NCBI GenBank assembly: GCA_018401745.1
Contig: JAGYJY010000008.1
Coordinates: forward strand, 31,699 to 95,698
DNA from: Pirellulales bacterium
GTDB taxonomy: Bacteria; Planctomycetota; Planctomycetia; Pirellulales; UBA1268
DNA length: 64,000 nt
Reading direction: 5' to 3'
Part shown: positions 1-64,000 of the stretch, in pieces
Numbering within the stretch: the first letter of the stretch is position 1
Layout of the letters: every line of letters starts with the position of its first letter
Translations under genes and position numbers: made by a program
The notes under the pieces: generated by a model
Told to the model about the DNA's origin: nothing
The model's input: the letters and a program-made list of their open reading frames with translations, nothing else
The model's database searches: none

Positions 1-396
1 CAGCTCGCCTCAACCCTCGCGAGCCTCAGGCATCTCACCGGCCACGGCCGGCTCGTGGCAGCGGTCGATACCAACGTCGCCGACGCCCTCGAAGGTGGTG
101 GGCGTCGCTCGAGGTTTAGCTCGCGGCTGCTGCGATGGTGCGACGACTGCATCCTCATACCCCAGCAGCTGAGCCGAAAAGCCACCGACGACAGCACCCG
201 TTTTCTTGCCGGCTTCGACCGTGCGCTCTCGCAGTTGGGTCGCGGAGACTGCCTGGTGGTCGTTGGCCACCACGACTGGGGATCCGATCCCGTCGATCCC
301 TCAGGCGAACGGATGTCGGCTCAGATGCTCACCGAAGGCTGGTTTCGGGTGGCCTGCCCGCCGGAATGGACCACCGACTGGCGACGGGCAGCCTGA
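1..396 (+). CDS. 3' end of an unidentified protein-coding gene (partial, runs off the window start)
   Basis: Frame +1 is open from base 1 to TGA at 394-396. Its third positions are strongly G/C-biased, unlike the overlapping minus ORF 10..273. It lies just upstream of murB, so a cell-wall gene is possible, but I recognised no motifs. Confidence 0.4.
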   Translation, partial: QLASTLASLRHLTGHGRLVAAVDTNVADALEGGGRRSRFSSRLLRWCDDCILIPQQLSRKATDDSTRFLAGFDRALSQLGRGDCLVVVGHHDWGSDPVDPSGERMSAQMLTEGWFRVACPPEWTTDWRRAA

Positions 397-523
397 CGAG
401 TGGAGTGGACGCAACCGCCCTGCGTCCGCACAATCATGCCAACCGCTCTCCAGCAGCATCCCCGCCCTGGGAGCGGATCGCAGACGGGAGCCCCTTGCGG
501 CAGACGACTCGGAAAGTGCCTCG

Positions 524-1459
524 ATGACAGACCCCACTTCACAGCATGGCGACGCCTCGCCAGACTCCTCCCCGGCTCTCCCGGGTTGTTTTGACGATCT
601 GGGATTGGCCGTGTCGACCGACGAACCGCTGGCCTGCCACACCTGGCTCGGGATCGGCGGAGCGGCCCGGTTTTTTTGTGAGCCTGTCGACGTGGGGGCA
701 CTCACGAAGATCGTTCGCCGCTGTCACCAACTCAGCATGCCGCTGCGGGTGATTGGCGGAGGCTCCAATGTGCTGATCGATTCGGCTGGCTTCGACGGGA
801 TGGTGGTGCGGCTGACCGGCCCAGAGTTTTGTGAGATCCGTGTTGACGGGTCTGCGATTCTGGCGGGCGGCGGTGCGAAACTCGTCCATGTTGTGACCGC
901 GGCTGTGCAGGCCGGCCTCACCGGGCTGGAGACGCTTGTCGGCATCCCCGGCACAATCGGCGGCGCCCTCGTCGGCAACGCGGGGGGCCGAGCCGGTGAT
1001 ATCAGTCAGCATGTCCGGGAAGTGACCGTGCTCACCCGCACAGGCGAGCTGGACGTTCGCAGCGGCAGCGACCTGAGCTTTGCGTCGCGATGGAGCAACC
1101 TCGACGACACGATCATCCTCAGCTGCCGGCTAGAACTGGAAGAGGAGCCGGCCGAAACGCTGACCAAACGAATGCAGAAGCAGTGGATCATGGAGCGGGC
1201 CGACCAGCCCTCCGGTGTCCGCACCGTGGCGATGATGTTTAAAGATCCACCGGGCAGTACCGCCGAGTCGCTGATCAGCCAGGCTGCCGCCAAGGAATGC
1301 GCTGTTGGCAACGCCGCCGTGGTCTCGTCGCACGCCAACTTTGTCGTCACGAAGCCGCAGTGCTCAAGCGATGACGTTCGCAGCCTGCTCGAACAGGTCC
1401 GCAGTCGGGTGCGAGACCGCCTCAGCGTGGACCTCGAGCCCCAGATCGAGGTCTGGTAA
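524..1459 (+). CDS. murB: UDP-N-acetylenolpyruvoylglucosamine reductase
   Basis: MurB-like sequence: LGIGGAARFF, RVIGGGSNVLI, GIPGTIGGALVGNAG. ATG at 524 chosen because the 106 upstream codons of ORF 206..1459 are R/P-rich and not protein-like. Confidence 0.9.
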   Translation: MTDPTSQHGDASPDSSPALPGCFDDLGLAVSTDEPLACHTWLGIGGAARFFCEPVDVGALTKIVRRCHQLSMPLRVIGGGSNVLIDSAGFDGMVVRLTGPEFCEIRVDGSAILAGGGAKLVHVVTAAVQAGLTGLETLVGIPGTIGGALVGNAGGRAGDISQHVREVTVLTRTGELDVRSGSDLSFASRWSNLDDTIILSCRLELEEEPAETLTKRMQKQWIMERADQPSGVRTVAMMFKDPPGSTAESLISQAAAKECAVGNAAVVSSHANFVVTKPQCSSDDVRSLLEQVRSRVRDRLSVDLEPQIEVW

Positions 1460-1461
1460 CG

Positions 1462-2391
1462 ATGCGACAGGCAGGTCGCCGACAGCCTGAGGCGGCAACC
1501 GAGCCCGCTGGCGGAGTGGGCTCCTTCGTCGTAGAGCGTCGCTCAGGCTTGGGTGTGCTCGCGGTGGCAATCGCTGCGATTGTCGCCGGAGGGTTTGCTT
1601 GGCAGCGGTTCGGCCCCGACGTGCGGCAGCAGCCGGAGTTTCTCCTGCGGCCTGAAAACGTGATCCTCACGGGGCAGCCCGACTGGGTGAACGTGGATAT
1701 CGCTGCCGAAGCCCTGCGAGACGCCAGCCTCGATGCCAGCCTTCCGCTGGATGACCCGGAGCTCGCCCGACGGCTCGCACGAGCGTTTGATGTGCATCCG
1801 TGGGTCCGCTCAGTGGATCGGGTGGAAGTGAAGAGTCCGGCCGCGGCGTTTGTCACGATCACCTGCCGGGAGCCTGTGGCGATGGTCCGCGTTCCGGGCG
1901 GCCTCCTGCCCGTCGACGGTGAGGGAGTCGTCCTGCCCAGCGATGGCTTCACGCCGGAGGAGGCTGCCAGTTATCCGGTCGTGGCTGGGGTCAGCTCACT
2001 CCCCCAAGGACCAGCGGGAGCGGCCTGGGGTGATCCCGTGGTCGAGCAGGCGGTGGCTGTTGTGGCCGTGACCCGTCCGGAGTGGCAGCCGCTGGACCTG
2101 GTGGAGTGCCGGCTGGTGACAGCGGGGCAGCATGGCAGCTGGGAGCTGGTCAATGCGAGCGGGATGGCCATCGCCTTCGGCAGTGCTCCGGGCCAGGAGC
2201 GTCGCGACGAGCAGGGCATGGCTGAAAAGATTGCCACGCTCAAGCAGCTCGCAACCGCTGGGCCAGTCTCCGAGCCCGTCGATCTCCGCGAGGTTTCGCC
2301 GCACCGCGAGGCGGCTGCCGCCCCGCCAAACGCAGCGGAGGCACCGGCCGACTCCGCAACAGCCGAGGAGCCGGGTCTCACCCTCCCGTGA
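1462..2391 (+). CDS. ftsQ: FtsQ-type POTRA domain cell-division protein
   Basis: N-terminal TM helix (GLGVLAVAIAAIVAGGFAW) followed by an FtsQ-like pattern (VILTGQP...VDIAAEAL...FDVHPWVRSVDRVEVKSPAAAFVTITCREPVAMV). ATG lies 3 nt after the murB stop. Confidence 0.6.
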   Translation: MRQAGRRQPEAATEPAGGVGSFVVERRSGLGVLAVAIAAIVAGGFAWQRFGPDVRQQPEFLLRPENVILTGQPDWVNVDIAAEALRDASLDASLPLDDPELARRLARAFDVHPWVRSVDRVEVKSPAAAFVTITCREPVAMVRVPGGLLPVDGEGVVLPSDGFTPEEAASYPVVAGVSSLPQGPAGAAWGDPVVEQAVAVVAVTRPEWQPLDLVECRLVTAGQHGSWELVNASGMAIAFGSAPGQERRDEQGMAEKIATLKQLATAGPVSEPVDLREVSPHREAAAAPPNAAEAPADSATAEEPGLTLP

Positions 2392-2953
2392 TCAGGCCGC
2401 GGACCTCGCGAAACCGCTCGTGGTCGGCACCGCGGCACCACTCAAAGAGCAGCGCCTCGCTGGTGGTGACCACCGCTCCGGAACACTCCAGGCGTCGGAG
2501 GGCGGTCTCATGGTCGATGGCACACCGACTGGCCACTGCATCGACCACCACAAACACCACAAGCCCCCGGGCCAGCAGGTCGAGGGCTGTCTGCAGAATG
2601 CAGACGTGCGTCTCAAGCCCGGCAAGAACGACCGACTCGATGCCGCCTCCCGGCTCGACCGCCAGGCATCCGCACCCAGCAGCGCTAAAGGCCAGCTTCT
2701 CTTCCGCAGGTGGCATGCAGGCGGCCACGCTCGGCAGCGAAGGGCCGAGCCCTTTGGGATACTGCTCCGTCAGCACGCGACGAACGCCAAGCATCTCAGC
2801 AGCCCGCGCCAGGCGAACGGTCCGCTCGACAACGGCCTCACATCCGGGCACCACCCTGGCGAGCCGTTCCTGGATGTCGATCACCGCCAGCAGTGTGGAT
2901 TCAGGCTGACTTCGCACGCGCCGCCTCCTTGGCAAACTCCGGCAGCGAGGCAC
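2378..2953 (-). CDS. Isochorismatase-family cysteine hydrolase
   Basis: TLLAVIDIQERL start motif, GLETHVCILQTALDL catalytic-Cys region, about 190 aa as typical for the family. Confidence 0.8.
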   Translation of the reverse strand: MPRCRSLPRRRRVRSQPESTLLAVIDIQERLARVVPGCEAVVERTVRLARAAEMLGVRRVLTEQYPKGLGPSLPSVAACMPPAEEKLAFSAAGCGCLAVEPGGGIESVVLAGLETHVCILQTALDLLARGLVVFVVVDAVASRCAIDHETALRRLECSGAVVTTSEALLFEWCRGADHERFREVRGLITGG

Positions 2954-3072
2954 ACCGCCCGCCGACCGGCCGCCAGGAGTCTACCTGCCCACGGCGAGAC
3001 TGCCCCAGCCGGGGCCACTCTGGCCTGTTTTCCCCATTGCCGCAGAGGCGTTTGGCTGGGTACACACATGCC

Positions 3073-3852
3073 ATGTCTCGCTCCCCAGATCGCCTGAGCG
3101 TCTCCCGCCTCAACCGCCAGCGGCGGTTGGTCTGCGATGTGGTATCGGCGGCCCGACGCGTGCCGTTTTTTCCCGTGGAGCGGCTGATCGCCTTGCACGA
3201 GCTTGCTGCCGCCCGGGCTGCGGCCGCTTCGCGAATCGGCTGGGCCGCGATCTTCGTGAAGGCCTACGCCATCGTCGCCCGCGACATGCCGCCGCTCCGC
3301 AGCTGGTATGTGCCGGGCTTCTGGCCACGGCAAGCCACGAGCGGTGAGAGCGTGGCCACCCTCTCGATCAACCGTTCGATCGATGGAGCCGATCTGCTCT
3401 TCTGGGCCCAGCTTCCGTCGCCAGACCGGCAGCCACTCACGGAGCTGCAGGCGGCCATCGAGCACCGCACAACCGCCCCCGTAGACGAGGTCTTTCGCCG
3501 GCAGCAGGAGCTGGCCCGGCTGCCCGGCTGGCTGCGGCGAAGCGTGCTGTGGTGGAACCTGCACTCAACTTCTCGCAAGCGGCCCAAGCGGATGGGAACC
3601 TTCAGCGTGTCCACCCTCGCGAGCCACGCCGCCTTCAACCGGTTTCATCCAAGCCCCCTGACGACGAGCCTGACGTATGGGCCGCTCGACGACCAAGGCC
3701 GGAGCCTTGTCACGATCCTGGCCGACCACAGGCTGCTCGACGGTGTGCCCGTGGCCAAGGCGCTGGCACGGCTTGAGGAGGTGCTGCACACCGACATCGC
3801 CAGCGAGCTCGCGTCGGTCGCTGCGGCGAGGGTGGGCCGCACGGCAGCCTGA
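3073..3852 (+). CDS. Stand-alone acyltransferase with a 2-oxoacid dehydrogenase E2 catalytic-domain-like fold
   Basis: C-terminal DHRLLDG (DHRxxDG) active-site motif and AAIFVKAYA region; no lipoyl domain. ATG at 3073 chosen; the upstream part of ORF 2710..3852 is antisense to the isochorismatase gene. Confidence 0.6.
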   Translation: MSRSPDRLSVSRLNRQRRLVCDVVSAARRVPFFPVERLIALHELAAARAAAASRIGWAAIFVKAYAIVARDMPPLRSWYVPGFWPRQATSGESVATLSINRSIDGADLLFWAQLPSPDRQPLTELQAAIEHRTTAPVDEVFRRQQELARLPGWLRRSVLWWNLHSTSRKRPKRMGTFSVSTLASHAAFNRFHPSPLTTSLTYGPLDDQGRSLVTILADHRLLDGVPVAKALARLEEVLHTDIASELASVAAARVGRTAA

Positions 3853-3923
3853 ACGCACGGCTGCGGCGGCGGACGTGTGCCACAGTCTGCGAGCGGCCAG
3901 CAAGAAGCCGAGCCGTGTGGCCT

Positions 3924-4454
3924 TCAGCCGCTGCCCGCCGCAGCAGCCATTGCCGCCTGGTGGAGGGCGGGGCAGGTCGCCTCCAGATGGAGCCTCCGCG
4001 ATGAGATCCCGGTGATCTCGATCTGGATGCCGAGCCGTTCGTCAGGCAGGGCTGCAGCGATTCGCTCGGGCCACTCCACGGCCAGCCAGCCCTCGCCTGC
4101 CAGGATCTCTTCCCAACCGATCGTGGCCAGATCGTCGATACCTGTGAGGCGATACGCGTCGATATGGACCAGTCGTGATGGCTGCTGGCTGCCAACAGCC
4201 CCCGGCGGCACCTCGTGGACATGCACGAGGGTAAAGGTCGGGCTGGTCACATCTGATGGGTCGATCCCGACAGCTGCCGCGAGCTTCTTCACAAAGGTCG
4301 TCTTGCCAGCGCCCAGGTCGCCCTCGATGGCAAGCATCGCCCGCGGAGGCAGGGCCGCCGCCAGACGCATGGCAAACCTGGCGAGAGCTACCTCGTCAGC
4401 GCAGCTGACAACGGCGCTCGCGGGCCGCTCCCCCGTTGAGTCAGGTGAACGCAT
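3924..4454 (-). CDS. tsaE: tRNA threonylcarbamoyladenosine biosynthesis ATPase TsaE
   Basis: LAIEGDLGAGKTTFVK P-loop, SPTFTLVH, HIDAYRL motifs. Start at the internal ATG (4454) overlaps the thiL stop by 14 nt. Confidence 0.8.
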   Translation of the reverse strand: MRSPDSTGERPASAVVSCADEVALARFAMRLAAALPPRAMLAIEGDLGAGKTTFVKKLAAAVGIDPSDVTSPTFTLVHVHEVPPGAVGSQQPSRLVHIDAYRLTGIDDLATIGWEEILAGEGWLAVEWPERIAAALPDERLGIQIEITGISSRRLHLEATCPALHQAAMAAAAGSG

Positions 4455-5391
4455 GCTGATACCCGGAGGGAGGCAGGGGCGTGCGGCGGCCGTCTTCTGA
4501 AACGGCCACCAGGCCGCGATCGGCAACGACGCGTCCGATCGCCGTCAGGGGCGTGCCCGGCCAGCCTGCGAGACGCCCAGTTGCGATCGCACCCAGAAGC
4601 CGCTCCGCGTCGTCGGCAGCCAGACTGATCAACAGTTCGAAATCTTCGCCATCGCCCAGCGCCCGCATCAGGGGTGTGCCGCCGCTGGGATCGAGTTTCG
4701 CGGCTGTCACCGCATCGGCATGGATGGGCACCGCTGCCAGATCCACCTCGGCTCCACATCCACTGGCCTGCATCATCCTCGAGAGATCGAGGGCGAGGCC
4801 GTCGCTGATATCGATCGCCCCGTGCACAGCGACCGTGTCGGCGATCAGCCTGGCCTCGTTCACACGCGGCTCCACGGCGAGATGCCTGCCCGCCAGGCTC
4901 CCGCCCACCGCACCCGTGACGAGCACCACGTCCCCCACCCGACAGCCATCCCGCCTCCAGAGGCGGCCCGCCGCGACGCTCCCAAGCAACGCCACATTGA
5001 CCGCCAACGGCCCATCCCAGGAGGTGGTGTCGCCGCCGACGAGGGCGACGTCGAACCGCGTCGCGATTGCCAGCATCCCCTCCAAGAGCGCCTCTCCAAC
5101 GCTCTGCCCACCACTGCGTGGCAGCGAGACCGAGACCACGGCCGCTTCCGGACGACTGGCCATCGCCGCGAGATCGCTGAGGTTGACGGCGATCGCTTTG
5201 TGCCCCACCGCCCTCGGGTCGTAGTCGGGGGCTGACGGAAAGTGCACTCCCTCGCAGAGCATGTCGGTGCAGAACACGGTGCGTCGGCCCGCAGGCGGCC
5301 TAAGCACGGCCGCATCGTCGCCGTTGGGCACATCCAGCCGCGGGTCGGCAGCGAGCTTCGCCACCAGCCAGTCGATCAGCTGCTGCTCCAC
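4441..5391 (-). CDS. thiL: Thiamine-monophosphate kinase
   Basis: GDDAAVL, DMLCEGVHF and DISDGL motifs of the AIR-synthase-related ThiL family. GTG start at 5391. Confidence 0.85.
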   Translation of the reverse strand: MEQQLIDWLVAKLAADPRLDVPNGDDAAVLRPPAGRRTVFCTDMLCEGVHFPSAPDYDPRAVGHKAIAVNLSDLAAMASRPEAAVVSVSLPRSGGQSVGEALLEGMLAIATRFDVALVGGDTTSWDGPLAVNVALLGSVAAGRLWRRDGCRVGDVVLVTGAVGGSLAGRHLAVEPRVNEARLIADTVAVHGAIDISDGLALDLSRMMQASGCGAEVDLAAVPIHADAVTAAKLDPSGGTPLMRALGDGEDFELLISLAADDAERLLGAIATGRLAGWPGTPLTAIGRVVADRGLVAVSEDGRRTPLPPSGYQHAFT

Positions 5392-5442
5392 AAACCCTCC
5401 CGGCGTTGACCGTCTGCAACTGGTTAAACCGCAGCTGCAAAT

Positions 5443-6795
5443 CTACCGCCGGATGGTGTCCCATGTCAGGTGGCCGAAGAGGGTCTCGCGGCCTCGCAAG
5501 ACGTAGAACTTCAGCGGGCCAAACCGCTCCTGCTGCGCTCGATCGAGCACGTAGGTCACGTTTTCTGGCCGGATCGTCTCCCAGACATGCAGGCCCACCA
5601 GGATGTCTCCGGCCTGAATCCCCTGCTCATCGGCAGGCCCACCAGCCCGCACCTCAACAACCTCGAGCCCTCCCCGGTAGCGGTTCTGCAGCTGCCGAAC
5701 CCGCATCGCCGCCATCGCCTCAACCCGCAGGCCCAGCTCTCGCCAGCAGCGTTCATCAGGGGAGACGGCATCGGACCGCAGCTCCGCCAACGGCAGCTCG
5801 ATCTGCTCGTGGCCTTCGGCACGAACCACCTCCACGTTGACCCGCTCGCCAGCCTTACGGCCGAGCAGGGCCCGCTCAATGTCGAGCTGGCTAGCCACCA
5901 TCGCATTGCCGATCCTGACGATCCGGTCGCCAGCACGCACGCCAACCTGCTCCGCGGGGCTGGCCCGATGCACTGTGGTGACCACCGCGCCCCCCTGCAG
6001 GTCGCGGCGAGCCACGATGCCATGCCAGGTGTGGTCGAGCCGCTCCACCGAGAGCAGCTCCGAGACCACTTCCAGCACCTTGTCGACAGGGATCGCAAAG
6101 CCGATCCCCTGGGCTCCGGCCCGCACGGCCACATTGACGCCGATCATCTCCCCGTCAATGTTCAGCAGCGGTCCGCCAGAGTTGCCAGGATTGATGCTCG
6201 CGTCGGTCTGGATCAGATCGTCATACCGCTGCGTCCGGCTCACCTCGACCGATCGGTGCAGGGCCGAAATGATCCCCCTGGTCACCGTGTGCTCGTATCC
6301 GTAGGCATTGCCCAGCGCCAGCACGGTCTCCCCAATCATCAGATCGCTCGACGTGCCGATCCGAACGACCTGGAGCTGGTGCGGCGGACTGATTTTGATG
6401 ATGGCGAGGTCTGTGCGGAGGTCGTGCGAGATGAGGGTGGCGGAGGTGGTCGCCCCGCTCGCGAGCGTGACCTCAATCCGCTCCACGCCCTCGACGACGT
6501 GGTAGTTGGTGACGACATAGCCGCGGCTATCGATCACAGCGCCTGTGCCCATGCCGTTGACGCGTTTGGGCTCATCCCCTTCGCTTGAGATCAGTTTCTG
6601 GCCGTGGATGTTGACGACCGCATCCCGCTGCGACGCGATCGCATCCACGATCGCCGTGCGGCGGGATTCCGCGGCGACAGCCACCGGCTGCAGCACGCAG
6701 CACGCCAGGCCCAGGAGCATCGCGTTCACCATCGTGGCACGAACGCTCGCGACCCGACGGGCGAGTCGCGCAGGGAAGGGCTGACGTCGCGGCAT
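5443..6795 (-). CDS. HtrA/DegP-family periplasmic serine protease with PDZ domains
   Basis: Catalytic triad context: VVTNYHVV (His), DLAIIKI (Asp), TDASINPGNSGGPLLN (Ser). Two PDZ-like regions follow. Signal-like N-terminus from ATG 6795 (alternative upstream start at 6855). Confidence 0.85.
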   Translation of the reverse strand: MPRRQPFPARLARRVASVRATMVNAMLLGLACCVLQPVAVAAESRRTAIVDAIASQRDAVVNIHGQKLISSEGDEPKRVNGMGTGAVIDSRGYVVTNYHVVEGVERIEVTLASGATTSATLISHDLRTDLAIIKISPPHQLQVVRIGTSSDLMIGETVLALGNAYGYEHTVTRGIISALHRSVEVSRTQRYDDLIQTDASINPGNSGGPLLNIDGEMIGVNVAVRAGAQGIGFAIPVDKVLEVVSELLSVERLDHTWHGIVARRDLQGGAVVTTVHRASPAEQVGVRAGDRIVRIGNAMVASQLDIERALLGRKAGERVNVEVVRAEGHEQIELPLAELRSDAVSPDERCWRELGLRVEAMAAMRVRQLQNRYRGGLEVVEVRAGGPADEQGIQAGDILVGLHVWETIRPENVTYVLDRAQQERFGPLKFYVLRGRETLFGHLTWDTIRR

Positions 6796-6972
6796 GGCAG
6801 GCAGATTCTTTGTCGGGGAGCAGAGCCACGGGGCGACCCGTGGCCCCCAACACAAGAATCGGACCAGACGGCTGGCGATATCACCGGGGGGGACGCCGAG
6901 CGGGAGAAATTGCCCACTCCCCCCGACCCACCCGCCTTCCGGCCGGCACGCTGAAACGCCAGCTATTTTTTG

Positions 6973-8178
6973 TCAGCTCGGCCTCTGCACGAGCAGGGGA
7001 AGCAGCTGCAGCGCGAGGAAGCCAGTGAGGGCCGCCAGCACAACAAACGGCCAGACCGACATCAGCTGCTCACCCAAGGCCCAGCCAGCCTCGTGGGCGA
7101 TTCCTCCGATCACCGTGGCCACCACGAGGATCAGCAGCCCCACCAGCACAAGGCCGCAGCCGAACGACGCCATCGTGCCCTTGAAGGTTCCCATTTCGGA
7201 AAACTCTTCCTGATGCAGGTCGATGGCTCTGCCGCGGGCGAGGCTGCGGGGCACCGTCTCGGCGAGTTCGATCGCACGGGCGGCATCCGCCCAGGCAGCC
7301 GGGGGGGGCAGGGAAGCCTGCGATTTCACGGCAGCACCTCCGCAGGCCAGCCTCTCACAGAGGGTTTTGAGCATCACCTCACCGCCGTCAAAGGGCAGGG
7401 CCTCCTCCACGCCTTCCAGGTCCTGCCACGTCCAGACGGCGGGGCCCGCTGTGCTCTCGGGCATGGTCACGCGAATCTGGCCGGCTTCGCCGACGAGCGT
7501 CAGTTCTGCCGCTGGCATGTCGCCGCGAGCGACCTGCCAGCGAGCCGGAACCTGGGCCTCACCGCCAAACTCCACCGTCAGCGAGGCATAGGCGGCATCG
7601 GTGGAAACGCCGGCGAGCGTGGAGAGCCGCTGCGGGTCGCCGATCAGCAGCCGCACGAGGTCGGCATCACGAGCCAGCCAGGCAAGCACATGCTCCTTTG
7701 ACCGCAGCGGCAGCCGTCGCACAAGACCGATCGACTCCAGGCGGCCCAGCCCCCCCACGCCCACGAGCCCACCTTCAACGGCATCCACCAGTCTCTTCAT
7801 CAGCGGATGCTGACGGTCGGGCAAGAAGGGCACCAGCGGGCCGCCCACGTCGGCACGAATCATGTCGAGTTCGTAGGCAAGGAGCATCGACAGGGTCAGC
7901 GGCTGTGAAATCACCAGCGGACGTCCGGCCTGCACAAGGTGGCGGAGCCCTGCGGTGCGGGCATCGTCCCAGGCCTCAGCCCCGACGAGGATCGCATCAC
8001 AGGCCTGTTCGTCAACGAGCGCCTCCCACGAGTCCGCAGTTGCCACGGCTCCGCCACAGGCCTGAGCCCCACCGTCCGCGGGCAGAAAGCAGCCCGGACC
8101 GATCCGCATGCCCTCGCGGCAGGCCGCGCGAACGATCGCTTCCACCTGCGAATCCCAGCCATACACTCCAAGTTTCAT
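6973..8178 (-). CDS. Hypothetical membrane-anchored protein with a Gfo/Idh/MocA-like N-terminal region
   Basis: Starts MKLGVYGWDSQ, like oxidoreductase N-termini but without a clear GxGxxG. Two C-terminal hydrophobic helices (FGCGLVLVGLLILVVATVIGGI, VWPFVVLAALTGFLALQLLPLL). Confidence 0.55.
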   Translation of the reverse strand: MKLGVYGWDSQVEAIVRAACREGMRIGPGCFLPADGGAQACGGAVATADSWEALVDEQACDAILVGAEAWDDARTAGLRHLVQAGRPLVISQPLTLSMLLAYELDMIRADVGGPLVPFLPDRQHPLMKRLVDAVEGGLVGVGGLGRLESIGLVRRLPLRSKEHVLAWLARDADLVRLLIGDPQRLSTLAGVSTDAAYASLTVEFGGEAQVPARWQVARGDMPAAELTLVGEAGQIRVTMPESTAGPAVWTWQDLEGVEEALPFDGGEVMLKTLCERLACGGAAVKSQASLPPPAAWADAARAIELAETVPRSLARGRAIDLHQEEFSEMGTFKGTMASFGCGLVLVGLLILVVATVIGGIAHEAGWALGEQLMSVWPFVVLAALTGFLALQLLPLLVQRPS

Positions 8179-8346
8179 GGTGGCATTGTCTGCCGATGCA
8201 GACAGCATGACCAGTAGCGAAAGAGACAGGGGGGCAGCAGCCACGGCTCCATCCCCCGCCGCCGAGGCCACGGCTCCACCGGAGGCCTTCGCCGGCTATG
8301 GTAGAGCGAACGAGGGGATCAGCGAGGCACGCGGGAGACACACGGC

Positions 8347-9549
8347 ATGAAGGCCGAAATCATCGCCATTGGTGACGAACTGACAACCGGCCAGCGGCTT
8401 GATACCAACAGCCGCTGGCTCTCCCGCGAGCTGGGACTGCTCGGCATGCGGGTGACGGGCCACACAACGGTGCCCGATACCATCGAGGATGGCGTGCGGG
8501 CCTTCCGAGAGGCGCGGATGCGAGCCGATGTGGTGGTGGCAACCGGTGGCCTCGGGCCGACCGCCGACGACCTCACCCGTGAGGTGCTCGCCCAGGTGGC
8601 CGACGAGCCCCTGGAACTCGTGCCCGAGGCGCTCGCAGCGATCGAAGCGATGTTTGCTTCCCGCGGCCGCCCGATGGCCGACAGCAACCGGCTGCAGGCC
8701 ATGCTGCCCCACACGGCGTCGATGATCCCCAATCCGACCGGCACTGCGCCCGGTATCGATCTGCCGGCATCGCCTGGGCCGGCGTCGCTGGGCCGGGTGT
8801 TCGCCCTTCCTGGTGTTCCGTCCGAGATGTACCGCATGTGGGACGACACGGTTCGGTCGGCCATCCTGGCCATGGCTCCGCAGGGCGGCACCATGCGATT
8901 CCGCGTGCTGAAGTGCTTCGGTGCGGGGGAGAGTGCCATCGAAGCGATGCTCCCCGACCTGGTTCGCCGCGGTCGCGATCCTCTTGTTGGTATCACCGCC
9001 CACGAGGCCACGATCACCCTGCGGATCGCCGCCCATGGCCCGAACGAGGCCGCCTGCCTGGCAGCGATCGCCCCAGTCGAAGCCACCATCCGTGCGTGCC
9101 TTGGCGACCTCGTGTTTGGCGAGGAAGAGGACGAACTTGAGGATGCCGCCGCACGGGCCTGCCAGACTCGCGATCTGCGGGTGGCCGTCTGCGAGGGTGG
9201 CACCGTCGGCCGCGTGGCGATGCTGCTTGCCGACGCGGACCATCGCCAGCAGGCCAGGGTGTTTCGCGGCTCACGCCTGCTCGGCACCGGTGATGCCGGG
9301 ATCGATGTTGTGGAGATGGCCGAAGCCTGCCGCCGCGAGCTGCAGGCCACCGCCGCGGTGGCTGTGGGACACGTGCGGAGCGATGCCGAGGGCCGCGAGT
9401 GGCTGCCGATGGCGGTCGTCGGACCCCACGACACCTGCCGGCATGACCATCTGCTGGGTGGCGGAGGATCGCTGCGGCACTCGCGAGCGGCCAAAACAGC
9501 GCTCGACCTGCTCAGGCGACTGGCCGCCGGGCTGCCTCCGGTCGACTGA
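8347..9549 (+). CDS. cinA: CinA-family competence/damage-inducible protein (MoCF-binding domain plus PncC-like domain)
   Basis: MKAEIIAIGDELTTGQRLDTNSRWLS is the canonical CinA N-terminus. The C-terminal half matches the nicotinamide-nucleotide amidase domain layout. Confidence 0.85.
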   Translation: MKAEIIAIGDELTTGQRLDTNSRWLSRELGLLGMRVTGHTTVPDTIEDGVRAFREARMRADVVVATGGLGPTADDLTREVLAQVADEPLELVPEALAAIEAMFASRGRPMADSNRLQAMLPHTASMIPNPTGTAPGIDLPASPGPASLGRVFALPGVPSEMYRMWDDTVRSAILAMAPQGGTMRFRVLKCFGAGESAIEAMLPDLVRRGRDPLVGITAHEATITLRIAAHGPNEAACLAAIAPVEATIRACLGDLVFGEEEDELEDAAARACQTRDLRVAVCEGGTVGRVAMLLADADHRQQARVFRGSRLLGTGDAGIDVVEMAEACRRELQATAAVAVGHVRSDAEGREWLPMAVVGPHDTCRHDHLLGGGGSLRHSRAAKTALDLLRRLAAGLPPVD

Positions 9550-10251
9550 CGTTCGCCTCAGCCTCAGCGGCCCGGCCGACGCCAGCGCGAGCAGCGTGGC
9601 AGGCCAGCAGTCTGGCCCCGTCACTGCAAAGGCCAGCATGCGGCGGAAGTCGTCGCGATCGACCTCCAGCACCCCAAACTGGGCGAGATGGTCTGTGGCA
9701 ACCTGAACGTCAAAGAGCATGCAGCCCGACGCATGCAACGCCTGCACGAGACGAACAAGGGCCACTTTGGAGGCATCCCTCTCCAGGGAAAACATCGACT
9801 CGCCAGCAAACATTCCGCCCAGGCAGACGCCGTAGAGGCCTCCCACCAGCCACCCCTCCCGCCAGACCTCCACGCTGTGCGCGACGCCGCGGTGGTGCAG
9901 GTGCAAATACGCATCACAGATCTGAGGCGTGATCCAGGTGGCTTCCTGTCGGTCGCCAACCGTGGCGCAGGCCTCCATCACTTTTTCAAAGCAGCTGTCG
10001 GCGGTGACCACAAACCGCCCGCTGGCGAGCGTGCGAGCAAGCCGCCGGGGGATGTGCAGGCTCGCTGGCAGCAGGATGGCCCGCGGGTCGGGCGACCACC
10101 AGAGGAGTCCCTGGGGGCTCTCGTCAACAGGCCAGGGGAAAACGCCCCGGCGGTAGGCCTCGCTGAGCCGATCGGGCGTGAGCGGCCCGCCAACGGCCAC
10201 GAGCCCGTCTGGGGCCCATCGCGACGGCGGGGGAAAACTGTTCGATGGCAT
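9271..10251 (-). CDS. aat: Leucyl/phenylalanyl-tRNA--protein transferase, with an unusually long 3' tail as sequenced
   Basis: GLVAVGG, AYRRGVFPW, WWSPDPR, GESMFS, DASKVAL, FDVQ motifs. ATG at 10251. The conserved domain ends near RRMLAFAV, but the frame stays open for about 110 more codons into cinA. Confidence 0.8.
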   Translation of the reverse strand: MPSNSFPPPSRWAPDGLVAVGGPLTPDRLSEAYRRGVFPWPVDESPQGLLWWSPDPRAILLPASLHIPRRLARTLASGRFVVTADSCFEKVMEACATVGDRQEATWITPQICDAYLHLHHRGVAHSVEVWREGWLVGGLYGVCLGGMFAGESMFSLERDASKVALVRLVQALHASGCMLFDVQVATDHLAQFGVLEVDRDDFRRMLAFAVTGPDCWPATLLALASAGPLRLRRTSVDRRQPGGQSPEQVERCFGRSRVPQRSSATQQMVMPAGVVGSDDRHRQPLAALGIAPHVSHSHRGGGLQLAAAGFGHLHNIDPGITGAEQA

Positions 10252-10556
10252 CACACGAACCCGCGGTGCGGACTTCAAAACCTCGTTCCGAGTTCTGTTC
10301 CTTTCTCCCACTGTACGACGTTGACATCGCGTCGTGCCCACCGTTCGCCGGGCAGAGCAGAGGTGCCATTTGCTTTTGACGCGATTTCGCCTATGTTTTG
10401 CCGTGTCGGTTGTTGACGAAGCTCCTTGACGCATGGCTGGCGTACGCTCTGCCTCTTCTTTTTGCTCGCCTTCACCCTCTGGCGAGCTGCCATCTCTGGC
10501 TCTTTCGATGTGGCCCCGAAAGTGAATCGGGCCATCCTCAATGGAAATGGTGTTTC

Positions 10557-10865
10557 ATGGGTAAGAAACTTTATGTCGGGAATCTTGCATACAGCGTGAC
10601 GAGCGAATCGCTTGAGCAGATGTTTCTCGAGTTTGGTAGCGTGGTGAGCGCACAGGTGATTCAGGACCGCGATACCGGCCGCAGCAAGGGTTTCGGCTTT
10701 GTCGAAATGCAGTCTGAAGACGCAGCGCAGCAGGCGATCAGCGGCATGCACGAGCGCGAGGTTGATGGCCGGTCGCTGACCGTCAACGAAGCAAAGCCCC
10801 GCGAAGGTGGTGGCGGTGGTGGTGGTGGTGGACGCGGAGGGTTCGGTGGCGGACGTCGCTATTAG
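10557..10865 (+). CDS. RRM-type RNA-binding protein with a Gly-rich tail
   Basis: RNP2 KLYVGNL and RNP1 KGFGFVEM motifs; C-terminal GGGGGGGGGRGGFGGGRRY. ATG at 10557. Confidence 0.85.
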   Translation: MGKKLYVGNLAYSVTSESLEQMFLEFGSVVSAQVIQDRDTGRSKGFGFVEMQSEDAAQQAISGMHEREVDGRSLTVNEAKPREGGGGGGGGGRGGFGGGRRY

Positions 10866-10887
10866 GAACACCCAGCGGCCTGCCCCG

Positions 10888-12417
10888 ATGCCTCAGGCTG
10901 TCGTGCCCCGGGAGGATCCAGTGAGTTCCCCTGCTGTCAGCGGATCGTTTGCGTCGCTTGGCCTTTCGCCAGCGGTGCTCAAAGCGGTCGACCGCATGGG
11001 ATTTACGGACATGTCGCCGATTCAGGCGGCATCGATCCCGCTGATCCTCGCCGGGCACGACGTCGTCGGCCAGTCCGAGACCGGCTCGGGGAAGACCGCC
11101 GCTTTCTGCATCCCGGCGATCGAGCAGGTCAACTCGGCCGAACGCTCGACCCAGGTACTTGTGCTCGCGCCCACACGCGAACTCGCTACGCAGATCACCG
11201 ATGAGGTTGGCAAGCTGACCGCCTTCGACAAGACGCTGCGGTCGGTAGCAATCTACGGTGGAGCCAGCTACGAGCGGCAGTTTGCCGAACTCAAGCGGGG
11301 TGCGCACGTGGTCGTGGGCACACCCGGGCGGCTGATGGACCATCTGGCCCGTGGCACGCTCGACCTCTCGTCGGTCAGAATCCTGATCCTCGACGAGGCC
11401 GACAGGATGCTCGACATGGGCTTCCGGGAAGATGTGGAGACGCTGCTCGCCGCCGCACCGGAAGGACGCCAGACGGTCTTTTTCTCGGCGACGATTTCGC
11501 CTCCTGTGAAGGCGCTCGTGCGGCAGCATTCCCGCGAACCGCAGACGGTGACGATCGCCAAAAAGGTGGCCACCGGACCTGCTCTGGTTGAGCAGGTTTG
11601 CTACGAGGTCCGCCACCATCAGAAGCTGGCCGCTCTGTCGCGGCTGATCGAGTTTCACGACGTTCGCAGCGGCATCATCTTCTGCAACACGCAGCGGATG
11701 GTGGAAGAACTCGCAGACTCCCTGACGGCCCGAGGCTGCTCCACCGAACCGCTCCACGGCGGCATGGCCCAGGCCCAGCGGACTCGCGTGATGGACAACT
11801 TCAAGAAGGCCGCCTTCCGCTTTCTTGTAGCGACCGACGTGGCCGGGCGGGGCATCGACGTCACAGACCTGGAGCTGGTGGTCAACTACGACCTACCCTT
11901 CGATGCCGAAGACTACGTCCATCGCATTGGCCGAACAGGGCGTGCAGGCCGCGGCGGCAGGGCAGTGACGCTCGTCTCCGGCGGAGGCATCCACAAGCTG
12001 CGAGCGATTGAGCGGTTTACCAAGACGACCATCCGCCGTGAGCAGATTCCAACCGCCGATGCTGTAGCAGCGCGGCGGGATGATGCCCTCCTGGCTCGCC
12101 TCCGCGAGACACTCGCTGCCGGCCCGTTCCCGGCCAAGTCCCGGCTTGCGGAGCGGCTTGTTGCCGAGGGACATCCACCGGCGGAAGTCGCTGCGGCGAT
12201 CCTGCAGCACTTCGCCCCCGCACCGGCAGCTGACACGGTCGACGAGTTCAGCGGGCGGCCCCAGGGTCGCAGCCACGGTCGCCCACCGCAGCGTCCGAGC
12301 CGCTTTCCCTCAGCTCACGGGGCGGGGCACCGCTCAGGCGGCCGAGGAGGCCCGGCCGTCGGCAAGCCGCGGAAGAAGGGCCAGGCCTATCACAAAAAGT
12401 CCCGCGGGACGCGATAA
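10888..12417 (+). CDS. DEAD-box ATP-dependent RNA helicase with a basic C-terminal tail
   Basis: Q-motif (FTDMSPIQ), Walker A SETGSGKTAAF, DEADRMLDMGF, SAT, ATDVAGRGIDV, HRIGRTGRAG. ATG at 10888, 22 nt after the RRM gene. Confidence 0.9.
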   Translation: MPQAVVPREDPVSSPAVSGSFASLGLSPAVLKAVDRMGFTDMSPIQAASIPLILAGHDVVGQSETGSGKTAAFCIPAIEQVNSAERSTQVLVLAPTRELATQITDEVGKLTAFDKTLRSVAIYGGASYERQFAELKRGAHVVVGTPGRLMDHLARGTLDLSSVRILILDEADRMLDMGFREDVETLLAAAPEGRQTVFFSATISPPVKALVRQHSREPQTVTIAKKVATGPALVEQVCYEVRHHQKLAALSRLIEFHDVRSGIIFCNTQRMVEELADSLTARGCSTEPLHGGMAQAQRTRVMDNFKKAAFRFLVATDVAGRGIDVTDLELVVNYDLPFDAEDYVHRIGRTGRAGRGGRAVTLVSGGGIHKLRAIERFTKTTIRREQIPTADAVAARRDDALLARLRETLAAGPFPAKSRLAERLVAEGHPPAEVAAAILQHFAPAPAADTVDEFSGRPQGRSHGRPPQRPSRFPSAHGAGHRSGGRGGPAVGKPRKKGQAYHKKSRGTR

Positions 12418-12509
12418 CGGCGGCGCCCCTCTCGGCGAGCGACCATGGTACGCTCAGCACTCAGTGTGGCGTGGCAGCCAGCTGAGAATCGATCGCGAAG
12501 AGAGCGACT

Positions 12510-13637
12510 ATGCCGTCACAGCCCGCCAGCCCATCGCCTTGGCAGCCCACCAGCCGCACTGCCATCCTCGCCGTGGGCCTGGCGATCCTGGTTGCCCTGC
12601 TCGTTTGGCCGTCGTTCGTCGGCCGCATCCAGTATGCCCGCACACGGGCCGAGCTGGCGGCGATTCGCGATGCGGCTGGCCAGGCCGAGCTGGCGGCAGT
12701 GGGCAAACTTTTCACGACGCTCGTGCGGGTCGTGGGGCCGGCGGTGGTGCAGGTGGAAGCCACCCGCCGAATCCGCACGCTCGCCGACGAGATCAACGCC
12801 CTCCGCGGCGTCGATTCGTCGTCGTCCACGGATGAAACGCTTGCTTCCGGGGTGATTGTCGACGCTTCTGGCGTGATCGTGACCAACTACCACGTGGTGG
12901 CCCAGGCAGACGCCATCCGGGTGAATCTGGCCGACGGACGGGAGCTCGATGCCGAGCTCGTGGGCTCGGACGCAGCCAGCGACCTGGCCGTGCTGAGGAT
13001 CGACGCTGACAACCTCGTCGCCGCGGAGTGGGGCGACAGCAGCGGTCTGGAAGTGGGCGAAATGGTCTGGGCGATCGGCAACCCGTTTGGCCTCGACCGC
13101 ACGGTGACCTACGGCATCGTCAGCGGCACTGGTCGTCGCGGTGTGCTGGAGAATCCCTTCCAGGAGTTTCTGCAGACCGACGCCGCGGTCAATCCTGGCA
13201 ACTCGGGCGGCCCGCTCGTCGACGTGCATGGATCGATCGTCGGCATCACCACGGCCATCGTGGGCCGCGATTTTCGTGGCATTGGCTTTGCGATCCCGAG
13301 CGCAACTGCCCGCAAGGTCTCCGCAGAGATTCTCGCCCGCGGGCATGTGGAGCGTGGCTACATCGGGATCGCCCTCCGGGGGCTTCCTCAGGGCCTCGAC
13401 ACGCCAGCCGGTGCGGTCGTGCTTCGGGTTGAGCCCGGCTCGCCAGCAGCACGCTCCGGGCTTGCCGAAGGCGACATCGTTGTGGGCTTCGATGGCCGGC
13501 TCATCGCGGAGCCTGCGGTGCTCGTGCTTCTGCTCACGCGAGCTCCGATCGACACGGTCGTGCAGCTCGACGTGATCCGCGATGGCAGCCCGCTGACGAT
13601 CCCCATCCGTATCGGCAGACGGCCCAGCGACGACTAG
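12510..13637 (+). CDS. HtrA-family serine protease with one PDZ domain
   Basis: N-terminal TM/signal anchor (AILAVGLAILVALLVW); VTNYHVV, DLAVLRI, TDAAVNPGNSGGPLVD; C-terminal PDZ-like region. Confidence 0.85.
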   Translation: MPSQPASPSPWQPTSRTAILAVGLAILVALLVWPSFVGRIQYARTRAELAAIRDAAGQAELAAVGKLFTTLVRVVGPAVVQVEATRRIRTLADEINALRGVDSSSSTDETLASGVIVDASGVIVTNYHVVAQADAIRVNLADGRELDAELVGSDAASDLAVLRIDADNLVAAEWGDSSGLEVGEMVWAIGNPFGLDRTVTYGIVSGTGRRGVLENPFQEFLQTDAAVNPGNSGGPLVDVHGSIVGITTAIVGRDFRGIGFAIPSATARKVSAEILARGHVERGYIGIALRGLPQGLDTPAGAVVLRVEPGSPAARSGLAEGDIVVGFDGRLIAEPAVLVLLLTRAPIDTVVQLDVIRDGSPLTIPIRIGRRPSDD

Positions 13638-13725
13638 CAGACGACGACTCGCAGGCGGTGGAACACGTCTGCTGCCGCAGGATGCGGCGACCGGCGACCC
13701 CCGAAAACCTCGGCTTTGGGGGCGG

Positions 13726-16700
13726 TCAGCTGCTGCCATCGGCGGCGGGCTTGTCGCGCTCGCGCGTGTCTGCTGGAGGCGGGCTCTCCAGCGGCGGCGG
13801 GTCGTCAAGAAACGACGTGAAGTTAAACGACTCGCCGTCGTCAGCGGCCGGCTTGGCAGCCGGCCTGGGCGGAGGAGGAGGCGGGTCGTCGACAGGTGTG
13901 CCCTGCGGCCGAGCCCGCATCGCCTCGGTAACGCCAGCAAGCCACTCTCCTTGCGGAAAAGCGTAGGGCCGGAACTTCTCCAGCGTGCCGGTCTCCTCGT
14001 GGATGAACAGCGCCCGCTGAGGACCAAGCTTGCTGGCAATCGGCGTTTCCACCAGCTGGCTCGAATCACTGCCGCTCATCTGAAACAAGACGCGGAGCTC
14101 GAACTCCTTGAGCGTTCCGCGTTCGAAGGTCCGCATCAGGTTGGTCAGCGAGTCGCACCAGACGATCGTGTGGACGCCCACGGTGGGGCCATCCTTGAGG
14201 ATGTTGATGAAGTGCTGGGCAGGCCCCAGCTTTTGCTCACTCCCGAAGGAGAAGCCGAAGTCGCCCTCGCTCTTGCGGAACTCCCGGAACCGAGCAAGGT
14301 CGCGAACGACCACGAAGATCGAATCGCCATCGAGCACCTGCTCGTCGAGCCGCCGCTGCACTTCCCCAGCAATCCGCTCGATCGCATCGCCAACACCGAG
14401 GCGACCAACACATTCCATGCGGTGCGGCAGCAGATCCGCGAACTGGGCGAGCATCGTCTCTGGATGCTCCTCAGCAATCGCTGGCTCAAACAGCACAAAG
14501 CGGGCCGGCCGGCCGAGGCCACCGCCAGGGAAGGGATCGTGGCCCGCCGCCAGACCCACCATCGCCATCGCCAGCAGGCTCGTCGCCAGATCCTGACGCT
14601 GGCCGACAATCAGCAGGTTGGAGCCACCCTGCCTGCGGAAGGGAGCGGCGGTCGGATCCTTGATCGCGATCGCATCCCCCAGCCAGGCCATGGCCACAGC
14701 GAGTTCCTTGGCATCGAGCAGGCCGCTTTCGGCCGTGCCTTTGCTGAGAAGGTCGCCTAGGAGGCTGTTGCCCGCTGGATCGGCAGCCTGGTTTCCATCG
14801 AACACAATCCGCGATAGCGGCTCGATATCAGGCCGCCTCGCCGCGAGCTGCTGCAACGCTCCCAGGTATTTCTCCCGCCGCTCGTCGCCAAGCCACACCA
14901 CCTGAAACGGATTGTTGCCCTCGACCATGCCGTTGGCGTCGTTGTAGATCGCTTCACCGGGCCGAGTGAGCAGCCGAGCCGCTGAGTTGTCTTCGCTGAG
15001 AATCAGCGAGCTGTCGGCCTCGTTGCACTGCAGAGCGATCCGCACGGCCATCTGGCCCATCGTGCTCCTGGGCAGGCTGTAGGAGCCGCCGAGCGTCTGT
15101 GAGCCGAGCAGCACGTGCATGCCGAAAGCACGCCCCTGCCGCACCAAGCGGTCGAGCACCAGCGAGGCATCCTGAGCGAGCTTGTCGTCTTCAATGAAGA
15201 TCTCCTGAAACTCGTCGATAATCAGCAGGATGCGAGGCATCGGCTCGGGGTGGCCCGAAGCCCGATACCCAGCCAGGTTTTGCACAGCGAGATCGCGAAA
15301 GAGGTCGCCGCGTCGCTTCAGCTCGCTGTCGAGCTGCTGCAGCACCGAGAGGCCAAACTCGCGTTCGCTTTCGATCGCGATCACGCGGGCATGTGGAAGC
15401 TTGTAGTGGTCGTAAACCTTAAACTCCACGCCCTTCTTAAAGTCGATGAGATAGAACTGCACTTCGTCGGGGCTGTAGGTCAACGCGAGGTTGGTAATCA
15501 ACGCATGCATCATCGTTGACTTACCAGAACCTGTCTTGCCGGCAATCAACACATGCTGGCTCGTGCCCTTGCCAAGTTTCATGTGCTGCATCTTCTTTGC
15601 GCCAGCAGGGCCCAGCGGCACATCAATCTGGTCGCCGCTATCCCCAGTCCACCAGTCGCCCTCTTCCGGCGCTACGCGCTCAAACGGCACCTCCACCCGC
15701 TTGGCGGCCTTCGCCAACCGGCCGGCGTTGTGGACAATCTTCGTCATCACGTCGTCGCCAGGCGACTGCTCAACCGCAAGCGGCCAGTTGGAAAACTCAG
15801 GGTCGCTCCAGCGGAAGCGGCCATCCTGCAGATCGAGGACGGTGGCGTATTTGGCCAGCTCGTCGATGCTGAAGTTGGCCGGCAGCTGCTGCTTCGTGTC
15901 GACCGAGATGATCGTGGAAACGCCGCAGCGGGCTCCGGAGGAGGCAATGCTGATCAGGCGGCGGGCGGAGGTTTCGGTGAAGTTGGCCGGGAAGTTGGCC
16001 ACCACGACAAAGCGATACGGCTCCGGCACCTCCGCATCCTGGTTGTAGGTACCGATTGATGCATACTCGTTGCGGAGATACTTCTGAATCACAAGCTCCA
16101 TCTGCTCTGTGATGTCGGCGAGCCGCTGCTCGATCTGCGTGGGCTCAGTCCAGATGCGACTGTTCACCAGCAGCTCGTCGTAGTCAGCCAGATGCATGAA
16201 ACCAGCGAAGTGTTTGCCGAGACCGACTGGATCGATGATCGTAAACCTGGTCTGGCCGGCAGGGATGCCTGTGGCGATTCGCAGCATCATCGCCTGCATC
16301 ATCTCAGACGCCACGTCGGCTTGGCCGGCTGATGTCTTGATCAGAAGCGAGGCTGCATCGGGAAACGGGGTCATCGACGGCTGTTGCCAGGCCGTCGGAC
16401 CGTAGGCGTTGAGCTCCGCATGGGGCGAGACACCGCCCTTGATCTTCTCAAGCGCGACCGCCAGCTGCCCAAACCGGAGGCCCACCGGCGCGTCGGCGGG
16501 GAAGGCCGCATCGTCTGTGGCCAGACGGTCCCAATCGGCAAAGGCCGCCGCGTCGTATTCGGCAGCCTGCCGCACTATTTCCGTGGCCGACTCCCGGGCC
16601 ACCTTCCAGCGGTCCACCATGTCCTGCCAACGGCTCGCCCGCCGGCTCTCGAGTTCGGCCAACCGATGATCCCGCTTGGTCTCGATGGTGGCCATTCGCT

Positions 16701-17145
16701 CGGCCCGCTGCCCTTCGAGCTTTTCAATCGCAGGCGGATAGGTGCCGCCAGCCTGCTCGAGCAGCTCTCTGCGTTTGGCTGCTGCCGACTCCACCGCTGC
16801 CGCCGCTTTGGCCTCCAGCGCGGCGAGTTCGGCATCCCGCTTGGCGGTCAACGTCTCGATGTCTGCCGCGAGCTTCTTCTGCCGCCGTGCAACCTCCTCC
16901 TTGTAGGTCTTTTCCAGCGACGCCTGCTGCTGATCGCGGCGGGCAGCGACAAAGGCAGCCGCTGCCGCCAGCGCCTTGCCTGCACGCTGAAAGTCTCGCT
17001 CCAGCTCGGCGAAGGCCGCCTGCGACGCTTCCTGCAGGAGCTTTGTCCTGCCAAAGACGTTGAGCATCCCAGCACCCGCCTTGGCTGCCGTCAGGCCCGC
17101 CAGGTTCTTCACCGCGTCAACCACCGCCTGATGGAGCTCTTTCAC
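13726..17145 (-). CDS. FtsK/SpoIIIE-family multi-domain ATPase (EssC/EccC-like) with an N-terminal coiled coil and no obvious TM segment
   Basis: One canonical P-loop (LIAGKTGSGKST) with Walker B (ILLIIDEFQ). It is flanked by two degenerate FtsK-like modules (TRFTIIDPVGLGKHF...RFVVVANF; NLLIVGQRQDLAT...IFVVVRDL). Pro-rich acidic C-terminal tail. I place the start at GTG 17145, which overlaps the upstream TGA as GTGA; the first 36 codons from the ORF-track ATG at 17253 are out-of-frame junk. Confidence 0.8.
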   Translation of the reverse strand: MKELHQAVVDAVKNLAGLTAAKAGAGMLNVFGRTKLLQEASQAAFAELERDFQRAGKALAAAAAFVAARRDQQQASLEKTYKEEVARRQKKLAADIETLTAKRDAELAALEAKAAAAVESAAAKRRELLEQAGGTYPPAIEKLEGQRAERMATIETKRDHRLAELESRRASRWQDMVDRWKVARESATEIVRQAAEYDAAAFADWDRLATDDAAFPADAPVGLRFGQLAVALEKIKGGVSPHAELNAYGPTAWQQPSMTPFPDAASLLIKTSAGQADVASEMMQAMMLRIATGIPAGQTRFTIIDPVGLGKHFAGFMHLADYDELLVNSRIWTEPTQIEQRLADITEQMELVIQKYLRNEYASIGTYNQDAEVPEPYRFVVVANFPANFTETSARRLISIASSGARCGVSTIISVDTKQQLPANFSIDELAKYATVLDLQDGRFRWSDPEFSNWPLAVEQSPGDDVMTKIVHNAGRLAKAAKRVEVPFERVAPEEGDWWTGDSGDQIDVPLGPAGAKKMQHMKLGKGTSQHVLIAGKTGSGKSTMMHALITNLALTYSPDEVQFYLIDFKKGVEFKVYDHYKLPHARVIAIESEREFGLSVLQQLDSELKRRGDLFRDLAVQNLAGYRASGHPEPMPRILLIIDEFQEIFIEDDKLAQDASLVLDRLVRQGRAFGMHVLLGSQTLGGSYSLPRSTMGQMAVRIALQCNEADSSLILSEDNSAARLLTRPGEAIYNDANGMVEGNNPFQVVWLGDERREKYLGALQQLAARRPDIEPLSRIVFDGNQAADPAGNSLLGDLLSKGTAESGLLDAKELAVAMAWLGDAIAIKDPTAAPFRRQGGSNLLIVGQRQDLATSLLAMAMVGLAAGHDPFPGGGLGRPARFVLFEPAIAEEHPETMLAQFADLLPHRMECVGRLGVGDAIERIAGEVQRRLDEQVLDGDSIFVVVRDLARFREFRKSEGDFGFSFGSEQKLGPAQHFINILKDGPTVGVHTIVWCDSLTNLMRTFERGTLKEFELRVLFQMSGSDSSQLVETPIASKLGPQRALFIHEETGTLEKFRPYAFPQGEWLAGVTEAMRARPQGTPVDDPPPPPPRPAAKPAADDGESFNFTSFLDDPPPLESPPPADTRERDKPAADGSS

Positions 17146-17774
17146 ATGGGCGAGGATCTCGCCGCCGGAGGGCAGGGAGTTTCCTGCTCGGCTGCAGCTG
17201 GCGGAGCTGACTCGGCTCCATCGATTTTCCGCTCGGCAAGAATCTTCAAACACTTCTCACGGAGTTTGGCAAAGTCCTGCGTGTAGGTCTCGAGGTGCTG
17301 TGAGTCTCGAGCAAAGAGTTTGCCCGGATCGCGTCGCCGCTCCTTGAACGACTCGGCCTCCGTGCTCTCCGCAAAATGCTCGTCTTCCTTCAGCTGCTCT
17401 TTTTTTTGTTCAGCCTGTCGCGTGATCTCGGCAGCCTTCGCATCACGCTGCCGCCCGACCGAGACCTCAGAGTCGCGATACTGCTTTTCAATCCGCTGCT
17501 GCAGTTCCTCAAACTCGCGTTTGGTGCTGGCAATCTTGTCGTCGTAGCGATCGATGGTTTCCTGAATGAGCCGATCCGCCTCCTGCTTCGTCGCCTCACA
17601 GCCGTTCTCGAAGTCGGCCACGATGGTCCGTTCGAGGCTTGCCCGGGTGGCCGCCTCTTCCCGCAGCGACGCGATCACGGCCCGCATCGCGTCGGGCGTG
17701 TAGCTGGAGGCACCAGCCACCTCAGCCAAAGCAGTGGTGGTCGAAGTCGTCGTTTCGTCCATCGAATCGGCCAT
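17142..17774 (-). CDS. Coiled-coil protein of unknown function (type VII-like cluster)
   Basis: 210-aa charged heptad-rich sequence (EFEELQQRIEKQYRD, KKEQLKEDEHFAEST). Same strand as, and stop/start-coupled with, the downstream ATPase. Confidence 0.6.
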   Translation of the reverse strand: MADSMDETTTSTTTALAEVAGASSYTPDAMRAVIASLREEAATRASLERTIVADFENGCEATKQEADRLIQETIDRYDDKIASTKREFEELQQRIEKQYRDSEVSVGRQRDAKAAEITRQAEQKKEQLKEDEHFAESTEAESFKERRRDPGKLFARDSQHLETYTQDFAKLREKCLKILAERKIDGAESAPPAAAEQETPCPPAARSSPM

Positions 17775-17920
17775 CGGCTCTCCTCTGTCGTCGGTCTCGC
17801 GCGTCGCTCGGCACAGTGTGCTGCCTTCGCGGACGATGCTTCTCTCCCGGCTGCTGACTGCAGCCCCGCATTCACCACTGAGCCGGACGTTCCGACGCAG
17901 CAGGGCTCACGGCAGCGGTG

Positions 17921-18157
17921 TCATTCCCCTCCGTATTCACTCACATCACGTGACGCACGGGAGAGCACCTCGGCCAGCCGGCCGAGCGCTTCAAGCGTTT
18001 CTTTGACTTTGGGTGTCAGCGGCTCGATGCAGTCTTTATGAAACTGCTTGGCCGTCTGATCGCGCCAGGTATCTTCGGCTGCCTGCCACTTGATATCGAG
18101 TTGCTTGACGGCCAGCGCGAGCTTCGACGCGCCACTGGCGAGATTGCCCGCCTTCAT
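17921..18157 (-). CDS. Small helical WXG100-like protein (78 aa)
   Basis: Two predicted helices around a central TWRDQTAKQF turn, which aligns with STWRDQEHQKF in the 90-aa paralog. ATG overlaps the upstream stop as ATGA. Confidence 0.6.
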   Translation of the reverse strand: MKAGNLASGASKLALAVKQLDIKWQAAEDTWRDQTAKQFHKDCIEPLTPKVKETLEALGRLAEVLSRASRDVSEYGGE

Positions 18158-18776
18158 GCTTCGCCTCCCGCCGTGTTGGCTTGCTCAGCTGGGGCACCTG
18201 ACGCCCTCTCAGCGGCCTTGGTGTCTTCGTCGAGCGAGCGACGCATGCTGCCCTCGCCGGATGTCTCCCCGGCAGCAGTTCCACCGGAAGGGCCCGACAT
18301 CTCACGGTAGGCCTCGAGGGCCTTGAGCATCCGTTCGACCAGTGCCATCGCCTTGGGCACATCGACATCGAGCACCTCGCGGAAGTGCACGAGCCGCACA
18401 CCCGTCTCGCGAAACTGCTGCTGCACGATCGGCGTCCAATGACGGACGGCCTCCGCCTTTTCCTCGGCCACCTGCAGCCGGCGGCGGGCCTTTTCCAGGT
18501 TCTTTTCTCTTCGGTGCAGGCCGGTGGGCCGTCGCCAGTGCTCTTGAAGGTGCGGCACTTCTCGAGGTCTTTCATCGCCTCGTTGACCTTCTCGCCGCGC
18601 CGCCGCACTTCGGCCTTCCAGTAGCCGGCCTGATCGACGGTGATCCACTCCACGCCGCGGCGGCCCTCCAGCTCGACCTCCGACAAGGCCTGACCGCACT
18701 CATACGCAAAGGTGGCCAGCGCCGCCTTGACGAAAGAAAGCGTGTCGATCGAACGGACTTCGGCCTGGCCTGCCAT
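18154..18776 (-). pseudogene. Helical protein of unknown function (about 208 aa if repaired); frame broken once near an A-run
   Basis: ORF 18036..18776 is protein-like only to ...KSTGDGPPACTEEK. ORF 18154..18699 is protein-like only from NLEKARRRLQVAEEKAEAV onward. Adding one A to the run at plus-strand 18503-18506 joins them. Confidence 0.6.
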
Positions 18777-18825
18777 GGAGGCAATCTCCTGCTGAGTATG
18801 AAGCGGAGCAGCTGCGGCGTTTCAC

Positions 18826-19098
18826 TCAACGCTGCTGCATGTATTCCTCAACACGCTCCGCTTTGCGGAGCAGGTAGGGGACATATTCGCCCGTCGACTC
18901 CACGAAACGCCCGAAGGTGGCAAGCTGCTGCTCAAACTCCTCGGAAAACTTCTGGTGCTCCTGGTCGCGCCAGGTCGAGCCGAGATGCTGGAGCTGCCGC
19001 TGCACGGTCTGCATGTGCGTCATCACCTCGCCGCTGAAATGCTTGAGACGCGCCGCGAATCGGCGAAGTTCATCCGGATCGACGATGGCCTGTCCCAT
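18826..19098 (-). CDS. Small helical WXG100-like protein (90 aa)
   Basis: MGQAIVDPDELRRFAARL... follows the ESAT-6/WXG100 layout: an N-terminal 'I.VDP..L..fA' helix, a central W43-R-D45 turn where WXG normally sits, then F..EF and a second helix. Confidence 0.65.
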   Translation of the reverse strand: MGQAIVDPDELRRFAARLKHFSGEVMTHMQTVQRQLQHLGSTWRDQEHQKFSEEFEQQLATFGRFVESTGEYVPYLLRKAERVEEYMQQR

Positions 19099-19275
19099 CT
19101 GCTGCTCCTGTGTCGCTGGCGTTTACCGGTGCTGCGCTTGCCCCATTGGGCCCCATCGGGCACTGTACCCGAGGGCACTGTGCCCGGAACGTTCCCTGGG
19201 CAACCCCTGCCGTCATGATATCGTGGTCAGTGACATCCTTGATACCCCGTGCGTCTCCTCCAGGAGTGTTCTGCC

Positions 19276-20175
19276 ATGGCCACCGCCGACACATCGCCGT
19301 CGCGGCCCGCGACCCCACCAGCCGAAGCCCGAGGCCACGCCCATGGCCATGCTCCTGCGACCGCAAGCGAGGTGTCGCTGGAACCGTCGCATGGCTGGCA
19401 TGTCAGCCACTTCTTCTACCGTTTCGACCGCGACAAACTCGCGGCGATGCCCGAAGCGGCCCGTCGCGCTGGCGGTGAGGCCTTCGTGGCGGCCCTTGCC
19501 AACGAAGGCGACACGGCAGTGCGTCGGCTGCAGACCTGGATCGTGCCGGGCCACAAGGCTGATTTTGCCGTCATGCTGATGGACCCCTCGCCGCTGCGTG
19601 TGGAGGCGGTGCACCAGCGGTTGATGGCAGGGCCGCTGGGACCGGCGATGACGCCCTCGTGGTCGTTTATTGGCCTGACCGAGGTCAGCGAGTATCTGCC
19701 GAATGCCGAGCAGTATGGCGAGCGGCTGATCGAAGAAGGGGAAACCCGCGACAGCCCAACCTTCAAGGCGAAGGTGCAGGGCTACGCGGCTCGTGAGGCC
19801 GGCATGCGGAAGGCCCGCATCGAGCCCGATCTGCCCTCATGGCCAAACGCCTGCTTCTACCCGATGAACAAAAAGCGGAAGGTCGGGGAGAACTGGTTTT
19901 CGCTCCCGCTCGAAGAGCGAACCCGACTGATGGCCGAACATGGCCGCAGCGGGATGAAGTTTGGTGGCCGCGTCTCCCAGCTGATCACCGTCAGCGTCGG
20001 CCTCGACGACTGGGAATGGGGTGTCACCCTCTGGGCCAGCCGGCCCGATTATCTCAAAGAGATCGTCTACACGATGCGGTTTGACGAGGCGAGCGCCCGC
20101 TACGCTGAGTTCGGACCTTTTTACACCGGCTACGTGGCAAGCCCAGCGGAGATTCTGGCCCACTGCAGTGTGTGA
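19276..20175 (+). CDS. Chlorite dismutase-family protein (HemQ/ChdC-like)
   Basis: HGWHVSHFFYRFD, FAVMLMDPS, FYPMNKKR, GLDDWEWGVTLWA are characteristic of the Cld/HemQ family. ATG at 19276. Confidence 0.8.
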   Translation: MATADTSPSRPATPPAEARGHAHGHAPATASEVSLEPSHGWHVSHFFYRFDRDKLAAMPEAARRAGGEAFVAALANEGDTAVRRLQTWIVPGHKADFAVMLMDPSPLRVEAVHQRLMAGPLGPAMTPSWSFIGLTEVSEYLPNAEQYGERLIEEGETRDSPTFKAKVQGYAAREAGMRKARIEPDLPSWPNACFYPMNKKRKVGENWFSLPLEERTRLMAEHGRSGMKFGGRVSQLITVSVGLDDWEWGVTLWASRPDYLKEIVYTMRFDEASARYAEFGPFYTGYVASPAEILAHCSV

Positions 20176-20200
20176 AGCACATCGCAGCGAGCACCGCAGC

Positions 20201-21001
20201 TCAACGACCATCCGCCGTGACGGCCGAGAAGACCAGCTCCACTGGCGTGCCGCGGGGCGGGACGCGGCTGTCGAAGACCTCAAAGAGCAACGCTTCGTTG
20301 GACTGCGAGCTGGCGATGGGCAGGTCGAGCATCGCGGTCGGGAAGTTCGACACGCAGACCAGGTCGCCACCATCGGCCTGATAATATTCCTCGCCCGTGG
20401 CCTCGTCTCGCCAAAACAAACTGCCCGCAAAGACCCAGTCGGTCTCCAGCGGCTTGCCTGTGCGGGTGTTGCGGACCCAGTCCTTGGCATCCCGCTTCTG
20501 AGGCTTGCCTTCGGCATCGGTCCACCGCACCTCAACACGCACCTGCGGGCCTCGCGCGGCACGATACTCCGGTGCGAACTGCACCGGCTCTCCGGGCTGC
20601 ATGCCGATCGCCAACAGACCGGTGTGCACCAGCCGCGCAGACGCATCGACCACCACCACCGATTCGTGCTCTTTCGTACGCCGCGGACAGGCAAAAAACT
20701 CAATCTGGCCCCGCTGCAGCGCCACCTCACCGCCGACCACCACCTGCCCGGCGTCACGATCCAGCCAGACCTTTTCCGTCGGCGAAAGCCGGCTCATCTC
20801 GGGATGCGGATCAGGAGCCGCGGTCGCTTCCGCTGAGGCCTCGTCGTCCGCGTGGGCCAGAGCAGGGCAGAGGATCAGGCCGCTCATCACAGCGACCACT
20901 GCCGCTCCACGCATCAGCGATCGCCACCAGAACACCACGGTTCTCGCGGCTGGCCGGCCCCTCAAAGCGTGCTTGGTGTGACGTCGCAGTCGCACAGTCA
21001 T
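20201..21001 (-). CDS. Secreted YdjY-domain-like protein
   Basis: Signal peptide (AAVVAVMSGLILCPALAHA), then a conserved-looking body (IEFFACPRRTKEHESVV, HTGLLAIGMQPG, ADGGDLVCVSNFPTAMLD). Start uncertain: 21001, 21019 or 20914. Confidence 0.6.
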   Translation of the reverse strand: MTVRLRRHTKHALRGRPAARTVVFWWRSLMRGAAVVAVMSGLILCPALAHADDEASAEATAAPDPHPEMSRLSPTEKVWLDRDAGQVVVGGEVALQRGQIEFFACPRRTKEHESVVVVDASARLVHTGLLAIGMQPGEPVQFAPEYRAARGPQVRVEVRWTDAEGKPQKRDAKDWVRNTRTGKPLETDWVFAGSLFWRDEATGEEYYQADGGDLVCVSNFPTAMLDLPIASSQSNEALLFEVFDSRVPPRGTPVELVFSAVTADGR

Positions 21002-21109
21002 CGTGGTGTTTCCGTCCATGCCGACCGCACCTCCAGGCCTCGCTGTCCCCTTGCCACCGGCTGCCGTGTTGTACCATACGTCGCGACTGCCCCCGCGAGG
21101 AGAGAAGCG

Positions 21110-22871
21110 ATGCCATCCGGCACGACCGAAGCACCCGAAGCCGCCCACCCCACAGCAGACGAAGCAGAGCCAGCGGCGGAGGCCACGGCACAGCCACGCA
21201 CAGCCCGGCAGTGGCGTCCTGGCAAGTCGCTGGTGAGTCGCCGGCTTGAGGCTCTGGCTCTGCGGGCAACGGTGCCGGCACATCGGCAGCAGTGTGCCAA
21301 GCTCGCTCGGCGACTCCAGGCCACGGCTGGCTCAGCGAAGCGGGCAGGGCGGATCGACGCGGCCGTTGCAGCCCTGCTGGCCGACGCTGACACGGGCTCG
21401 GCCGATGGCCTGCTGCTGCTCGAAGCAGCCACCTGGGTCGTTGCCTGGCGGCAGGGCTCCAAGCATGCCGGCAGCACCGCTTCGCTGGAAGCCACGCTGC
21501 TCGCCGAGGCCGACGAGGCAGAGGCCCGCCTGAGTGATGGCGACACCGCCGGCGGTGCATTCGTGCTCGCGGCGAGCCGCCTGCTGCAGGTGAGAACCGG
21601 CAAGCAACGCAGCCTGGCGGAGGCGAGTGTCTGGACCGCCTGCGAGGCGGAGATTATGAGACTCGTCACCTCCTCAGGCGTCGTGTCGCTCGACGACTCA
21701 GCGGCTGTCGTCAGCCGTGTTGCCCGCTGGACCCACATCCGAGATACCGCTGCAGCCGCCGCCAAGGGGGCCAAGGCAAAGCAGGCGTTTGCCCGCAAGG
21801 CTGAGCAACGCTGGAAGAAAGCGATCGCTGCCGCGTTGCGGCTGCTGGGCCCTGGCGGAAAGCCAGTCCCGACAAGCGACACGGCACGGCTCCCGGCCGT
21901 GTTCGGTGATGCGATCGTCCAGGCCGCCGCCCGCCACGGCGGCAAAGCAGTCCGCAAGGCGGCGTCGCTGCTTCGGCTCCCATCGCAAAAGCGGCCCAAG
22001 CGTGAAGCTGGGGCGGTCGACCTCAACCTCGATGATCGCCAGGCAGCAGTCATCGTGCTTCGCAGCAGCTGGCAGGGGCGGCCGATGCGGGTCTTGCTCG
22101 ACTATCGCAGCGAGCAGCCACACCTCGAGGTGGCAGCTGGCAGCCGGATGCTTCTGCACGGCCCATGGCAGTGGCAGGTGCATTCCGGACGTGAACGCCT
22201 CTCCGCCGAGGGACCCTGGACCGTCAGCCACCACGAGGAAGACGACGACGTCACCCTTCTGGTGATTGCCGCGATGCTCACCGGCGGCCTGCGGCTTGAG
22301 CGGCATCTGCTGCTTGGCCGAGCGGATCGCGTGATGCTGCTGGCCGATGCGGTGGTCGACGCTGGCGGCGACCAGGCTCCCACGGGCCTGTCCTACCGAG
22401 GCAGCCTGCCGGTCGCGGCTGGCTGCGACGTAACAGCCGCCGCCGAGACCCGCGAGCTGACCATCGCCGATACCAAGCCCCAGGCGATGCTGATGCCGCT
22501 GGCCTTGCCGGAGTGGAACTGCGGACACACAGAACACACCTGGGGCTGGCAGGCGAGCAGCCGAGCGATCCAGCTCGAACAGCGGTCGCCCGTGCGACGG
22601 CTCTTCGCGCCGGTCTGGGTCGACCTGGAAGCCCGCCGCTTTCGCACCCAGGTCACCTGGCGGCAGCTGACGGTCGCCGACACCCGCGTGATTCTGCGGC
22701 CCGAGCAGGCGGCCGGCTTCCGCATCCAGGCTGCACTCACCCAGTGGCTGCTCTACCGGTCGCTCGACGAACCCCGCAACCGTACCTTCCTCGGCTGCAA
22801 CCTTTCCAGCTTCTTTCGGCTGGGCAAAGCTGGGCGACGACGGACTCGTTTCACAGATGGCCGAATGGTAG
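21110..22871 (+). pseudogene. Large hypothetical protein (possibly heparinase II/III-like C-terminal region); 3' end probably frame-shifted into yggS
   Basis: ATG 21110 is preceded by GAGGAGAG. The sequence is protein-like throughout. As sequenced it reads in frame into yggS. Removing one T from the run at 22814-22816 gives ...SSFFGWAKLGDDGLVSQMAEW and a TAG at 22869-22871. Confidence 0.5.
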
Positions 22872-23635
22872 ACGCTTTTTCTCAAGCCCCTGCCGAAGCG
22901 GCTGACCCCCGCACCGCCCGACTGCGAGCAAACCTCGCTGCGGTTCGCGGTCGCGTGGCCGATGCCTGCGGCAGGGCGGGCAGAAATCCAGACGATGTGC
23001 GTATTGTCGGCGTGAGCAAATACGTGTCTGCCGACGACACTGCCCGCCTCGTCGACTGCGGCCTTCGTGATCTCGGCGAAAGCCGCCCGCAGCTGCTCTG
23101 GGAAAAAGCAGAGGCTCTCGCCAGCCATCCACAAACTCCGCGGTGGCACATGATCGGCCACCTGCAGCGAAACAAACTTCGCCGCACCCTGCCGCTGCTC
23201 TCGCTGCTGCATTCACTCGACAGCCATCGGTTGGCGACGGCGATCTCGGAGGAGGCCGCCAAATCGGGCACGTCTTGCAACGTGCTGATCGAGGTCAATC
23301 TCACCAGTGATCCCGGCCGAACGGGCGTCAGCTTTGCCGAGCTTGAGCCACTCGCCGAGGCTGTCGCTGCCAGCAGTGCGATGCAGCTGTGCGGCTTGAT
23401 GGGGATGGCTGACAGGCCTGACCGGCCGGGCGACTCACCGCGAACACAGTTTGCCCGGCTTCGTGAGGCTCGCGACCGGCTGCAGAGCCTGTTTGCTCCA
23501 CCCACCACTCCCGGTCATGTACGTGGCGAACTCTCGCTCGGCATGAGCGGCGACTTTGAAGAGGCCATCCTCGAGGGGTCGACGATGGTGCGGATCGGCT
23601 CCGTGCTCTGGGAAGGGTTGCTGCCCGAAAGCTGA
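22865..23635 (+). CDS. yggS: YggS-family pyridoxal-phosphate homeostasis protein
   Basis: VRIVGVSKYV (PLP Lys), DLGESRPQ, WHMIGHLQRNK, SLGMSGDFEEAI, VRIGSVLW. Confidence 0.85.
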   Translation: MVDAFSQAPAEAADPRTARLRANLAAVRGRVADACGRAGRNPDDVRIVGVSKYVSADDTARLVDCGLRDLGESRPQLLWEKAEALASHPQTPRWHMIGHLQRNKLRRTLPLLSLLHSLDSHRLATAISEEAAKSGTSCNVLIEVNLTSDPGRTGVSFAELEPLAEAVAASSAMQLCGLMGMADRPDRPGDSPRTQFARLREARDRLQSLFAPPTTPGHVRGELSLGMSGDFEEAILEGSTMVRIGSVLWEGLLPES

Positions 23636-23649
23636 GAGGTGCGGCCGCT

Positions 23650-24130
23650 TCATTCGTCGAATCGCACTTCGAGGATCTCAAAACGGCTCGTGCCAGCCGG
23701 CACCTCGATCTCGACGGTCTCTCCAATTTTTCGACCGAGGAGGCCCTTGGGCGAGCGGGCTCGCCACGTTGATCTTCCCGGCGTCGTAGTCTTCCTCGCC
23801 AGCTCCTACGAGGACAAACTCTTCGTTGTCGCCAAAGTCGAGATCCTTCACGACCACCGTCGCGCCGAAGACCACTTCGCCTGTCGCCTCCTTGGGCCGC
23901 TCCACGAGCACCGCCCGGGCGAGCTTGTCGCGGAGCACGTTGATCTTGGCCTGCAGCATGCCCTGACTCTCGCGAGCCCCGTGGTATTCGGCGTTTTCGC
24001 TGAGGTCACCCTCACTCCGGGCATCGGCGATTCGCTTGGCAACCACGGGCATTTCCACGGTCTCAAGGTGATCGACCTCAGCCTTCAGCTTGTCGTAGCC
24101 GTTTTTGGTCATGGGAATGCGATCAGACAT
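23650..24130 (-). pseudogene. greA: Transcription elongation factor GreA, frame broken by one extra base
   Basis: N-terminus MTKNGYDKLKAEVDHL...GDLSENAEYH is canonical. After SPLAQG the frame yields junk, but deleting one C of the CCC at 23744-23746 restores LLGRKIGETVEIEVPAGTSRFEILEVRFDE and a stop at 23650-23652. Confidence 0.85.
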
Positions 24131-24229
24131 CTCTCTCTCCTCAGTGCGCTCTCACACGAGAGCGTAAATCTCAACAGTGCTATCGCGAGAACCCGCACCA
24201 GCCGTGCGTCGCGACAAAGGAGACGCGAT

Positions 24230-24961
24230 CTACGCGTCTTCCGCAGACGATCGTGTGTCGCCCGAATACAACAGCCTGCCACAACTGCGGCAGGCAACAA
24301 GTCGGCCGAGGATCAGTTCTGAGAGCATGTTTCCGGTGATCTTCTGGAAGCACCCTCCACAGCTCTCTCCCTCAACGGCAGCCAAACCGTCAGCTCCCTT
24401 GCCCCGCACCACGCGGTCGTAGGTGCTGCGGACGTCTGCTGCCAACTCGCCTTCGGCCTCCGCCAGACTGGCCCCGACGCGGGTCAGCTCTCCTTCGATC
24501 TCAGACTTCTCCTGCGACACCACGGCTTCCTTGCCGGAGAGCCGCTCGCGGGCAGCAGAGACGAGCTGTTCGGCCGCAGGGGCCTCCGCCTTGGCCGCAT
24601 CTGCTCGCTCAAGCAGTTCCAGGATCTCATCCTCAAGCACCCGGCTCGCCATCTGATCGGCGGCGATCTGCTCTTCAAGGGTTTGATACTCGCGATTCGT
24701 CTTGCAGGCGTTTCGCTTTCCCTCAAGGTCGACGATCTTCTGTTCAGCCGATCGCAGCTGCAGCTGTTTCTGGTCAGCCTGCATCCGCAGCCCTTTGGCA
24801 CGCTGCAGAATCTCCGCCAGGCTCGCCTCAGCCGTGGCCAGCTGCAGTTTGCACGCCTTCACCTGACGGGGCCCTGCCTCCAGCCGACCATGCAAATCAG
24901 ACAGCTGCTGATGATGGCGGTGGAGTGTGCGGAGTGTGTTGGTGACCGAAGTCGTGGCCAT
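24230..24961 (-). CDS. Coiled-coil protein with a C-terminal C4 zinc ribbon (COG1579-like)
   Basis: Long coiled coil, a TNREYQTLEEQI motif, and a terminal CGGC...CRSCGRLL zinc ribbon. ATG at 24961. Confidence 0.75.
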   Translation of the reverse strand: MATTSVTNTLRTLHRHHQQLSDLHGRLEAGPRQVKACKLQLATAEASLAEILQRAKGLRMQADQKQLQLRSAEQKIVDLEGKRNACKTNREYQTLEEQIAADQMASRVLEDEILELLERADAAKAEAPAAEQLVSAARERLSGKEAVVSQEKSEIEGELTRVGASLAEAEGELAADVRSTYDRVVRGKGADGLAAVEGESCGGCFQKITGNMLSELILGRLVACRSCGRLLYSGDTRSSAEDA

Positions 24962-25174
24962 GGCAGGATTCCCCAGGAAAAAGGAGACCCGCGAGCCTCC
25001 GCTGGGCAAATCCTACCAGATCGATGACACCGCTCCCATCACCTGCCGACGGGGATCGCGGAGACGCAGCCGCCATACGCCTCGCGGCCAGAACTGGCAC
25101 CATCACATGCCGGCGTCGCCTCCGGCCCGGCAGCCTCTCCATGCTGAAGAGGCTGCCGCACCGACAAGGCGTGG

Positions 25175-26890
25175 TCAGCCGACACCCGACGCCAAGAAGT
25201 TTTCCAGCTGCTTCGAGCGAACAGGGTGCTGCAGCTTCTTGACGGCCTTGGCCTCAATCTGCCGCACCCGCTCGCGAGTGACGCGGAAGATCCGCCCAAC
25301 TTCCTCGAGCGTGTAGGTGTAGCCATCGCCGAGGCCATACCGCAGCCGAATGATCTCACGCTCGCGATAGGTGAGCGTCTTTAGCAAGGATTCAATGCGA
25401 TCCTTCAGGAGCCCATGGGTTGCCGAGAACACCGGGGTGGGCGTGGCCTCATCCTGAACAAACTCACTGAAGCTCGCGTCTTCACTCTCGCCGATCGGGC
25501 GATCGAGACTCATCGGCTGCCGGCCCATGTCGAGCACGCGGCGAGCTTCCTCAAGAGGCACATCAGCTGCCTGCGAGATCTCTTCGTAGGTCGGCTCCCT
25601 GCCGAGATCGTGCAGCAGTTTCTTGGCTGTCGACCGCAGCTTTGAGAGCACATCGATCATGTGCACCGGGATGCGGATCGTCCGCGCCTGATCGGCGATG
25701 GCCCTGGTGATCGCCTGCCGAATCCACCAGGTGGCATACGTCGAGAACTTGAAGCCGCGGCGATACTCATACTTGTCGACCGCCCGCATCAGGCCGGTGT
25801 TGCCCTCTTGGATGAGGTCGAGAAACGACAGCCCACGATTGCGGTATTTCTTCGCAATCGACACAACGAGCCGCAGATTGGCGGCGGAGAGATTCCGCTT
25901 GGCCGCCTCAAAATCCTTCTGCAGCTGCTCAAGCGAAGCCACGCGGGCCCTCAGCGACCGCGGGCTCTCGAGCGTCAGCAGCATCAGGTCGCGGAGTTCT
26001 TTCCGCATGTCGGCAATATCGTCTCGTGACGCAGCGGAAGCCTCGTCGTCAGCAGCGCGGATCGTCCGCAGATCCTGCTGGAGCCGATCCATCTGCCCGC
26101 TCATCCCGCGAAGCAGCCGCACCAGCGGCTGAACGCGTCGCATTCGCAGGCTCAGCTCTTCCACAAGCTGCAGCGACTTGCCACGACGCCGACGGAAACG
26201 CCGACGTGCCAATGCGGCCTCGTCCTTGGACGTCTTGGTGCTGATCAGCTGGCGGAAGTCGGCTTTGCTCTCCTGCATCAGCCGATCGAGCGTGGCCAGA
26301 TTGTGCGGCATCCGCGACTGGATCTGCTCTTTTGTCAGCCGCTCGGTGAGCGACACCTTGATGGTACGGTCAAACGGCAGCTTGCCTTCGTGGACCTTGT
26401 GGAGAGTGTCAACCGTGGTCTGCAGGCTGTAGGCACATCCCAGGATCGCCCGCCGGAACCGCTTCCTCGTCACTTCGATCCGCTTCGCGAGGGCGATCTC
26501 TTCGTCTCTCGAGAGCAGCGGGATCTCCGCCATCTGCGAGAGATACATGCGGATCGGGTCGTTGCCCGCATTGGAAGGCGGCGTGGTGATCGCCTCATCC
26601 CGCTTGGACTTCGCCTTGGGCTTGGGCTTTTCGGAAACGGGCTTCGCAGCGGAGAGGACCGCCTCAGCAGGCGGTTCCGCGCGAACGGCTTCCGGGGGCG
26701 GGGTGTCGACGAGGTCGATGCCTCGCTCTTCGAGCGCCACGAGCAGAGCATCGATCTTCTCAGGATCAACAGCCTCGTCTGGGAGGTAGGTGTTGACCTG
26801 ATCGTACGTGAGATACCCCTGGGCCGTGCCGGTCGCGATCAACGCCTGCAGATCATGGTCGCTGCAGCTTGTTGAAGGGTCGTGACTCAT
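25175..26890 (-). CDS. rpoD: Primary RNA polymerase sigma factor (sigma-70)
   Basis: Regions 1.2 through 4 are recognisable ([77 protein letters not shown]). ATG 26890 is preceded by AAGGAG. Confidence 0.9.
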
Positions 26891-26974
26891 CGGCGTGTTC
26901 TCCTTCGCCATCATACCGTCACCCACGCTTTTGCCATCCCAATCGAAATGGCATCGGCCTGGGCCGGGCATCCT

Positions 26975-28942
26975 TCACCCCTCCTTGGGATCGGACATGC
27001 CCTGAGCAAGCCGCCGCTGGGCGACGATCTGCTCGAGTAGTGCTGCCTCGGCGTCTGCGTCGAGGCTCTGTGTTTTCAGGATCCGGCTGGTTCGCTCGGT
27101 GTCGCGGCGAACGCTGCGAAGCCGGAGTGCTTCGCTCAGCTGTTTGAGTCGCTCGGGCGGCGCGATGCCCCGGTGGGCCGCTGCCGACTCGTCGACGTCC
27201 ACGAGCAGACTCTGCATCTCCGGATCAGGCAAGAGATCAAAAAGGCCTGCCAGCTCCACCCGACCGCACTCGTGGAAAAGCTGCCGGGCCGCCTCCAGCA
27301 CGGTCCTGCCAAACTGGGAGCCCAGGTCGTCGGCGGGCACCTCGCGGATCACGAGGCCAGCCCCCTCTGGCACGCTGACCAGCACCTCGAGCACCTCGCG
27401 ATCCCAAGGCGGGAGGGACTCGCGTTTGACAGGCCGCCGCTGCCGAGAGGCTTCGTCGCTTCCGCCGCTCCTGCGGCCGCTGGACTCGGCGAGATCCCGA
27501 ATGCGGGCCCGCAAGACGCCGCGGTCGAGGCCAAATCGACGCACGAGTCGGGCCACCACCTGATCTTCACGAACACGAAACTGCGAGACATCTCCACCGT
27601 GGCGTTTGACCGCCGAGGATGCCCGCGCGACCGCCATCAACACGCTCTCCACCGCCGTCAGGCAGGCGGTGTCGGAGGCGCCAACAGGAAGCTGATCGAC
27701 CGCCTCATCGAGCCGGTAATCGAGCGGATCCACGGCGGAGTCGACCACCGCCCGGAAGGCTTCGGCACCTTCGCCGGTGAGGAGATCGCAGGGATCCATG
27801 CCGGCGGGCAGACGAGCGATCCGCAGATCCACCGGCTCGGCGAGCAGCAGATCGAGGACCTCGTTGGCCCGGCGTCGGCCGGCCGCATCGCCATCGAGCA
27901 CCACCACCACGCGGTCGGCGTAGCGACGCAGCAGCTGCGCATGCCGCGGTCCGAGTGCCGTGCCCAGCACAGCCACCGTTTCCCTGACCCCCGCCTGCCA
28001 GGCAGCCAGGCAGTCGGTGTAGCCCTCCACGACGATCGCCCGACGCGACTCGGAGATCGCCTGGCGAGCCACGTCCATTCCGTAGAGCGTGTTGCTCTTG
28101 GAGAAGAGAGGCGTTTCCGGAGAGTTGATGTATTTGGCAGGCGGATCCCGCTGCGGGTTTTGGGTCGCCGAGGGGAGCACGCGTCCGCCAAACGCGATGC
28201 AGCGGCCCATCACGTCACTGATCGGAAAGATCACTCGCCCTCGAAATCGGTCGTAGTAGCCGCGACCGTCGGACCGCTCCACGACAAGACCGGCCCGCAG
28301 CAGGTCCTGCGGCCCGAGGCCAGTCTTGGCCGCCTGGGAAATCAGCCAGTCCCACCGCTCCGGAGCGAATCCAAGCTGAGCCGCCTGGATCGTTTCTTGC
28401 GAGAGTTCGCGGCCAGCAAGATACGCCCGGGCGTCGGCGGCCTCCTGCGACGACTCCAGGCAGCGGCGAAAGCAGTCGGCCGCAAACGTGAGCGTCCGCT
28501 GCATGCGGCCCCGCTCCGAGGCCTGGCCGCCGCGTTGCGACCGCAGCTCGATGCCCGCTCTGGCGGCGAGCTGCTCAAGAGCCTCGGGAAACTCGAGCCG
28601 CTCCATCCGCATCAGAAAGCTGAAGACATCGCCGCCGATGTTGCAGACCCAGCAGCGAAACGTCTGCCGCTGGGCATTGACCTGCAGACTCGGCCGGGAG
28701 TCTTCGTGCCATGGGCAAATCCCCACGAGGTTGCGGCCCTGGCGGCGGAGCGACACATAGCTGCCGACGAGGTCAGCGATGTCGGTCGCCTCGCGAATCT
28801 GCTCCTTCTGGTCATCACGAAAGTGAGGGCCTTCACCAGCAGGGGTCCGCGGCATCGGGCTGCCGCCAGCGCCCTCGGAACTGCCGCGATGAGAGGCCAG
28901 CGACGCTGCCGTATCGATCAGAGATCTGTCGGCGGAAGACAT
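26975..28942 (-). CDS. dnaG: DNA primase
   Basis: Zinc-binding CPWHEDSRPSLQV...FRCWVCNIGGDVFSF and a Toprim region (IVVEGYTDCLA...VLDGDAAGRRRA). Start uncertain: 28942, 28855 or 29002. Confidence 0.9.
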   Translation of the reverse strand: MSSADRSLIDTAASLASHRGSSEGAGGSPMPRTPAGEGPHFRDDQKEQIREATDIADLVGSYVSLRRQGRNLVGICPWHEDSRPSLQVNAQRQTFRCWVCNIGGDVFSFLMRMERLEFPEALEQLAARAGIELRSQRGGQASERGRMQRTLTFAADCFRRCLESSQEAADARAYLAGRELSQETIQAAQLGFAPERWDWLISQAAKTGLGPQDLLRAGLVVERSDGRGYYDRFRGRVIFPISDVMGRCIAFGGRVLPSATQNPQRDPPAKYINSPETPLFSKSNTLYGMDVARQAISESRRAIVVEGYTDCLAAWQAGVRETVAVLGTALGPRHAQLLRRYADRVVVVLDGDAAGRRRANEVLDLLLAEPVDLRIARLPAGMDPCDLLTGEGAEAFRAVVDSAVDPLDYRLDEAVDQLPVGASDTACLTAVESVLMAVARASSAVKRHGGDVSQFRVREDQVVARLVRRFGLDRGVLRARIRDLAESSGRRSGGSDEASRQRRPVKRESLPPWDREVLEVLVSVPEGAGLVIREVPADDLGSQFGRTVLEAARQLFHECGRVELAGLFDLLPDPEMQSLLVDVDESAAAHRGIAPPERLKQLSEALRLRSVRRDTERTSRILKTQSLDADAEAALLEQIVAQRRLAQGMSDPKEG

Positions 28943-29142
28943 GAGGCCTCGATCACCTGCACGCGAGCACACGAACATCGAGGCCCCACACTGCGGCCCC
29001 ACCTGCGTGGCGTCGAAATCTATGACCGTTGGGAAAACGGGTCAATCGCAGGATTCCGACGGACTCGCCGCCGCCTCCCCAGGCACCCGCAGCTCACCCA
29101 GGCTCTGCATTTTCTCGCCAAAACTGTCCGCCGTGAAGCGTC

Positions 29143-29682
29143 TCAGTTGGCCAGCAACCGATCCACGCTCTCCAGCAGACGGTCCATCGCAAAGGGCTTG
29201 CGGATGTAGTCATCAACGCCAAGCATCTCGGCATAGGCCTTGTGGCGGCTCCCCTCGTTGGCCGTGATCATGATCACCCGCACCGGCACCGGCCGGCTGC
29301 GACGCAGCTTCTCCAACACGAGAAACCCGCTGCGTTTCGGCATCATCATGTCGAGCACGACCAGATCGGGGTCTTCGCTTTCGGCCATTGCCAGGCCCTG
29401 ATTGCCATCACGGGCCACGAGAATCTCGTATCCCCTCGATTCCAGCACCGTTCGCATCGACTCCACGATCTCCGCATCGTCGTCGACCAGCAAAACCCGC
29501 TTGGACACCGCGGCAGTTCCCTCAGTTGACGACGGCAGCGGTTCGCTGGCGATCGGTTCGCTCTCGTCGCTGGCCTGCTCGGCTCTTGTTTGCTCCCCGG
29601 CATCAGCTGCAGCGGCCTTTGCCGACGTTTTCTTTGCGGCCGCACGCTTGCCGGTGGCCGTGGAACGCTTGGCTGTGGGCAT
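29143..29682 (-). CDS. Receiver-only response regulator with a Lys/Ala-rich N-terminal tail
   Basis: REC domain (VLLVDDDAEIV, DLVVLDMMMP with the phospho-Asp, ITANEG, KPF). No output domain. N-terminus PTAKRSTATGKRAAAKKTSAKAAAA. Confidence 0.8.
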   Translation of the reverse strand: MPTAKRSTATGKRAAAKKTSAKAAAADAGEQTRAEQASDESEPIASEPLPSSTEGTAAVSKRVLLVDDDAEIVESMRTVLESRGYEILVARDGNQGLAMAESEDPDLVVLDMMMPKRSGFLVLEKLRRSRPVPVRVIMITANEGSRHKAYAEMLGVDDYIRKPFAMDRLLESVDRLLAN

Positions 29683-29789
29683 GATGTCCTCTCGGGTCCT
29701 GAAGGCGACTGCCGTCGCCCGAATCCATCTCTGCCCAGAGTAGCACACGGCGGTGGCCCGCAAGAATCCTCCGCGGCCCAAATCCCCGC

Positions 29790-30527
29790 TTACGCAGACT
29801 CGCTGCCGAGGGCTGTCGGCTGAGGGCCCGCGGCCCGGGGGGACACCATTCCGGCGCAGGCCGCAGCCACGGCCACCCCGAGCGCGGCACCGCAGGCCAC
29901 GTCACTGGGGTAGTGGGCGGACGCGGCGATCCGCTGAAAGCAGGCCGTCGCCCCCACGCCGGCAAACAGCCAGCGAGCCCGGGGGTGCAGCATCGCCAGC
30001 GTGCAGCCCAAGCCCGCAGCCACCGCCGAATGTCCTGAGGGAAAGCTGTGGAGATCAGAGCCCCCGATGCCCTCGGGGGTGGCAAACGTTCCCAGGGCTG
30101 TCTGCACAGCCGAAAAGTCGAGGGCCCTCGGCCGCACGCGATCGACCATCAGTTTGATCAGATCGGTGACCAGCCCACCCCCAAACGCACCGAGCACCAC
30201 ACCAGTGAGGCGGCGGCGGCCCTGGCCTCCGTGGAGCCGCTCATCGAGCAGCCACACCGTGAGCAGAATCACCCCCGCTCCCACACCGTGGGCAAAGACC
30301 TCCGAGAGCATCACCGCCTTGCCGAGGTCGCCGGGCAGCCGCGACGTGCGAAACCAGGCGGCAACGGTCAGGTCGAAGGGAGCGACCAGCACTCCAGCCA
30401 CCAGCAAGCCGGCGGCGAGCCCCAGCAAGGGCCGCGTCCAGCGGTCGGATTGCGAACCGCGGCTCCGACCGTCAACAATCGCTGGTGCATCACCGGGTGT
30501 GGCTGAGATGTCGCTCACGGCACTCAT
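29790..30527 (-). CDS. PAP2-family membrane phosphatase
   Basis: KxxxxxxRP-like (KLMVDRVRP), FPSGHS and HYPSDV motifs; multiple TM helices. Confidence 0.75.
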   Translation of the reverse strand: MSAVSDISATPGDAPAIVDGRSRGSQSDRWTRPLLGLAAGLLVAGVLVAPFDLTVAAWFRTSRLPGDLGKAVMLSEVFAHGVGAGVILLTVWLLDERLHGGQGRRRLTGVVLGAFGGGLVTDLIKLMVDRVRPRALDFSAVQTALGTFATPEGIGGSDLHSFPSGHSAVAAGLGCTLAMLHPRARWLFAGVGATACFQRIAASAHYPSDVACGAALGVAVAAACAGMVSPRAAGPQPTALGSESA

Positions 30528-30615
30528 CGCATGTGGATCGTTAGGCCGAGGCCTCCTCGACACAGGGCGATCCTTGCATGCGAGCCCTGCTGACGCCAAG
30601 TCCAGCCCCACGCCG

Positions 30616-32247
30616 TCAGCCCCACAACGAGCGATCGAGCAGCCTGTAGTTGATCGCCTCGCTCACATGGCCGGGGCCGATGAGATCATCGCTGCCTGCG
30701 GTCGCCGGCTGATCGAGGTCGGCGATCGTCCGCGCCACGCGGAGGATGCGGTCGTGGGCCCGGGCTGAGAGCCCAAGGTCGCTGACAGCTGCCCGCAGCA
30801 GCTCACGTGCCGCCGGATCAAGGCGACAAAACTGCCGAATTTGCCGGGCATTCATGCGAGCGTTGCACCGCACCGGCAGGCTCCCCACGAGACCGGACAC
30901 CGGTATGGCAGATCCGGTGCTGACAGAGCCGTCGCCAGACCGCTCGAAATCGGTCGTGCCAAACCGCATGGCCTGACGAGCCCGGGCCGCCAGCACCACC
31001 TCGCGCATCGTCGCGCTCGACGTTCCAGCCCGGCTGGCCGCCAGATCGCGATAGGAAACGGCGGGCACTTCCAGCTGGATGTCGATCCGGTCAAGCAGAG
31101 GGCCCGAAATCTTGCCCATGTATTTTTCCACCTGCGGCGGCGAGCATTGGCAGTCGCGCCGCGGATCGCCTCGATAGCCACACGGGCAGGGATTGAAGGC
31201 TGCCACCAGCATGAAGTCGGCCGGAAACCGGCTGCTCGCCTGGGCCCGGCAGATGGTCACGGCCCCCTCCTCAAGCGGCTGCCGCAGCACTTCGAGCGTG
31301 CGGCGGTTGAACTCCGGAAGCTCATCGAGAAACAACACGCCGTTGTGCGCAAGGCTGATCTCACCGGGCATGGGAATCGAACGGCCTCCCACCAGACCGG
31401 GCTCGCTGATCGTGTGATGGGGAGCGCGAAACGGCCGCGTGGCCAGCAGCGGCTGGCCGGCCGAGAGCAGGCCCACCGCGCTGTAGATCCTGGTCGTCTC
31501 CACCGACTCACTCGGTGAGAGCGGCGGCAGAATCGTAGGCAGCCGCCGCGCAAGCATGGTTTTCCCGCCACCAGGAGGCCCCACCATCGCCACGTTGTGC
31601 CCGCCGGCGGCGGCGACGAGCAGGGCACGCTTCGCCGCTTCCTGCCCGCGGACGTCGGCAAAGTCGACGTCGTAGTGGGCAAAGCGGTCGAACCACTCGT
31701 CGAGCCGGGGAGGCGTGGGGGCGAGCGGCAGGTCGCCCGAAAAGAAGCCCACGGCCTCCGCCAGCGAGGCCACCGCAATCACCTCAACGCCCTCCACAAC
31801 CGCCGCTTCGACCGCGCTCGACGCCGGCACGACCACACCACGGAGCTGCTTTCTGCGGGCCGCAGCGATCGCCATCGAAAGAGCGCCACGAGCCGGCCGC
31901 GTGGTGCCCTCAAGCGAGAGCTCCCCTACGACTGCGTAGTCGTCGAAGCGTTTCGCCTCAAACTGCCCGCTCCCGGCAAGAATCCCCAGCGTGATCGGCA
32001 GGTCGAAGGTGGCTGCCTGCTTGGGCAACTCGGCCGGAGCGAGGTTGACGACAATGCGATCCTGCGGCCGCTGAAAGCCGGAGTTGATCATCGCCCGGGC
32101 CACCCGATGGGTGCTTTCCCGAATCGCCGCATCGGGAAGGCCGACAAGCACGGTTGCAGGCAGGGCCCCGTGTGAGACGTCGACTTCGACATCGACGGGG
32201 ACTGCCTCAATGCCGAGCATCGAAAAGGTTTGAAGCTTCGCAAGCAT
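30616..32247 (-). CDS. comM: YifB/ComM-family Mg-chelatase-like ATPase
   Basis: MLAKLQTFSMLGIEAVPVDVEVDVS N-terminus, Walker A VGPPGGGKTMLA, VLFLDELPEF, and a C-terminal ChlI-like region. ATG 32247 is preceded by GGGAGA. Confidence 0.85.
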   Translation of the reverse strand: MLAKLQTFSMLGIEAVPVDVEVDVSHGALPATVLVGLPDAAIRESTHRVARAMINSGFQRPQDRIVVNLAPAELPKQAATFDLPITLGILAGSGQFEAKRFDDYAVVGELSLEGTTRPARGALSMAIAAARRKQLRGVVVPASSAVEAAVVEGVEVIAVASLAEAVGFFSGDLPLAPTPPRLDEWFDRFAHYDVDFADVRGQEAAKRALLVAAAGGHNVAMVGPPGGGKTMLARRLPTILPPLSPSESVETTRIYSAVGLLSAGQPLLATRPFRAPHHTISEPGLVGGRSIPMPGEISLAHNGVLFLDELPEFNRRTLEVLRQPLEEGAVTICRAQASSRFPADFMLVAAFNPCPCGYRGDPRRDCQCSPPQVEKYMGKISGPLLDRIDIQLEVPAVSYRDLAASRAGTSSATMREVVLAARARQAMRFGTTDFERSGDGSVSTGSAIPVSGLVGSLPVRCNARMNARQIRQFCRLDPAARELLRAAVSDLGLSARAHDRILRVARTIADLDQPATAGSDDLIGPGHVSEAINYRLLDRSLWG

Positions 32248-32366
32248 GATCATTCTCCCTGGCACAACAGCGGCGGCGAGATGGGCTACATTGCCCCTCG
32301 GCTGGACCTTCCGCAGACGGAGACATTCCGTCGCACAATCGCCACCACGCCACAGAAAGTGTACGC

Positions 32367-34687
32367 ATGTTCATTCTTCATGCAAGCAGCCGGTCTGCCA
32401 ACTCGTTTCACGGTCTCGCGAGCCTGCGACGGGTGCTGACTGTGGCCCTGCTGGCACTCGGGAGTTCCCCTGCCGTGGCAGCCGCAGCCGACACCGCTTC
32501 CACTGGAGAGACGCCGATGCCCGCCACAAACCAGACCACCAGTGACGATCCGCACCTCTGGCTTGAAGAGGTGCTCGGCGACGACGCCCTGGCCTGGGTG
32601 CGGCAACGCAACGAGCAGACACTCGAGCAGCTGGCGAAACGCCCGATGTTCTCCAGCCTTGAGGCGACGCTGCAGACGATTCTCGACGACGACCAGCGGA
32701 TTCCCGCGGTCACGAAGCGGGGCGATTTTTTCTACAACTTCTGGCGAGACAAGACTCATCCGCGAGGCCTCTGGCGCCGGACGACGCTGGCGGAATACCG
32801 TCGCCACGCCCCTGCCTGGGAGGTGCTGCTCGACCTTGATGCCCTCGGTCAGCAGGAAGATGAAAACTGGGTCTGGGCCGGCGCCAAGGTGCTCAGGCCT
32901 GCCTGCAGCCGCGCCCTCGTGCAGCTCTCCAGAGGCGGTGCCGACGCCAGGGTGGTCCGCGAGTTCGACCTGACGACGAAGCAGTTTGTCGATGATGGCT
33001 TTGAGGTGCCCGAGGCGAAGGGCTCGGTCAGCTGGATCGACGACAACCACATCTTCGTGGCCTCCGACTTCGGTCCCGGCTCGATGACCGACTCCGGCTA
33101 CCCACGCACCGTTCGCCTGTGGCAGCGGGGCACACCGCTGGCCGATGCGACCGTGGTCTTTGAGGGCAGCCCTCAGGACATGTCGGTGTCGGCCTTCCAC
33201 GACGATTCCCCTGGCTACGAGCGGGACTACGTGCGGAGGACCCCGTCCTTCTACGCCGACGAGATGTTTGTGCGGGAGGCCGATAGCCGCCTGCGGAAGA
33301 TTGAGGTGCCCGACTCCGCATCCAAGGGCATCTTCCGCGGCCTCCTCACGGTGGAGCTCCGCGAGCCCTGGCAGCATGGCGGCACCACCTATCAGGCCGG
33401 CACGCTGCTGCTGGCAGACCTGGAGTCGTTTCTGGCGGCCGAAAGTGGCACGGTCCCGCCTGAGCAGCGTCCGCTGGCTGTGGCCTTCGAACCCGATGCG
33501 CGGCAGGCCCTGGCCGCAGCGACCTTCACCAAAAACGCGCTGGCGCTGACGATCCTGGCGGACGTGAAGAACCGGGTGGAGGTGATCGACCTCAGCGGCT
33601 GCGACACGGGGTCGCCCGCCGAACGCATCGCTCTGATCCGCCAGACGGTGTCAGACCACCGCATCCTTCGCCGCAGGTCCGGAGATCGGCACCGTCAGCC
33701 TCGGTGCCGTCGACGCCGACGAGTCCGATGAGGTCTTCGTGACCACCACTGGCTTCCTCGAGCCGACCGCACTCGCGCTGGGCTCGCTGGCCTCTCCCGA
33801 AGCCCTGACGGAGCCCCTCAAGGAGCTGCCGAGCTTCTTCGAAACCGCAGGGCTCAGCGTGCAGCAGCACTTCGCCACGAGCGATGACGGCACCCGCGTT
33901 CCCTACTTCCTGATCGGCCCGGCCGAGAAGCTCGCAGGCGCAGGGGCGGGCGACGCAGCCGTGCCATCCGGCAGTCCCACGGTGCTCTATGCCTACGGTG
34001 GCTTCGAGATCTCCCTCCTGCCGCGCTACGACCCTCTTGTTGGCAAGGCCTGGCTGGAGAAGGGCGGGGTGTATGCCATCGCCAACATCCGCGGTGGGGG
34101 CGAGTATGGCCCTCGCTGGCACCAGGCCGCGCTCAAAGCCAACCGGCTGCGGGCCTACGAGGACTGCGCGGCGGTCGCCCGCGACCTCATTGAGCGGGAC
34201 ATCACCACGCCAGCGCAGCTGGCCGTCAAGGGTGGCTCCAACGGTGGCCTGCTGGTGGGCAACATGCTCACCAGCTATCCGCAGCTCTTCGCTGCAACCG
34301 TCTGCCAGGTGCCGCTGCTCGACATGCAGCGGTATAGCCAGCTGCTCGCGGGGGCGTCGTGGATGCAGGAATACGGCAATCCCGACAAGCCAGAGGAGTG
34401 GGCGTTTCTCAAAAACTTCTCCCCCTACCACAAGGTCGAGGAGCGGGGCCTCGCGAGGCCGGCCTATCCGATCACGCTGCTGCTGACCTCCACTCGTGAT
34501 GACCGCGTGCATCCTGGGCACGCCCGCAAGATGATGGCCAAGCTGGAAGCAGCTGGGGCATCCGGCCCTCTACTACGAAAACATCGAGGGAGGCCATGGA
34601 GGCGCAGCGACCAACAAGCAGCAGGCCTTCATGCAGTCGCTGGCCTGGACATTTCTTGCCGAGCAGCTGGGCCTGACGAGCGACTGA
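32367..34687 (+). pseudogene. Prolyl oligopeptidase (S9) family serine peptidase, reading frame broken twice
   Basis: Signal peptide and propeller half in ORF 32367..33731; catalytic half (GGSNGGLLVG nucleophile region, DDRVHP) in ORF 33739... The first break lies within 33637-33690. Removing one G from the GGGG at 34555-34558 restores ...EAAGHPALYYENIEGGHGGAATNKQQAFMQSLAWTFLAEQLGLTSD with a stop at 34685-34687. Confidence 0.8.
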
Positions 34688-34746
34688 GTCGGTCTCGGTC
34701 GCCAGCATGCGACGGACCGCTGCGACGGACCACTGCACAGTGGCGG

Positions 34747-35430
34747 TCAGCCTTCGGGCGGCCGGCCATCCAAGGCGGCTTTGACTGCCAGCCGTGCCTG
34801 CCGCCATCGCGTTTTGATCGTTCGCGTGGAGCAGCCGATCACGGCGGCCGCGGTCTCCTGGCTCGCGCCCATATACCAGACGAGATCAAACACCTCGCGG
34901 GCGTCGGGTGGAAGCTGCTCAACCGCTTCATGAAACGCCGACCATCGCTCCAGCGGCTCCTGGCGAGCCGGAGCCTGATCAACCGCGTGCTGCAGCCCGC
35001 CGGAATCATCCTCGCCGATCACGTTGGTGCCGTGATTGGCCTCATACGCCCCCTGGCTGGTGGAGCGGCGGGCCAGGTCGACGAGCTCACGATGCATCTG
35101 CGTGCCGGCCAGCGCGAGCAGGCCACGGGCCGATGTCGGCTGCGTGTCGGCAAGGGCGCGATGCAGCCGCATCGCCGCAGCCTGGAAGAGATCGTCGGTG
35201 TCGTTCCAGCGACGAACCCGCGGAAACCGGGAGAGCATGCGATGGGCGAGGAGGTGAAGCCGCTCGCTGCACAGCTCGATGACGCGGCCGCGAGCCTCGA
35301 GGTTGCCCAGCGCGATCTCTTCAAGGCAGCCGGCAATCTCATCCGCAAGCACGCCGGAATCTCGGCTGGCCGGCCGGTGAACGCTGCTCGTGCCCGACGT
35401 TCGGTCGTGCTGCTGCATCGGGAAATCCAT
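34747..35430 (-). CDS. ECF-type sigma-70 family sigma factor
   Basis: Region 2 (DTDDLFQAAAMRLHRAL) and region 4 HTH (EVFDLVWYMGASQETAAAVIGCSTRTIKTRWRQARL). Confidence 0.8.
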   Translation of the reverse strand: MDFPMQQHDRTSGTSSVHRPASRDSGVLADEIAGCLEEIALGNLEARGRVIELCSERLHLLAHRMLSRFPRVRRWNDTDDLFQAAAMRLHRALADTQPTSARGLLALAGTQMHRELVDLARRSTSQGAYEANHGTNVIGEDDSGGLQHAVDQAPARQEPLERWSAFHEAVEQLPPDAREVFDLVWYMGASQETAAAVIGCSTRTIKTRWRQARLAVKAALDGRPPEG

Positions 35431-35532
35431 CGGTTTGGTGAGGGAGCGATGGCATGCCCTTAAAAAAGTTGCCCCTCCCCGCCCTGATTCTCGCCTACGA
35501 AAGTAGGACGTGTCGACCGCAGGGTGGGGATT

Positions 35533-35991
35533 ATGAACATCAACGTTCGTTCGCGGCAGAGCTTAAGCGGGGGAATTCCAGCACTTGACGACCGGTTGGC
35601 AGCACGCCGGCGGCTTCCGGCAGAGCGATCAGCCAGCCCTCTTGACGGTCAGGAAAGCGGCGAAAAATCGCACGAGACCGGGCAGAAAGCCCTCATCGAC
35701 ATCGACGACGCTGCCCCCTGGAGGCGACGAGGGCGACTCGGGATCGACACGATGGAGCCGCCTCCTCGACAGTGGGGTGAGTTTGACGACGACGCCTCGC
35801 TGCTTGGGCTGGCCGGCTACGACCACGATGCGGTGAGAATCATCATGGCGGCTCAACTCCGGCTCGGCTTGCTGAGAATGAGGCGACAGACCGCCGAGGT
35901 TCGCGATCGCGCGCGACGCATCGCTCGAGCGAGAGACATGCTGCTGCGAACCGCCGTCCAGCTGCAGCACCCGCCGGCATCACCACGCTAA
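35533..35991 (+). CDS. Hypothetical Arg-rich protein (weak call)
   Basis: ATG at 35533, divergent from the ECF sigma gene. Third-position G/C bias is visibly weaker than in neighbouring genes. No recognisable motifs. Confidence 0.3.
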   Translation: MNINVRSRQSLSGGIPALDDRLAARRRLPAERSASPLDGQESGEKSHETGQKALIDIDDAAPWRRRGRLGIDTMEPPPRQWGEFDDDASLLGLAGYDHDAVRIIMAAQLRLGLLRMRRQTAEVRDRARRIARARDMLLRTAVQLQHPPASPR

Positions 35992-36240
35992 CTGCCCTCA
36001 AAGGCACCTTCCGCTCACCCTTCCCACATCGGCGGCCTGCAGCCAAAGTTCGCGGGGCCAGCACTCGCTGCATTCGTGGCCGGCAAATCCGGTTCTCAGG
36101 CGGCCAACCTCATCGGCGAGCGGTCTCGCGCCCCAAGGCCACGGACTGGACAGCCGCAGCGCTCCTCCGCGACACTCGTGGAGTTGAGCTGCAACGGTGG
36201 TAACGCCGTGGCCGGAACTATCGCACACGAGGGGGCTGAA

Positions 36241-37062
36241 ATGCGTGCAAACGTCTGTGGGCAGCAGAGGCGACGGGCCGCTGCCGTGAGGATCGCTGTT
36301 GAGTCGGGCCGCTGCCTCAGCGACTTCGCATGGCTGCCTACGAAACGGCTGTCTGCTGCGGCGTTGACAGCCGCTACCGCGGTGGCGATCACCACGCTGA
36401 GCATCGGCCCGACGCTCTGCCAGGCCGACGAGCCTTCCGCAGCCGGCAACGACCAGCCGGCGGCCGTTGCGGAAGCGACCGACAGCTGGCAGCCTCTCTT
36501 CGACGGGAAGACCCTCGCAGGCTGGAAATCGACGGCGTTTGGCGGCGAGGGAGAAGTCTCGGTGAAGGAAGGTGCGATTCGCATAGAACGCGGCTCAGAA
36601 CTCAGCGGCATCACCTGGCAGCAGGAGTTTCCCAAAGACGGCTACGCGATCACCCTCGAGGCGAGCCGCGTCGACGGCTACGACTTTTTCTGCGGGCTGA
36701 CCTTTCCTGTGGGTGAAGAGCCGTGCAGTTTCATCGTCGGCGGCTGGGGCGGAGGCGTGGTCGGTCTCTCCAGCATCGATGGAGCCGATGCGGCCCACAA
36801 CGACACCACCGAATGGAAGGAGTTTGAAACGGGCAAGTGGTATCGCATCACGATCGAAGTCGGAAAAGACGCGATCCGCTGCTGGATCGGCGATGAGCAG
36901 CTGGTCGATCAGCCGCGCGATGGCCATGAGTTTTCGATTCGCCCAGAGGTGTTTCTCTCCAAGCCTCTGGGCATCTCCTGCTACGGCACGGTGGCCGCCA
37001 TTCGTGACGTCCGCTACCGACTTCTCGATGCCAAAAGCGACACCGACCGCCCAAGTAAATGA
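36241..37062 (+). CDS. DUF1080 (3-keto-disaccharide hydrolase-like) secreted protein
   Basis: WQPLFDGKTLAGWK, a GAIRIE...G region, a WYRITIEV core and a terminal IRDVRYRLL. Signal-like N-terminus. ATG 36241 is preceded by GAGGGGG. Confidence 0.75.
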   Translation: MRANVCGQQRRRAAAVRIAVESGRCLSDFAWLPTKRLSAAALTAATAVAITTLSIGPTLCQADEPSAAGNDQPAAVAEATDSWQPLFDGKTLAGWKSTAFGGEGEVSVKEGAIRIERGSELSGITWQQEFPKDGYAITLEASRVDGYDFFCGLTFPVGEEPCSFIVGGWGGGVVGLSSIDGADAAHNDTTEWKEFETGKWYRITIEVGKDAIRCWIGDEQLVDQPRDGHEFSIRPEVFLSKPLGISCYGTVAAIRDVRYRLLDAKSDTDRPSK

Positions 37063-37081
37063 TTCGTGCGGCTAGCTGTCT

Positions 37082-37112
37082 GTGGAAAAAGCCATCCAAG
37101 GCCTTTTTCCAC
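37082..37112. terminator. Possible bidirectional hairpin between convergent genes
   Basis: GTGGAAAAAGCC-ATCCAA-GGCCTTTTTCCAC forms a 12-13 bp stem with one bulge between the DUF1080 stop and the mdh stop. No clean trailing U-run. Confidence 0.35.
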
Positions 37113-37291
37113 CTGGGCAACACCCGAAAACGCCGAGGGTTTTCAGGGTTGCCGATCGCCGCATCCTGCGGCGGCGGACTATTTCCACAGTCTGCTAGCG
37201 AGGACAAGCACCCGTGGACACGCACCGACGGCTTCATGAGCCGCGATGACGACCGCGACTGGTGCGCGGAGCCCGCATACCAGCTGGCGGC

Positions 37292-38224
37292 TCAGCCTCT
37301 CCCGAGGACCTGCCCGAGGGTTTCCATCAGCACGCTGCCGCTCCGCTTGAGCCCCTGGAGCTCTTTGGGCCAGAGGTCGATCTCGAGGCACCGCTCGGCT
37401 CCGCCACGGCCCACCACGGTGGGAACGGAGAGGGCGACGTCCCGCAGGCCGTAGCAGCCCCGTTGCACGGTCGAGACCGGCAGGATCCGCTTTGAGTCGA
37501 GTGCGATCGCGTGGATCACCTCGGCAATCGACACGCCGACGGCGAAGCCGGCACCGGTCTTCTTCTTGATCATCTCAGCACCCGACGTCTTGGCCCGCAG
37601 GAAGACCTCCTCGCCGAGCTTTGTCGTGAAGCCAGGAAACTTCTCCATTGGCAGGCCGCCGATGCTCGCGCTCGACCAGATCGGCACCATGCTGTCGCCA
37701 TGCTCGCCGAGGATCACGGCCGACACCTGCGTGGCAGGAGCCCCAAGCCGCATCGCCAGCAGGCTGCGGAAGCGGAGCGTGTCGAGCAGGGTGCCTAGGC
37801 CAACCACATGCCCCTGCGGCAGCGAGAGCTCTCGCTCGGCGAGCGCGGTGAGGATGTCGACGGGATTGCTGACCACCAGCACGATCGCGTCGCTCCGCAT
37901 GCCCGCTGAGGTCAGGCTGCCGAGGATCGTGCGGAAGAGCTCCACGTTGCGGTTGATCAAGGCAAGCCGGCTCTCGTCGGGCTTCCGCCGCAGGCCGGCA
38001 GTGATGCAGATCAGATCGGCATCGGCCAGGCTCTCGTAGCCGCCGGCATAGATCGCCTGATCGGCCACGGCTGCCGTGCCATGGAGCATGTCGAGCGCCT
38101 GGCCGTCTGCCAGATCGGCATTGGCGTCAACGATCACGATCTCATGAACAACGCCGCCAAGCTGCAGGGCAAAGCCTGCCGACGAACCAACGATCCCACC
38201 GCCTCCAATGATCCCGACCTTCAT
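37292..38224 (-). CDS. mdh: LDH/MDH-family dehydrogenase, probably malate dehydrogenase
   Basis: MKVGIIGGGGIVGSS Rossmann start and a GEHGDS motif. The substrate-specificity position reads ITAGLRRKP (Arg where L-LDH has Gln), which favours MDH. Confidence 0.85.
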   Translation of the reverse strand: MKVGIIGGGGIVGSSAGFALQLGGVVHEIVIVDANADLADGQALDMLHGTAAVADQAIYAGGYESLADADLICITAGLRRKPDESRLALINRNVELFRTILGSLTSAGMRSDAIVLVVSNPVDILTALAERELSLPQGHVVGLGTLLDTLRFRSLLAMRLGAPATQVSAVILGEHGDSMVPIWSSASIGGLPMEKFPGFTTKLGEEVFLRAKTSGAEMIKKKTGAGFAVGVSIAEVIHAIALDSKRILPVSTVQRGCYGLRDVALSVPTVVGRGGAERCLEIDLWPKELQGLKRSGSVLMETLGQVLGRG

Positions 38225-38304
38225 GGGCTCGATTCCTCTGTTTCAAAGTGCTCTGTGTTGTGTCTGTCGCTTTCGCTGCTGCCACCCGAAGGGCCGCTGC
38301 AGCC

Positions 38305-39195
38305 TTAGCTGCCGATGCCCAGCTGACGGCAGACTTCTTCGGTGACCGCCTTCACCAGGGCTTCCTTGTCGAGCCCTGCCGGAACAGCCGGCGCCGCAGC
38401 CGAGGCGGGCATGGCCGGTGGCGGCACAAAGGCCTTGCGGTCGACGCCGCTCTGGCCCCAGCTCGCGCGGAAGACGTCGTTGGCGCAGATGTCGCAGTCG
38501 GCGAGTTCGTCGGTGAGCCGAGGATCCTTGAAGCCCCACTGCTTCTTCAGGTCGAGCAGCTCCTGGGTTTCATTCTTGGAGAGGTAGGTGACGCGGCCGA
38601 GATCCTTGGCGAGCATCAGGATGCGGCAGTAGGCGTCGAGAATCTCGGTCCACCAGTAGGCCTTCTCCACGCTCTCGCCGAAGCTGACCGTGCCGTGGTT
38701 GGCCAGGATCACGACGCTGCTCTTCTGCACGAAGGGCTTCACCGTGTCGGCAAACTTCTGTCCGCCGGGCGTCTCGTAGCGGGTGATCGGCACATCCCCG
38801 AGGAAGACCTCGACCTCAGGCAGCACGCACTGCGGGATCGGCTCACGGGCCACCGCGAACGCCGTGGCATGCGGCGGGTGGCAGTGCACCACGCTCTTCA
38901 CGTCGGGCCGCTCCTTCATGATCGTCAGATGCAGCAGCACTTCGCTCGAACGCTTGCGATGGCCTGCGAGCTGCTTGCCCTCCATGTCGACAATGCAGAG
39001 GTCGGAGGGCTTCATGAAGCCCTTGCAGATCTGCGTCGGCGTGCAGAGCACCTCGTTGGGCCCGAGCCGAAATGAGATGTTGCCGTCGTTGCCGGCAGCA
39101 AAGCCCTTGTTGTAGATCCGGCGGCCGATGTCGCAGATTTCTTCCTTGAGCTTGGAAAGCGGCTTGTCGGTGGTGGGGCCGGCTGGCATTGCCAT
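38305..39195 (-). CDS. Class II aldolase (fuculose/rhamnulose-1-phosphate aldolase-like) with a C-terminal encapsulation peptide
   Basis: GNDGNISFR, HCHPPHATAF and ILANHGTVSFG motifs. The C-terminus is a Pro/Ala linker followed by the amphipathic LDKEALVKAVTEEVCRQL. Confidence 0.85.
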   Translation of the reverse strand: MAMPAGPTTDKPLSKLKEEICDIGRRIYNKGFAAGNDGNISFRLGPNEVLCTPTQICKGFMKPSDLCIVDMEGKQLAGHRKRSSEVLLHLTIMKERPDVKSVVHCHPPHATAFAVAREPIPQCVLPEVEVFLGDVPITRYETPGGQKFADTVKPFVQKSSVVILANHGTVSFGESVEKAYWWTEILDAYCRILMLAKDLGRVTYLSKNETQELLDLKKQWGFKDPRLTDELADCDICANDVFRASWGQSGVDRKAFVPPPAMPASAAAPAVPAGLDKEALVKAVTEEVCRQLGIGS

Positions 39196-39330
39196 GACTG
39201 CGATACTCCTTGTGGAATCTCTGGGGGGATCTGTTTGTGTTTGTTGGCTGGGTCGGCTCGTTGCCCAGCACTCAACTCTGCACGACTTTTTTGCTTGCGG
39301 TCTTTGTGGCGATCACGAAACGCAGACACA

Positions 39331-39639
39331 TCACTCCGCCTGCGCCGGTTCTGAGGGTTGAAGGGGCAGGTTGAGGCGGTCGATGATCGCCGCCACAAAG
39401 GCGTCCACCGGTCGCATCTCGGGCCGGAAGGGCTGAGCTGCCTCGCCCCCCTCAGAGAAGGCGACGAGCTGGCCAACGCCAGCCCCGAGGCAGTCCCAGG
39501 CGACCAGCGGCTCGGCTGGGCCATCGCCGGCTGCCAAGTCGTCGGCCGAGAGCGGCACCAGCATGCGGAGCATGCCTCCCCGCATCGCGGGGTGGGCCTG
39601 GGAGAGCGTGACCGATCCGATGACGCGGGCGAGTCTCAT
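39331..39639 (-). CDS. BMC-P (EutN/CcmL-family) pentameric vertex protein
   Basis: MRLARVIGSVTLSQ..., DCLGAGVGQLVAFSEGGEA, PVDAFVAAIID. ATG overlaps the upstream stop as ATGA. Confidence 0.8.
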   Translation of the reverse strand: MRLARVIGSVTLSQAHPAMRGGMLRMLVPLSADDLAAGDGPAEPLVAWDCLGAGVGQLVAFSEGGEAAQPFRPEMRPVDAFVAAIIDRLNLPLQPSEPAQAE

Positions 39640-40436
39640 GGCGTGGCCTCCTGGGCGGTGCTGCTGCAGCTGCAGGGGCGGCTGGCTGCAGCCAGATCGG
39701 CGGGCAGTGGCTGGTGCAGCTGTTTGGCAAACTCCACAGCCAGCCGCTGCAGACCTCCGGGGCCGAGCCGGCTCGGGTCGACCACCACGAGCGTGGCCCG
39801 ACACTCCTGGGCAAGCTGCAGCGCGTCGCGAACGCCCGTGGCCACCACCGCCCGGATCGTCCGCTTCCGGTTGGCGATCAAGGCGGCAGCCGCAGGCCGC
39901 GGAGAAAGCAGGAGGCCACGTGATCCGCTGCGGCTGGCGGCCTCGGCAAAGGCGTCGACAAGGCTGGCGATTCCCGCCGCTGGCAGCTGCTGGCCGTGCG
40001 GAACAGCGCGAGCCACGGCCGCCGCCTGGGCGACACAACGGCCAGGCAGATCGCAGGCGGCCACCAGGAAGGCTGGCGACCCAGCCTCCGCAGCCGCCGA
40101 GGTCGCTGCCTGAGCCATCCGCCGGAATGTGATCCGGCGGTCGGTGAGCCACTCGCGGGCCGAGGGCGTCAGCACGGCATCATGCCGCACGGTCACCTCG
40201 CGAAGGTCGCGAGGGAGTTTGGCCACGCTCGCAAGCACCACCACCTTCTCCGCCAGCATGGGAGCTGCAGCGGGGGGCTCAGCCGCCTGCATCGAGGCGG
40301 CTGCGGGGGCGGCGGGCGGCGAGGTTCCGTGCGATGCCGCACCGGCCGTCAGCCGGCGGACCACATCGGCTGCAATGCGGGCCACGAGCTGCTCCAGCTC
40401 GGTCGACGGCATGCGTGTGTTCGGTGCGGCAGGCAT
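39636..40436 (-). CDS. BMC-associated protein of unknown function with an N-terminal encapsulation-peptide-like helix
   Basis: N-terminal TELEQLVARIAADVVRRL followed by a Pro/Ala linker. The rest has no motif I recognise. It is embedded between two BMC-P genes. Confidence 0.6.
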   Translation of the reverse strand: MPAAPNTRMPSTELEQLVARIAADVVRRLTAGAASHGTSPPAAPAAASMQAAEPPAAAPMLAEKVVVLASVAKLPRDLREVTVRHDAVLTPSAREWLTDRRITFRRMAQAATSAAAEAGSPAFLVAACDLPGRCVAQAAAVARAVPHGQQLPAAGIASLVDAFAEAASRSGSRGLLLSPRPAAAALIANRKRTIRAVVATGVRDALQLAQECRATLVVVDPSRLGPGGLQRLAVEFAKQLHQPLPADLAAASRPCSCSSTAQEATP

Positions 40437-40442
40437 CAAGGA

Positions 40443-40724
40443 CTACATCTGTGAGGGAAGAGCAGGGGAGTCGACCAGGGCAATCGCACTCCATCGCGCT
40501 GGGGTGGTGTCGCTGCCAAGCAGCCCGCGGAGGGTGGCACCGTCGCTGGTGATCACCACCAGATCGCCCACCGCCGCCGCCACCGTATCGATCGCCAGCT
40601 GGGGGTCGCCGTCGGCCGTCGTGCGATCAGCCATGACCGGCTGCACCACCAGCAGCCGACGCCCCTCAAGGGACGCATGCTTCACGGTGGCGATCGCGGT
40701 GCCGAGAACGTGGGCGAGCTGCAT
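40443..40724 (-). CDS. BMC-P (EutN/CcmL-family) vertex protein
   Basis: MQLAHVLGTAIATVKH..GRRLLVVQP...AIDTVAAAVGDLVVITSDG...AIALVD. Confidence 0.8.
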   Translation of the reverse strand: MQLAHVLGTAIATVKHASLEGRRLLVVQPVMADRTTADGDPQLAIDTVAAAVGDLVVITSDGATLRGLLGSDTTPARWSAIALVDSPALPSQM

Positions 40725-40798
40725 GATGAAAAACGTGGGGAAGGGTGAGGTCTCAGGTCGTCAAACCGGGGCCGGGCCCATGGGGGCAGGCGGTGGAA

Positions 40799-42277
40799 TC
40801 AGGCAACCGCGTCGGGGCTGCCCAGGATGCGGAGGTCGTCGACCAGGGTGCACCGCCGCTGCCGGGTGAAGGTCAGCGGGGTGGTGACCCCTTCGCCGGT
40901 CGGCGTGGCGATGGAAAACGAGAGGTAGCCCTCGCCGCCGAGGCCCAGGCCTGCAACGCTCGGGCCGTTCTTCACAAACAGGGTGGTGTCGAGCAGGCGG
41001 CCCATCCGCGTCATCGTGCGGACGTTCGTCGAGTGGATGATCGCGGTGTGGCGGAAGCCGTGCTCGCTCTCGTGGGCCCGCTCAATCGCCTCGTCGACGG
41101 TGCGGCAGCGGACAAACGGCAGGAAGGGCATCATCTGCTCAGTGGGCACAAACGGGTTGTCGAGGTCGGTCTCACCAAAGACAAGCTCCAGCCGCTCGTC
41201 GGCCGTCGCACCAGCCGCCTTGGCCAGCAGGGCCGCATCCTTGCCGAGGAGATCCTTGCAGGGCACCGGGTGCCGATGCTCGCCTTCGCCCGCCATCACA
41301 ATCGCCCGCTTGGTGAGGGCATCGACCTGGGAGGCTGTCAGGCGAAGGCCACCGGCCCGCTCCATGGCGGCCATCATCGCGTCAAACACGCTCGCCACGA
41401 CGAAGACCTGTTTCTCACCGATGCAGAGCAGGTTGTTGTCGTAGGCAGCTCCCTGGATGATCGACCGAGCTGCCCGGTCGAGGTCGGCCGTCTCGTCGAC
41501 GACCACCGGCGGGTTGCCGGGGCCAGCCACGATCGCCCGCTTGGTCGACTGCAGGGCCGCCCGAGCCACCGCCGGGCCGCCGGTCACGCAGATCAGCTTC
41601 ACACCGCGATGGGCAAAGAGCTCGGAGGCCGATTCAAGGGTCGGTTCAGCCACAAGGGTGATCAGGTTGTCGACACCGAGGTCGCGATAGATCGCCTGGT
41701 TGAAGCGACGCACTCCCTCGGCGGCCACCTGACGGCCGCTGGGATGCGGATTGACCACCACCGTGTTGCCACCAGCAATCATGTTGACGGCGTTGCAGGC
41801 GATGGTCGGCAGCGAATGGGTCACCGGCGTGATCGCACCAATCACGCCGAAGGGAGCATGCTCGATCACGGCGAGGCCGTGGTCTCCACTGAAGACCTGG
41901 CTCTGAAGAAACTCCACCCCCGGCACCTTCTCACCGAGAACGCCCAGCTTTTCAATCTTATGGTCGAGCCGGCCGATCTTGGTCTCCGCAAACTCCATGC
42001 GGCCGAGCTCTTCGGCGTCTTCGATGGCGATGCGGCGGATGTGGGAGATCGCCCGCTTGCGGCCGTCGACACCGAGCCGCTCAAGCTGCTCAAAGGCATC
42101 GGTGGCGGCCCGCACGGCCTCATCAACGCTGGAGAAAACGCCGTTGGCACCGGCGAGTGACCCGCTGGCCACCGGCCCTGCGACCGGAGCAGCAGCAGCC
42201 GATGGCTGGCCGATTTCAGCGATCACCTGACGGACGATGCTGGCGATACTGTGGGGATCGATGGTGGCTGTAGACAT
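40799..42277 (-). CDS. CoA-acylating aldehyde dehydrogenase (PduP/EutE-like) with an N-terminal encapsulation peptide
   Basis: N-terminal helix [15 protein letters not shown] plus an Ala/Pro linker. ALDH core with the catalytic-Cys region ([15 protein letters not shown]). Confidence 0.85.
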
Positions 42278-42280
42278 GGG

Positions 42281-42607
42281 TTAGGCATTCCTTGAAAAGA
42301 CATCGTGGCCCTCGACCGTCACCGCATCGACGAGGCCGATCACCACCGCGTCGATCGGCAGCGTCTTGGTTTCGGGGGTCATGCGGGCGCTCGACCCTTG
42401 GGTCACCAGCACAAACTCACCTTCGCCCGCCCCCAGGGCGTCGACGGCAATGAAGGTGCGGCCGGTCGACACGAGCCGGTCGCGGCCCGCCCCGTTGGCC
42501 TTTGCCTCCGCGAGCCGGTAGGGCTCCACGATCAGCAGCTTGTGGCCGGTCATCGACGCCGCTTTCTGCGTGGCGATGATCGATCCGGTGACGCGTGCAA
42601 TGAACAT
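42281..42607 (-). CDS. BMC-P (EutN/CcmL-family) vertex protein
   Basis: MFIARVTGSIIATQK...GHKLLIVEP...AVDALGAGEGEFVLVTQGSSAR...PIDAVVIGLVD. Confidence 0.85.
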   Translation of the reverse strand: MFIARVTGSIIATQKAASMTGHKLLIVEPYRLAEAKANGAGRDRLVSTGRTFIAVDALGAGEGEFVLVTQGSSARMTPETKTLPIDAVVIGLVDAVTVEGHDVFSRNA

Positions 42608-42634
42608 CGGTGGCCTCGGGTGAGTAGGTTCGTT

Positions 42635-43849
42635 TCAGTTGGCTGCGAGCAGGTCGCGAGTCTGACGGGCGACGACGATCTCTTCGTTGGTGGGAATGAC
42701 CCAGATCGCCACGCGGCTGCCGGCCGCATGGATCGGCCGCTCGCCGCTGCCGGCGGTGTTGGCTTCGGCATCGAGCTGGATGCCAAGGTCTTCCAGGCCA
42801 CGGCAGACTTCCTCGCGAACCAGCGGGGAGTTCTCGCCGATCCCACCGGCAAAGCCGAGTCCATCGAGCCCGCCGAGTTCGACGAGGCCACCACCGAGCC
42901 AGTGGCGAATGGCAGCCACATAGACAGCAATCGCATCGGCCGCCCGCTGGCTTCCACCCTCGGCAGCAGCCTCGAGGTCCCGCATGTCGCCCGAGGTGCC
43001 CGACATGCCTGCCAGCCCGCTGTGCGACGAGAGCTCATTGAGCAGGTCGTCGAAGGAGCGGCCAGTGGCCTTTGCCATGTGCCGGAGCACGAAGGGGTCG
43101 ACATCACCGGCCCGGTTGTTTTGCGGCAGCCCAGACTGGGGGCTCATGCCCATCGAGGCTCCCACACTCTGCCCGTCCCGGAGCCAGCAGACGCTGCTTG
43201 AGCCACCGAGGTGGCAGGAGACCGCGCGGTGCGGGCGTCCTGCGGCCGCCGGCACACGCTGCTGCAGCCGACCGGCGACATAGCGATGGCTGGCCCCATG
43301 AAAGCCCCATCGCCTCACCAGGTGCTCCTCGACCCATGCGGTCGGAACCGCATAGAGCGCGTTGCGGGTGGGGATGGTGGCGTGGAAGCCCGTCTCAAAC
43401 GCTGCCACCAGCGGCACGCCGGGCAGCCTGGCGGCCACCGTTCGCATCGCGTTGACGTAGGGTGGATTGTGGGCTGGAGCGACTTCGGCCATTTCCTCCA
43501 TCGCTGCCAACACCTCGGGTGTCACGCGGGTGACACCCCCAGCCCTTCCGCCATGCACCGCCTTGAAGCCCACCGCGGCCACCTCAGCAACATCCCTGAG
43601 TGGACCGCCCGCCCCTGTGAGCTGCCCAAGAGCCGCCTCAAGGGCGACGCCATGGTCGGGCACGGGCTGAACCGCTTCGAGCACCGCCTCGCCCGCTGAG
43701 GCGTAGACACGGCTTTCCGCAGCCCCGATCCGCTCCACGCCGCCCCGTGCCAGCTCTGTTTCCGCCCCAGCCGACGTCGCAGCGTCGGGCAGGTCGAAAA
43801 GCCGGTACTTGAAGCTCGTGGAGCCGAGGTTGGCAACAAGGATCTTCAT
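42635..43849 (-). CDS. ackA: Acetate (short-chain acyl) kinase
   Basis: MKILVANLGSTSFKYRLFD N-terminus, GFHGASHRYV, GGIGENS. Confidence 0.9.
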   Translation of the reverse strand: MKILVANLGSTSFKYRLFDLPDAATSAGAETELARGGVERIGAAESRVYASAGEAVLEAVQPVPDHGVALEAALGQLTGAGGPLRDVAEVAAVGFKAVHGGRAGGVTRVTPEVLAAMEEMAEVAPAHNPPYVNAMRTVAARLPGVPLVAAFETGFHATIPTRNALYAVPTAWVEEHLVRRWGFHGASHRYVAGRLQQRVPAAAGRPHRAVSCHLGGSSSVCWLRDGQSVGASMGMSPQSGLPQNNRAGDVDPFVLRHMAKATGRSFDDLLNELSSHSGLAGMSGTSGDMRDLEAAAEGGSQRAADAIAVYVAAIRHWLGGGLVELGGLDGLGFAGGIGENSPLVREEVCRGLEDLGIQLDAEANTAGSGERPIHAAGSRVAIWVIPTNEEIVVARQTRDLLAAN

Positions 43850-43889
43850 CGACAGTCGTCTCCTCCGTGATGGCTCAGCGACAGGCGTC

Positions 43890-44159
43890 TCACGAAAAGA
43901 ACGCTGCCGTGAGGCTCTCCGCTGGACGAGGGATCACGTGGCTGGCGACCAGATCGCCCACCTGCGCCGCGGCATTGCTACCGGCTTCCACAGCCGCTCG
44001 CACGCTGCCCACATCTCCCTGCACCACGGTGGTCACAAACGCGCCGCCGATGCTGACCCGCTTGAGGACCTTCACGTTGGCCGCCTTGGCCATGGCGTCG
44101 GTCGCCTCAACGAGGCCCACCAGACCCTTGGTCTCAATCAATCCGATAGCCGTATTCAT
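43890..44159 (-). CDS. BMC-H hexameric shell protein
   Basis: AIGLIETKGLVGLVEATDAMAKAANVKV...GDVGSVRAAVEAG is a canonical BMC domain. ATG at 44159. Confidence 0.85.
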   Translation of the reverse strand: MNTAIGLIETKGLVGLVEATDAMAKAANVKVLKRVSIGGAFVTTVVQGDVGSVRAAVEAGSNAAAQVGDLVASHVIPRPAESLTAAFFS

Positions 44160-44213
44160 GAGTTGTTTCCTGAAGAAGAGAACATGAGATTTCAACACCA
44201 CCCAGGCAGGCGA

Positions 44214-44513
44214 TCAGTCGCTAGCGCCGGGCAACGAGACGGGCAGCACGACATGCAGATCATCGTGCGGACGTGGAATGACCTGCACACTGACCACATC
44301 GCCAATCCGGCCGGCTGCCGCTGCCCCGGCGTCGGTTGCTGCCTTCACGGCGGCCACATCGCCCGAGACAAATGCCGTCACGAGGGCACTGCCGATCTTG
44401 TCCCAACCGAGGAAGGTGACGTTGGCCGCCTTCATCATCGCGTCGACTGCCTCGACGAGCGTGACGAACCCCTTCGTCTCGATCATGCCGAGGGCTTCGA
44501 TGTTTTTTGCCAT
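44214..44513 (-). CDS. BMC-H hexameric shell protein
   Basis: [26 protein letters not shown]...[17 protein letters not shown]...VIPRPH. Confidence 0.9.
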
Positions 44514-44603
44514 CTGCTGCTCCTGAACTCCGCTCCACTCAAACCTCCGGGCGGGTGCCCGGCGGCCGTGCCGGCACGCGCCGGCAAGACGGCCATGAAT
44601 CGT

Positions 44604-45299
44604 TTACGTCTGCCGAATCAGCTCCACGCTCTCCGCATGGTCGAGGTCGGCAGCATTGCCTTCGTCGGTGTCGATGTGCACCTCAAGTTTGCTCGTCGCG
44701 TCGGCCCGCACGAGCAGGTCGCGAAACACGGTGCTGCAGCTGCCCTTGATCACAAGGCTCATGCGGTCGCCGTCACGGACACCAAAAAACTCGGCGTCGG
44801 CGTGGCTCATGTGGACATGCCGCTCGGCACGGATCACGCCCTCGGAAAGCTCAATCGCCCCAGCTGGCCCGACGAGCACGCAGCCTGGGGTGCCGGCGAT
44901 TTTGCCACTGGCGCGAACTGGGAGCGTGAGGCCGAGGGAGATCGCATCCGTGAAGGCGAGTTCCACCTGCGAGGCCTTCCGCGTAGGGCCGAGCACCCGC
45001 ACCGTCGGCAGCATTCGCCGCTTGGGCCCGACCACCATCACGGTTTCCTCGGCGGCATAAAAGCCGTCTTGGTAGAGGCTCTTCTGCGGCGTGAGCGTGC
45101 TGCCAGGGCCGAAGAGCTTCTCAACGTGCGCATCAGTTAGATGACAGTGCCGGGCGGAGATGCTGACCACGAGCTTCGGCTCGCCGGCGGGCTGCTGCGA
45201 TGGCGGCGGCTCGTGCGAGCGGAGCACGATCTCACGAACGATCCGTTCGACCTGGGAGCGATCGAGGCCCGCGGCCATGGTGGGCAGGGAAAGACTCAT
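44604..45299 (-). CDS. pduL: PduL-type phosphotransacylase with an N-terminal encapsulation peptide
   Basis: Two PduL repeats (ISARHCHL..., RAERHVHMS...). N-terminal helix [14 protein letters not shown] plus a Pro-rich linker. Confidence 0.85.
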
Positions 45300-46125
45300 G
45301 CGGCAGGCTCCTCACCGTGAGACGTGGAGAGAGTGGAGAGGTCAGCGTCGTCATCGCTGACCGGCGTGGTCACCAACCGCACACCGGCCTGGGCAACCTT
45401 CTTCCGCCATGGCGGTGCGAGGCCCTCGTCGACCACGAGGCAGTTGATATCGCTGAGCCCACAGACGAGCGTCAGGCTCCGACGTCCAAACTTGGAGCTG
45501 TCGGCCACAACAATCACGCGGCTGCCAGCCTTGAGCATTGCCTGCTCGGTTTCGGCCAGCAGCAGATGGGCGTTGAAGAGGCCTTCCTCGGCGATTCCGG
45601 CAGCGGAGAGCACGGTCGTGGAGACGTGCAGCCGGCCGAGCAGTTCGTTGGCGTAGGGGCCGAGGCAGACGCCTGTTTTGGGTGAGACGTAGCCCCCGAG
45701 CAGAACGAGATCAGTCCGCGACTCCGAGACGAACAGGTTTGCCACCGGCAGGCTGTTGGTGACCACCTGCAAAGGCCTGCCGACAAGCTGGCGGGCCACT
45801 TCGTAGGTGGTGGTGCCGCCATCGAGCAAAACGGTCTCGCCATCCTCGATTTCTTCGGCGGCGGTAGCCGCGATCGCCCGCTTGGCCGCCCAGTTGGCTG
45901 GCTGCCGCTGGTCAAACTCCTCGAGCTTCGGGCTCGGCCACCGCGATAGACGGCTCCACCATGCGTCCGCCGAGCGATGCCCTGCTCCTCGAGGAAGTCG
46001 AGATCGCGACGAATGGTCGATTCTGAAACCGCCAGCTCGCGGACAAGTTCGTCCAGCGACGCAAAGCCGCGGACGCGGATCAGGTCGGTGAGGCGGTGCC
46101 GCCGTTGCTGGGAGTGTGCTGGCAT
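45296..46125 (-). pseudogene. DeoR-family transcriptional regulator of the BMC locus, frame broken once
   Basis: The HTH half (SLDELVRELAVSESTIRRDLDFLEEQGIARRTHGGAVY) is in ORF 45514..46209. The sugar-phosphate-binding half (KRAIAATAAEEIEDGETVLLDGGTTT...) is in ORF 45296..46174. One missing base near 45935-45940 joins them. The stop overlaps the pduL ATG as ATGA. Confidence 0.8.
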
Positions 46126-46367
46126 GGTGAAACCCCGAATGCCACCAGCATGACTCAACGCGATCATTTTGCAACCGTTTTCAATCGCGTCCCGCATGGT
46201 TTCAATCAAAAACTCACAAACGACTGCCAGGAAGCAACAAAAACGTGGCTCGCCACCACACTGCGCACTCTGCGCAAACCCTGCGGCCTCCCGTCGCCCC
46301 CAAATCTAGCCCACAAAAACCCGCAAGAAAGAAAACCACCAAAAAAGGCCACAATCAGACCGCTTCC
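46126..46367 (-). promoter_or_regulatory. Comparatively AT-rich upstream region of the deoR/BMC operon (candidate promoter/operator)
   Basis: A local drop in GC directly 5' of deoR. Contains a direct repeat of GTTTCAAT(C) (CCGTTTTCAATCG / TGGTTTCAATCA). No consensus promoter identified. Confidence 0.3.
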
Positions 46368-46775
46368 CGGGACGGGCCCGCGGGTGCCGCCCGCCGTGAA
46401 CGGGACGGGTCCGCGGGTACCGCGCCGTGAACGGGACGGGTCCGCGGGTACCGCGCCGTGAACGGGACGGGTCCGCGGGCCGCGAAGCGGCCGCGGCACA
46501 GCCGAGGTGCCTGCGGCACCCGTGGACCCGTCCCGCTTGCGTAGAGGCTGACCGGCCGCTGGCCGCCGCGTCCGCGAGCGGACAGGCCCGGCCTGCAAAG
46601 CGCTTCAGCGAGCGGGTGAGCCCGGGACCTGACCCGCCGGCGTACAGGAGCCGAGCGACGCCCGGAGGGCCAAAGCGCAAGCGGATATCCGAGCCGAGCC
46701 GCAGGCCGCCTGCGAGGGCCCGCAGCGAGCGTCCGGAGGGGCAGCCCCGGGCTCACCCCGAGCGGCCCACCCACC
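46368..46775. repeat. Composite GC-rich repeat element, copy A
   Basis: Three tandem units of about 31 nt (CGGGACGGGTCCGCGGGTACCGCGCCGTGAA). Next comes a long imperfect hairpin (GGGACGGGTCCGCGGG...CCCGTGGACCCGTCCC). A 3' module is shared with copy B (GGGTGAGCCCGGG, CCCGGAGGGCNAAAGCG, GGGCTCACCCCGAGCGGCCCACCC). The element ends at the purN stop codon. Confidence 0.8.
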
Positions 46776-47407
46776 CTACCGAGCCACCGGCACACCAGGC
46801 GGCAGCGGCAGGGCGCCGTGGTCGCCGCGGACAATCGCCTGGATTGTTGTGGGAAGGAGCTGGCACTCGGCCGTGAAGACACGGGCGGCGAGGGTGTCGG
46901 GGGTGTCGCTCGCCTCAACCGGCACGACGTGCTGGGCGAGCACCCGCCCGTTGTCATAGACCTCGTCGACGAGGTGCACGGTGCAGCCGGAGACCGTGCA
47001 GCCGCGTTTGATCACGGCCCGGTGCACGGCAGCACCATGAAAACCCTTCCCGCCGAAAGCTGGCAGCAACGAGGGGTGGATGTTGACGACGCGGCCGATG
47101 TAGTCAGCAGGGATTGCCAGCAGCTGCAGGTAGCCGCCAAGCACGACGAGATCGACATGCTGCTCGCGACAGGCGGCGAAGGCCCGATCGCTGACATCGG
47201 CAGCACTGCTCTGGCGGGGGTCGAGCACCTGCGTGACGAGCCCCGCGTTGCGGGCGATTGCCGTGCCACGGATGTCCTCCCGGCTGGCGACCACGAGCAC
47301 GATCTCCGCGTCGAGCCGGCCGTCGGCGATCCAGGTGAGCAGGTTTTCAAGTGTGCGGCCGCTGCCAGACAGGAAGACGGCCAGCCGCAGCCTGGCGGCA
47401 GCTGGCA

Positions 47408-47411
<4 letters not shown>
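46776..47411 (-). CDS. purN: Phosphoribosylglycinamide formyltransferase
   Basis: LAVFLSGSGRTLENL, NIHPSLLPAFGG, GCTVHLVDEVYDNG. Start is either GTG 47411 (GTGA overlap with the ileS stop) or ATG 47408. Confidence 0.85.
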
Positions 47412-50901
<3,490 letters not shown>

Positions 50902-50906
50902 GCGTC

Positions 50907-51742
50907 CTATAGTTCCGCCGCACCTGCATCACGAACAATCGCCGTGATGACCGCTCTCAGCTTTGGCTCCGCCGACCGGGCGACTGCGAGAATCTTCTCC
51001 ACGCTCGCCTCCTCGAGGGCATCCGGCAGGCACATGTCGGTGACCACCGAGAGGCCGAGCACCTTCAGCCCGGCATGCACCGCGACGATGACTTCAGGCA
51101 CCGTCGACATGCCCACCACATCGGCTCCAATCGTCCGCAGGAAGCGGTATTCCGCCCGCGTCTCAGGTTCGGCCCCGTGACCGCCACGTAGACACCCCGG
51201 TGGGCAACAAAGTTTTCCTGCCGGGCGATCTCCAGCGCTCGATCGATAAACTCCGGCGTGTAGGGGGCCGACATGTCGGGGAAGCGGGGCCCGAGGCGAT
51301 CGTCGTTGATCCCAATCAACGGGTTGCCGTTCATCAGGTTGATGTGGTCATCGATCACCATGATGTCGCCAGCACTGTAGTGCGGATTCATGCCGCCGCA
51401 GGCGTTGGTGACGATCAGCGTCTCCCCGCCAAGCCGCTTGAGCACACGCACCGGCAGGGTGATCTGGTCGAGCGGGTAGCCCTCGTAGGCATGCATGCGG
51501 CCCTCAAGCACGACCACCGGCACGCCTTCCAGCAGACCACAGACCAGCTGCCCGGCATGGCCATGGGCGGTCGATTTGGCGTAGTGAGGGATCTCCTCAT
51601 AAGGAATCACCACCCGCTCGGTCACCTGCTCGGCAACGCTGCCAAGGCCGCTGCCGAGAATGATGCCGACAGCGGGCTGGAGGGCCCAGCGGCTGGAAAT
51701 CGCCTGAGAGGCTTCTTCAATCTGGTCGTGGAGATGCAGCAT
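50907..51742 (-). pseudogene. Purine nucleoside phosphorylase (PunA-type), frame broken once
   Basis: GIILGSGLG, GRMHAYEGY and VTNACGG are in ORF 51065..51742. [19 protein letters not shown] follows in ORF 50907..51119. Adding one G near 51163-51166 restores [20 protein letters not shown]. Confidence 0.85.
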
Positions 51743-51814
51743 GTTGGTCCATCGGCTCGCGGAACGGCCGACCGGCAGTCGACCACGGGTGATCCAGCAA
51801 CAGAGACGCGGCCC

Positions 51815-52105
51815 CTACTTCTTTTTCCCAGGCGGCATCTCCGGCGTCTCTTCGTCGGGATGATCCCAGTCTGGATCGTCGGGCTCATCCTCGAAATCGT
51901 CGTCGAAATCGTCATCAAAATCGTCGAAGTCGCTCTCGTCGTCTTCGAGAGGATCGTCGATCGTGCCCTCATCGACACTGTCGTCGTCGTCATCCCCCGA
52001 GGAGCTCGCGACGGGCACAAGCGGCCCAGCGGCCCACCGCGAAAGCAGGCTCACGTCACTCCACCGATCGCGTCGCCGGGGAAAAAACACTGTTGTGCAA
52101 AGCAT
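51815..52105 (-). CDS. Hypothetical small poly-acidic protein (weak call)
   Basis: 96-codon ORF ending ...DDDDDSVDEGTIDDPLEDDESDFDDFDDDFDDDFEDEPDDPDWDHPDEETPEMPPGKKK. No Shine-Dalgarno sequence; start uncertain. Confidence 0.35.
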   Translation of the reverse strand: MLCTTVFFPRRRDRWSDVSLLSRWAAGPLVPVASSSGDDDDDSVDEGTIDDPLEDDESDFDDFDDDFDDDFEDEPDDPDWDHPDEETPEMPPGKKK

Positions 52106-52391
52106 GTGCGGATTCTCATAACAAGCCACCCGCAGGCTCAAAGCCCGCCGGACGTAAGAGAGTGAAGAGAAGCATTCTACCGATTCCTCGTCAACCCGCT
52201 GCCGCAGGCAAACCCGCTTTCCACCGCCTGTCCCTGCCGCAGCGATGCATTTCCTGCCAACGACGTGAGCGGGAAGACCGCGCGCGGGTGGTCCGGCTCG
52301 GCAGGCGGCAAAAGTCGCGTCGCTGGGCCAGGATAGGCCAAACGCTCCTCGAGCGTTCGCCGACCCGCCGAGCCTCCACTTTCCTGTCAAT

Positions 52392-53049
52392 GACGGGAAC
52401 GGGACGGTCCTGGGCCGCAAAGCGGATACACACGCAAGCGGGACGGGTCCTCGGCCGCGAAGCGGATACACGCAGCGGGACGGGTCCTCGGCCGCAAAGC
52501 GGCTCGCTGCCGAGTGCCTCCGGCACCCGAAGACCCGTCCCGTTCAATCCGCCTCCGGCACCCGAAGACCGTCCCGTTCAACCGCCTCCGGCACCCGAAG
52601 ACCCGTCCCGCTCGACCGCCCGCCGCACCGCACGCCGCCGACCCCACTCGGCCCTGTCCACCCACTCCCGGCCGCAGGCCGCCCTGCAGCGGACAGAACG
52701 AACGGGACGGGTCCTCGGGCCGCGAAGCGGCCTCGGCGAAGCCGAGGTGCCTCGCGGCACCCGAAGACCCGTCCCGCTTGCACGCCCCACCCCGCCCAGC
52801 CCCGCCTTCCCCGGCCGCAGATCGCCGCGAAGCGGCGAACAGGCCGTCCCTAAACCGTAAGCGAGGGGTGAGCCCGGGCCGAATGAGCCGGCCTTGCAGT
52901 CGAGCGAAGCCCGGAGGGCGAAAGCGAGAATGCACGAGTGAGCGAAGCCAGGATGGCGAAGCGAACGCTCGGCGAATCGGCTTGGGCTCACCCCGAGCGA
53001 CCCCGAACGCTCGGCGAATCGGCCTGGGCTCACCCCGAGCGGCCCACCC
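52392..53049. repeat. Composite GC-rich repeat element, copy B
   Basis: Three direct CGGGACGG(G)TCCTCGGCCGC(G/A)AAGCGG units are followed by three inverted CTCCGGCACCCGAAGACC(C)GTCCCG units. A further complete hairpin sits at 52703-52776. The shared 3' module follows, with a 2 x 41-nt tandem duplication (52964-53045). The element ends at the argJ stop codon. Confidence 0.8.
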
Positions 53050-54273
53050 TCAGGTGTGATAATCCGCATTCAGATGCACGTATTCCGCCGTCAGGTCGCT
53101 GGAATAAAAGCGGATCGTGCCCGGGCCGTCACCCACCTCGAGCCGAATCTCGGTCTCGCGGTTGTCTCGAATCGACTGCGACACGGCGACCGCATCAAAG
53201 GCGACCGGAGCGCCGGCCGTGAAGAGCAGGGTGCCGTTGACGTGCAGGGTGAGCTGGTCGGCCGCGAAGGAAACTCCCGCATAGCCCGCGGCTGACACAA
53301 TGCGGCCCCAGTTGGGATCGGCGCCCGAGATCGCGGTTTTCACCAAAGGACTGTCGGCAACGGTGCGAGCGATCTGGCGGGCGGCATCGCGGCTGGCGGC
53401 GCCGGTGACGTCGATTCGGATCACATGCGTGGCCCCTTCGCCATCGTCGGCGATCTCACGGGCAAGCGTCCGGCAGGTCTCGGTGAGCAGCCGGCCAAAC
53501 TCGTCCAGGTCGTGGCCCTCGAGGCAGGAGCCGCCGGCCGCAGCGTTGGCCAGGAGGAGCACGGTGTCGTTCGTGCTGGTGTGGCCATCGACGCTGACGC
53601 AGTTGAACGTCTCCTCGCAGGCTTGGCGAAGCAACCGCTGGCCGTCGTCCACCGCCAGCGGGGCATCCGTGAGCACGATGCCGAGCATGGTCGCCATCCG
53701 CGGGCCCACCATCGCGGCCCCTTTGGCGACGCCTGTGATCGAAATCGAGCGATCGCCAGCGATGAAGGTTGAGCCGCAGAGTTTTGGACGGGTGTCGGTG
53801 GTCATCATGCCGCGGGCAGCCAACACCAGAGACCTCTGGTCGTCGCTCAGCAGCTCCGCCGCCTGACCGATCCCGGCCAGCAGCGTGGGCATGGGCAGAA
53901 ACTCGCCGATGATACCCGTGGAGAGCACGAGCACTTCCGAGGCTGCTGCTCCCACGCTGTGAGCAGCGGCTGCCGCCATCGCCTCGGCGTCGGCCAGGCC
54001 GCGGGGGCCCGTGCAGGCGTTGGCGTTGCCGGAGTTGACCACGATCACTCGAAAGCCCTCGCCCGGCGTCCGCTCGCGGTCGTAAGCGACAGGAGCGGCA
54101 TAGACGAGGTTCGTGGTGTAGACGCCCGCGGCCGTTGCTGGTCTGTCCGAGACAAACAGCGCGACATCCTCCCGGGTGGGATTGCGTTTGAGGCCCGCGT
54201 GAATACCAGCCGCTCGAAAGCCGGCAGGCAGGTCAGGAACGGGAAGCTGCAAGGGGGTCTCAGCGATCGGCAT
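53050..54273 (-). CDS. argJ: Bifunctional glutamate N-acetyltransferase / amino-acid acetyltransferase
   Basis: GFRAAGIHAGLK, the autoproteolytic region ATMLGIVLTDA, and TNDTVLLLAN. ATG at 54273. Confidence 0.9.
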   Translation of the reverse strand: MPIAETPLQLPVPDLPAGFRAAGIHAGLKRNPTREDVALFVSDRPATAAGVYTTNLVYAAPVAYDRERTPGEGFRVIVVNSGNANACTGPRGLADAEAMAAAAAHSVGAAASEVLVLSTGIIGEFLPMPTLLAGIGQAAELLSDDQRSLVLAARGMMTTDTRPKLCGSTFIAGDRSISITGVAKGAAMVGPRMATMLGIVLTDAPLAVDDGQRLLRQACEETFNCVSVDGHTSTNDTVLLLANAAAGGSCLEGHDLDEFGRLLTETCRTLAREIADDGEGATHVIRIDVTGAASRDAARQIARTVADSPLVKTAISGADPNWGRIVSAAGYAGVSFAADQLTLHVNGTLLFTAGAPVAFDAVAVSQSIRDNRETEIRLEVGDGPGTIRFYSSDLTAEYVHLNADYHT

Positions 54274-54356
54274 GGAAGCTGGCGGATCCGGGGGAGTGAG
54301 TGGAGGAGGGAGTTCGGGAGCCCGCGAAATGCACACACGATTGAGTGCAGCGGTCT

Positions 54357-55367
54357 CTAGAGCAAGCCTGCTGTTTCCGGCAGGCCAAACACGCAGTTGA
54401 AGTTTTGCACGGCAGCTCCTGCGGCCCCTTTGACGAGGTTGTCGAGGCAGCTGATCAGCAGGATGCGGCCCCGCACCACCCGCACGGTGATGTCGCAGAA
54501 GTTGGTGTCGACGGTGTCTTTCGTGGCTGGCAGGTGATCAACCACGCGGACAAACCGCTCGGCGTCGTAGGCCTGGTGGAGCACCGCCGCCACCTCCGCC
54601 TCGGTCACGGCTCGCGTGGGCCGGGCATAGATCGTGGAGAGGATGCCCCGGTCCATCGGGGCAAGCTGCGGCGTGAAGATCACCTCGGGCCGCGAGCCGG
54701 CATGCCGGGCAATGACCTGCTCGATCTCCGGAGTGTGGCGATGCCGGCCAACGTTGTAGGCCGACATGCTCTCGTTGCATTCAGGGAAATGGGTCATCAG
54801 TTTCGGCGACCGACCCGCTCCGCTGACGCCACTCTTGGAGTCGATGATGATGTCGTCACATTCGATCAGCCCCGCCTTCACCAGCGGGGCCAGCGGCAGG
54901 ATCGCCGAGGTTGAATAGCAGCCCGGATTGGCGACGAGCGCGGCATCCTTGAGCAACGGCCGAAAGAGTTCGGGCAGCCCATAGGCCACCTGCCCGAGCC
55001 GGGACGGGTCGACATGCTCGAGGCCATACCACTCGAGATACGTCGCCGCATCGTCAAGCCGGTAGTCGGCGCTGAAGTCAATCACGGTCGCGCCCGCGTC
55101 GAGCAGGGCGGGCACCACAGAGGCCGATGCGGTGTGCGGGAGGCAGCTAAACACGCACGACGCCCGCGCGACCACTTCCGCTGGCTCAAGATCTTCCAGT
55201 GGGATCTCCAGCCGCCCCACGAGCGACGGATGCACGGTGGAGATCGGCGGCTGGCCTTCCTGGCGGCTGGTGGCAACCGTGATCCGCACCTCGGGGTGCC
55301 GCAGGAGAATCTTCACCAGCTCAAGGGCCGTGTAGCCCGTCGCACCGAGCACCGCAACGTCGATCAT
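54357..55367 (-). CDS. argC: N-acetyl-gamma-glutamyl-phosphate reductase
   Basis: [22 protein letters not shown]; catalytic Cys context (ANPGCYSTS). Confidence 0.9.
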
Positions 55368-55534
55368 GTCGCTTCCAGGGATGGGGGTGTCAGGTCGGCA
55401 GCAGTCATACGGAGATGCTGCATTCCGCCGCTCCTGCGGGCATCGGCATCATACGATGCGACCGGCCAGTTTCGGCAGGGGGCTTTCCCGCCGCGGTTGC
55501 CGCCGTCTCGGGCCTGTTCTGCAGGCCAGCCCTC

Positions 55535-56188
55535 TCACACAGCGCGGTCGATCAGCCGCTGCTGAAAGAGCCTGATCAGCCGTCGGGCTACCTGCGTCTT
55601 TGTGCCCGCGGCTGTGGCCACCTCGCCCTCGGCATCGAGCACGCAGATCGCTGTGCGGGCTGCCTCGATCGCTGGAATATCGTTGACCACAATCAGATCG
55701 CACCGCTTGCGGCGGAGCTTGGCAATCGCTCGCTCGCGATCTCCGCCGACCTCCAGCGCAAAGGCGACGCACCAGGCCCGACGGCCCGACGGCTGCAGCT
55801 CACGCACCCGCTCGGCAAGGGTGGCCACGATGTCGACCGTCGGCACCAGCCGCAGCGTGAGGCCGCGGCCATGCCGTGGAATCTTGCCGAGCTGGCGGGC
55901 TGCCGGCTCAAAGTCGCAGGGGGCGGCTGCCGCGATCACACCGTCTACTTTTGGCAGCAGGGCGAGGCTCGCCTCGAGCATCTCGCGTGTTGTCGTGACC
56001 CGACTGACCCGCGCGGCCTGCGGATAATCCACCGCCACCGGTCCGCTGACGATGCTCACGCGGTGGCCTGCCTCGAGGGCCGCCGCCGCCAGCGCCTTCC
56101 CCATGCGGCCGCTTGAGCCGTTGCTCAGGTAGCGGACGTCGTCGAGGTAGGCCCGGGTGGGGCCGCTCGTTAGCAGAATGTGAGCCAT
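55535..56188 (-). CDS. coaB: Phosphopantothenate--cysteine ligase (CoaB domain)
   Basis: ILLTSGPTRAYLDDVRYLSNGSSGRMG is the CoaB signature. ATG lies 22 nt after the coaC stop, in a different frame. Confidence 0.8.
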   Translation of the reverse strand: MAHILLTSGPTRAYLDDVRYLSNGSSGRMGKALAAAALEAGHRVSIVSGPVAVDYPQAARVSRVTTTREMLEASLALLPKVDGVIAAAAPCDFEPAARQLGKIPRHGRGLTLRLVPTVDIVATLAERVRELQPSGRRAWCVAFALEVGGDRERAIAKLRRKRCDLIVVNDIPAIEAARTAICVLDAEGEVATAAGTKTQVARRLIRLFQQRLIDRAV

Positions 56189-56210
56189 GACGTGTTCCGC
56201 AGCTGATCGT

Positions 56211-56858
56211 TCACGACACGCCGGGCTTCGGCAGCTCACCACCGGCAAGCACCCGCGCGATCTCGCTGGCGATCGCCTCGGGCTCCGCCATGCGGCCAGC
56301 GCCCTCCCGTCGACAGGCCAGCCAGCCGCTGACTGGCTCGATGATGCCGAGGCCATCCTCCACGAGCTGCCGCACGTTCCGCTGCACGGCGGGCTTCGCC
56401 CACATCGCCGCGTTCATCGCGGGCGCGAGGATCACTGGGCACTCAGCCGCGAGCAGGAGCGTGGTCAGCAGGTCGTCAGCCACACCGTGAGCAGCTTTTG
56501 CCAGAAAATCGGCCGTGGCCGGTGCGACCACAACGAGATCTGCCCCTGCAGCCAGTTCGATGTGGCCGCCGAGCGGATGTCGCCCGGGGTCAAAGAGCCG
56601 GCTGGCCACAGGACGCGACGTCAGCGCGGCAAATGTTGCCTCCCCTACAAACGCGGTGGCAGCATCAGTCAGCACCGCAGTCACGCCAACAGACTGCTTC
56701 ACCAAGAGGCTCGCCAGCATGGCGGCCTTGTAGGCCGCCACGCCACCCGCCACTCCGAGGACGACCTCGCGGCCTGCAAGCGCGGGATACCCATCGGCAG
56801 GCGAAACCGCCTGCTTACGAGCGGCTTCGTCGCGGCCAAACTCAGAGGATGGAGGCAT
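56211..56858 (-). CDS. coaC: Phosphopantothenoylcysteine decarboxylase flavoprotein (CoaC domain)
   Basis: [45 protein letters not shown] 56858 overlaps the rpoZ 3' end by 17 nt. Confidence 0.8.
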
Positions 56859-57105
56859 CGAAGTCGAGCGGCCCACCCGCCTCGGGCGACTCGCCGGTGA
56901 TCCGCAGATTGCTCGACGTGTCGAGAAAAATCTTATCCTGCCGAATCTCCTCGATCACGATCTGCATCTTGTCGTCCGACTTGATGTCGACCAGCGGCCG
57001 CCCACCTGCATTGAGAGCCACCATCCGCTTCTGAATCAGCGTTGAGAGCTTGAATCGGCCGCCAACCTTGTTGACGATCTCTTCTTCACGCAACTCGTCA
57101 ATCAT
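56842..57105 (-). CDS. rpoZ: RNA polymerase omega subunit
   Basis: Small protein with [13 protein letters not shown]. It has the conserved position downstream of gmk. ATG 57105 is preceded by GGAG. Confidence 0.8.
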
Positions 57106-57210
57106 GCCTGTAAACTCCAAAACCAAAAATAACTTACACACGCTCTTCGAAAACAGCCCTCAGACTCCCTCTCCGAAACCACCCGCTGCCGGGGATGGCT
57201 CACCAGCCTG

Positions 57211-57900
57211 TCACGCCTGTGGCGACCGAGAGACCGCGCTGGCCGAAGCGGCTCGCTCCGAAACCTGGCCGGCTCGCGGCTCTCCACTCTTCATGTCCGC
57301 ACCACCGTCGTCCGCACCACAGGCCGTAGAGAGCCCTGCCTGACGCAGGATGCTCACGATCGTGCCAACCGCCTCATCGACGTTCTCATTGACCACCCGA
57401 TGGCGATAGAGATGCGCCTGCCCGAGTTCACTTCGGGCCACCTCCAGCCTTCGTTCAATCGCTTCGGGAGACTCGGTTCCACGACGCGTCAGCCGCTCGT
57501 CGAGTTGCTCAGGATGAGACGGCTCCACGAAGATGGTGACCGCCTCTGCATACTGCTCCAGCACTGAAAGTGTACCTTCCACATCGATCTCCAACACCAC
57601 CCAGCGGCCTGCTGCCAGCCGAGGAGCGACCTCATCGACGAGCGTGCCATACCAGGAGTCGCGGCCATACACCCGGCAACACTCGAGAAACTCACCATTC
57701 TCGCGACGACGGGCGAACTCATCGGAAGGGAGAAAGTGGTAGTCGATCCCGTCTTGCTCGCCAGCCCGCGGAGGCCTCGTGGTAGCCGACACGCTTGGGA
57801 TCAACTCCGGCAGCCGCTCCAGCAGCATCCTCAGAATCGTGGTCTTGCCCACGCCTGAGGGGCCGGAAATCACAACGAGCCTTCCTGGATGAATGGACAT
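57211..57900 (-). CDS. gmk: Guanylate kinase with a C-terminal extension
   Basis: VISGPSGVGKTT P-loop; SATTRPPRAGEQDGIDYHF. Confidence 0.85.
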   Translation of the reverse strand: MSIHPGRLVVISGPSGVGKTTILRMLLERLPELIPSVSATTRPPRAGEQDGIDYHFLPSDEFARRRENGEFLECCRVYGRDSWYGTLVDEVAPRLAAGRWVVLEIDVEGTLSVLEQYAEAVTIFVEPSHPEQLDERLTRRGTESPEAIERRLEVARSELGQAHLYRHRVVNENVDEAVGTIVSILRQAGLSTACGADDGGADMKSGEPRAGQVSERAASASAVSRSPQA

Positions 57901-57948
57901 CTGTTCCCTACCGTTTTTCCGGCGAGTATACACCGCAGTCCCGCAGTG

Positions 57949-58830
57949 TCACTCAATATTCTGCACGAGTTCCCGGATCTGCTCGACCGTCGACTTCAGA
58001 TCGACCGCCGTTTGTGAAATGGCGACGTCCGCCGATTTGGAGGCGATCGTGTTGACCTCCCGAGCCAGTTCCTGCGCGAGAAAGTCGAGCGATCGTCCAG
58101 GGCTCTCCTCGCCCAGAAGCCGCTCAACCTGGTCGACATGACTTTCCAGCCGGACCAGCTCTTCAGCGACATCCGTGCGGTCGGCGATGATCGCCATCTC
58201 GCGGGCAAGATCGACCGAAGAGACCGCCTCCGGGTGGCCATCGAGCACCCGCTCGAGCCGGTCGCGAAGCTTCTGCCGGTGGGCATCGAGCATCTCGGGA
58301 AGCCGCTGCCGAATGCCGCCCACCCGCTGGCGGATCTCGCCACACCAGCTGTGAATGGAGGCCGTCATCGCAGCCCCTCCGCAACCCGCATGCTCTGCAG
58401 GCTCTCCACTGCCTGCCGCAGGGTCTCCTCGATCAGCGGCCACTGCCGCTCCAGGCTGGAAGCATCTGCTCGCTGCTCCACCACGACTCCCGGCAGCGAG
58501 AGCAGGCTGGTCACCGTCGGCGGGATGTGCAGGCCCCGGCTTTCGGAAAACGCCATCAGATCGGAGAGATAGCTCTCGAGCTGATCGACATCGAGCTGGC
58601 GGCGGCCAGGGTGCGTTGCGGCCAGAGAAGTCGATCGACACATGCACGCTGCCGCGACGGATCGTCTCGCGGAGAACGGCCTCGATTCTGGCCTCAAACA
58701 TCGCGAGCCCTTCGCGGGACCGCGTGGTCAGTTTGAAGAAGCGGTTGTTGACAGCCCGCACCTCGGCCCGGCAGGTCGTGCCCTCGCGGGTGCACGTCGC
58801 CTCACCACAGCCGCTCATGCTCGTTGCCAT
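57949..58830 (-). pseudogene. yicC: YicC-family stress-induced protein, two compensating frame breaks
   Basis: The N-terminus (SMSGCGEA...VRAVNNRFFKL) and C-terminus (GRSLDFLAQELAREVNTIASKS...EQIRELVQNIE) are in the 293-aa frame. The middle is protein-like only in ORF 58365..58697 (QLDVDQLESYLSDL...RVAEG). The breaks lie at GGG 58609-58611 (one extra base) and CCCC 58373-58376 (one missing base). Confidence 0.8.
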
Positions 58831-58869
58831 CCGCCCCCTCTGATTCAGGCTGCCCGCGTGTCCCGGTCG

Positions 58870-59379
58870 TCATTCAGCTGACGGAGTCGTCTCTGCTGGA
58901 GCCTCAGCCGCTTCCGCTGCTGATCCGTCGGCAGCGGGCTCAGCCTGAGCCTCGGAGCCAGCATCCTCCCCTGAGGGATTTTCGGCAGGAGCCGCGGCGG
59001 CCTCTTCGGAAACGGTCTCGGCAGTGCCGGAGCCTGCGGCCTCGATGTCGCCCGCCGCCGCGCTGTCTGCATCGCCATCGAGAGACTCATCGACCGTGAT
59101 CGGCGCTGCTCCTCCGAGGTCTCCGCTGAGCAGCGACTGCTGTCGGCCGAGCACATTGACGGCCACGATGCACAGGAGAATCCAAAACGCCGCGACGCCG
59201 ATCGTGATCTTCGTAAACACGTCGCCAGCTTTCGCGCCGAAGGCACTCTGCCCCCCCATGCCACCAAGTGCACCGGCCAGCCCGCCTCCGCGGCCTCGCT
59301 GGATAAGCACCAGCAGGATCAGAAACAGAGCCGTGAAGACGAGCATAAAGCCCAGCAGAAAGCGGACGAAAATGATCAT
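58870..59379 (-). CDS. secG: Preprotein translocase subunit SecG with a long acidic C-terminal tail
   Basis: Two TM helices flank the Gly-rich loop [26 protein letters not shown]. An Ala/Glu/Asp-rich tail of about 90 aa follows. Confidence 0.8.
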
Positions 59380-59492
59380 GAGGGAAACCGTGGGGGGAGA
59401 GAATCCACGCCGGCTGCCGTCGCAGGGTCAGCCGTCGCGGGATCACGTGTGGTCGAAGCGTATCGAATCACGGCGGGAAGCGTCCACCGCGA

Positions 59493-60269
59493 TCACCGAA
59501 ATGCCGCTGCGATTGCCAGAAAGCCATCTGCCTCAAGGCTGGCACCGCCGACCAGAGCTCCGTCGATATCGGGCTGCGCGGCAAGATCGGCCGCGTTGCC
59601 CGGCTTGACGCTGCCGCCATATTGAATGCGAATGCCGTCGGCGATGCCCGGCGAGGCAAGCTCCGCCAGCAGCGAGCGAATCAGGGCATGCACGTCTTGG
59701 GCCTGCTCGGGCGTGGCCACCTTGCCGGTGCCGATGGCCCACACGGGCTCGTAGGCAATCACCACCTTCGCGAGGTCGTCTGCCGTGAGGCCCGCCAGCG
59801 ATCCCCGCACCTGGCGAGAGACCACCTCGTGGGTGCGATCCGCCTCCCGCTCAGCGAGCTGCTCACCGACGCAGACGATCGGGGTGAGCTCGGCAGCCAA
59901 GGCGGCCCGCACTTTGGAAGCGATCAGCTCGTCGGTCTCCGCGAGGAGCGTCCGCCGCTCGGAATGGCCCAGGATCACGTAGCGGCAGCCCATGTCGACG
60001 AGCATGCTTGCGGAGATTTCTCCGGTGAAGGCACCGGAGGGCTGATCCCACATGTTCTGCCCTCCCAGGCCAACGCCCGCAGGGCTCACGCCCGCGGAAA
60101 TCTCCAGGGCGTCACCAACTGCGGAGAGGTAGATGCTCGGCGGGCAGAGCACGACATCGACACCGCCTGCCTGTGCACGGCCTGCGGCCACGGCCTTCGC
60201 CAGGGCGATCGAGCCCGCTCGATCGAGGTTCATCTTCCAGTTTCCGGCGACGATCGACGTCCGCGACAT
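59493..60269 (-). CDS. tpiA: Triosephosphate isomerase
   Basis: VAGNWKMN, ILGHSERR, AYEPVWAIGTG, YGGSV. ATG 60269 is preceded by AGGAG. Confidence 0.9.
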   Translation of the reverse strand: MSRTSIVAGNWKMNLDRAGSIALAKAVAAGRAQAGGVDVVLCPPSIYLSAVGDALEISAGVSPAGVGLGGQNMWDQPSGAFTGEISASMLVDMGCRYVILGHSERRTLLAETDELIASKVRAALAAELTPIVCVGEQLAEREADRTHEVVSRQVRGSLAGLTADDLAKVVIAYEPVWAIGTGKVATPEQAQDVHALIRSLLAELASPGIADGIRIQYGGSVKPGNAADLAAQPDIDGALVGGASLEADGFLAIAAAFR

Positions 60270-60352
60270 GTGGGAGCTCCTAGGGGATTGAGCGACCATC
60301 CTAAAGTCGGCAGCGAAAAGCCGAAAGCCGTCCACGCTCACGGGCGGGGTGC

Positions 60353-61522
60353 TCAGCCAACAGCCGACGCCATCGCGTAGGAGCCGAGCACCACCACTTT
60401 GCGGCAGCGGCGTTCAAGCGACGCAATCGCCCGGCGAACGCGAGGGTCGGTGCGGTGGCCTTCGAGCTCCACAAAAAACACATAGCCTCGTTCCTCACCT
60501 GCCATCGGAAAGGATTCGATCCAGGTGAGGTTGAGTTTCTGCTTCTTCGGAACGGCGAGCGCATCAGCGAGACCACCTGGCTTATGCTCGATCTCAAACA
60601 TCAGCGACGTTTTGTCGCGGCCGGTGCGGCCCGAATCGGCATGGCCGATCACGGCAAAGCGGGTGGAGTTGCCGGCAATGTCCTCGATTTCTTCGGCGAG
60701 CAGATCGAGCCCGTGGTGCACCGCTGCCTGGCGACTGGCGATCGCCGCCGAGCGTGGCGTCGACGCGGCCATTTCAGCAGCGGCGCTGGTGCTCGTCACC
60801 TCCACAAGCCGAGCTGTGGGCAGATGCCGAGCAAGCCAGTTGCGGCACTGGGAGAGCGCCTGCGGCCGGCTGAAAACCTGCTCGATCTCCGTGCGATCAC
60901 AGGCGGCGAGGAGGTTGTGGTGGATGCGGAGCGGCACCTCTGCGCAGATCTTCACCGGCAGCCGGGCAAAGTTGTCGAGGGTGTCGGCGATGCGGCCATC
61001 GGTCGAGTTTTCCAGCGGGGCGACGCCGTAGTGGGAATGTCCGGAGTTCACCTCCTCAAACACCGCCGAGATGCTCGCCACCGGCACAAACTCCACCGAG
61101 GTGCCGAAGCGGTGGATCGCGGCGAGATGGCTGTACGTCCAGGCTGGCCCCAGATACGCCACCCGCAGGTGCTGCTCGATCGCCCGCGACCCGCTGATGA
61201 TCTCGCGAAACACCGCCTTCACGCTTTCGTCAGACAGCGGCCCCGCGTTGGCCTCCGCAACGCGGCCGAGCACCATCTCCTCCCGCGAGGGATCGTAGGT
61301 CTGCTGGTTGTGCGACTGCTTGATGTGACCGATTTCCCGCGCGCACTCCGCCCGCCTGTTCATCAGCCCGACGAGTTCGCGATCGAGCCCGTCGATCTCC
61401 TTCCGCAGGCCACCAAGCTCCTGCCGCAGGCCACCAAGCGGATCCTCGCTCGGCTTGTGCGGCTCTGACTTCTGCGGCAGTTTGGAACGCGAGACTGCCT
61501 TTTTTCGAGGTGTTTTTGCCAT
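60353..61522 (-). CDS. pheA: Bifunctional chorismate mutase / prephenate dehydratase (P-protein)
   Basis: CM region (LRKEIDGLDRELVGLMNRRAECAREIGHIK), PDT region (VAYLGPAWTYSHLAA) and a C-terminal ACT domain. ATG at 61522. Confidence 0.85.
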   Translation of the reverse strand: MAKTPRKKAVSRSKLPQKSEPHKPSEDPLGGLRQELGGLRKEIDGLDRELVGLMNRRAECAREIGHIKQSHNQQTYDPSREEMVLGRVAEANAGPLSDESVKAVFREIISGSRAIEQHLRVAYLGPAWTYSHLAAIHRFGTSVEFVPVASISAVFEEVNSGHSHYGVAPLENSTDGRIADTLDNFARLPVKICAEVPLRIHHNLLAACDRTEIEQVFSRPQALSQCRNWLARHLPTARLVEVTSTSAAAEMAASTPRSAAIASRQAAVHHGLDLLAEEIEDIAGNSTRFAVIGHADSGRTGRDKTSLMFEIEHKPGGLADALAVPKKQKLNLTWIESFPMAGEERGYVFFVELEGHRTDPRVRRAIASLERRCRKVVVLGSYAMASAVG

Positions 61523-61709
61523 CGAGCTGACGCTCCATCGCCATCGCCTCTTCTTCCCGGGACGGCCAAAATGGCAGTCGCAATGCGGGGCCCATGTCGG
61601 GGCAGCGGCAGGCCCCTCAACTGTAACTCGCCGCGGAAGCCCGTAAACACACGCTTTTGCGGCGGGTGTGGAATGTTTTCTGATCACAAATCCTGAAAAC
61701 ACCAGCCGC

Positions 61710-61725
61710 TGGCACGCCCTTTGCA
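61710..61725 (+). promoter_or_regulatory. Sigma-54-type -24/-12 promoter match upstream of dnaK
   Basis: TGGCACGCCCTTTGCA matches TGGCAC-N5-TTGCA exactly, with correct GG/GC spacing. It lies 88 nt upstream of the dnaK ATG on the sense strand. Confidence 0.4.
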
Positions 61726-61812
61726 CGTGAACTTCACTGCCCGAGCCGGCCACGCGACCGCAGGCTCAGCAGCCAACCGCAAACAGGACCCGAACCCACG
61801 AGGGAGCAGTTC

Positions 61813-63726
61813 ATGGCCAACCCCAAAGGCGAGAAGATTATCGGCATCGACTTGGGCACCACCAACTCGGTGGTGGCCGTCATGGAGGGCAGCGACCCCA
61901 AGGTGATCGCCAACAAAGACGGCGACCGTCTGACTCCGAGCGTTGTGGCGTTCAACGACAAAGGGGAAACGCTTGTCGGGGTGCAGGCCCGTCGTCAGGC
62001 GGTGACCAACCCGAAGCGGACGATCTCCTCGATCAAGCGATTCATGGGCCGCCGCCACAACGAGGTGGCCTCGGAAGAGAAGATCGTGCCCTATGAGGTC
62101 GTCGGCGGGCCGGAAGACTACGTCAAGGTCGAGGCGGGCGATCAAGAGTTCACGCCGCCAGAGATCTCGGCAAAGGTGCTGCGGGCGCTCAAAGAAGCCG
62201 CGGAAGCCTACCTCGGCCACAAGGTCAACAAGGCGGTGATCACGGTTCCGGCCTACTTCAACGATGCCCAGCGTCAGGCCACCAAAGATGCTGGCCAGAT
62301 CGCCGGCCTTGAGGTGTCGCGAATCGTCAATGAGCCGACGGCCGCAGCCCTCGCCTACGGTCTCGATAAGAAAAAGGACGAGCGGATCGTGGTCTTCGAC
62401 CTCGGCGGTGGCACCTTTGACGTGTCGGTCCTCGACGTCTCGAAGGATGGTGTGTTTCAGGTGGTCAGCACCAACGGCGACACGCATCTCGGTGGCGACG
62501 ACTTCGACCAGAAGCTGATCAACCACGTGGCCGATGCCTTCCAGAAGGAACAGGGCATTGATCTGCGAAAAGACACGATGGCCCTGCAGCGGCTCCAGGA
62601 AGCCTGCGAAAAGGCCAAGAAGGAACTCTCCAGCGCTCAGAGCACCGACATCAATCTGCCGTTCATCACGGCCGATGCCTCGGGGCCGAAGCATCTGCAG
62701 CAGGCGATCACCCGTGCCCAGTTTGAGCAGCTCACCGACGACCTGATCGAGCGGTGCCGCGGCCCGGTGATCAAGGCCCTGGAAGACGCGAAGCTGAGTC
62801 CATCGCAGATCGACGAGGTGGTGCTCGTCGGCGGCTCGACCCGCATCCCCAAGGTGCAGGAGCTCGTCAAGAAGATCTTCGGGAAAGAGGCCCACAAGGG
62901 CGTCAATCCCGATGAGGTCGTGGCCCTCGGTGCGGCGATCCAGGGCGGTGTGCTCGGCGGCGACGTGCAAGACGTGCTCCTGCTCGACGTGACCCCGCTC
63001 TCGCTCGGCATCGAGACCGAAGGCGGCATCTTCACCAAGCTCGTCGAACGAAACACCACGATTCCGACCGACAAGAAAAACGTCTTCAGCACCGCGGCCG
63101 ACAACCAGACGGCCGTTACCGTGAGCGTGTATCAGGGTGAGCGGCCGATGGCGAAAGACAACCGGCTGCTCGGCCAGTTCAATCTGGAAGGCATCCCGCC
63201 GGCTCCCCGCGGCACTCCGCAAGTTGAGGTCAAGTTTGACATCGATGCCAACGGCATCCTCAACGTGAGCGCCAAAGACCTCAGCAGCAACAAGGAGCAG
63301 ACAGTTCGCATCGAGCAGTCGAGCGGCCTCACCGAGGATGAGATCGAGCGGATGCAGAAAGATGCCGAGCAAAACGCCGAAGCAGACAAGCAGAAGCAGA
63401 AGCTGGCCGAGGCCAAGAACAAGGCTGAGAGTCTCTGCTTCCAGACCGAGAAGTTGATCAAGGAAAACGACGAAAAGCTCTCGGCCTCCGACAAGGCTCC
63501 GCTGGAGTCGGCAGTCACCAAGTGCCGCGAGCTGGCCAAGGGCGACGACGCCGACGCAATCATCTCGGCCCACGACGAGCTTGAGCAGGCCACGCATGCC
63601 CTCTCGAAGGTGCTCTACGAGGCGGCAGCGCAGCAGGGCAGCGAAGCCCCGCAGTCAGGCAGCGAGGCTGCAAAGCCGGCAGACGACGCGATCGACGCTG
63701 AGTTTGAGGTCAAGAAAGACGGGTAG
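61813..63726 (+). CDS. dnaK: Molecular chaperone DnaK (Hsp70)
   Basis: [36 protein letters not shown] and a full-length Hsp70 layout. Confidence 0.95.
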
Positions 63727-63743
63727 GTTTGAGGCCATTCCGA

Positions 63744-63789
63744 GCCGCCGTGTGCCGGAGCTGGCCTCCGTTCACGGCGGCTTTTTTTT
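63744..63789 (+). terminator. Rho-independent terminator of dnaK
   Basis: Stem GCCGCCGTG (63744-63752) pairs with CACGGCGGC (63773-63781), followed by T8 (63782-63789). Confidence 0.65.
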
Positions 63790-63824
63790 GGACTTTTCGT
63801 TTCAGCAACCGCTGGAGGTGAGCA

Positions 63825-64000
63825 ATGGCTTTCCGCTTTGACAAGTTCACGATCAAGGCCCAAGAGGCCGTTCAGCGTGCAGTCGACCTGGCCGCCGACC
63901 GGGGCAACCCGCAGGTCACCCCCGTGCATCTGCTGCAGGCGCTGCTCGCCGAGCACGAGGGGATTGTGCGACCGCTGCTGGAGAAGATCGGTGTCGACCG
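63825..64000 (+). CDS. clpB: ClpB disaggregase, N-terminal fragment (runs off the window end)
   Basis: MAFRFDKFTIKAQEAVQRAVDLAADRGNPQVTPVHLLQALL is the canonical Clp_N start. GGAGG lies upstream of the ATG. Confidence 0.85.
   Translation, partial: MAFRFDKFTIKAQEAVQRAVDLAADRGNPQVTPVHLLQALLAEHEGIVRPLLEKIGVD

Follow-up and report, generated by a model that had tools for sequence, protein, structure and literature searches.

What kind of element is it that ends against the stop codon of a purN-like gene in this planctomycete contig, and why should it lie there? The window, i.e., the whole stretch of DNA analysed here (64 kb), contains two GC-rich composite blocks, copy A at approximately 46347-46775 and copy B at 52392-53049, inside which the G+C content rises from about 0.65 to 0.76. 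A preliminary description had presented copy A as a series of tandem units, a long hairpin and a 3' module abutting the purN stop, had recognised parts of it in copy B, and had left the element without a family. Much is known of dispersed palindromic repeats in proteobacteria, but hardly any have been described in Planctomycetota, and our literature search found no description of this repeat family for planctomycetes.

The layout of copy A proved largely as had been described. Tandem units of about 31 nt were recovered by Tandem Repeats Finder with a period of 31, 3.5 copies and 95% matches at 46368-46479, and a repeat search of the window gave the 31-nt unit four times at 46359-46484; the left edge, formerly placed at 46368, probably lies slightly further left, at about 46347. 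The core GGGACGGGTCC is present in the three tandem units that had been said to carry it, the first unit having GGGACGGGCCC with one mismatch. When at most one mismatch was allowed, this core occurred 12 times in the window against 2.6 expected, a number reached by none of 100 shuffles, and 11 of the 12 occurrences fall inside copies A and B. Each upstream unit of copy A could pair with the only right arm (46513-46535) at 91% complementarity, and the hairpin of about 70 nt has as its arms a 35-nt inverted pair, 46463-46497 and 46501-46535, which contains a unit of 71 nt (Table 1). The long-range inverted repeat GGGTGAGCCCGGG / CCCGGGCTCACCC is 13 nt long and 100% complementary (46614-46626 and 46746-46758), and the 3' blocks reported as common to both copies were found in both; the block GGGCTCACCCCGAGCG, for example, is exact at 46749, 52984 and 53026. 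The gene to the right of copy A codes for a formyltransferase (PF00551, E 2.3e-37); homologues of this protein carry the name phosphoribosylglycinamide formyltransferase. The stop codon of the gene, CTA on the + strand at 46776-46778, stands 3 nt past ...GGCCCACCC. An exact look-up of the window PurN protein returned no record, the nearest homologue in the collection being 94% identical. What had to be revised was the relationship between the two copies: each is a composite repeat, as had been stated, but A and B are different mosaics of at least three independent modules.

Table 1. Positions of the repeat modules and of the adjoining purN-like gene in the 64-kb window
Feature	Position	Strand	Remarks
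Copy A, distal end	46347..46462	none	Leader GGCCACAATCAGACCGCTTCCC, then tandem H half-units; left limit approximate
Copy A, half-units	46347..46462		One degenerate and two identical 31-nt units, each with arm GGGACGGGTCCGCGGG and a truncated small hairpin
Copy A, complete H unit	46464..46534		71 nt; three small hairpins inside a 16-bp outer stem
Copy A, linker module M	46543..46613		Degenerate; GCCGCCGC...GCGG-type hairpin; conserved ...CAGCGAGC junction to T
Copy A, module T	46614..46759	-	About 146 nt; bounding inverted repeats 13 nt perfect, about 27 nt imperfect
Copy A, gene-proximal leader of T	46760..46775	-	GGTGGGTGGGCCGCTC on the purN sense strand; ends against the purN stop
purN-like formyltransferase gene	46776..47411	-	TAG stop at 46776-46778 adjoins the repeat block
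Further module left of copy B	52272..52403		Contains GTGGAGGCTCGG and GGTCGGCGAACGCT; 83-95% identity to MAG loci L032 and L012
Copy B, nested H array	52392..52620		Three left half-units (period 37), central hairpin, three right half-units (period 34)
Copy B, second complete H unit	52704..52775		Core inverted relative to the flanks in comparison with the canonical form
Copy B, module M	52776..52864	none	CCGGCCGCAGATCGCCGCGAAGCGGCGAACAGGCCGTCCCTAAACC...GCGAG
Copy B, module T	52865..53049	-	Second subtype with a different interior; gene-proximal end duplicated in tandem, 42 nt

On the basis of comparisons among all copies collected, the block is a mosaic of at least three separable modules, which we designate H, M and T. 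Module H has exactly 71 nt in nearly all complete copies, with few exceptions, and consists of an outer stem of 16 bp (GGGACGGGTCCNCGGG ... CCCGNNGACCCGTCCC) enclosing inner hairpins of 4, 7 and 4 bp; the outer stem and the three small hairpins are predicted to form a four-way junction or, alternatively, one long hairpin. A covariance model built from 29 copies, including the unit of copy A, assigned 86.6 bits (E 3e-14) to that unit, which has one G.T in its outer stem at position 12 on the + strand, and 89.9 bits to the second complete unit of copy B and 62.2 bits to the shortened central hairpin at 52477-52541 in the array of copy B. These are the only three complete H units in the window, the next match having 23 bits. 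Outside a complete unit, extra arms together with part of the adjoining small hairpin are repeated in tandem with periods of 29-42 nt, giving nested patterns such as LLLLR in copy A, LLL-RRR in copy B, and LRR or LLRR elsewhere; half-unit arrays like that of copy A occur also in the MAG loci L015, L048 and L049. In the assembly of the window, two frameshifts appear in ileS when it is compared with orthologues of 97-99% identity, and because of these errors in the same assembly some single-base deletions in the arms, e.g., GACC-GTCCC in copy B, may be assembly errors as well.

Module M is a linker hairpin of the form CCGGCCGCAG-GCCGCCGC-loop-GCGGCGGACAGGCCGTCC, clearer copies of which are present in copy B and at loci L008, L018, L058 and L179. 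Module T is about 150 nt long and bears inverted repeats of 13-27 bp at a constant spacing of either 119-127 or 153 nt; at least three subtypes with differing interiors can be distinguished, and the gene-proximal end has been amplified in 42-nt tandem copies, twice in copy B and up to four times at locus L153. Its boundary is sharp: conservation over 79 copies collapses 7 nt upstream of the anchor CGCTCGGGGTGAGCCC, which is preceded by a variable G-rich leader. The T of copy A, delimited partly by alignment with six other T copies, has inverted repeats beginning GGGGTGAG when read from the purN side. The flanks of the T inverted repeats, AGCGA and GAGCG, are conserved from copy to copy, and neither duplicates the other.

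Whichever strand is taken, the predicted fold of module H is much more stable than that of shuffled controls (z from -5.6 to -9.3; -6.8 on the + strand and -5.6 on the - strand for the unit of copy A, and -7.4 and -9.3 for the second complete unit of copy B), and the T and M part folds no better than composition-matched shuffles (z -1.0 and -2.1). The GCGAAGC mini-hairpin motif was not enriched in the window, with 30 occurrences against 26 expected. When the four-helix model was laid over 29 distinct H units, 96.8% of the cells were paired, and four pairs had double-sided changes, in 12 cells; none of 500 shuffles reached these values, slid controls of the alignment gave at most one double-sided pair, and the three loops are the most variable columns. 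This covariation gives modest support to a constraint on pairing, the evidence being modest because the family is so similar (93% mean identity). The preliminary description had seen a hint of selection on structure in a partly compensatory difference between copies A and B. One half of that observation holds, since position 12/60 switches between G.T and T-A, but position 11/61 becomes a C.A mismatch; likewise the hint itself is borne out by the modest covariation, but the constraint does not look specific to an RNA strand. The outer stem is perfect in none of 34 H units, the arms always differing at positions 11-12, and this mismatch is G.T on one strand and A.C on the other. The G.U strand is not the transcribed one, as shown by 13 A.C against 9 G.U with strands read from one side only. 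Strand selection on H at the RNA level was therefore rejected, the G.U versus A.C asymmetry being unlinked to the transcribed strand. Relative to its asymmetric flanks, the H core is canonical in 18 units, wholly inverted in 10, and inverted in its interior alone in four, and this mixture of orientations indicates that hairpin-mediated inversions happened in the history of the family; possibly only a few such inversions took place and were copied thereafter.

The element is by no means restricted to the window. A scan of one genome per species with the H-arm pattern gave at least 63 stretches; 29 of the 63 listed matches belong to one MAG, an uncultured Planctomycetaceae (CALCGM01...), many of them at contig ends, and the remaining listed matches are singletons in unrelated GC-rich genomes, compatible with chance. 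A scan of metagenomes with the end of T gave 107 stretches, mostly from two projects and again often at contig ends. The same modules are dispersed over 29 contigs of one Planctomycetaceae MAG and about 80 metagenome contigs. At many loci H is the only module, T may or may not be accompanied by H, and loci that are not orthologous share the order H-M-T. A T nearly identical to that of copy B (88% over 275 nt) was found at L058, which is not orthologous to the copy B locus. Between the window and the MAG the repeats are 88-99% identical, compared with 68-82% for the few shared non-repeat stretches, which are presumably coding, and homologues of the flanking proteins are labelled Planctomycetota or Pirellulales. 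The repeat family appears to be common to a group of Pirellulales-like planctomycetes. Between related genomes it has diverged less than the DNA around it, and its copies are numerous enough to interrupt metagenome assemblies, in which many contigs stop within the repeat.

The position of these copies relative to genes was examined with gene calls from a codon-usage model trained on 35 kb of called genes, which placed six of six test genes correctly in strand and frame. In 77 callable cases, the gene closest to the outer end of T is oriented toward T in 48 and away from it in 29. Where the gene points toward T, its stop lies within 5 nt of the T boundary in 26 of the 48 cases and within 20 nt in 37, and in six cases the stop codon is a TGA inside the T inverted repeat GGGGTGAGCCC. 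The genes pointing away are genuine, with start codons 30-120 nt from T, and the polarity of T relative to genes is only a modest bias; a fixed polarity toward 3' gene ends was considered and rejected, as the GC3-based ORF calls from which it came had confused genes with antisense shadows. H-containing clusters have the same tendency toward gene ends. The abutment noticed at purN is real, and it is a tendency of the whole family rather than a peculiarity of purN; the T of copy B, for instance, ends directly at the stop of argJ, a minus-strand gene (TCA on the + strand, 53050-53052). GTAG precedes T in 10 of 12 TAG-stop cases by reading, and this reflects the stop context of the gene itself and not a fixed foot.

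Orthologous loci, retrieved via ArgJ and PurN homologues, allow filled sites to be compared with empty ones. The argJ site is empty at loci L175-L178 (84-85% ArgJ identity), where merely 75-95 nt of ordinary spacer are followed by a conserved promoter-like TTGACG...TAGAAT site and then a small acidic ORF. T subtype 2 stands immediately after the argJ TGA in the window, in L064 (100%) and in L172 (99%), and L173 and L174 (87%) have at the same place a variant of T subtype 1 plus M, without H. The purN site of L179 (94%) is filled as in the window, but its modules add up to about 180 nt more and its arm repeats differ in number; that of L181 (76%) is empty, and that of L182 (73%) holds yet another T subtype beginning at the stop codon. 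From these empty and differently filled sites we conclude that the block is an insertion, polymorphic among relatives, and that its internal makeup changes faster than the neighbouring genes. The differing T subtypes found at one site could be due to gene conversion between copies rather than to repeated insertion. At the sites examined, neither a clean junction of the insertion nor a target duplication was readable. Locus L163, where H lies within T, was also considered as an empty/filled comparison and set aside, because it is not a clean insertion and no target duplication is readable there.

We compared the block with the known kinds of elements that such a structure could represent. An Rfam scan of the whole window gave no match at the gathering threshold, and at a permissive threshold the best sub-threshold scores were 20-25 bits against cut-offs of 48-137, nothing credible among them; a match to a known insertion-sequence end was likewise lacking, so that the earlier failure to name a family was justified. 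No tRNA was found in the window. The reading as an intrinsic terminator was rejected because no GC-rich hairpin in the block is directly followed by a U tract; there is no U-tract terminator within copy A, and the only consensus terminator site near it is at 46262-46242 on the minus strand, beyond the block. A CRISPR array was rejected because the half-unit arrays have conserved linkers of 4-15 nt and not unique spacers. We also searched about 1 Mb of window and related-locus DNA for HUH-Y1 transposases of any class, both by the RAYT and class 3 motifs and by phmmer with three reference sequences, and found none (best E 0.86), a result that is expected if such a gene is single-copy; nor was any TIRYT gene bounded by T repeats among the loci examined. 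Locus L095 was considered as a possible "master" element and rejected: its two T copies in the same orientation enclose a toxin-antitoxin pair, the sole case of a T...T pair enclosing genes, and no transposase.

We consider it likely that the block is made up of clustered copies of dispersed repeats of the REP/BIME/REPIN type, which are non-coding and non-autonomous, form hairpins, and are probably moved by an HUH-Y1 protein. The modules would be mobilised in trans as single-stranded DNA hairpins by a single-copy HUH-Y1 enzyme encoded elsewhere in the genome, for which a RAYT/TIRYT-type protein or one of the planctomycete-enriched class 3 Y1 proteins would be conjectural candidates. After insertion, the half-unit arrays, the 42-nt repeats and the inverted cores would arise locally by replication slippage or template switching at the hairpins. 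Because copy A lies between the purN stop and the next terminator-like site (46262-46242), it probably belongs to the transcribed 3' UTR of purN, and there its very stable stems could block 3' exonucleases, and stems less than 15 nt from the stop could stall terminating ribosomes; such effects on the 3' UTRs of purN and argJ are what we infer by analogy with E. coli REPs. According to earlier work summarised in a 2025 survey (PMC12306157), an E. coli REP that lies no more than 15 nt from a stop causes ribosomes to stall and lowers translation, and in a study summarised there 260 of 496 REPs lie within 15 nt of a stop, so that the abutment of this family to stop codons has a precedent.

A rather unlikely account is that the block is a selected cis-acting RNA element of the purN and argJ 3' UTRs, acting as a stabiliser, a terminator without a U tract, or a staller of ribosomes, and that it has spread by recruitment and not by selfish mobility. 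Precedents exist for effects of REPs on mRNA decay and translation, and probable transcription of the block together with purN would agree with this account too. The location of most clusters just downstream of ORFs, with T often 0-5 nt from the stop, would also suit a function in the transcript, as would stems that are conserved with some covariation around freely varying loops and the high conservation across genomes. The same T end, however, faces the start of a gene in the 29 cases of 77 mentioned above, at 30-120 nt from the start codon; H is found in both orientations, and the transcribed strand is not the one that tolerates wobble pairs; in relatives the orthologous genes lack the block; and the module content at one locus varies between close relatives, with no Rfam family matching.

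Mobility of another sort would be involved if T, and perhaps H, were MITEs derived from an insertion sequence with a DDE transposase and moved by double-stranded cut-and-paste, which we regard as improbable. The terminal inverted repeats of T (13-27 bp), its constant size and its presence or absence in different relatives are what such elements would display, but no target-site duplication is visible in the clusters examined, whose distal boundary is not sharply set; the flanks AGCGA and GAGCG do not duplicate each other; none of the loci examined holds a longer element that shares these ends and contains a transposase ORF; and the start of the inverted repeat fits the motif of Y1-associated inverted repeats. 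A bolder version of Y1-dependent movement, which must be called quite improbable, is that planctomycetes possess a dedicated HUH-Y1 system, with H and T as its substrates, which targets specifically the nucleotide after the stop and copies hairpins by a rolling-hairpin-like process. If true, such copying would explain both the inverted cores and the nested half-unit arrays, and targeting and amplification of this sort would be undescribed for REP/RAYT systems. It is highly improbable that T is an attC-like site of integron-type gene cassettes: a palindromic site of about 150 nt directly after stop codons, and a toxin-antitoxin pair bracketed by two T copies at L095, do recall such cassettes, but the T ends have no RYYYAAC / GTTRRRY core sites, the neighbours (purN, argJ, ileS, tRNA synthetases) are housekeeping genes in conserved synteny, the orientation to the neighbouring gene is only 62:38, and no integrase was seen. 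A local duplication or assembly artefact confined to the window, for which the ileS frameshifts and some single-base arm differences might speak, has a negligible chance of being correct because the same modules are found in independent assemblies, in several projects and at non-orthologous loci.

This family matters for work on these genomes. Repeats inserted right at the stop codons of housekeeping genes offer a tractable case for studying how such elements come to be placed at the ends of genes and whether the little-known Y1 transposases of class 3 or of the TIRYT type mobilise them. There is also a practical stake for assembly and annotation, e.g., through spurious ORFs called in the GC-rich repeats, or through proteins whose C-terminus seems altered because their stop codon comes from the element.

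Among the systems with which this family can be compared, the terminal hairpins of the parvovirus type have a long outer stem with small internal palindromes, undergo flip/flop inversion, and are substrates of an HUH nuclease. Module H likewise has an outer stem around small palindromes and an interior found in both orientations, and would be a suitable substrate for HUH nucleases; the likeness is an analogy only, since unlike these hairpins H has no replicon, Rep gene or terminal position.

The class 3 family of Y1 proteins occurs mainly in Planctomycetes, and its genes are flanked by atypical high-copy secondary structures (Quentin 2018, PMC6006769). These structures, CnGA-GCCGCGACC-GTNA-GGGAGCGG with 26-30 nt, match none of H, M and T. 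Kinship with them was rejected, the single shared 8-mer CCGAGCCG having 19 occurrences in the window, which is not significant. The TIRYT genes, which constitute Y1 subclass 2.1 (PMC6006769), are flanked by long inverted repeats sharing GGGGWSAS, and dispersed families of these repeats exist, according to the account of them in Di Nocera (2013, PMC3733652). Like the TIRs of TIRtrons, the inverted repeat of T starts exactly with GGGGTGAG, which fits GGGG[AT][CG]A[CG], the complementarity of the arms begins there, and T copies are dispersed, as in TIR families, as inverted dimers and clusters; in a comparison with the published TIRs by consensus only, this 8-nt motif alone is held in common.

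The closest likeness is to REPs, BIMEs and REPINs (PMC3733652; Bertels and Rainey 2011, PMC3116915), and here differences should be stated together with the common points. A classical REP has 20-40 nt and a stem of 5-13 bp; H has 71 nt and four helices, twice the REP size, and T about 150 nt. Unlike a classical REP, H has no GT[AG]G (GTAG) or CGTC foot, its flanks being GCAAGC and GTTCA or their complements, and unlike the regular alternation in BIMEs, extra H arms are always nested, left arms together and right arms together. Because the GTAG/CGTC foot is missing and the unit is a larger one of four helices, we file these repeats as a new family and not as REPs proper. In other respects they follow the known pattern. 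Most REPs lie downstream of ORFs, in many cases in contact with the coding region, and they may even provide its stop codon; they often form inverted pairs with non-identical partners ("heterodimer"), sometimes linked to other repeats (PMC3733652). The repeats described here are, similarly, short GC-rich imperfect palindromes, high-copy, dispersed and extragenic, for the most part located after ORFs, where many of them reach the stop codon or provide it; they are specific to their family and conserved within a lineage. As in REPINs, two inverted arms fold into one larger hairpin with systematically different partners, so that not one of the 34 outer stems is perfect, and as in BIMEs, H, M, T and further modules are combined into mosaics that vary between strains and differ at orthologous and non-orthologous loci alike. 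The block at purN thus belongs to a new family of a known kind of repeat and not to a new kind of system.

In one related locus (L163) an H unit lies inside a T element, and therefore the repeat modules can nest or recombine with each other. We also found that the A-run/T-run hairpin module of a second dispersed family is present in relatives (L173, L179 and L048) inside their composite clusters, and thus this family is part of the same mosaic repertoire as the composite clusters. The left side of copy B carries a further conserved module, 83–95% identical to sequences that adjoin H arrays in the uncultured Planctomycetaceae assembly (L032 and L012).

The long direct repeats around H in two related contigs extend over the neighbouring gene's 3' end, stop codon included, and measure about 88 nt with 97% identity in L026 and about 38 nt in L029. 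Either the hairpin triggered them as tandem duplications, or they are target duplications of unusual length. In metagenome contigs, T subtype 2 has its gene-proximal 42-nt end in up to four tandem copies, the same event as in copy B of the window, where this end is present twice. In the related contig L095, two T elements, each downstream of a plus-strand gene, bracket a toxin-antitoxin pair, and this arrangement could reflect duplication, or insertion via recombination between T copies.

Coordinates of the features discussed (L numbers, related loci or contigs)
Feature	Location	Strand	Remarks
Phd/VapC-like toxin-antitoxin pair	L095 4219-5350		T element on either side, both oriented alike
42-nt end of T subtype 2, amplified	L153 6-260; also L097, L124, L151		tandem
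H units in direct repeats	L026 about 5830-6090; L029 41-230		long repeats of unique sequence
H unit within T	L163 899-1098		about 30 nt of T centre replaced
Second dispersed family	window 13648-13724, 37075-37198; L023 3963-4084	window +, -	CTAGCAGACTGTGGAACA..GTCTGCCGCCGCAGGATGCGGCGA..GGCGACCCCCAAAAACC-CGGCTTTTTGGGGGCGTCGCC
Module left of copy B	window 52272-52403; L032 1-97; L012 1-94		includes GTGGAGGCTCGG, GGTCGGCGAACGCT
ileS	window 47408-50928	-	three overlapping ORFs
Small, very acidic ORF	window 51815 to about 52100	-	...DFDDFDDDFDDDFEDEPDDPDWDHPDEE...; between argJ and PNP_UDP_1 gene
Promoter-like TTGACGA-N-TAGAAT site	window 52172-52197		conserved; upstream of acidic ORF

When intact orthologues (97–99% identical) were used as tblastn queries, two frameshifts were located in the window ileS, near 48260 and near 49720-49800. 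Since the gene is essential, the probable cause is indel errors in the window assembly, and single-base differences inside the repeats therefore deserve less trust.

The acidic ORF, which had no Pfam match on record, is kept at the same place in all relatives, where its length is 95–96 aa as called. In the relatives L179, L181 and L182, the genes downstream of the DeoR-type regulator code for PTAC (PF06130) and for shell proteins of bacterial microcompartments (PF00936); judging from synteny, the window probably has the same planctomycete microcompartment locus (about 44600-45300 and downstream, minus strand).

Follow-up and report, generated by a model that had tools for sequence, protein, structure and literature searches.

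A mosaic of small palindromic repeats of probable REP/BIME- or MITE-like character behind argJ in a Pirellulales bacterium

Repeat DNA behind argJ and purN

The DNA considered here is a window of 64,000 nucleotides of a Pirellulales bacterium (GCA_018401745.1, JAGYJY010000008.1:31699-95698), which was compared with loci (numbered with the prefix L) fetched from public assemblies, both planctomycete genomes and metagenome contigs. Only two repeat islands are found in the window, one behind argJ and one behind purN. The products ArgJ and PurN were identified by Pfam, and these genes, together with DeoR, PNP and ArgC, lie where an earlier note on this DNA, made from the sequence alone, had placed them. 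The 11-mer core CGGGACGGGTC occurs at 13 sites with at most one mismatch, whereas 3.4 are expected and none of 100 shuffles of the window reached this number; apart from three sites of chance level (2070, 43180 and 55000), all of them fall within the two islands.

At the argJ site the repeat DNA, delimited by BLAST against the fetched loci, is extragenic, occupies approximately 800 nt (52248-53047) and continues beyond the left edge of the block noted earlier. The earlier note described this island as copy B of one element, copy A being the island at purN. The components that it listed are present: three direct and three inverted units in 52400-52612 (Tandem Repeats Finder and a repeat search), a complete hairpin at 52703-52776 (repeat search) and a tandem duplication next to the argJ stop codon (Tandem Repeats Finder). 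The notion of a single element has to be abandoned, because copy B is a mosaic made from at least four separate non-coding palindromic repeat families, designated here E1-E4, which recur independently (Table 1). In the argJ island Tandem Repeats Finder returned arrays at 52400-52502 (period 37, 2.7 copies, 89%), 52516-52620 (period 34, 3.1 copies, 93%) and 52962-53045 (period 42, 2.0 copies, 95%), and in copy A an array at 46368-46479 (period 31, 3.5 copies, 95%). Both islands end with GAGCGGCCCACCC beside a stop codon, as had been claimed, at a distance of 0 nt for argJ and 3 nt for purN; the element abutting the stop codons is E2, not E1, and 9 nt separate the argJ stop codon from the arm of E2 subtype b. 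This E2 copy owes its length of 181 nt to the doubling of its stop-proximal arm.

Table 1. Features of the two repeat islands and of the neighbouring genes, counted from the first letter of the window
Feature	Position	Strand	Remarks
Copy A: three E1 beta-half units, period 31, ahead of the complete unit	46368-46462	+	
Copy A: complete E1 unit, type II	46463-46535	+	
Copy A: E2 subtype a, 157 nt	46607-46763	-	14 nt from the purN stop
purN	46776-47411	-	stop 46776-46778; Pfam Formyl_trans_N
Small acidic ORF, 96 aa, next gene downstream of argJ	51815-52105	-	orthologue in L062 at 11374-11664
Conserved motif TTGACGAGGAATCGGTAGAATG, 5' of the acidic ORF	52172-52194	-	far edge of the ancestral spacer
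E4-type module(s)	52248-52399		left of the block noted earlier; BLAST 84-96% identity to L086, L105, L146, L178, L122, L036
Two E1 alpha-half units, direct	52400-52475	+	
Central complete E1 unit, type I (alpha tag beside hp1)	52476-52542	+	67 nt
Two E1 beta-half units	52543-52612	+	
Spacer with E3-like fragment at 52668-52696	52613-52702		weak BLAST matches to L028, L048, L074
Solo complete E1 unit, type II, 74 nt	52703-52776	+	fold, family alignment, pair counts
E3 hairpin CCGGCCGCAGATCGCCGC-GAA-GCGGCGAACAGGCCG	52811-52848		
E2 subtype b, 181 nt, argJ-sense GCTCGGGGTGAGCCC...GGGCTCACCCCTCGCT	52860-53040	-	
2 x 42-nt tandem duplication, the doubled stop-proximal arm of E2 subtype b	52962-53045	+	
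argJ, 407 aa	53050-54273	-	stop 53050-53052; Pfam ArgJ E 7e-132; protein P0001 100% identical

The quality of the assembly has to be considered at this point. Indel errors are evident in the window, with two frameshifts in ileS (spread over three frames) and one in pnp (two frames), in contrast to L062, where the syntenic orthologues are intact (IleRS 1160 aa, PNP 278 aa). Differences of 1 nt among repeat units should not be over-read for this reason; the (G) and (C) length differences among the units, as well as the six 1-nt deletions by which the central E1 unit departs from the 73-nt consensus, may be sequencing artefacts. It could be argued from the three frameshifts and from several single-base length differences inside the units that the whole pattern arose as spurious duplications in an error-prone long-read assembly. 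The probability of this is practically nil: independent short-read assemblies contain the same modules in the same order, namely L058 and L059 of the same species (95-98% identity) and L074, L086 and L158 with an E1-E3-E2b composite (85-88% identity). The artefact is refuted by these assemblies, and only the 1-nt indels are suspect.

Structure of the repeat families

The 73-nt unit of E1 has the consensus CGGGACGGGTCCNCGGG-CCGC-GAA-GCGG-CCTCGGC-NNN-GCCGAGG-TGCC-TYC-GGCA-CCCGNNGACCCGTCCCG. As a single strand it folds into a gap-free four-way junction which uses all bases and is composed of an outer stem of 17 bp and three triloop hairpins (hp1, hp2 and hp3) of 4, 7 and 4 bp. When the consensus is folded with DNA parameters, the junction has the lowest energy on either strand (z = -6.8 and -6.1), and for the solo unit behind argJ values of z = -7.5 on the plus strand and -10.7 on the minus strand were obtained; half-units taken alone gave no significant fold. 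Of the 992 pair cells in an alignment of 31 copies, 97.3% are paired, and five pairs show changes on both sides. When copies were collected by their interior, they differed only in the three loops, at positions 12/13/61/62 and in the covarying pair 46/56 (T-A to G-C), whose covariation supports a local hp3 over one long hairpin.

From either end inward the halves of E1 are alike, each presenting a tag, a 17-nt arm and a C-GNA-G mini-hairpin round the palindromic hp2, hence E1 is a REPIN-like inverted doublet, that is, two diverged inverted units of approximately 32 nt round a palindromic centre. E1 carries asymmetric tags, with GCAAG at one end and (CGGA)TTGAA at the opposite end, and the flanks GCAAG and TTCAA(T)/TTGAA accompany 76 of the 77 distinct copies. 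With respect to these tags the interior may stand either way round ("flip/flop"), as type I in 49 copies and as type II in 27. In type II the interior is inverted with respect to the GCAAG/TTGAA tags; its copies make up a coherent subfamily with TGC as hp3 loop, so one inversion with later spread would account for both forms.

Apart from complete units, E1 forms arrays of halves. The alpha-half unit comprises the tag GCAAG, the 17-nt arm CGGGACGGGTCCTCGG(G), the mini-hairpin CCGC-RAA-GCG and the linker ATACACGC, and it was met with an identical linker in L026, L037, L043 and L056. The beta-half unit comprises TTCAA(T)CCGCC, the 3' strand of hp3 and the 3' arm CCCGAAGACCCGTCCCG; its arrays are present also in L026, L042, L046, L047 and L048. 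At many loci of other genomes the breakpoints of half-unit arrays lie just past the triloop of hp1 or hp3 and the linkers are AATACACGC and CCGCC, and since breakpoints and linkers are common to so many loci, the 3+3 arrangement of the window can be regarded, on sequence comparison, as a trait of the E1 family. The suggestion that this 3+3 block may fold as a large composite palindrome was borne out: its minus-strand RNA is predicted to form a nested composite hairpin of -146.6 kcal/mol (z = -5.1).

In the E1 stem, mismatches compatible with G-T are far commoner on one strand than on the other (60 vs 15), the former strand not being the mRNA-sense strand, yet they are not independent events but largely inherited, 39 of them being the same C12-A62. 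Such a bias is no more than suggestive of the folded single strand as the active form of E1, as in REP/RAYT, IS200/IS605 and attC systems.

The near invariance of the 11-nt arm, both arms being exact in 49 of 61 interior-ascertained copies, and the regular spacing (31-40 nt) of direct and inverted arrays could also be expected of a putative binding platform, in which the CGGGACGGGTC array would be occupied by a nucleoid-associated protein, gyrase or a ParB-like factor and would serve as a topological insulator between transcription units. Binding of gyrase, IHF and Pol I by BIMEs of E. coli (PMC3733652) speaks in the same direction. However, the arms covary as a stem, the variant CGGGTCGGG being accompanied by the compensatory CCCGACCCG, which favours pairing over recognition of the duplex. 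Moreover, a candidate protein did not emerge, near-identical strains differ in copy number and orthologous sites lack the mosaic, therefore such a platform is very improbable.

E2 is represented by 12 distinct copies of 139-181 nt, or 209 nt where E1 has inserted, and is divided into two subtypes, a and b. Its terminal stem of approximately 25 bp belongs to a consensus structure of 35 pairs, eight of which stay paired through changes on both sides. In most of the 12 copies the E2 arm GCTCGGGG is preceded by a stop triplet (TGA/TAG) at a distance of 4-9 nt (5-9 nt in about half of the 12), and ORF analysis of five copies (L013, L040, L045 and both copies of the window) confirmed that this triplet ends a long GC3-rich ORF. 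Adjacency to stop codons as tight as this exceeds what passive tolerance would give and may reflect targeting or function. E3 is a small hairpin which usually follows E2 and stands beside it in L013, L026, L028, L045, L057, L061, L074 and L086. E4 is a unit of about 90 nt (52288-52377 in the window) which is repeated five times in tandem in L122. Folding of the E2-E3 module was no better than that of shuffles (z = 0.18 and -1.09); as z is near 0 in this DNA of 66% GC, the folding of the whole module was rejected as evidence of function.

Distribution, siting and turnover

All four families were met again in a small group of planctomycete genomes, at many unrelated loci. In a scan of species-representative genomes based on the arm, one planctomycete MAG (CALCGM01) had the 73-nt E1 on more than 30 of its contigs, in many cases at a contig end, and a single small contig binned as Chthoniobacterales had it as well. 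A metagenome scan based on the interior added about 80 copies from a handful of other samples, and after removal of duplicate contigs the total amounts to 77 distinct E1 copies. One identical E1 73-mer is common to seven loci, suggesting recent spread. Matches to the arm pattern in Actinomadura/Spirillospora and other non-planctomycete genomes were set aside because their interiors are unrelated. Viral contigs, plasmids and phages contained no match to the elements; Rfam gave nothing at gathering score in the window and nothing relevant at E <= 1 in 45900-53300. A literature search with the core sequence produced chance matches only, and no paper on planctomycete repeats of this type was found.

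A preference of the copies for gene 3' ends had been set beforehand as a test of the proposed role, together with their frequency inside coding regions. Since gene calls in the fetched DNA were crude (open frames filtered by codon-position GC), both versions are reported: 69 of 97 gene ends facing E1 are 3' ends, or 65 of 104 (p = 0.014) under stricter calls. A stronger bias (about 35 of 39 flanks) was rejected as inflated by duplicate contigs and loose ORF calls. Convergent contexts (11-12) outnumber divergent ones (1-4). Although ORFs cover 88% of the loci, only one of the 77 E1 copies is inside a confident ORF, with 18 ambiguous 5' extensions under greedy non-overlapping calls; a figure of 30 of 77 was discarded as an artefact of stop-to-stop shadow ORFs. 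Neither of the two outcomes that would have counted against the proposed role, lack of a 3'-end preference or a similar frequency within genes, was obtained. With regard to transcription, E1 is oriented 20 vs 22 when judged by the interior and 26 vs 16 by the tags, which is not significant, and a role as unidirectional terminator, hinted at by the T-rich TTCAAT tail, was rejected since orientation is independent of transcription. The terminator scan detected no hairpin with a U-tract inside either mosaic, where the tails are TTCAAT or CTTGC, and a canonical-looking hairpin was found only beyond copy A, at 46262-46242.

Comparison of orthologous sites is informative as to how stable the elements are. 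Syntenic contigs were collected through ArgJ homologues, and the spacer was taken from the argJ stop to the conserved motif TTGACGA-N9-GGTAGAATG; TTGACGAGGAATCGGTAGAATG itself is found in the window, L061 and L062/L063. In L062/L063 (ArgJ 85%; L064 is identical as far as present) the spacer has 63 nt, with a small native hairpin only and no repeats. In L061/L060 (ArgJ 88%) it has 519 nt, measured in L061 as L060 ends inside E2, and contains E2, E3 and E4 while E1 is absent. The spacer of the window, with E1, E2, E3 and E4, reaches 855 nt. Judged by these related sequences, the argJ mosaic is both dispensable and dynamic.

Turnover is visible also over shorter distances. L058, of the same species and 95% identical at the nucleotide level, carries one 42-nt unit vs two in the window; the doubled form occurs as well in the unrelated locus L158, so the variant itself propagates. 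The tandem copy number of E4 differs between L036 and L122. Further contrasts come from metagenome contigs, in which short-read assemblies can be chimeric at repeats: at 96% flank identity L152 has 53 nt of extra half-units in comparison with the orthologous L104, L012 and L180 contain unequal numbers of E1 copies, and L011 and L090 are 99.5% identical through the end of E1 and then diverge, E3-E2 being present in one of them only. No clean pair of filled and empty E1 sites at high identity was seen among the fetched loci.

At purN the picture is one of apparent persistence of E2. Downstream of this gene L062 possesses E2 and lacks E1, and the alignment of the window with L062 extends into that E2, so E2 appears to have been kept at the site since the two lineages (78% nucleotide identity) parted. 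The stem differences between the two copies are compensatory. Such persistence with compensatory changes fits selection on structure equally well as it fits a selfish element.

These observations bear on the view that the elements are primarily functional 3'-UTR RNA, that is, factor-independent or Rho-assisting terminators or barriers to 3' exonucleases, recruited repeatedly because the terminators of the organism are built from this hairpin. The position of E2 a few nucleotides past the stop triplet, the maintenance of its stem by compensatory changes even between apparently orthologous purN copies, the preference of E1 islands for gene 3' ends and convergent pairs, and the stable predicted fold of the 3+3 minus-strand RNA are all in its favour, and in other planctomycete MAGs hairpins with the same GCGGGACGGGTCC stem lie between A-runs and T-runs like bidirectional terminators. 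Nevertheless this view is unlikely to be correct, for the mosaic is devoid of a U-tract, E1 is placed at random with respect to the sense strand, and its G-U-compatible mismatches follow the element's own strand and not that of the mRNA. Furthermore, the E2-E3 module does not exceed shuffles in stability, the argJ spacer of L062 manages without the mosaic and retains its own small hairpin, and a stack of 800 nt with up to nine hairpins goes well beyond what termination needs. The earlier proposal can thus be upheld in part: a structured, repeated intergenic element at gene 3' ends does exist, while its role as a dedicated terminator or insulator is unlikely in view of the missing U-tract, the random orientation of E1, the ordinary fold of E2-E3 and the relative's orthologous spacer without the mosaic.

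Kinship with known repeats and probable origin

REP elements are defined as imperfect palindromes of 20-40 nt which form a single hairpin and carry an unpaired GTAG (or CGTC) tag (PMC3733652). With the REP, REPIN and BIME elements of Proteobacteria, whose RAYT enzymes are HUH Y1 transposases of IS200/IS605 type, the present families share the nature of extragenic, GC-rich imperfect palindromes in tens of copies (for E1 at least 77, one of them in an ORF), sited mostly downstream of genes and between convergent genes. Like a REPIN, E1 is an inverted doublet folding into a long hairpin; like a BIME, the islands cluster several motifs, E1-E4 following one another in recurring variable orders with conserved linkers (AATACACGC, CCGCC). 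Common features are also the short asymmetric tags outside the stem, the mismatches which define a "top" strand, and vertical persistence combined with local turnover. In contrast to REPs, E1 has GCAAG and (CGGA)TTGAA as tags instead of GTAG/CGTC, and a 73-nt four-way junction with three triloop hairpins in place of one hairpin of 20-40 nt; the flip/flop forms and tandem half-unit arrays set it apart as well. A cognate RAYT is not encoded in the 20 scanned ORFs next to copies, where Pfam recognised metabolic genes or nothing, and no Y1_Tnp, HUH or other transposase.

E2, with its 140-180 nt, terminal inverted repeats of approximately 25 bp, subfamilies and presumed co-transcription with the upstream gene, resembles MITEs whose long terminal inverted repeats fold as RNA hairpins, such as Correia/NEMIS of Neisseria, ERIC/IRU of enterobacteria, and RUP and BOX of pneumococcus; the modular make-up of BOX (boxA-B-C) resembles that of the mosaic. 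Terminal inverted repeats are present in both families, as arms of about 25 bp in E2 and 17 bp in E1. The ends of the 12 E2 copies show no consistent direct repeat or target-site duplication, and the fetched DNA contained no parent IS with ends of E1 or E2. A difference from MITEs is that most E2 copies share one orientation and lie only a few bases from the stop codon. MIRU/VNTR loci of mycobacteria offer another parallel, as short intergenic tandem arrays with units of 31-42 nt (half-units and the E2 arm) or approximately 99 nt (E4), which abut or overlap stop codons and differ in copy number between close strains (L104/L152, L036/L122, window/L058). Here, however, the tandem units are halves of a palindrome, forward and inverted arrays face each other, and conservation of a coding frame was not seen.

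Integron attC sites have also to be mentioned, being imperfect palindromes of 57-141 nt directly 3' of an ORF which are recognised as folded single strands, with structure conserved above sequence and strand-specific extrahelical or mismatched bases. The attC reading was rejected because RYYYAAC/GTTRRRY cores are lacking (E1 ends in GCAAGC.../...GTTCAAT and E2 in GCTCGGGG...CCCCTCGCT), the neighbours are housekeeping genes (argJ, purN, ileS), often convergent and without co-oriented cassettes, and no integrase is present. Parvovirus ITRs, T-shaped and with flip/flop forms, similarly enclose small palindromes in a long stem and have an interior that stands both ways against a fixed outer sequence, but the analogy is one of form only, since E1 is chromosomal, multi-copy and internal and has no replication-origin context. 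A CRISPR array, in which direct repeats of 23-50 nt alternate with unique spacers of comparable length, was dismissed on the ground that the "spacers" measure 7-13 nt and are conserved between units and genomes. A protein-coding reading of the repeats was likewise rejected.

Taken as a whole, the region is probably (with a probability of about 0.72) a BIME-like mosaic of non-autonomous palindromic repeats which have built up in the stretch from the argJ stop codon to the region 5' of the following gene. The non-autonomous, REP/BIME/MITE-like character is deduced from dispersed and partly identical copies, extragenic location, modularity, presence or absence at given sites and change of copy number between strains. 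The best reading is therefore an undescribed family of a familiar kind and not a dedicated regulatory device. Under this accumulation model E1-E4 would multiply by copy-and-paste of single-stranded hairpin DNA with the help of a trans-acting enzyme, for which the RAYT/IS200-type HUH transposase provides a precedent. Half-unit arrays and the 2 x 42-nt duplication would gain and lose units through replication slippage or unequal recombination, and insertions would survive only where they are harmless, for the most part in the gap from a stop codon to the following signal. Once co-transcribed, the elements would give rise to very stable stem-loops of the 3' UTR, which, like those of REPs, may act as pause sites for polymerase or as barriers to 3' exonucleases. 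An effect of this sort on termination or mRNA stability is plausible but likely secondary, a by-product or later co-option and not the reason for the existence of the elements.

A bolder version of the mobility model, which seems rather doubtful, assumes that E1 and E2 are moved by a new structure-specific mechanism. The substrate of its enzyme would be a single strand folded as a four-way junction or long hairpin, and insertion would take place at the foot of the native terminator, directly behind stop codons. On this view hairpin-primed or nick-and-restart copying, and not slippage, would have left its traces in the two flip/flop forms and in the arrays of half-units, whose breakpoints follow closely on the hp1 and hp3 triloops.

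Catalogues of small palindromic repeats deal mostly with Proteobacteria. The one survey found which lists Planctomycetes gives only GTAG-type REPs there (PMC3733652). For annotators and binning pipelines the repeats are relevant because they break short-read assemblies, many copies being at contig ends, inflate intergenic regions more than 10-fold and create long spurious ORFs; on the other hand, their copy-number variation between strains could serve as a typing marker. The family described here is new by its tags, its four-way-junction unit, its flip/flop subfamilies and its half-unit arrays, and would widen the range of REPIN-like architectures. E1-E4 could also help in finding the enzyme that moves such elements in Planctomycetes.

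Reading frames and transcription around the repeats

In the window, ileS is split into three reading frames and pnp into two (Table), and the intact counterparts in a syntenic orthologue are 1160 aa and 278 aa long. These breaks are most likely assembly indel errors and not the marks of pseudogenes. The 96-aa ORF lying between argJ and pnp is extremely acidic (DDFDDDFDDDFEDE...PPGKKK) and had no match in Pfam; it is kept in all syntenic relatives. Upstream of it the motif TTGACGA-N9-GGTAGAATG is conserved among relatives which have no other intergenic sequence in common. Its spacing does not suit a sigma-70 -35/-10 pair, and the motif may therefore be a promoter of another type or an operator.

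Near copy A, the repeat island behind purN, just one hairpin looks like a canonical terminator and has a T-run; it lies outside the mosaic of clustered palindromic repeats, between the mosaic and deoR, and thus the purN transcript may read across the entire island.

Coordinates of the features (L, loci from other public assemblies)
Feature	Location	Strand	Detail
ileS	window 47408-50901		breaks near 48260 and 49720-49796
pnp	window 50910-51742		break near 51170
Acidic ORF	window 51815-52105	minus	
TTGACGA-N9-GGTAGAATG	window 52172-52194	minus	
same motif	L061 about 6840; L062 about 11290		
Terminator-like hairpin	window 46242-46262	minus	
E4 tandem array	L122 717-1249		unit as window 52288-52377
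E3-like sequence	L057 675-700		
GCGGGACGGGTCC-stem hairpins	L001 1161-1223; L050 2990-3052; L027 1420-1492; L044 5277-5354		
61-nt inverted repeat	L004, L007, L019, L020, L025, L041, L049		Actinomadura/Spirillospora
~172-nt repeat	L027 2880-3052, 6261-6432, 7234-7405		Isosphaeraceae contig

Repeat units at other loci

The E4 unit (~90 nt) forms a tandem array of five to six units with a 99-nt period at L122, and one copy is present at L036, an orthologous locus whose flanks are 99% identical. At L057 the gene upstream has its stop codon inside a sequence (CGGCCGCTGACCGCCGC) resembling the small hairpin E3, and this repeat appears to provide the end of that reading frame.

The 17-nt arm of E1, a 73-nt four-way-junction unit, also matches in pattern a conserved inverted repeat placed within long syntenic, apparently coding regions of the actinomycetes Actinomadura/Spirillospora; this was rejected as unrelated to E1. 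Separately, the Isosphaeraceae contig L027 carries three copies of a different repeat, of ~172 nt, inside 8 kb.

Hairpins sharing the E1 stem

Hairpins of 63-78 nt with the GCGGGACGGGTCC stem of E1 and unrelated interiors were found in other planctomycete MAGs, of Planctomycetaceae, Isosphaeraceae and Humisphaera. An A-run and a T-run border them, in the manner of bidirectional terminators. These hairpins could be related to the E1 arm or be what it evolved from.
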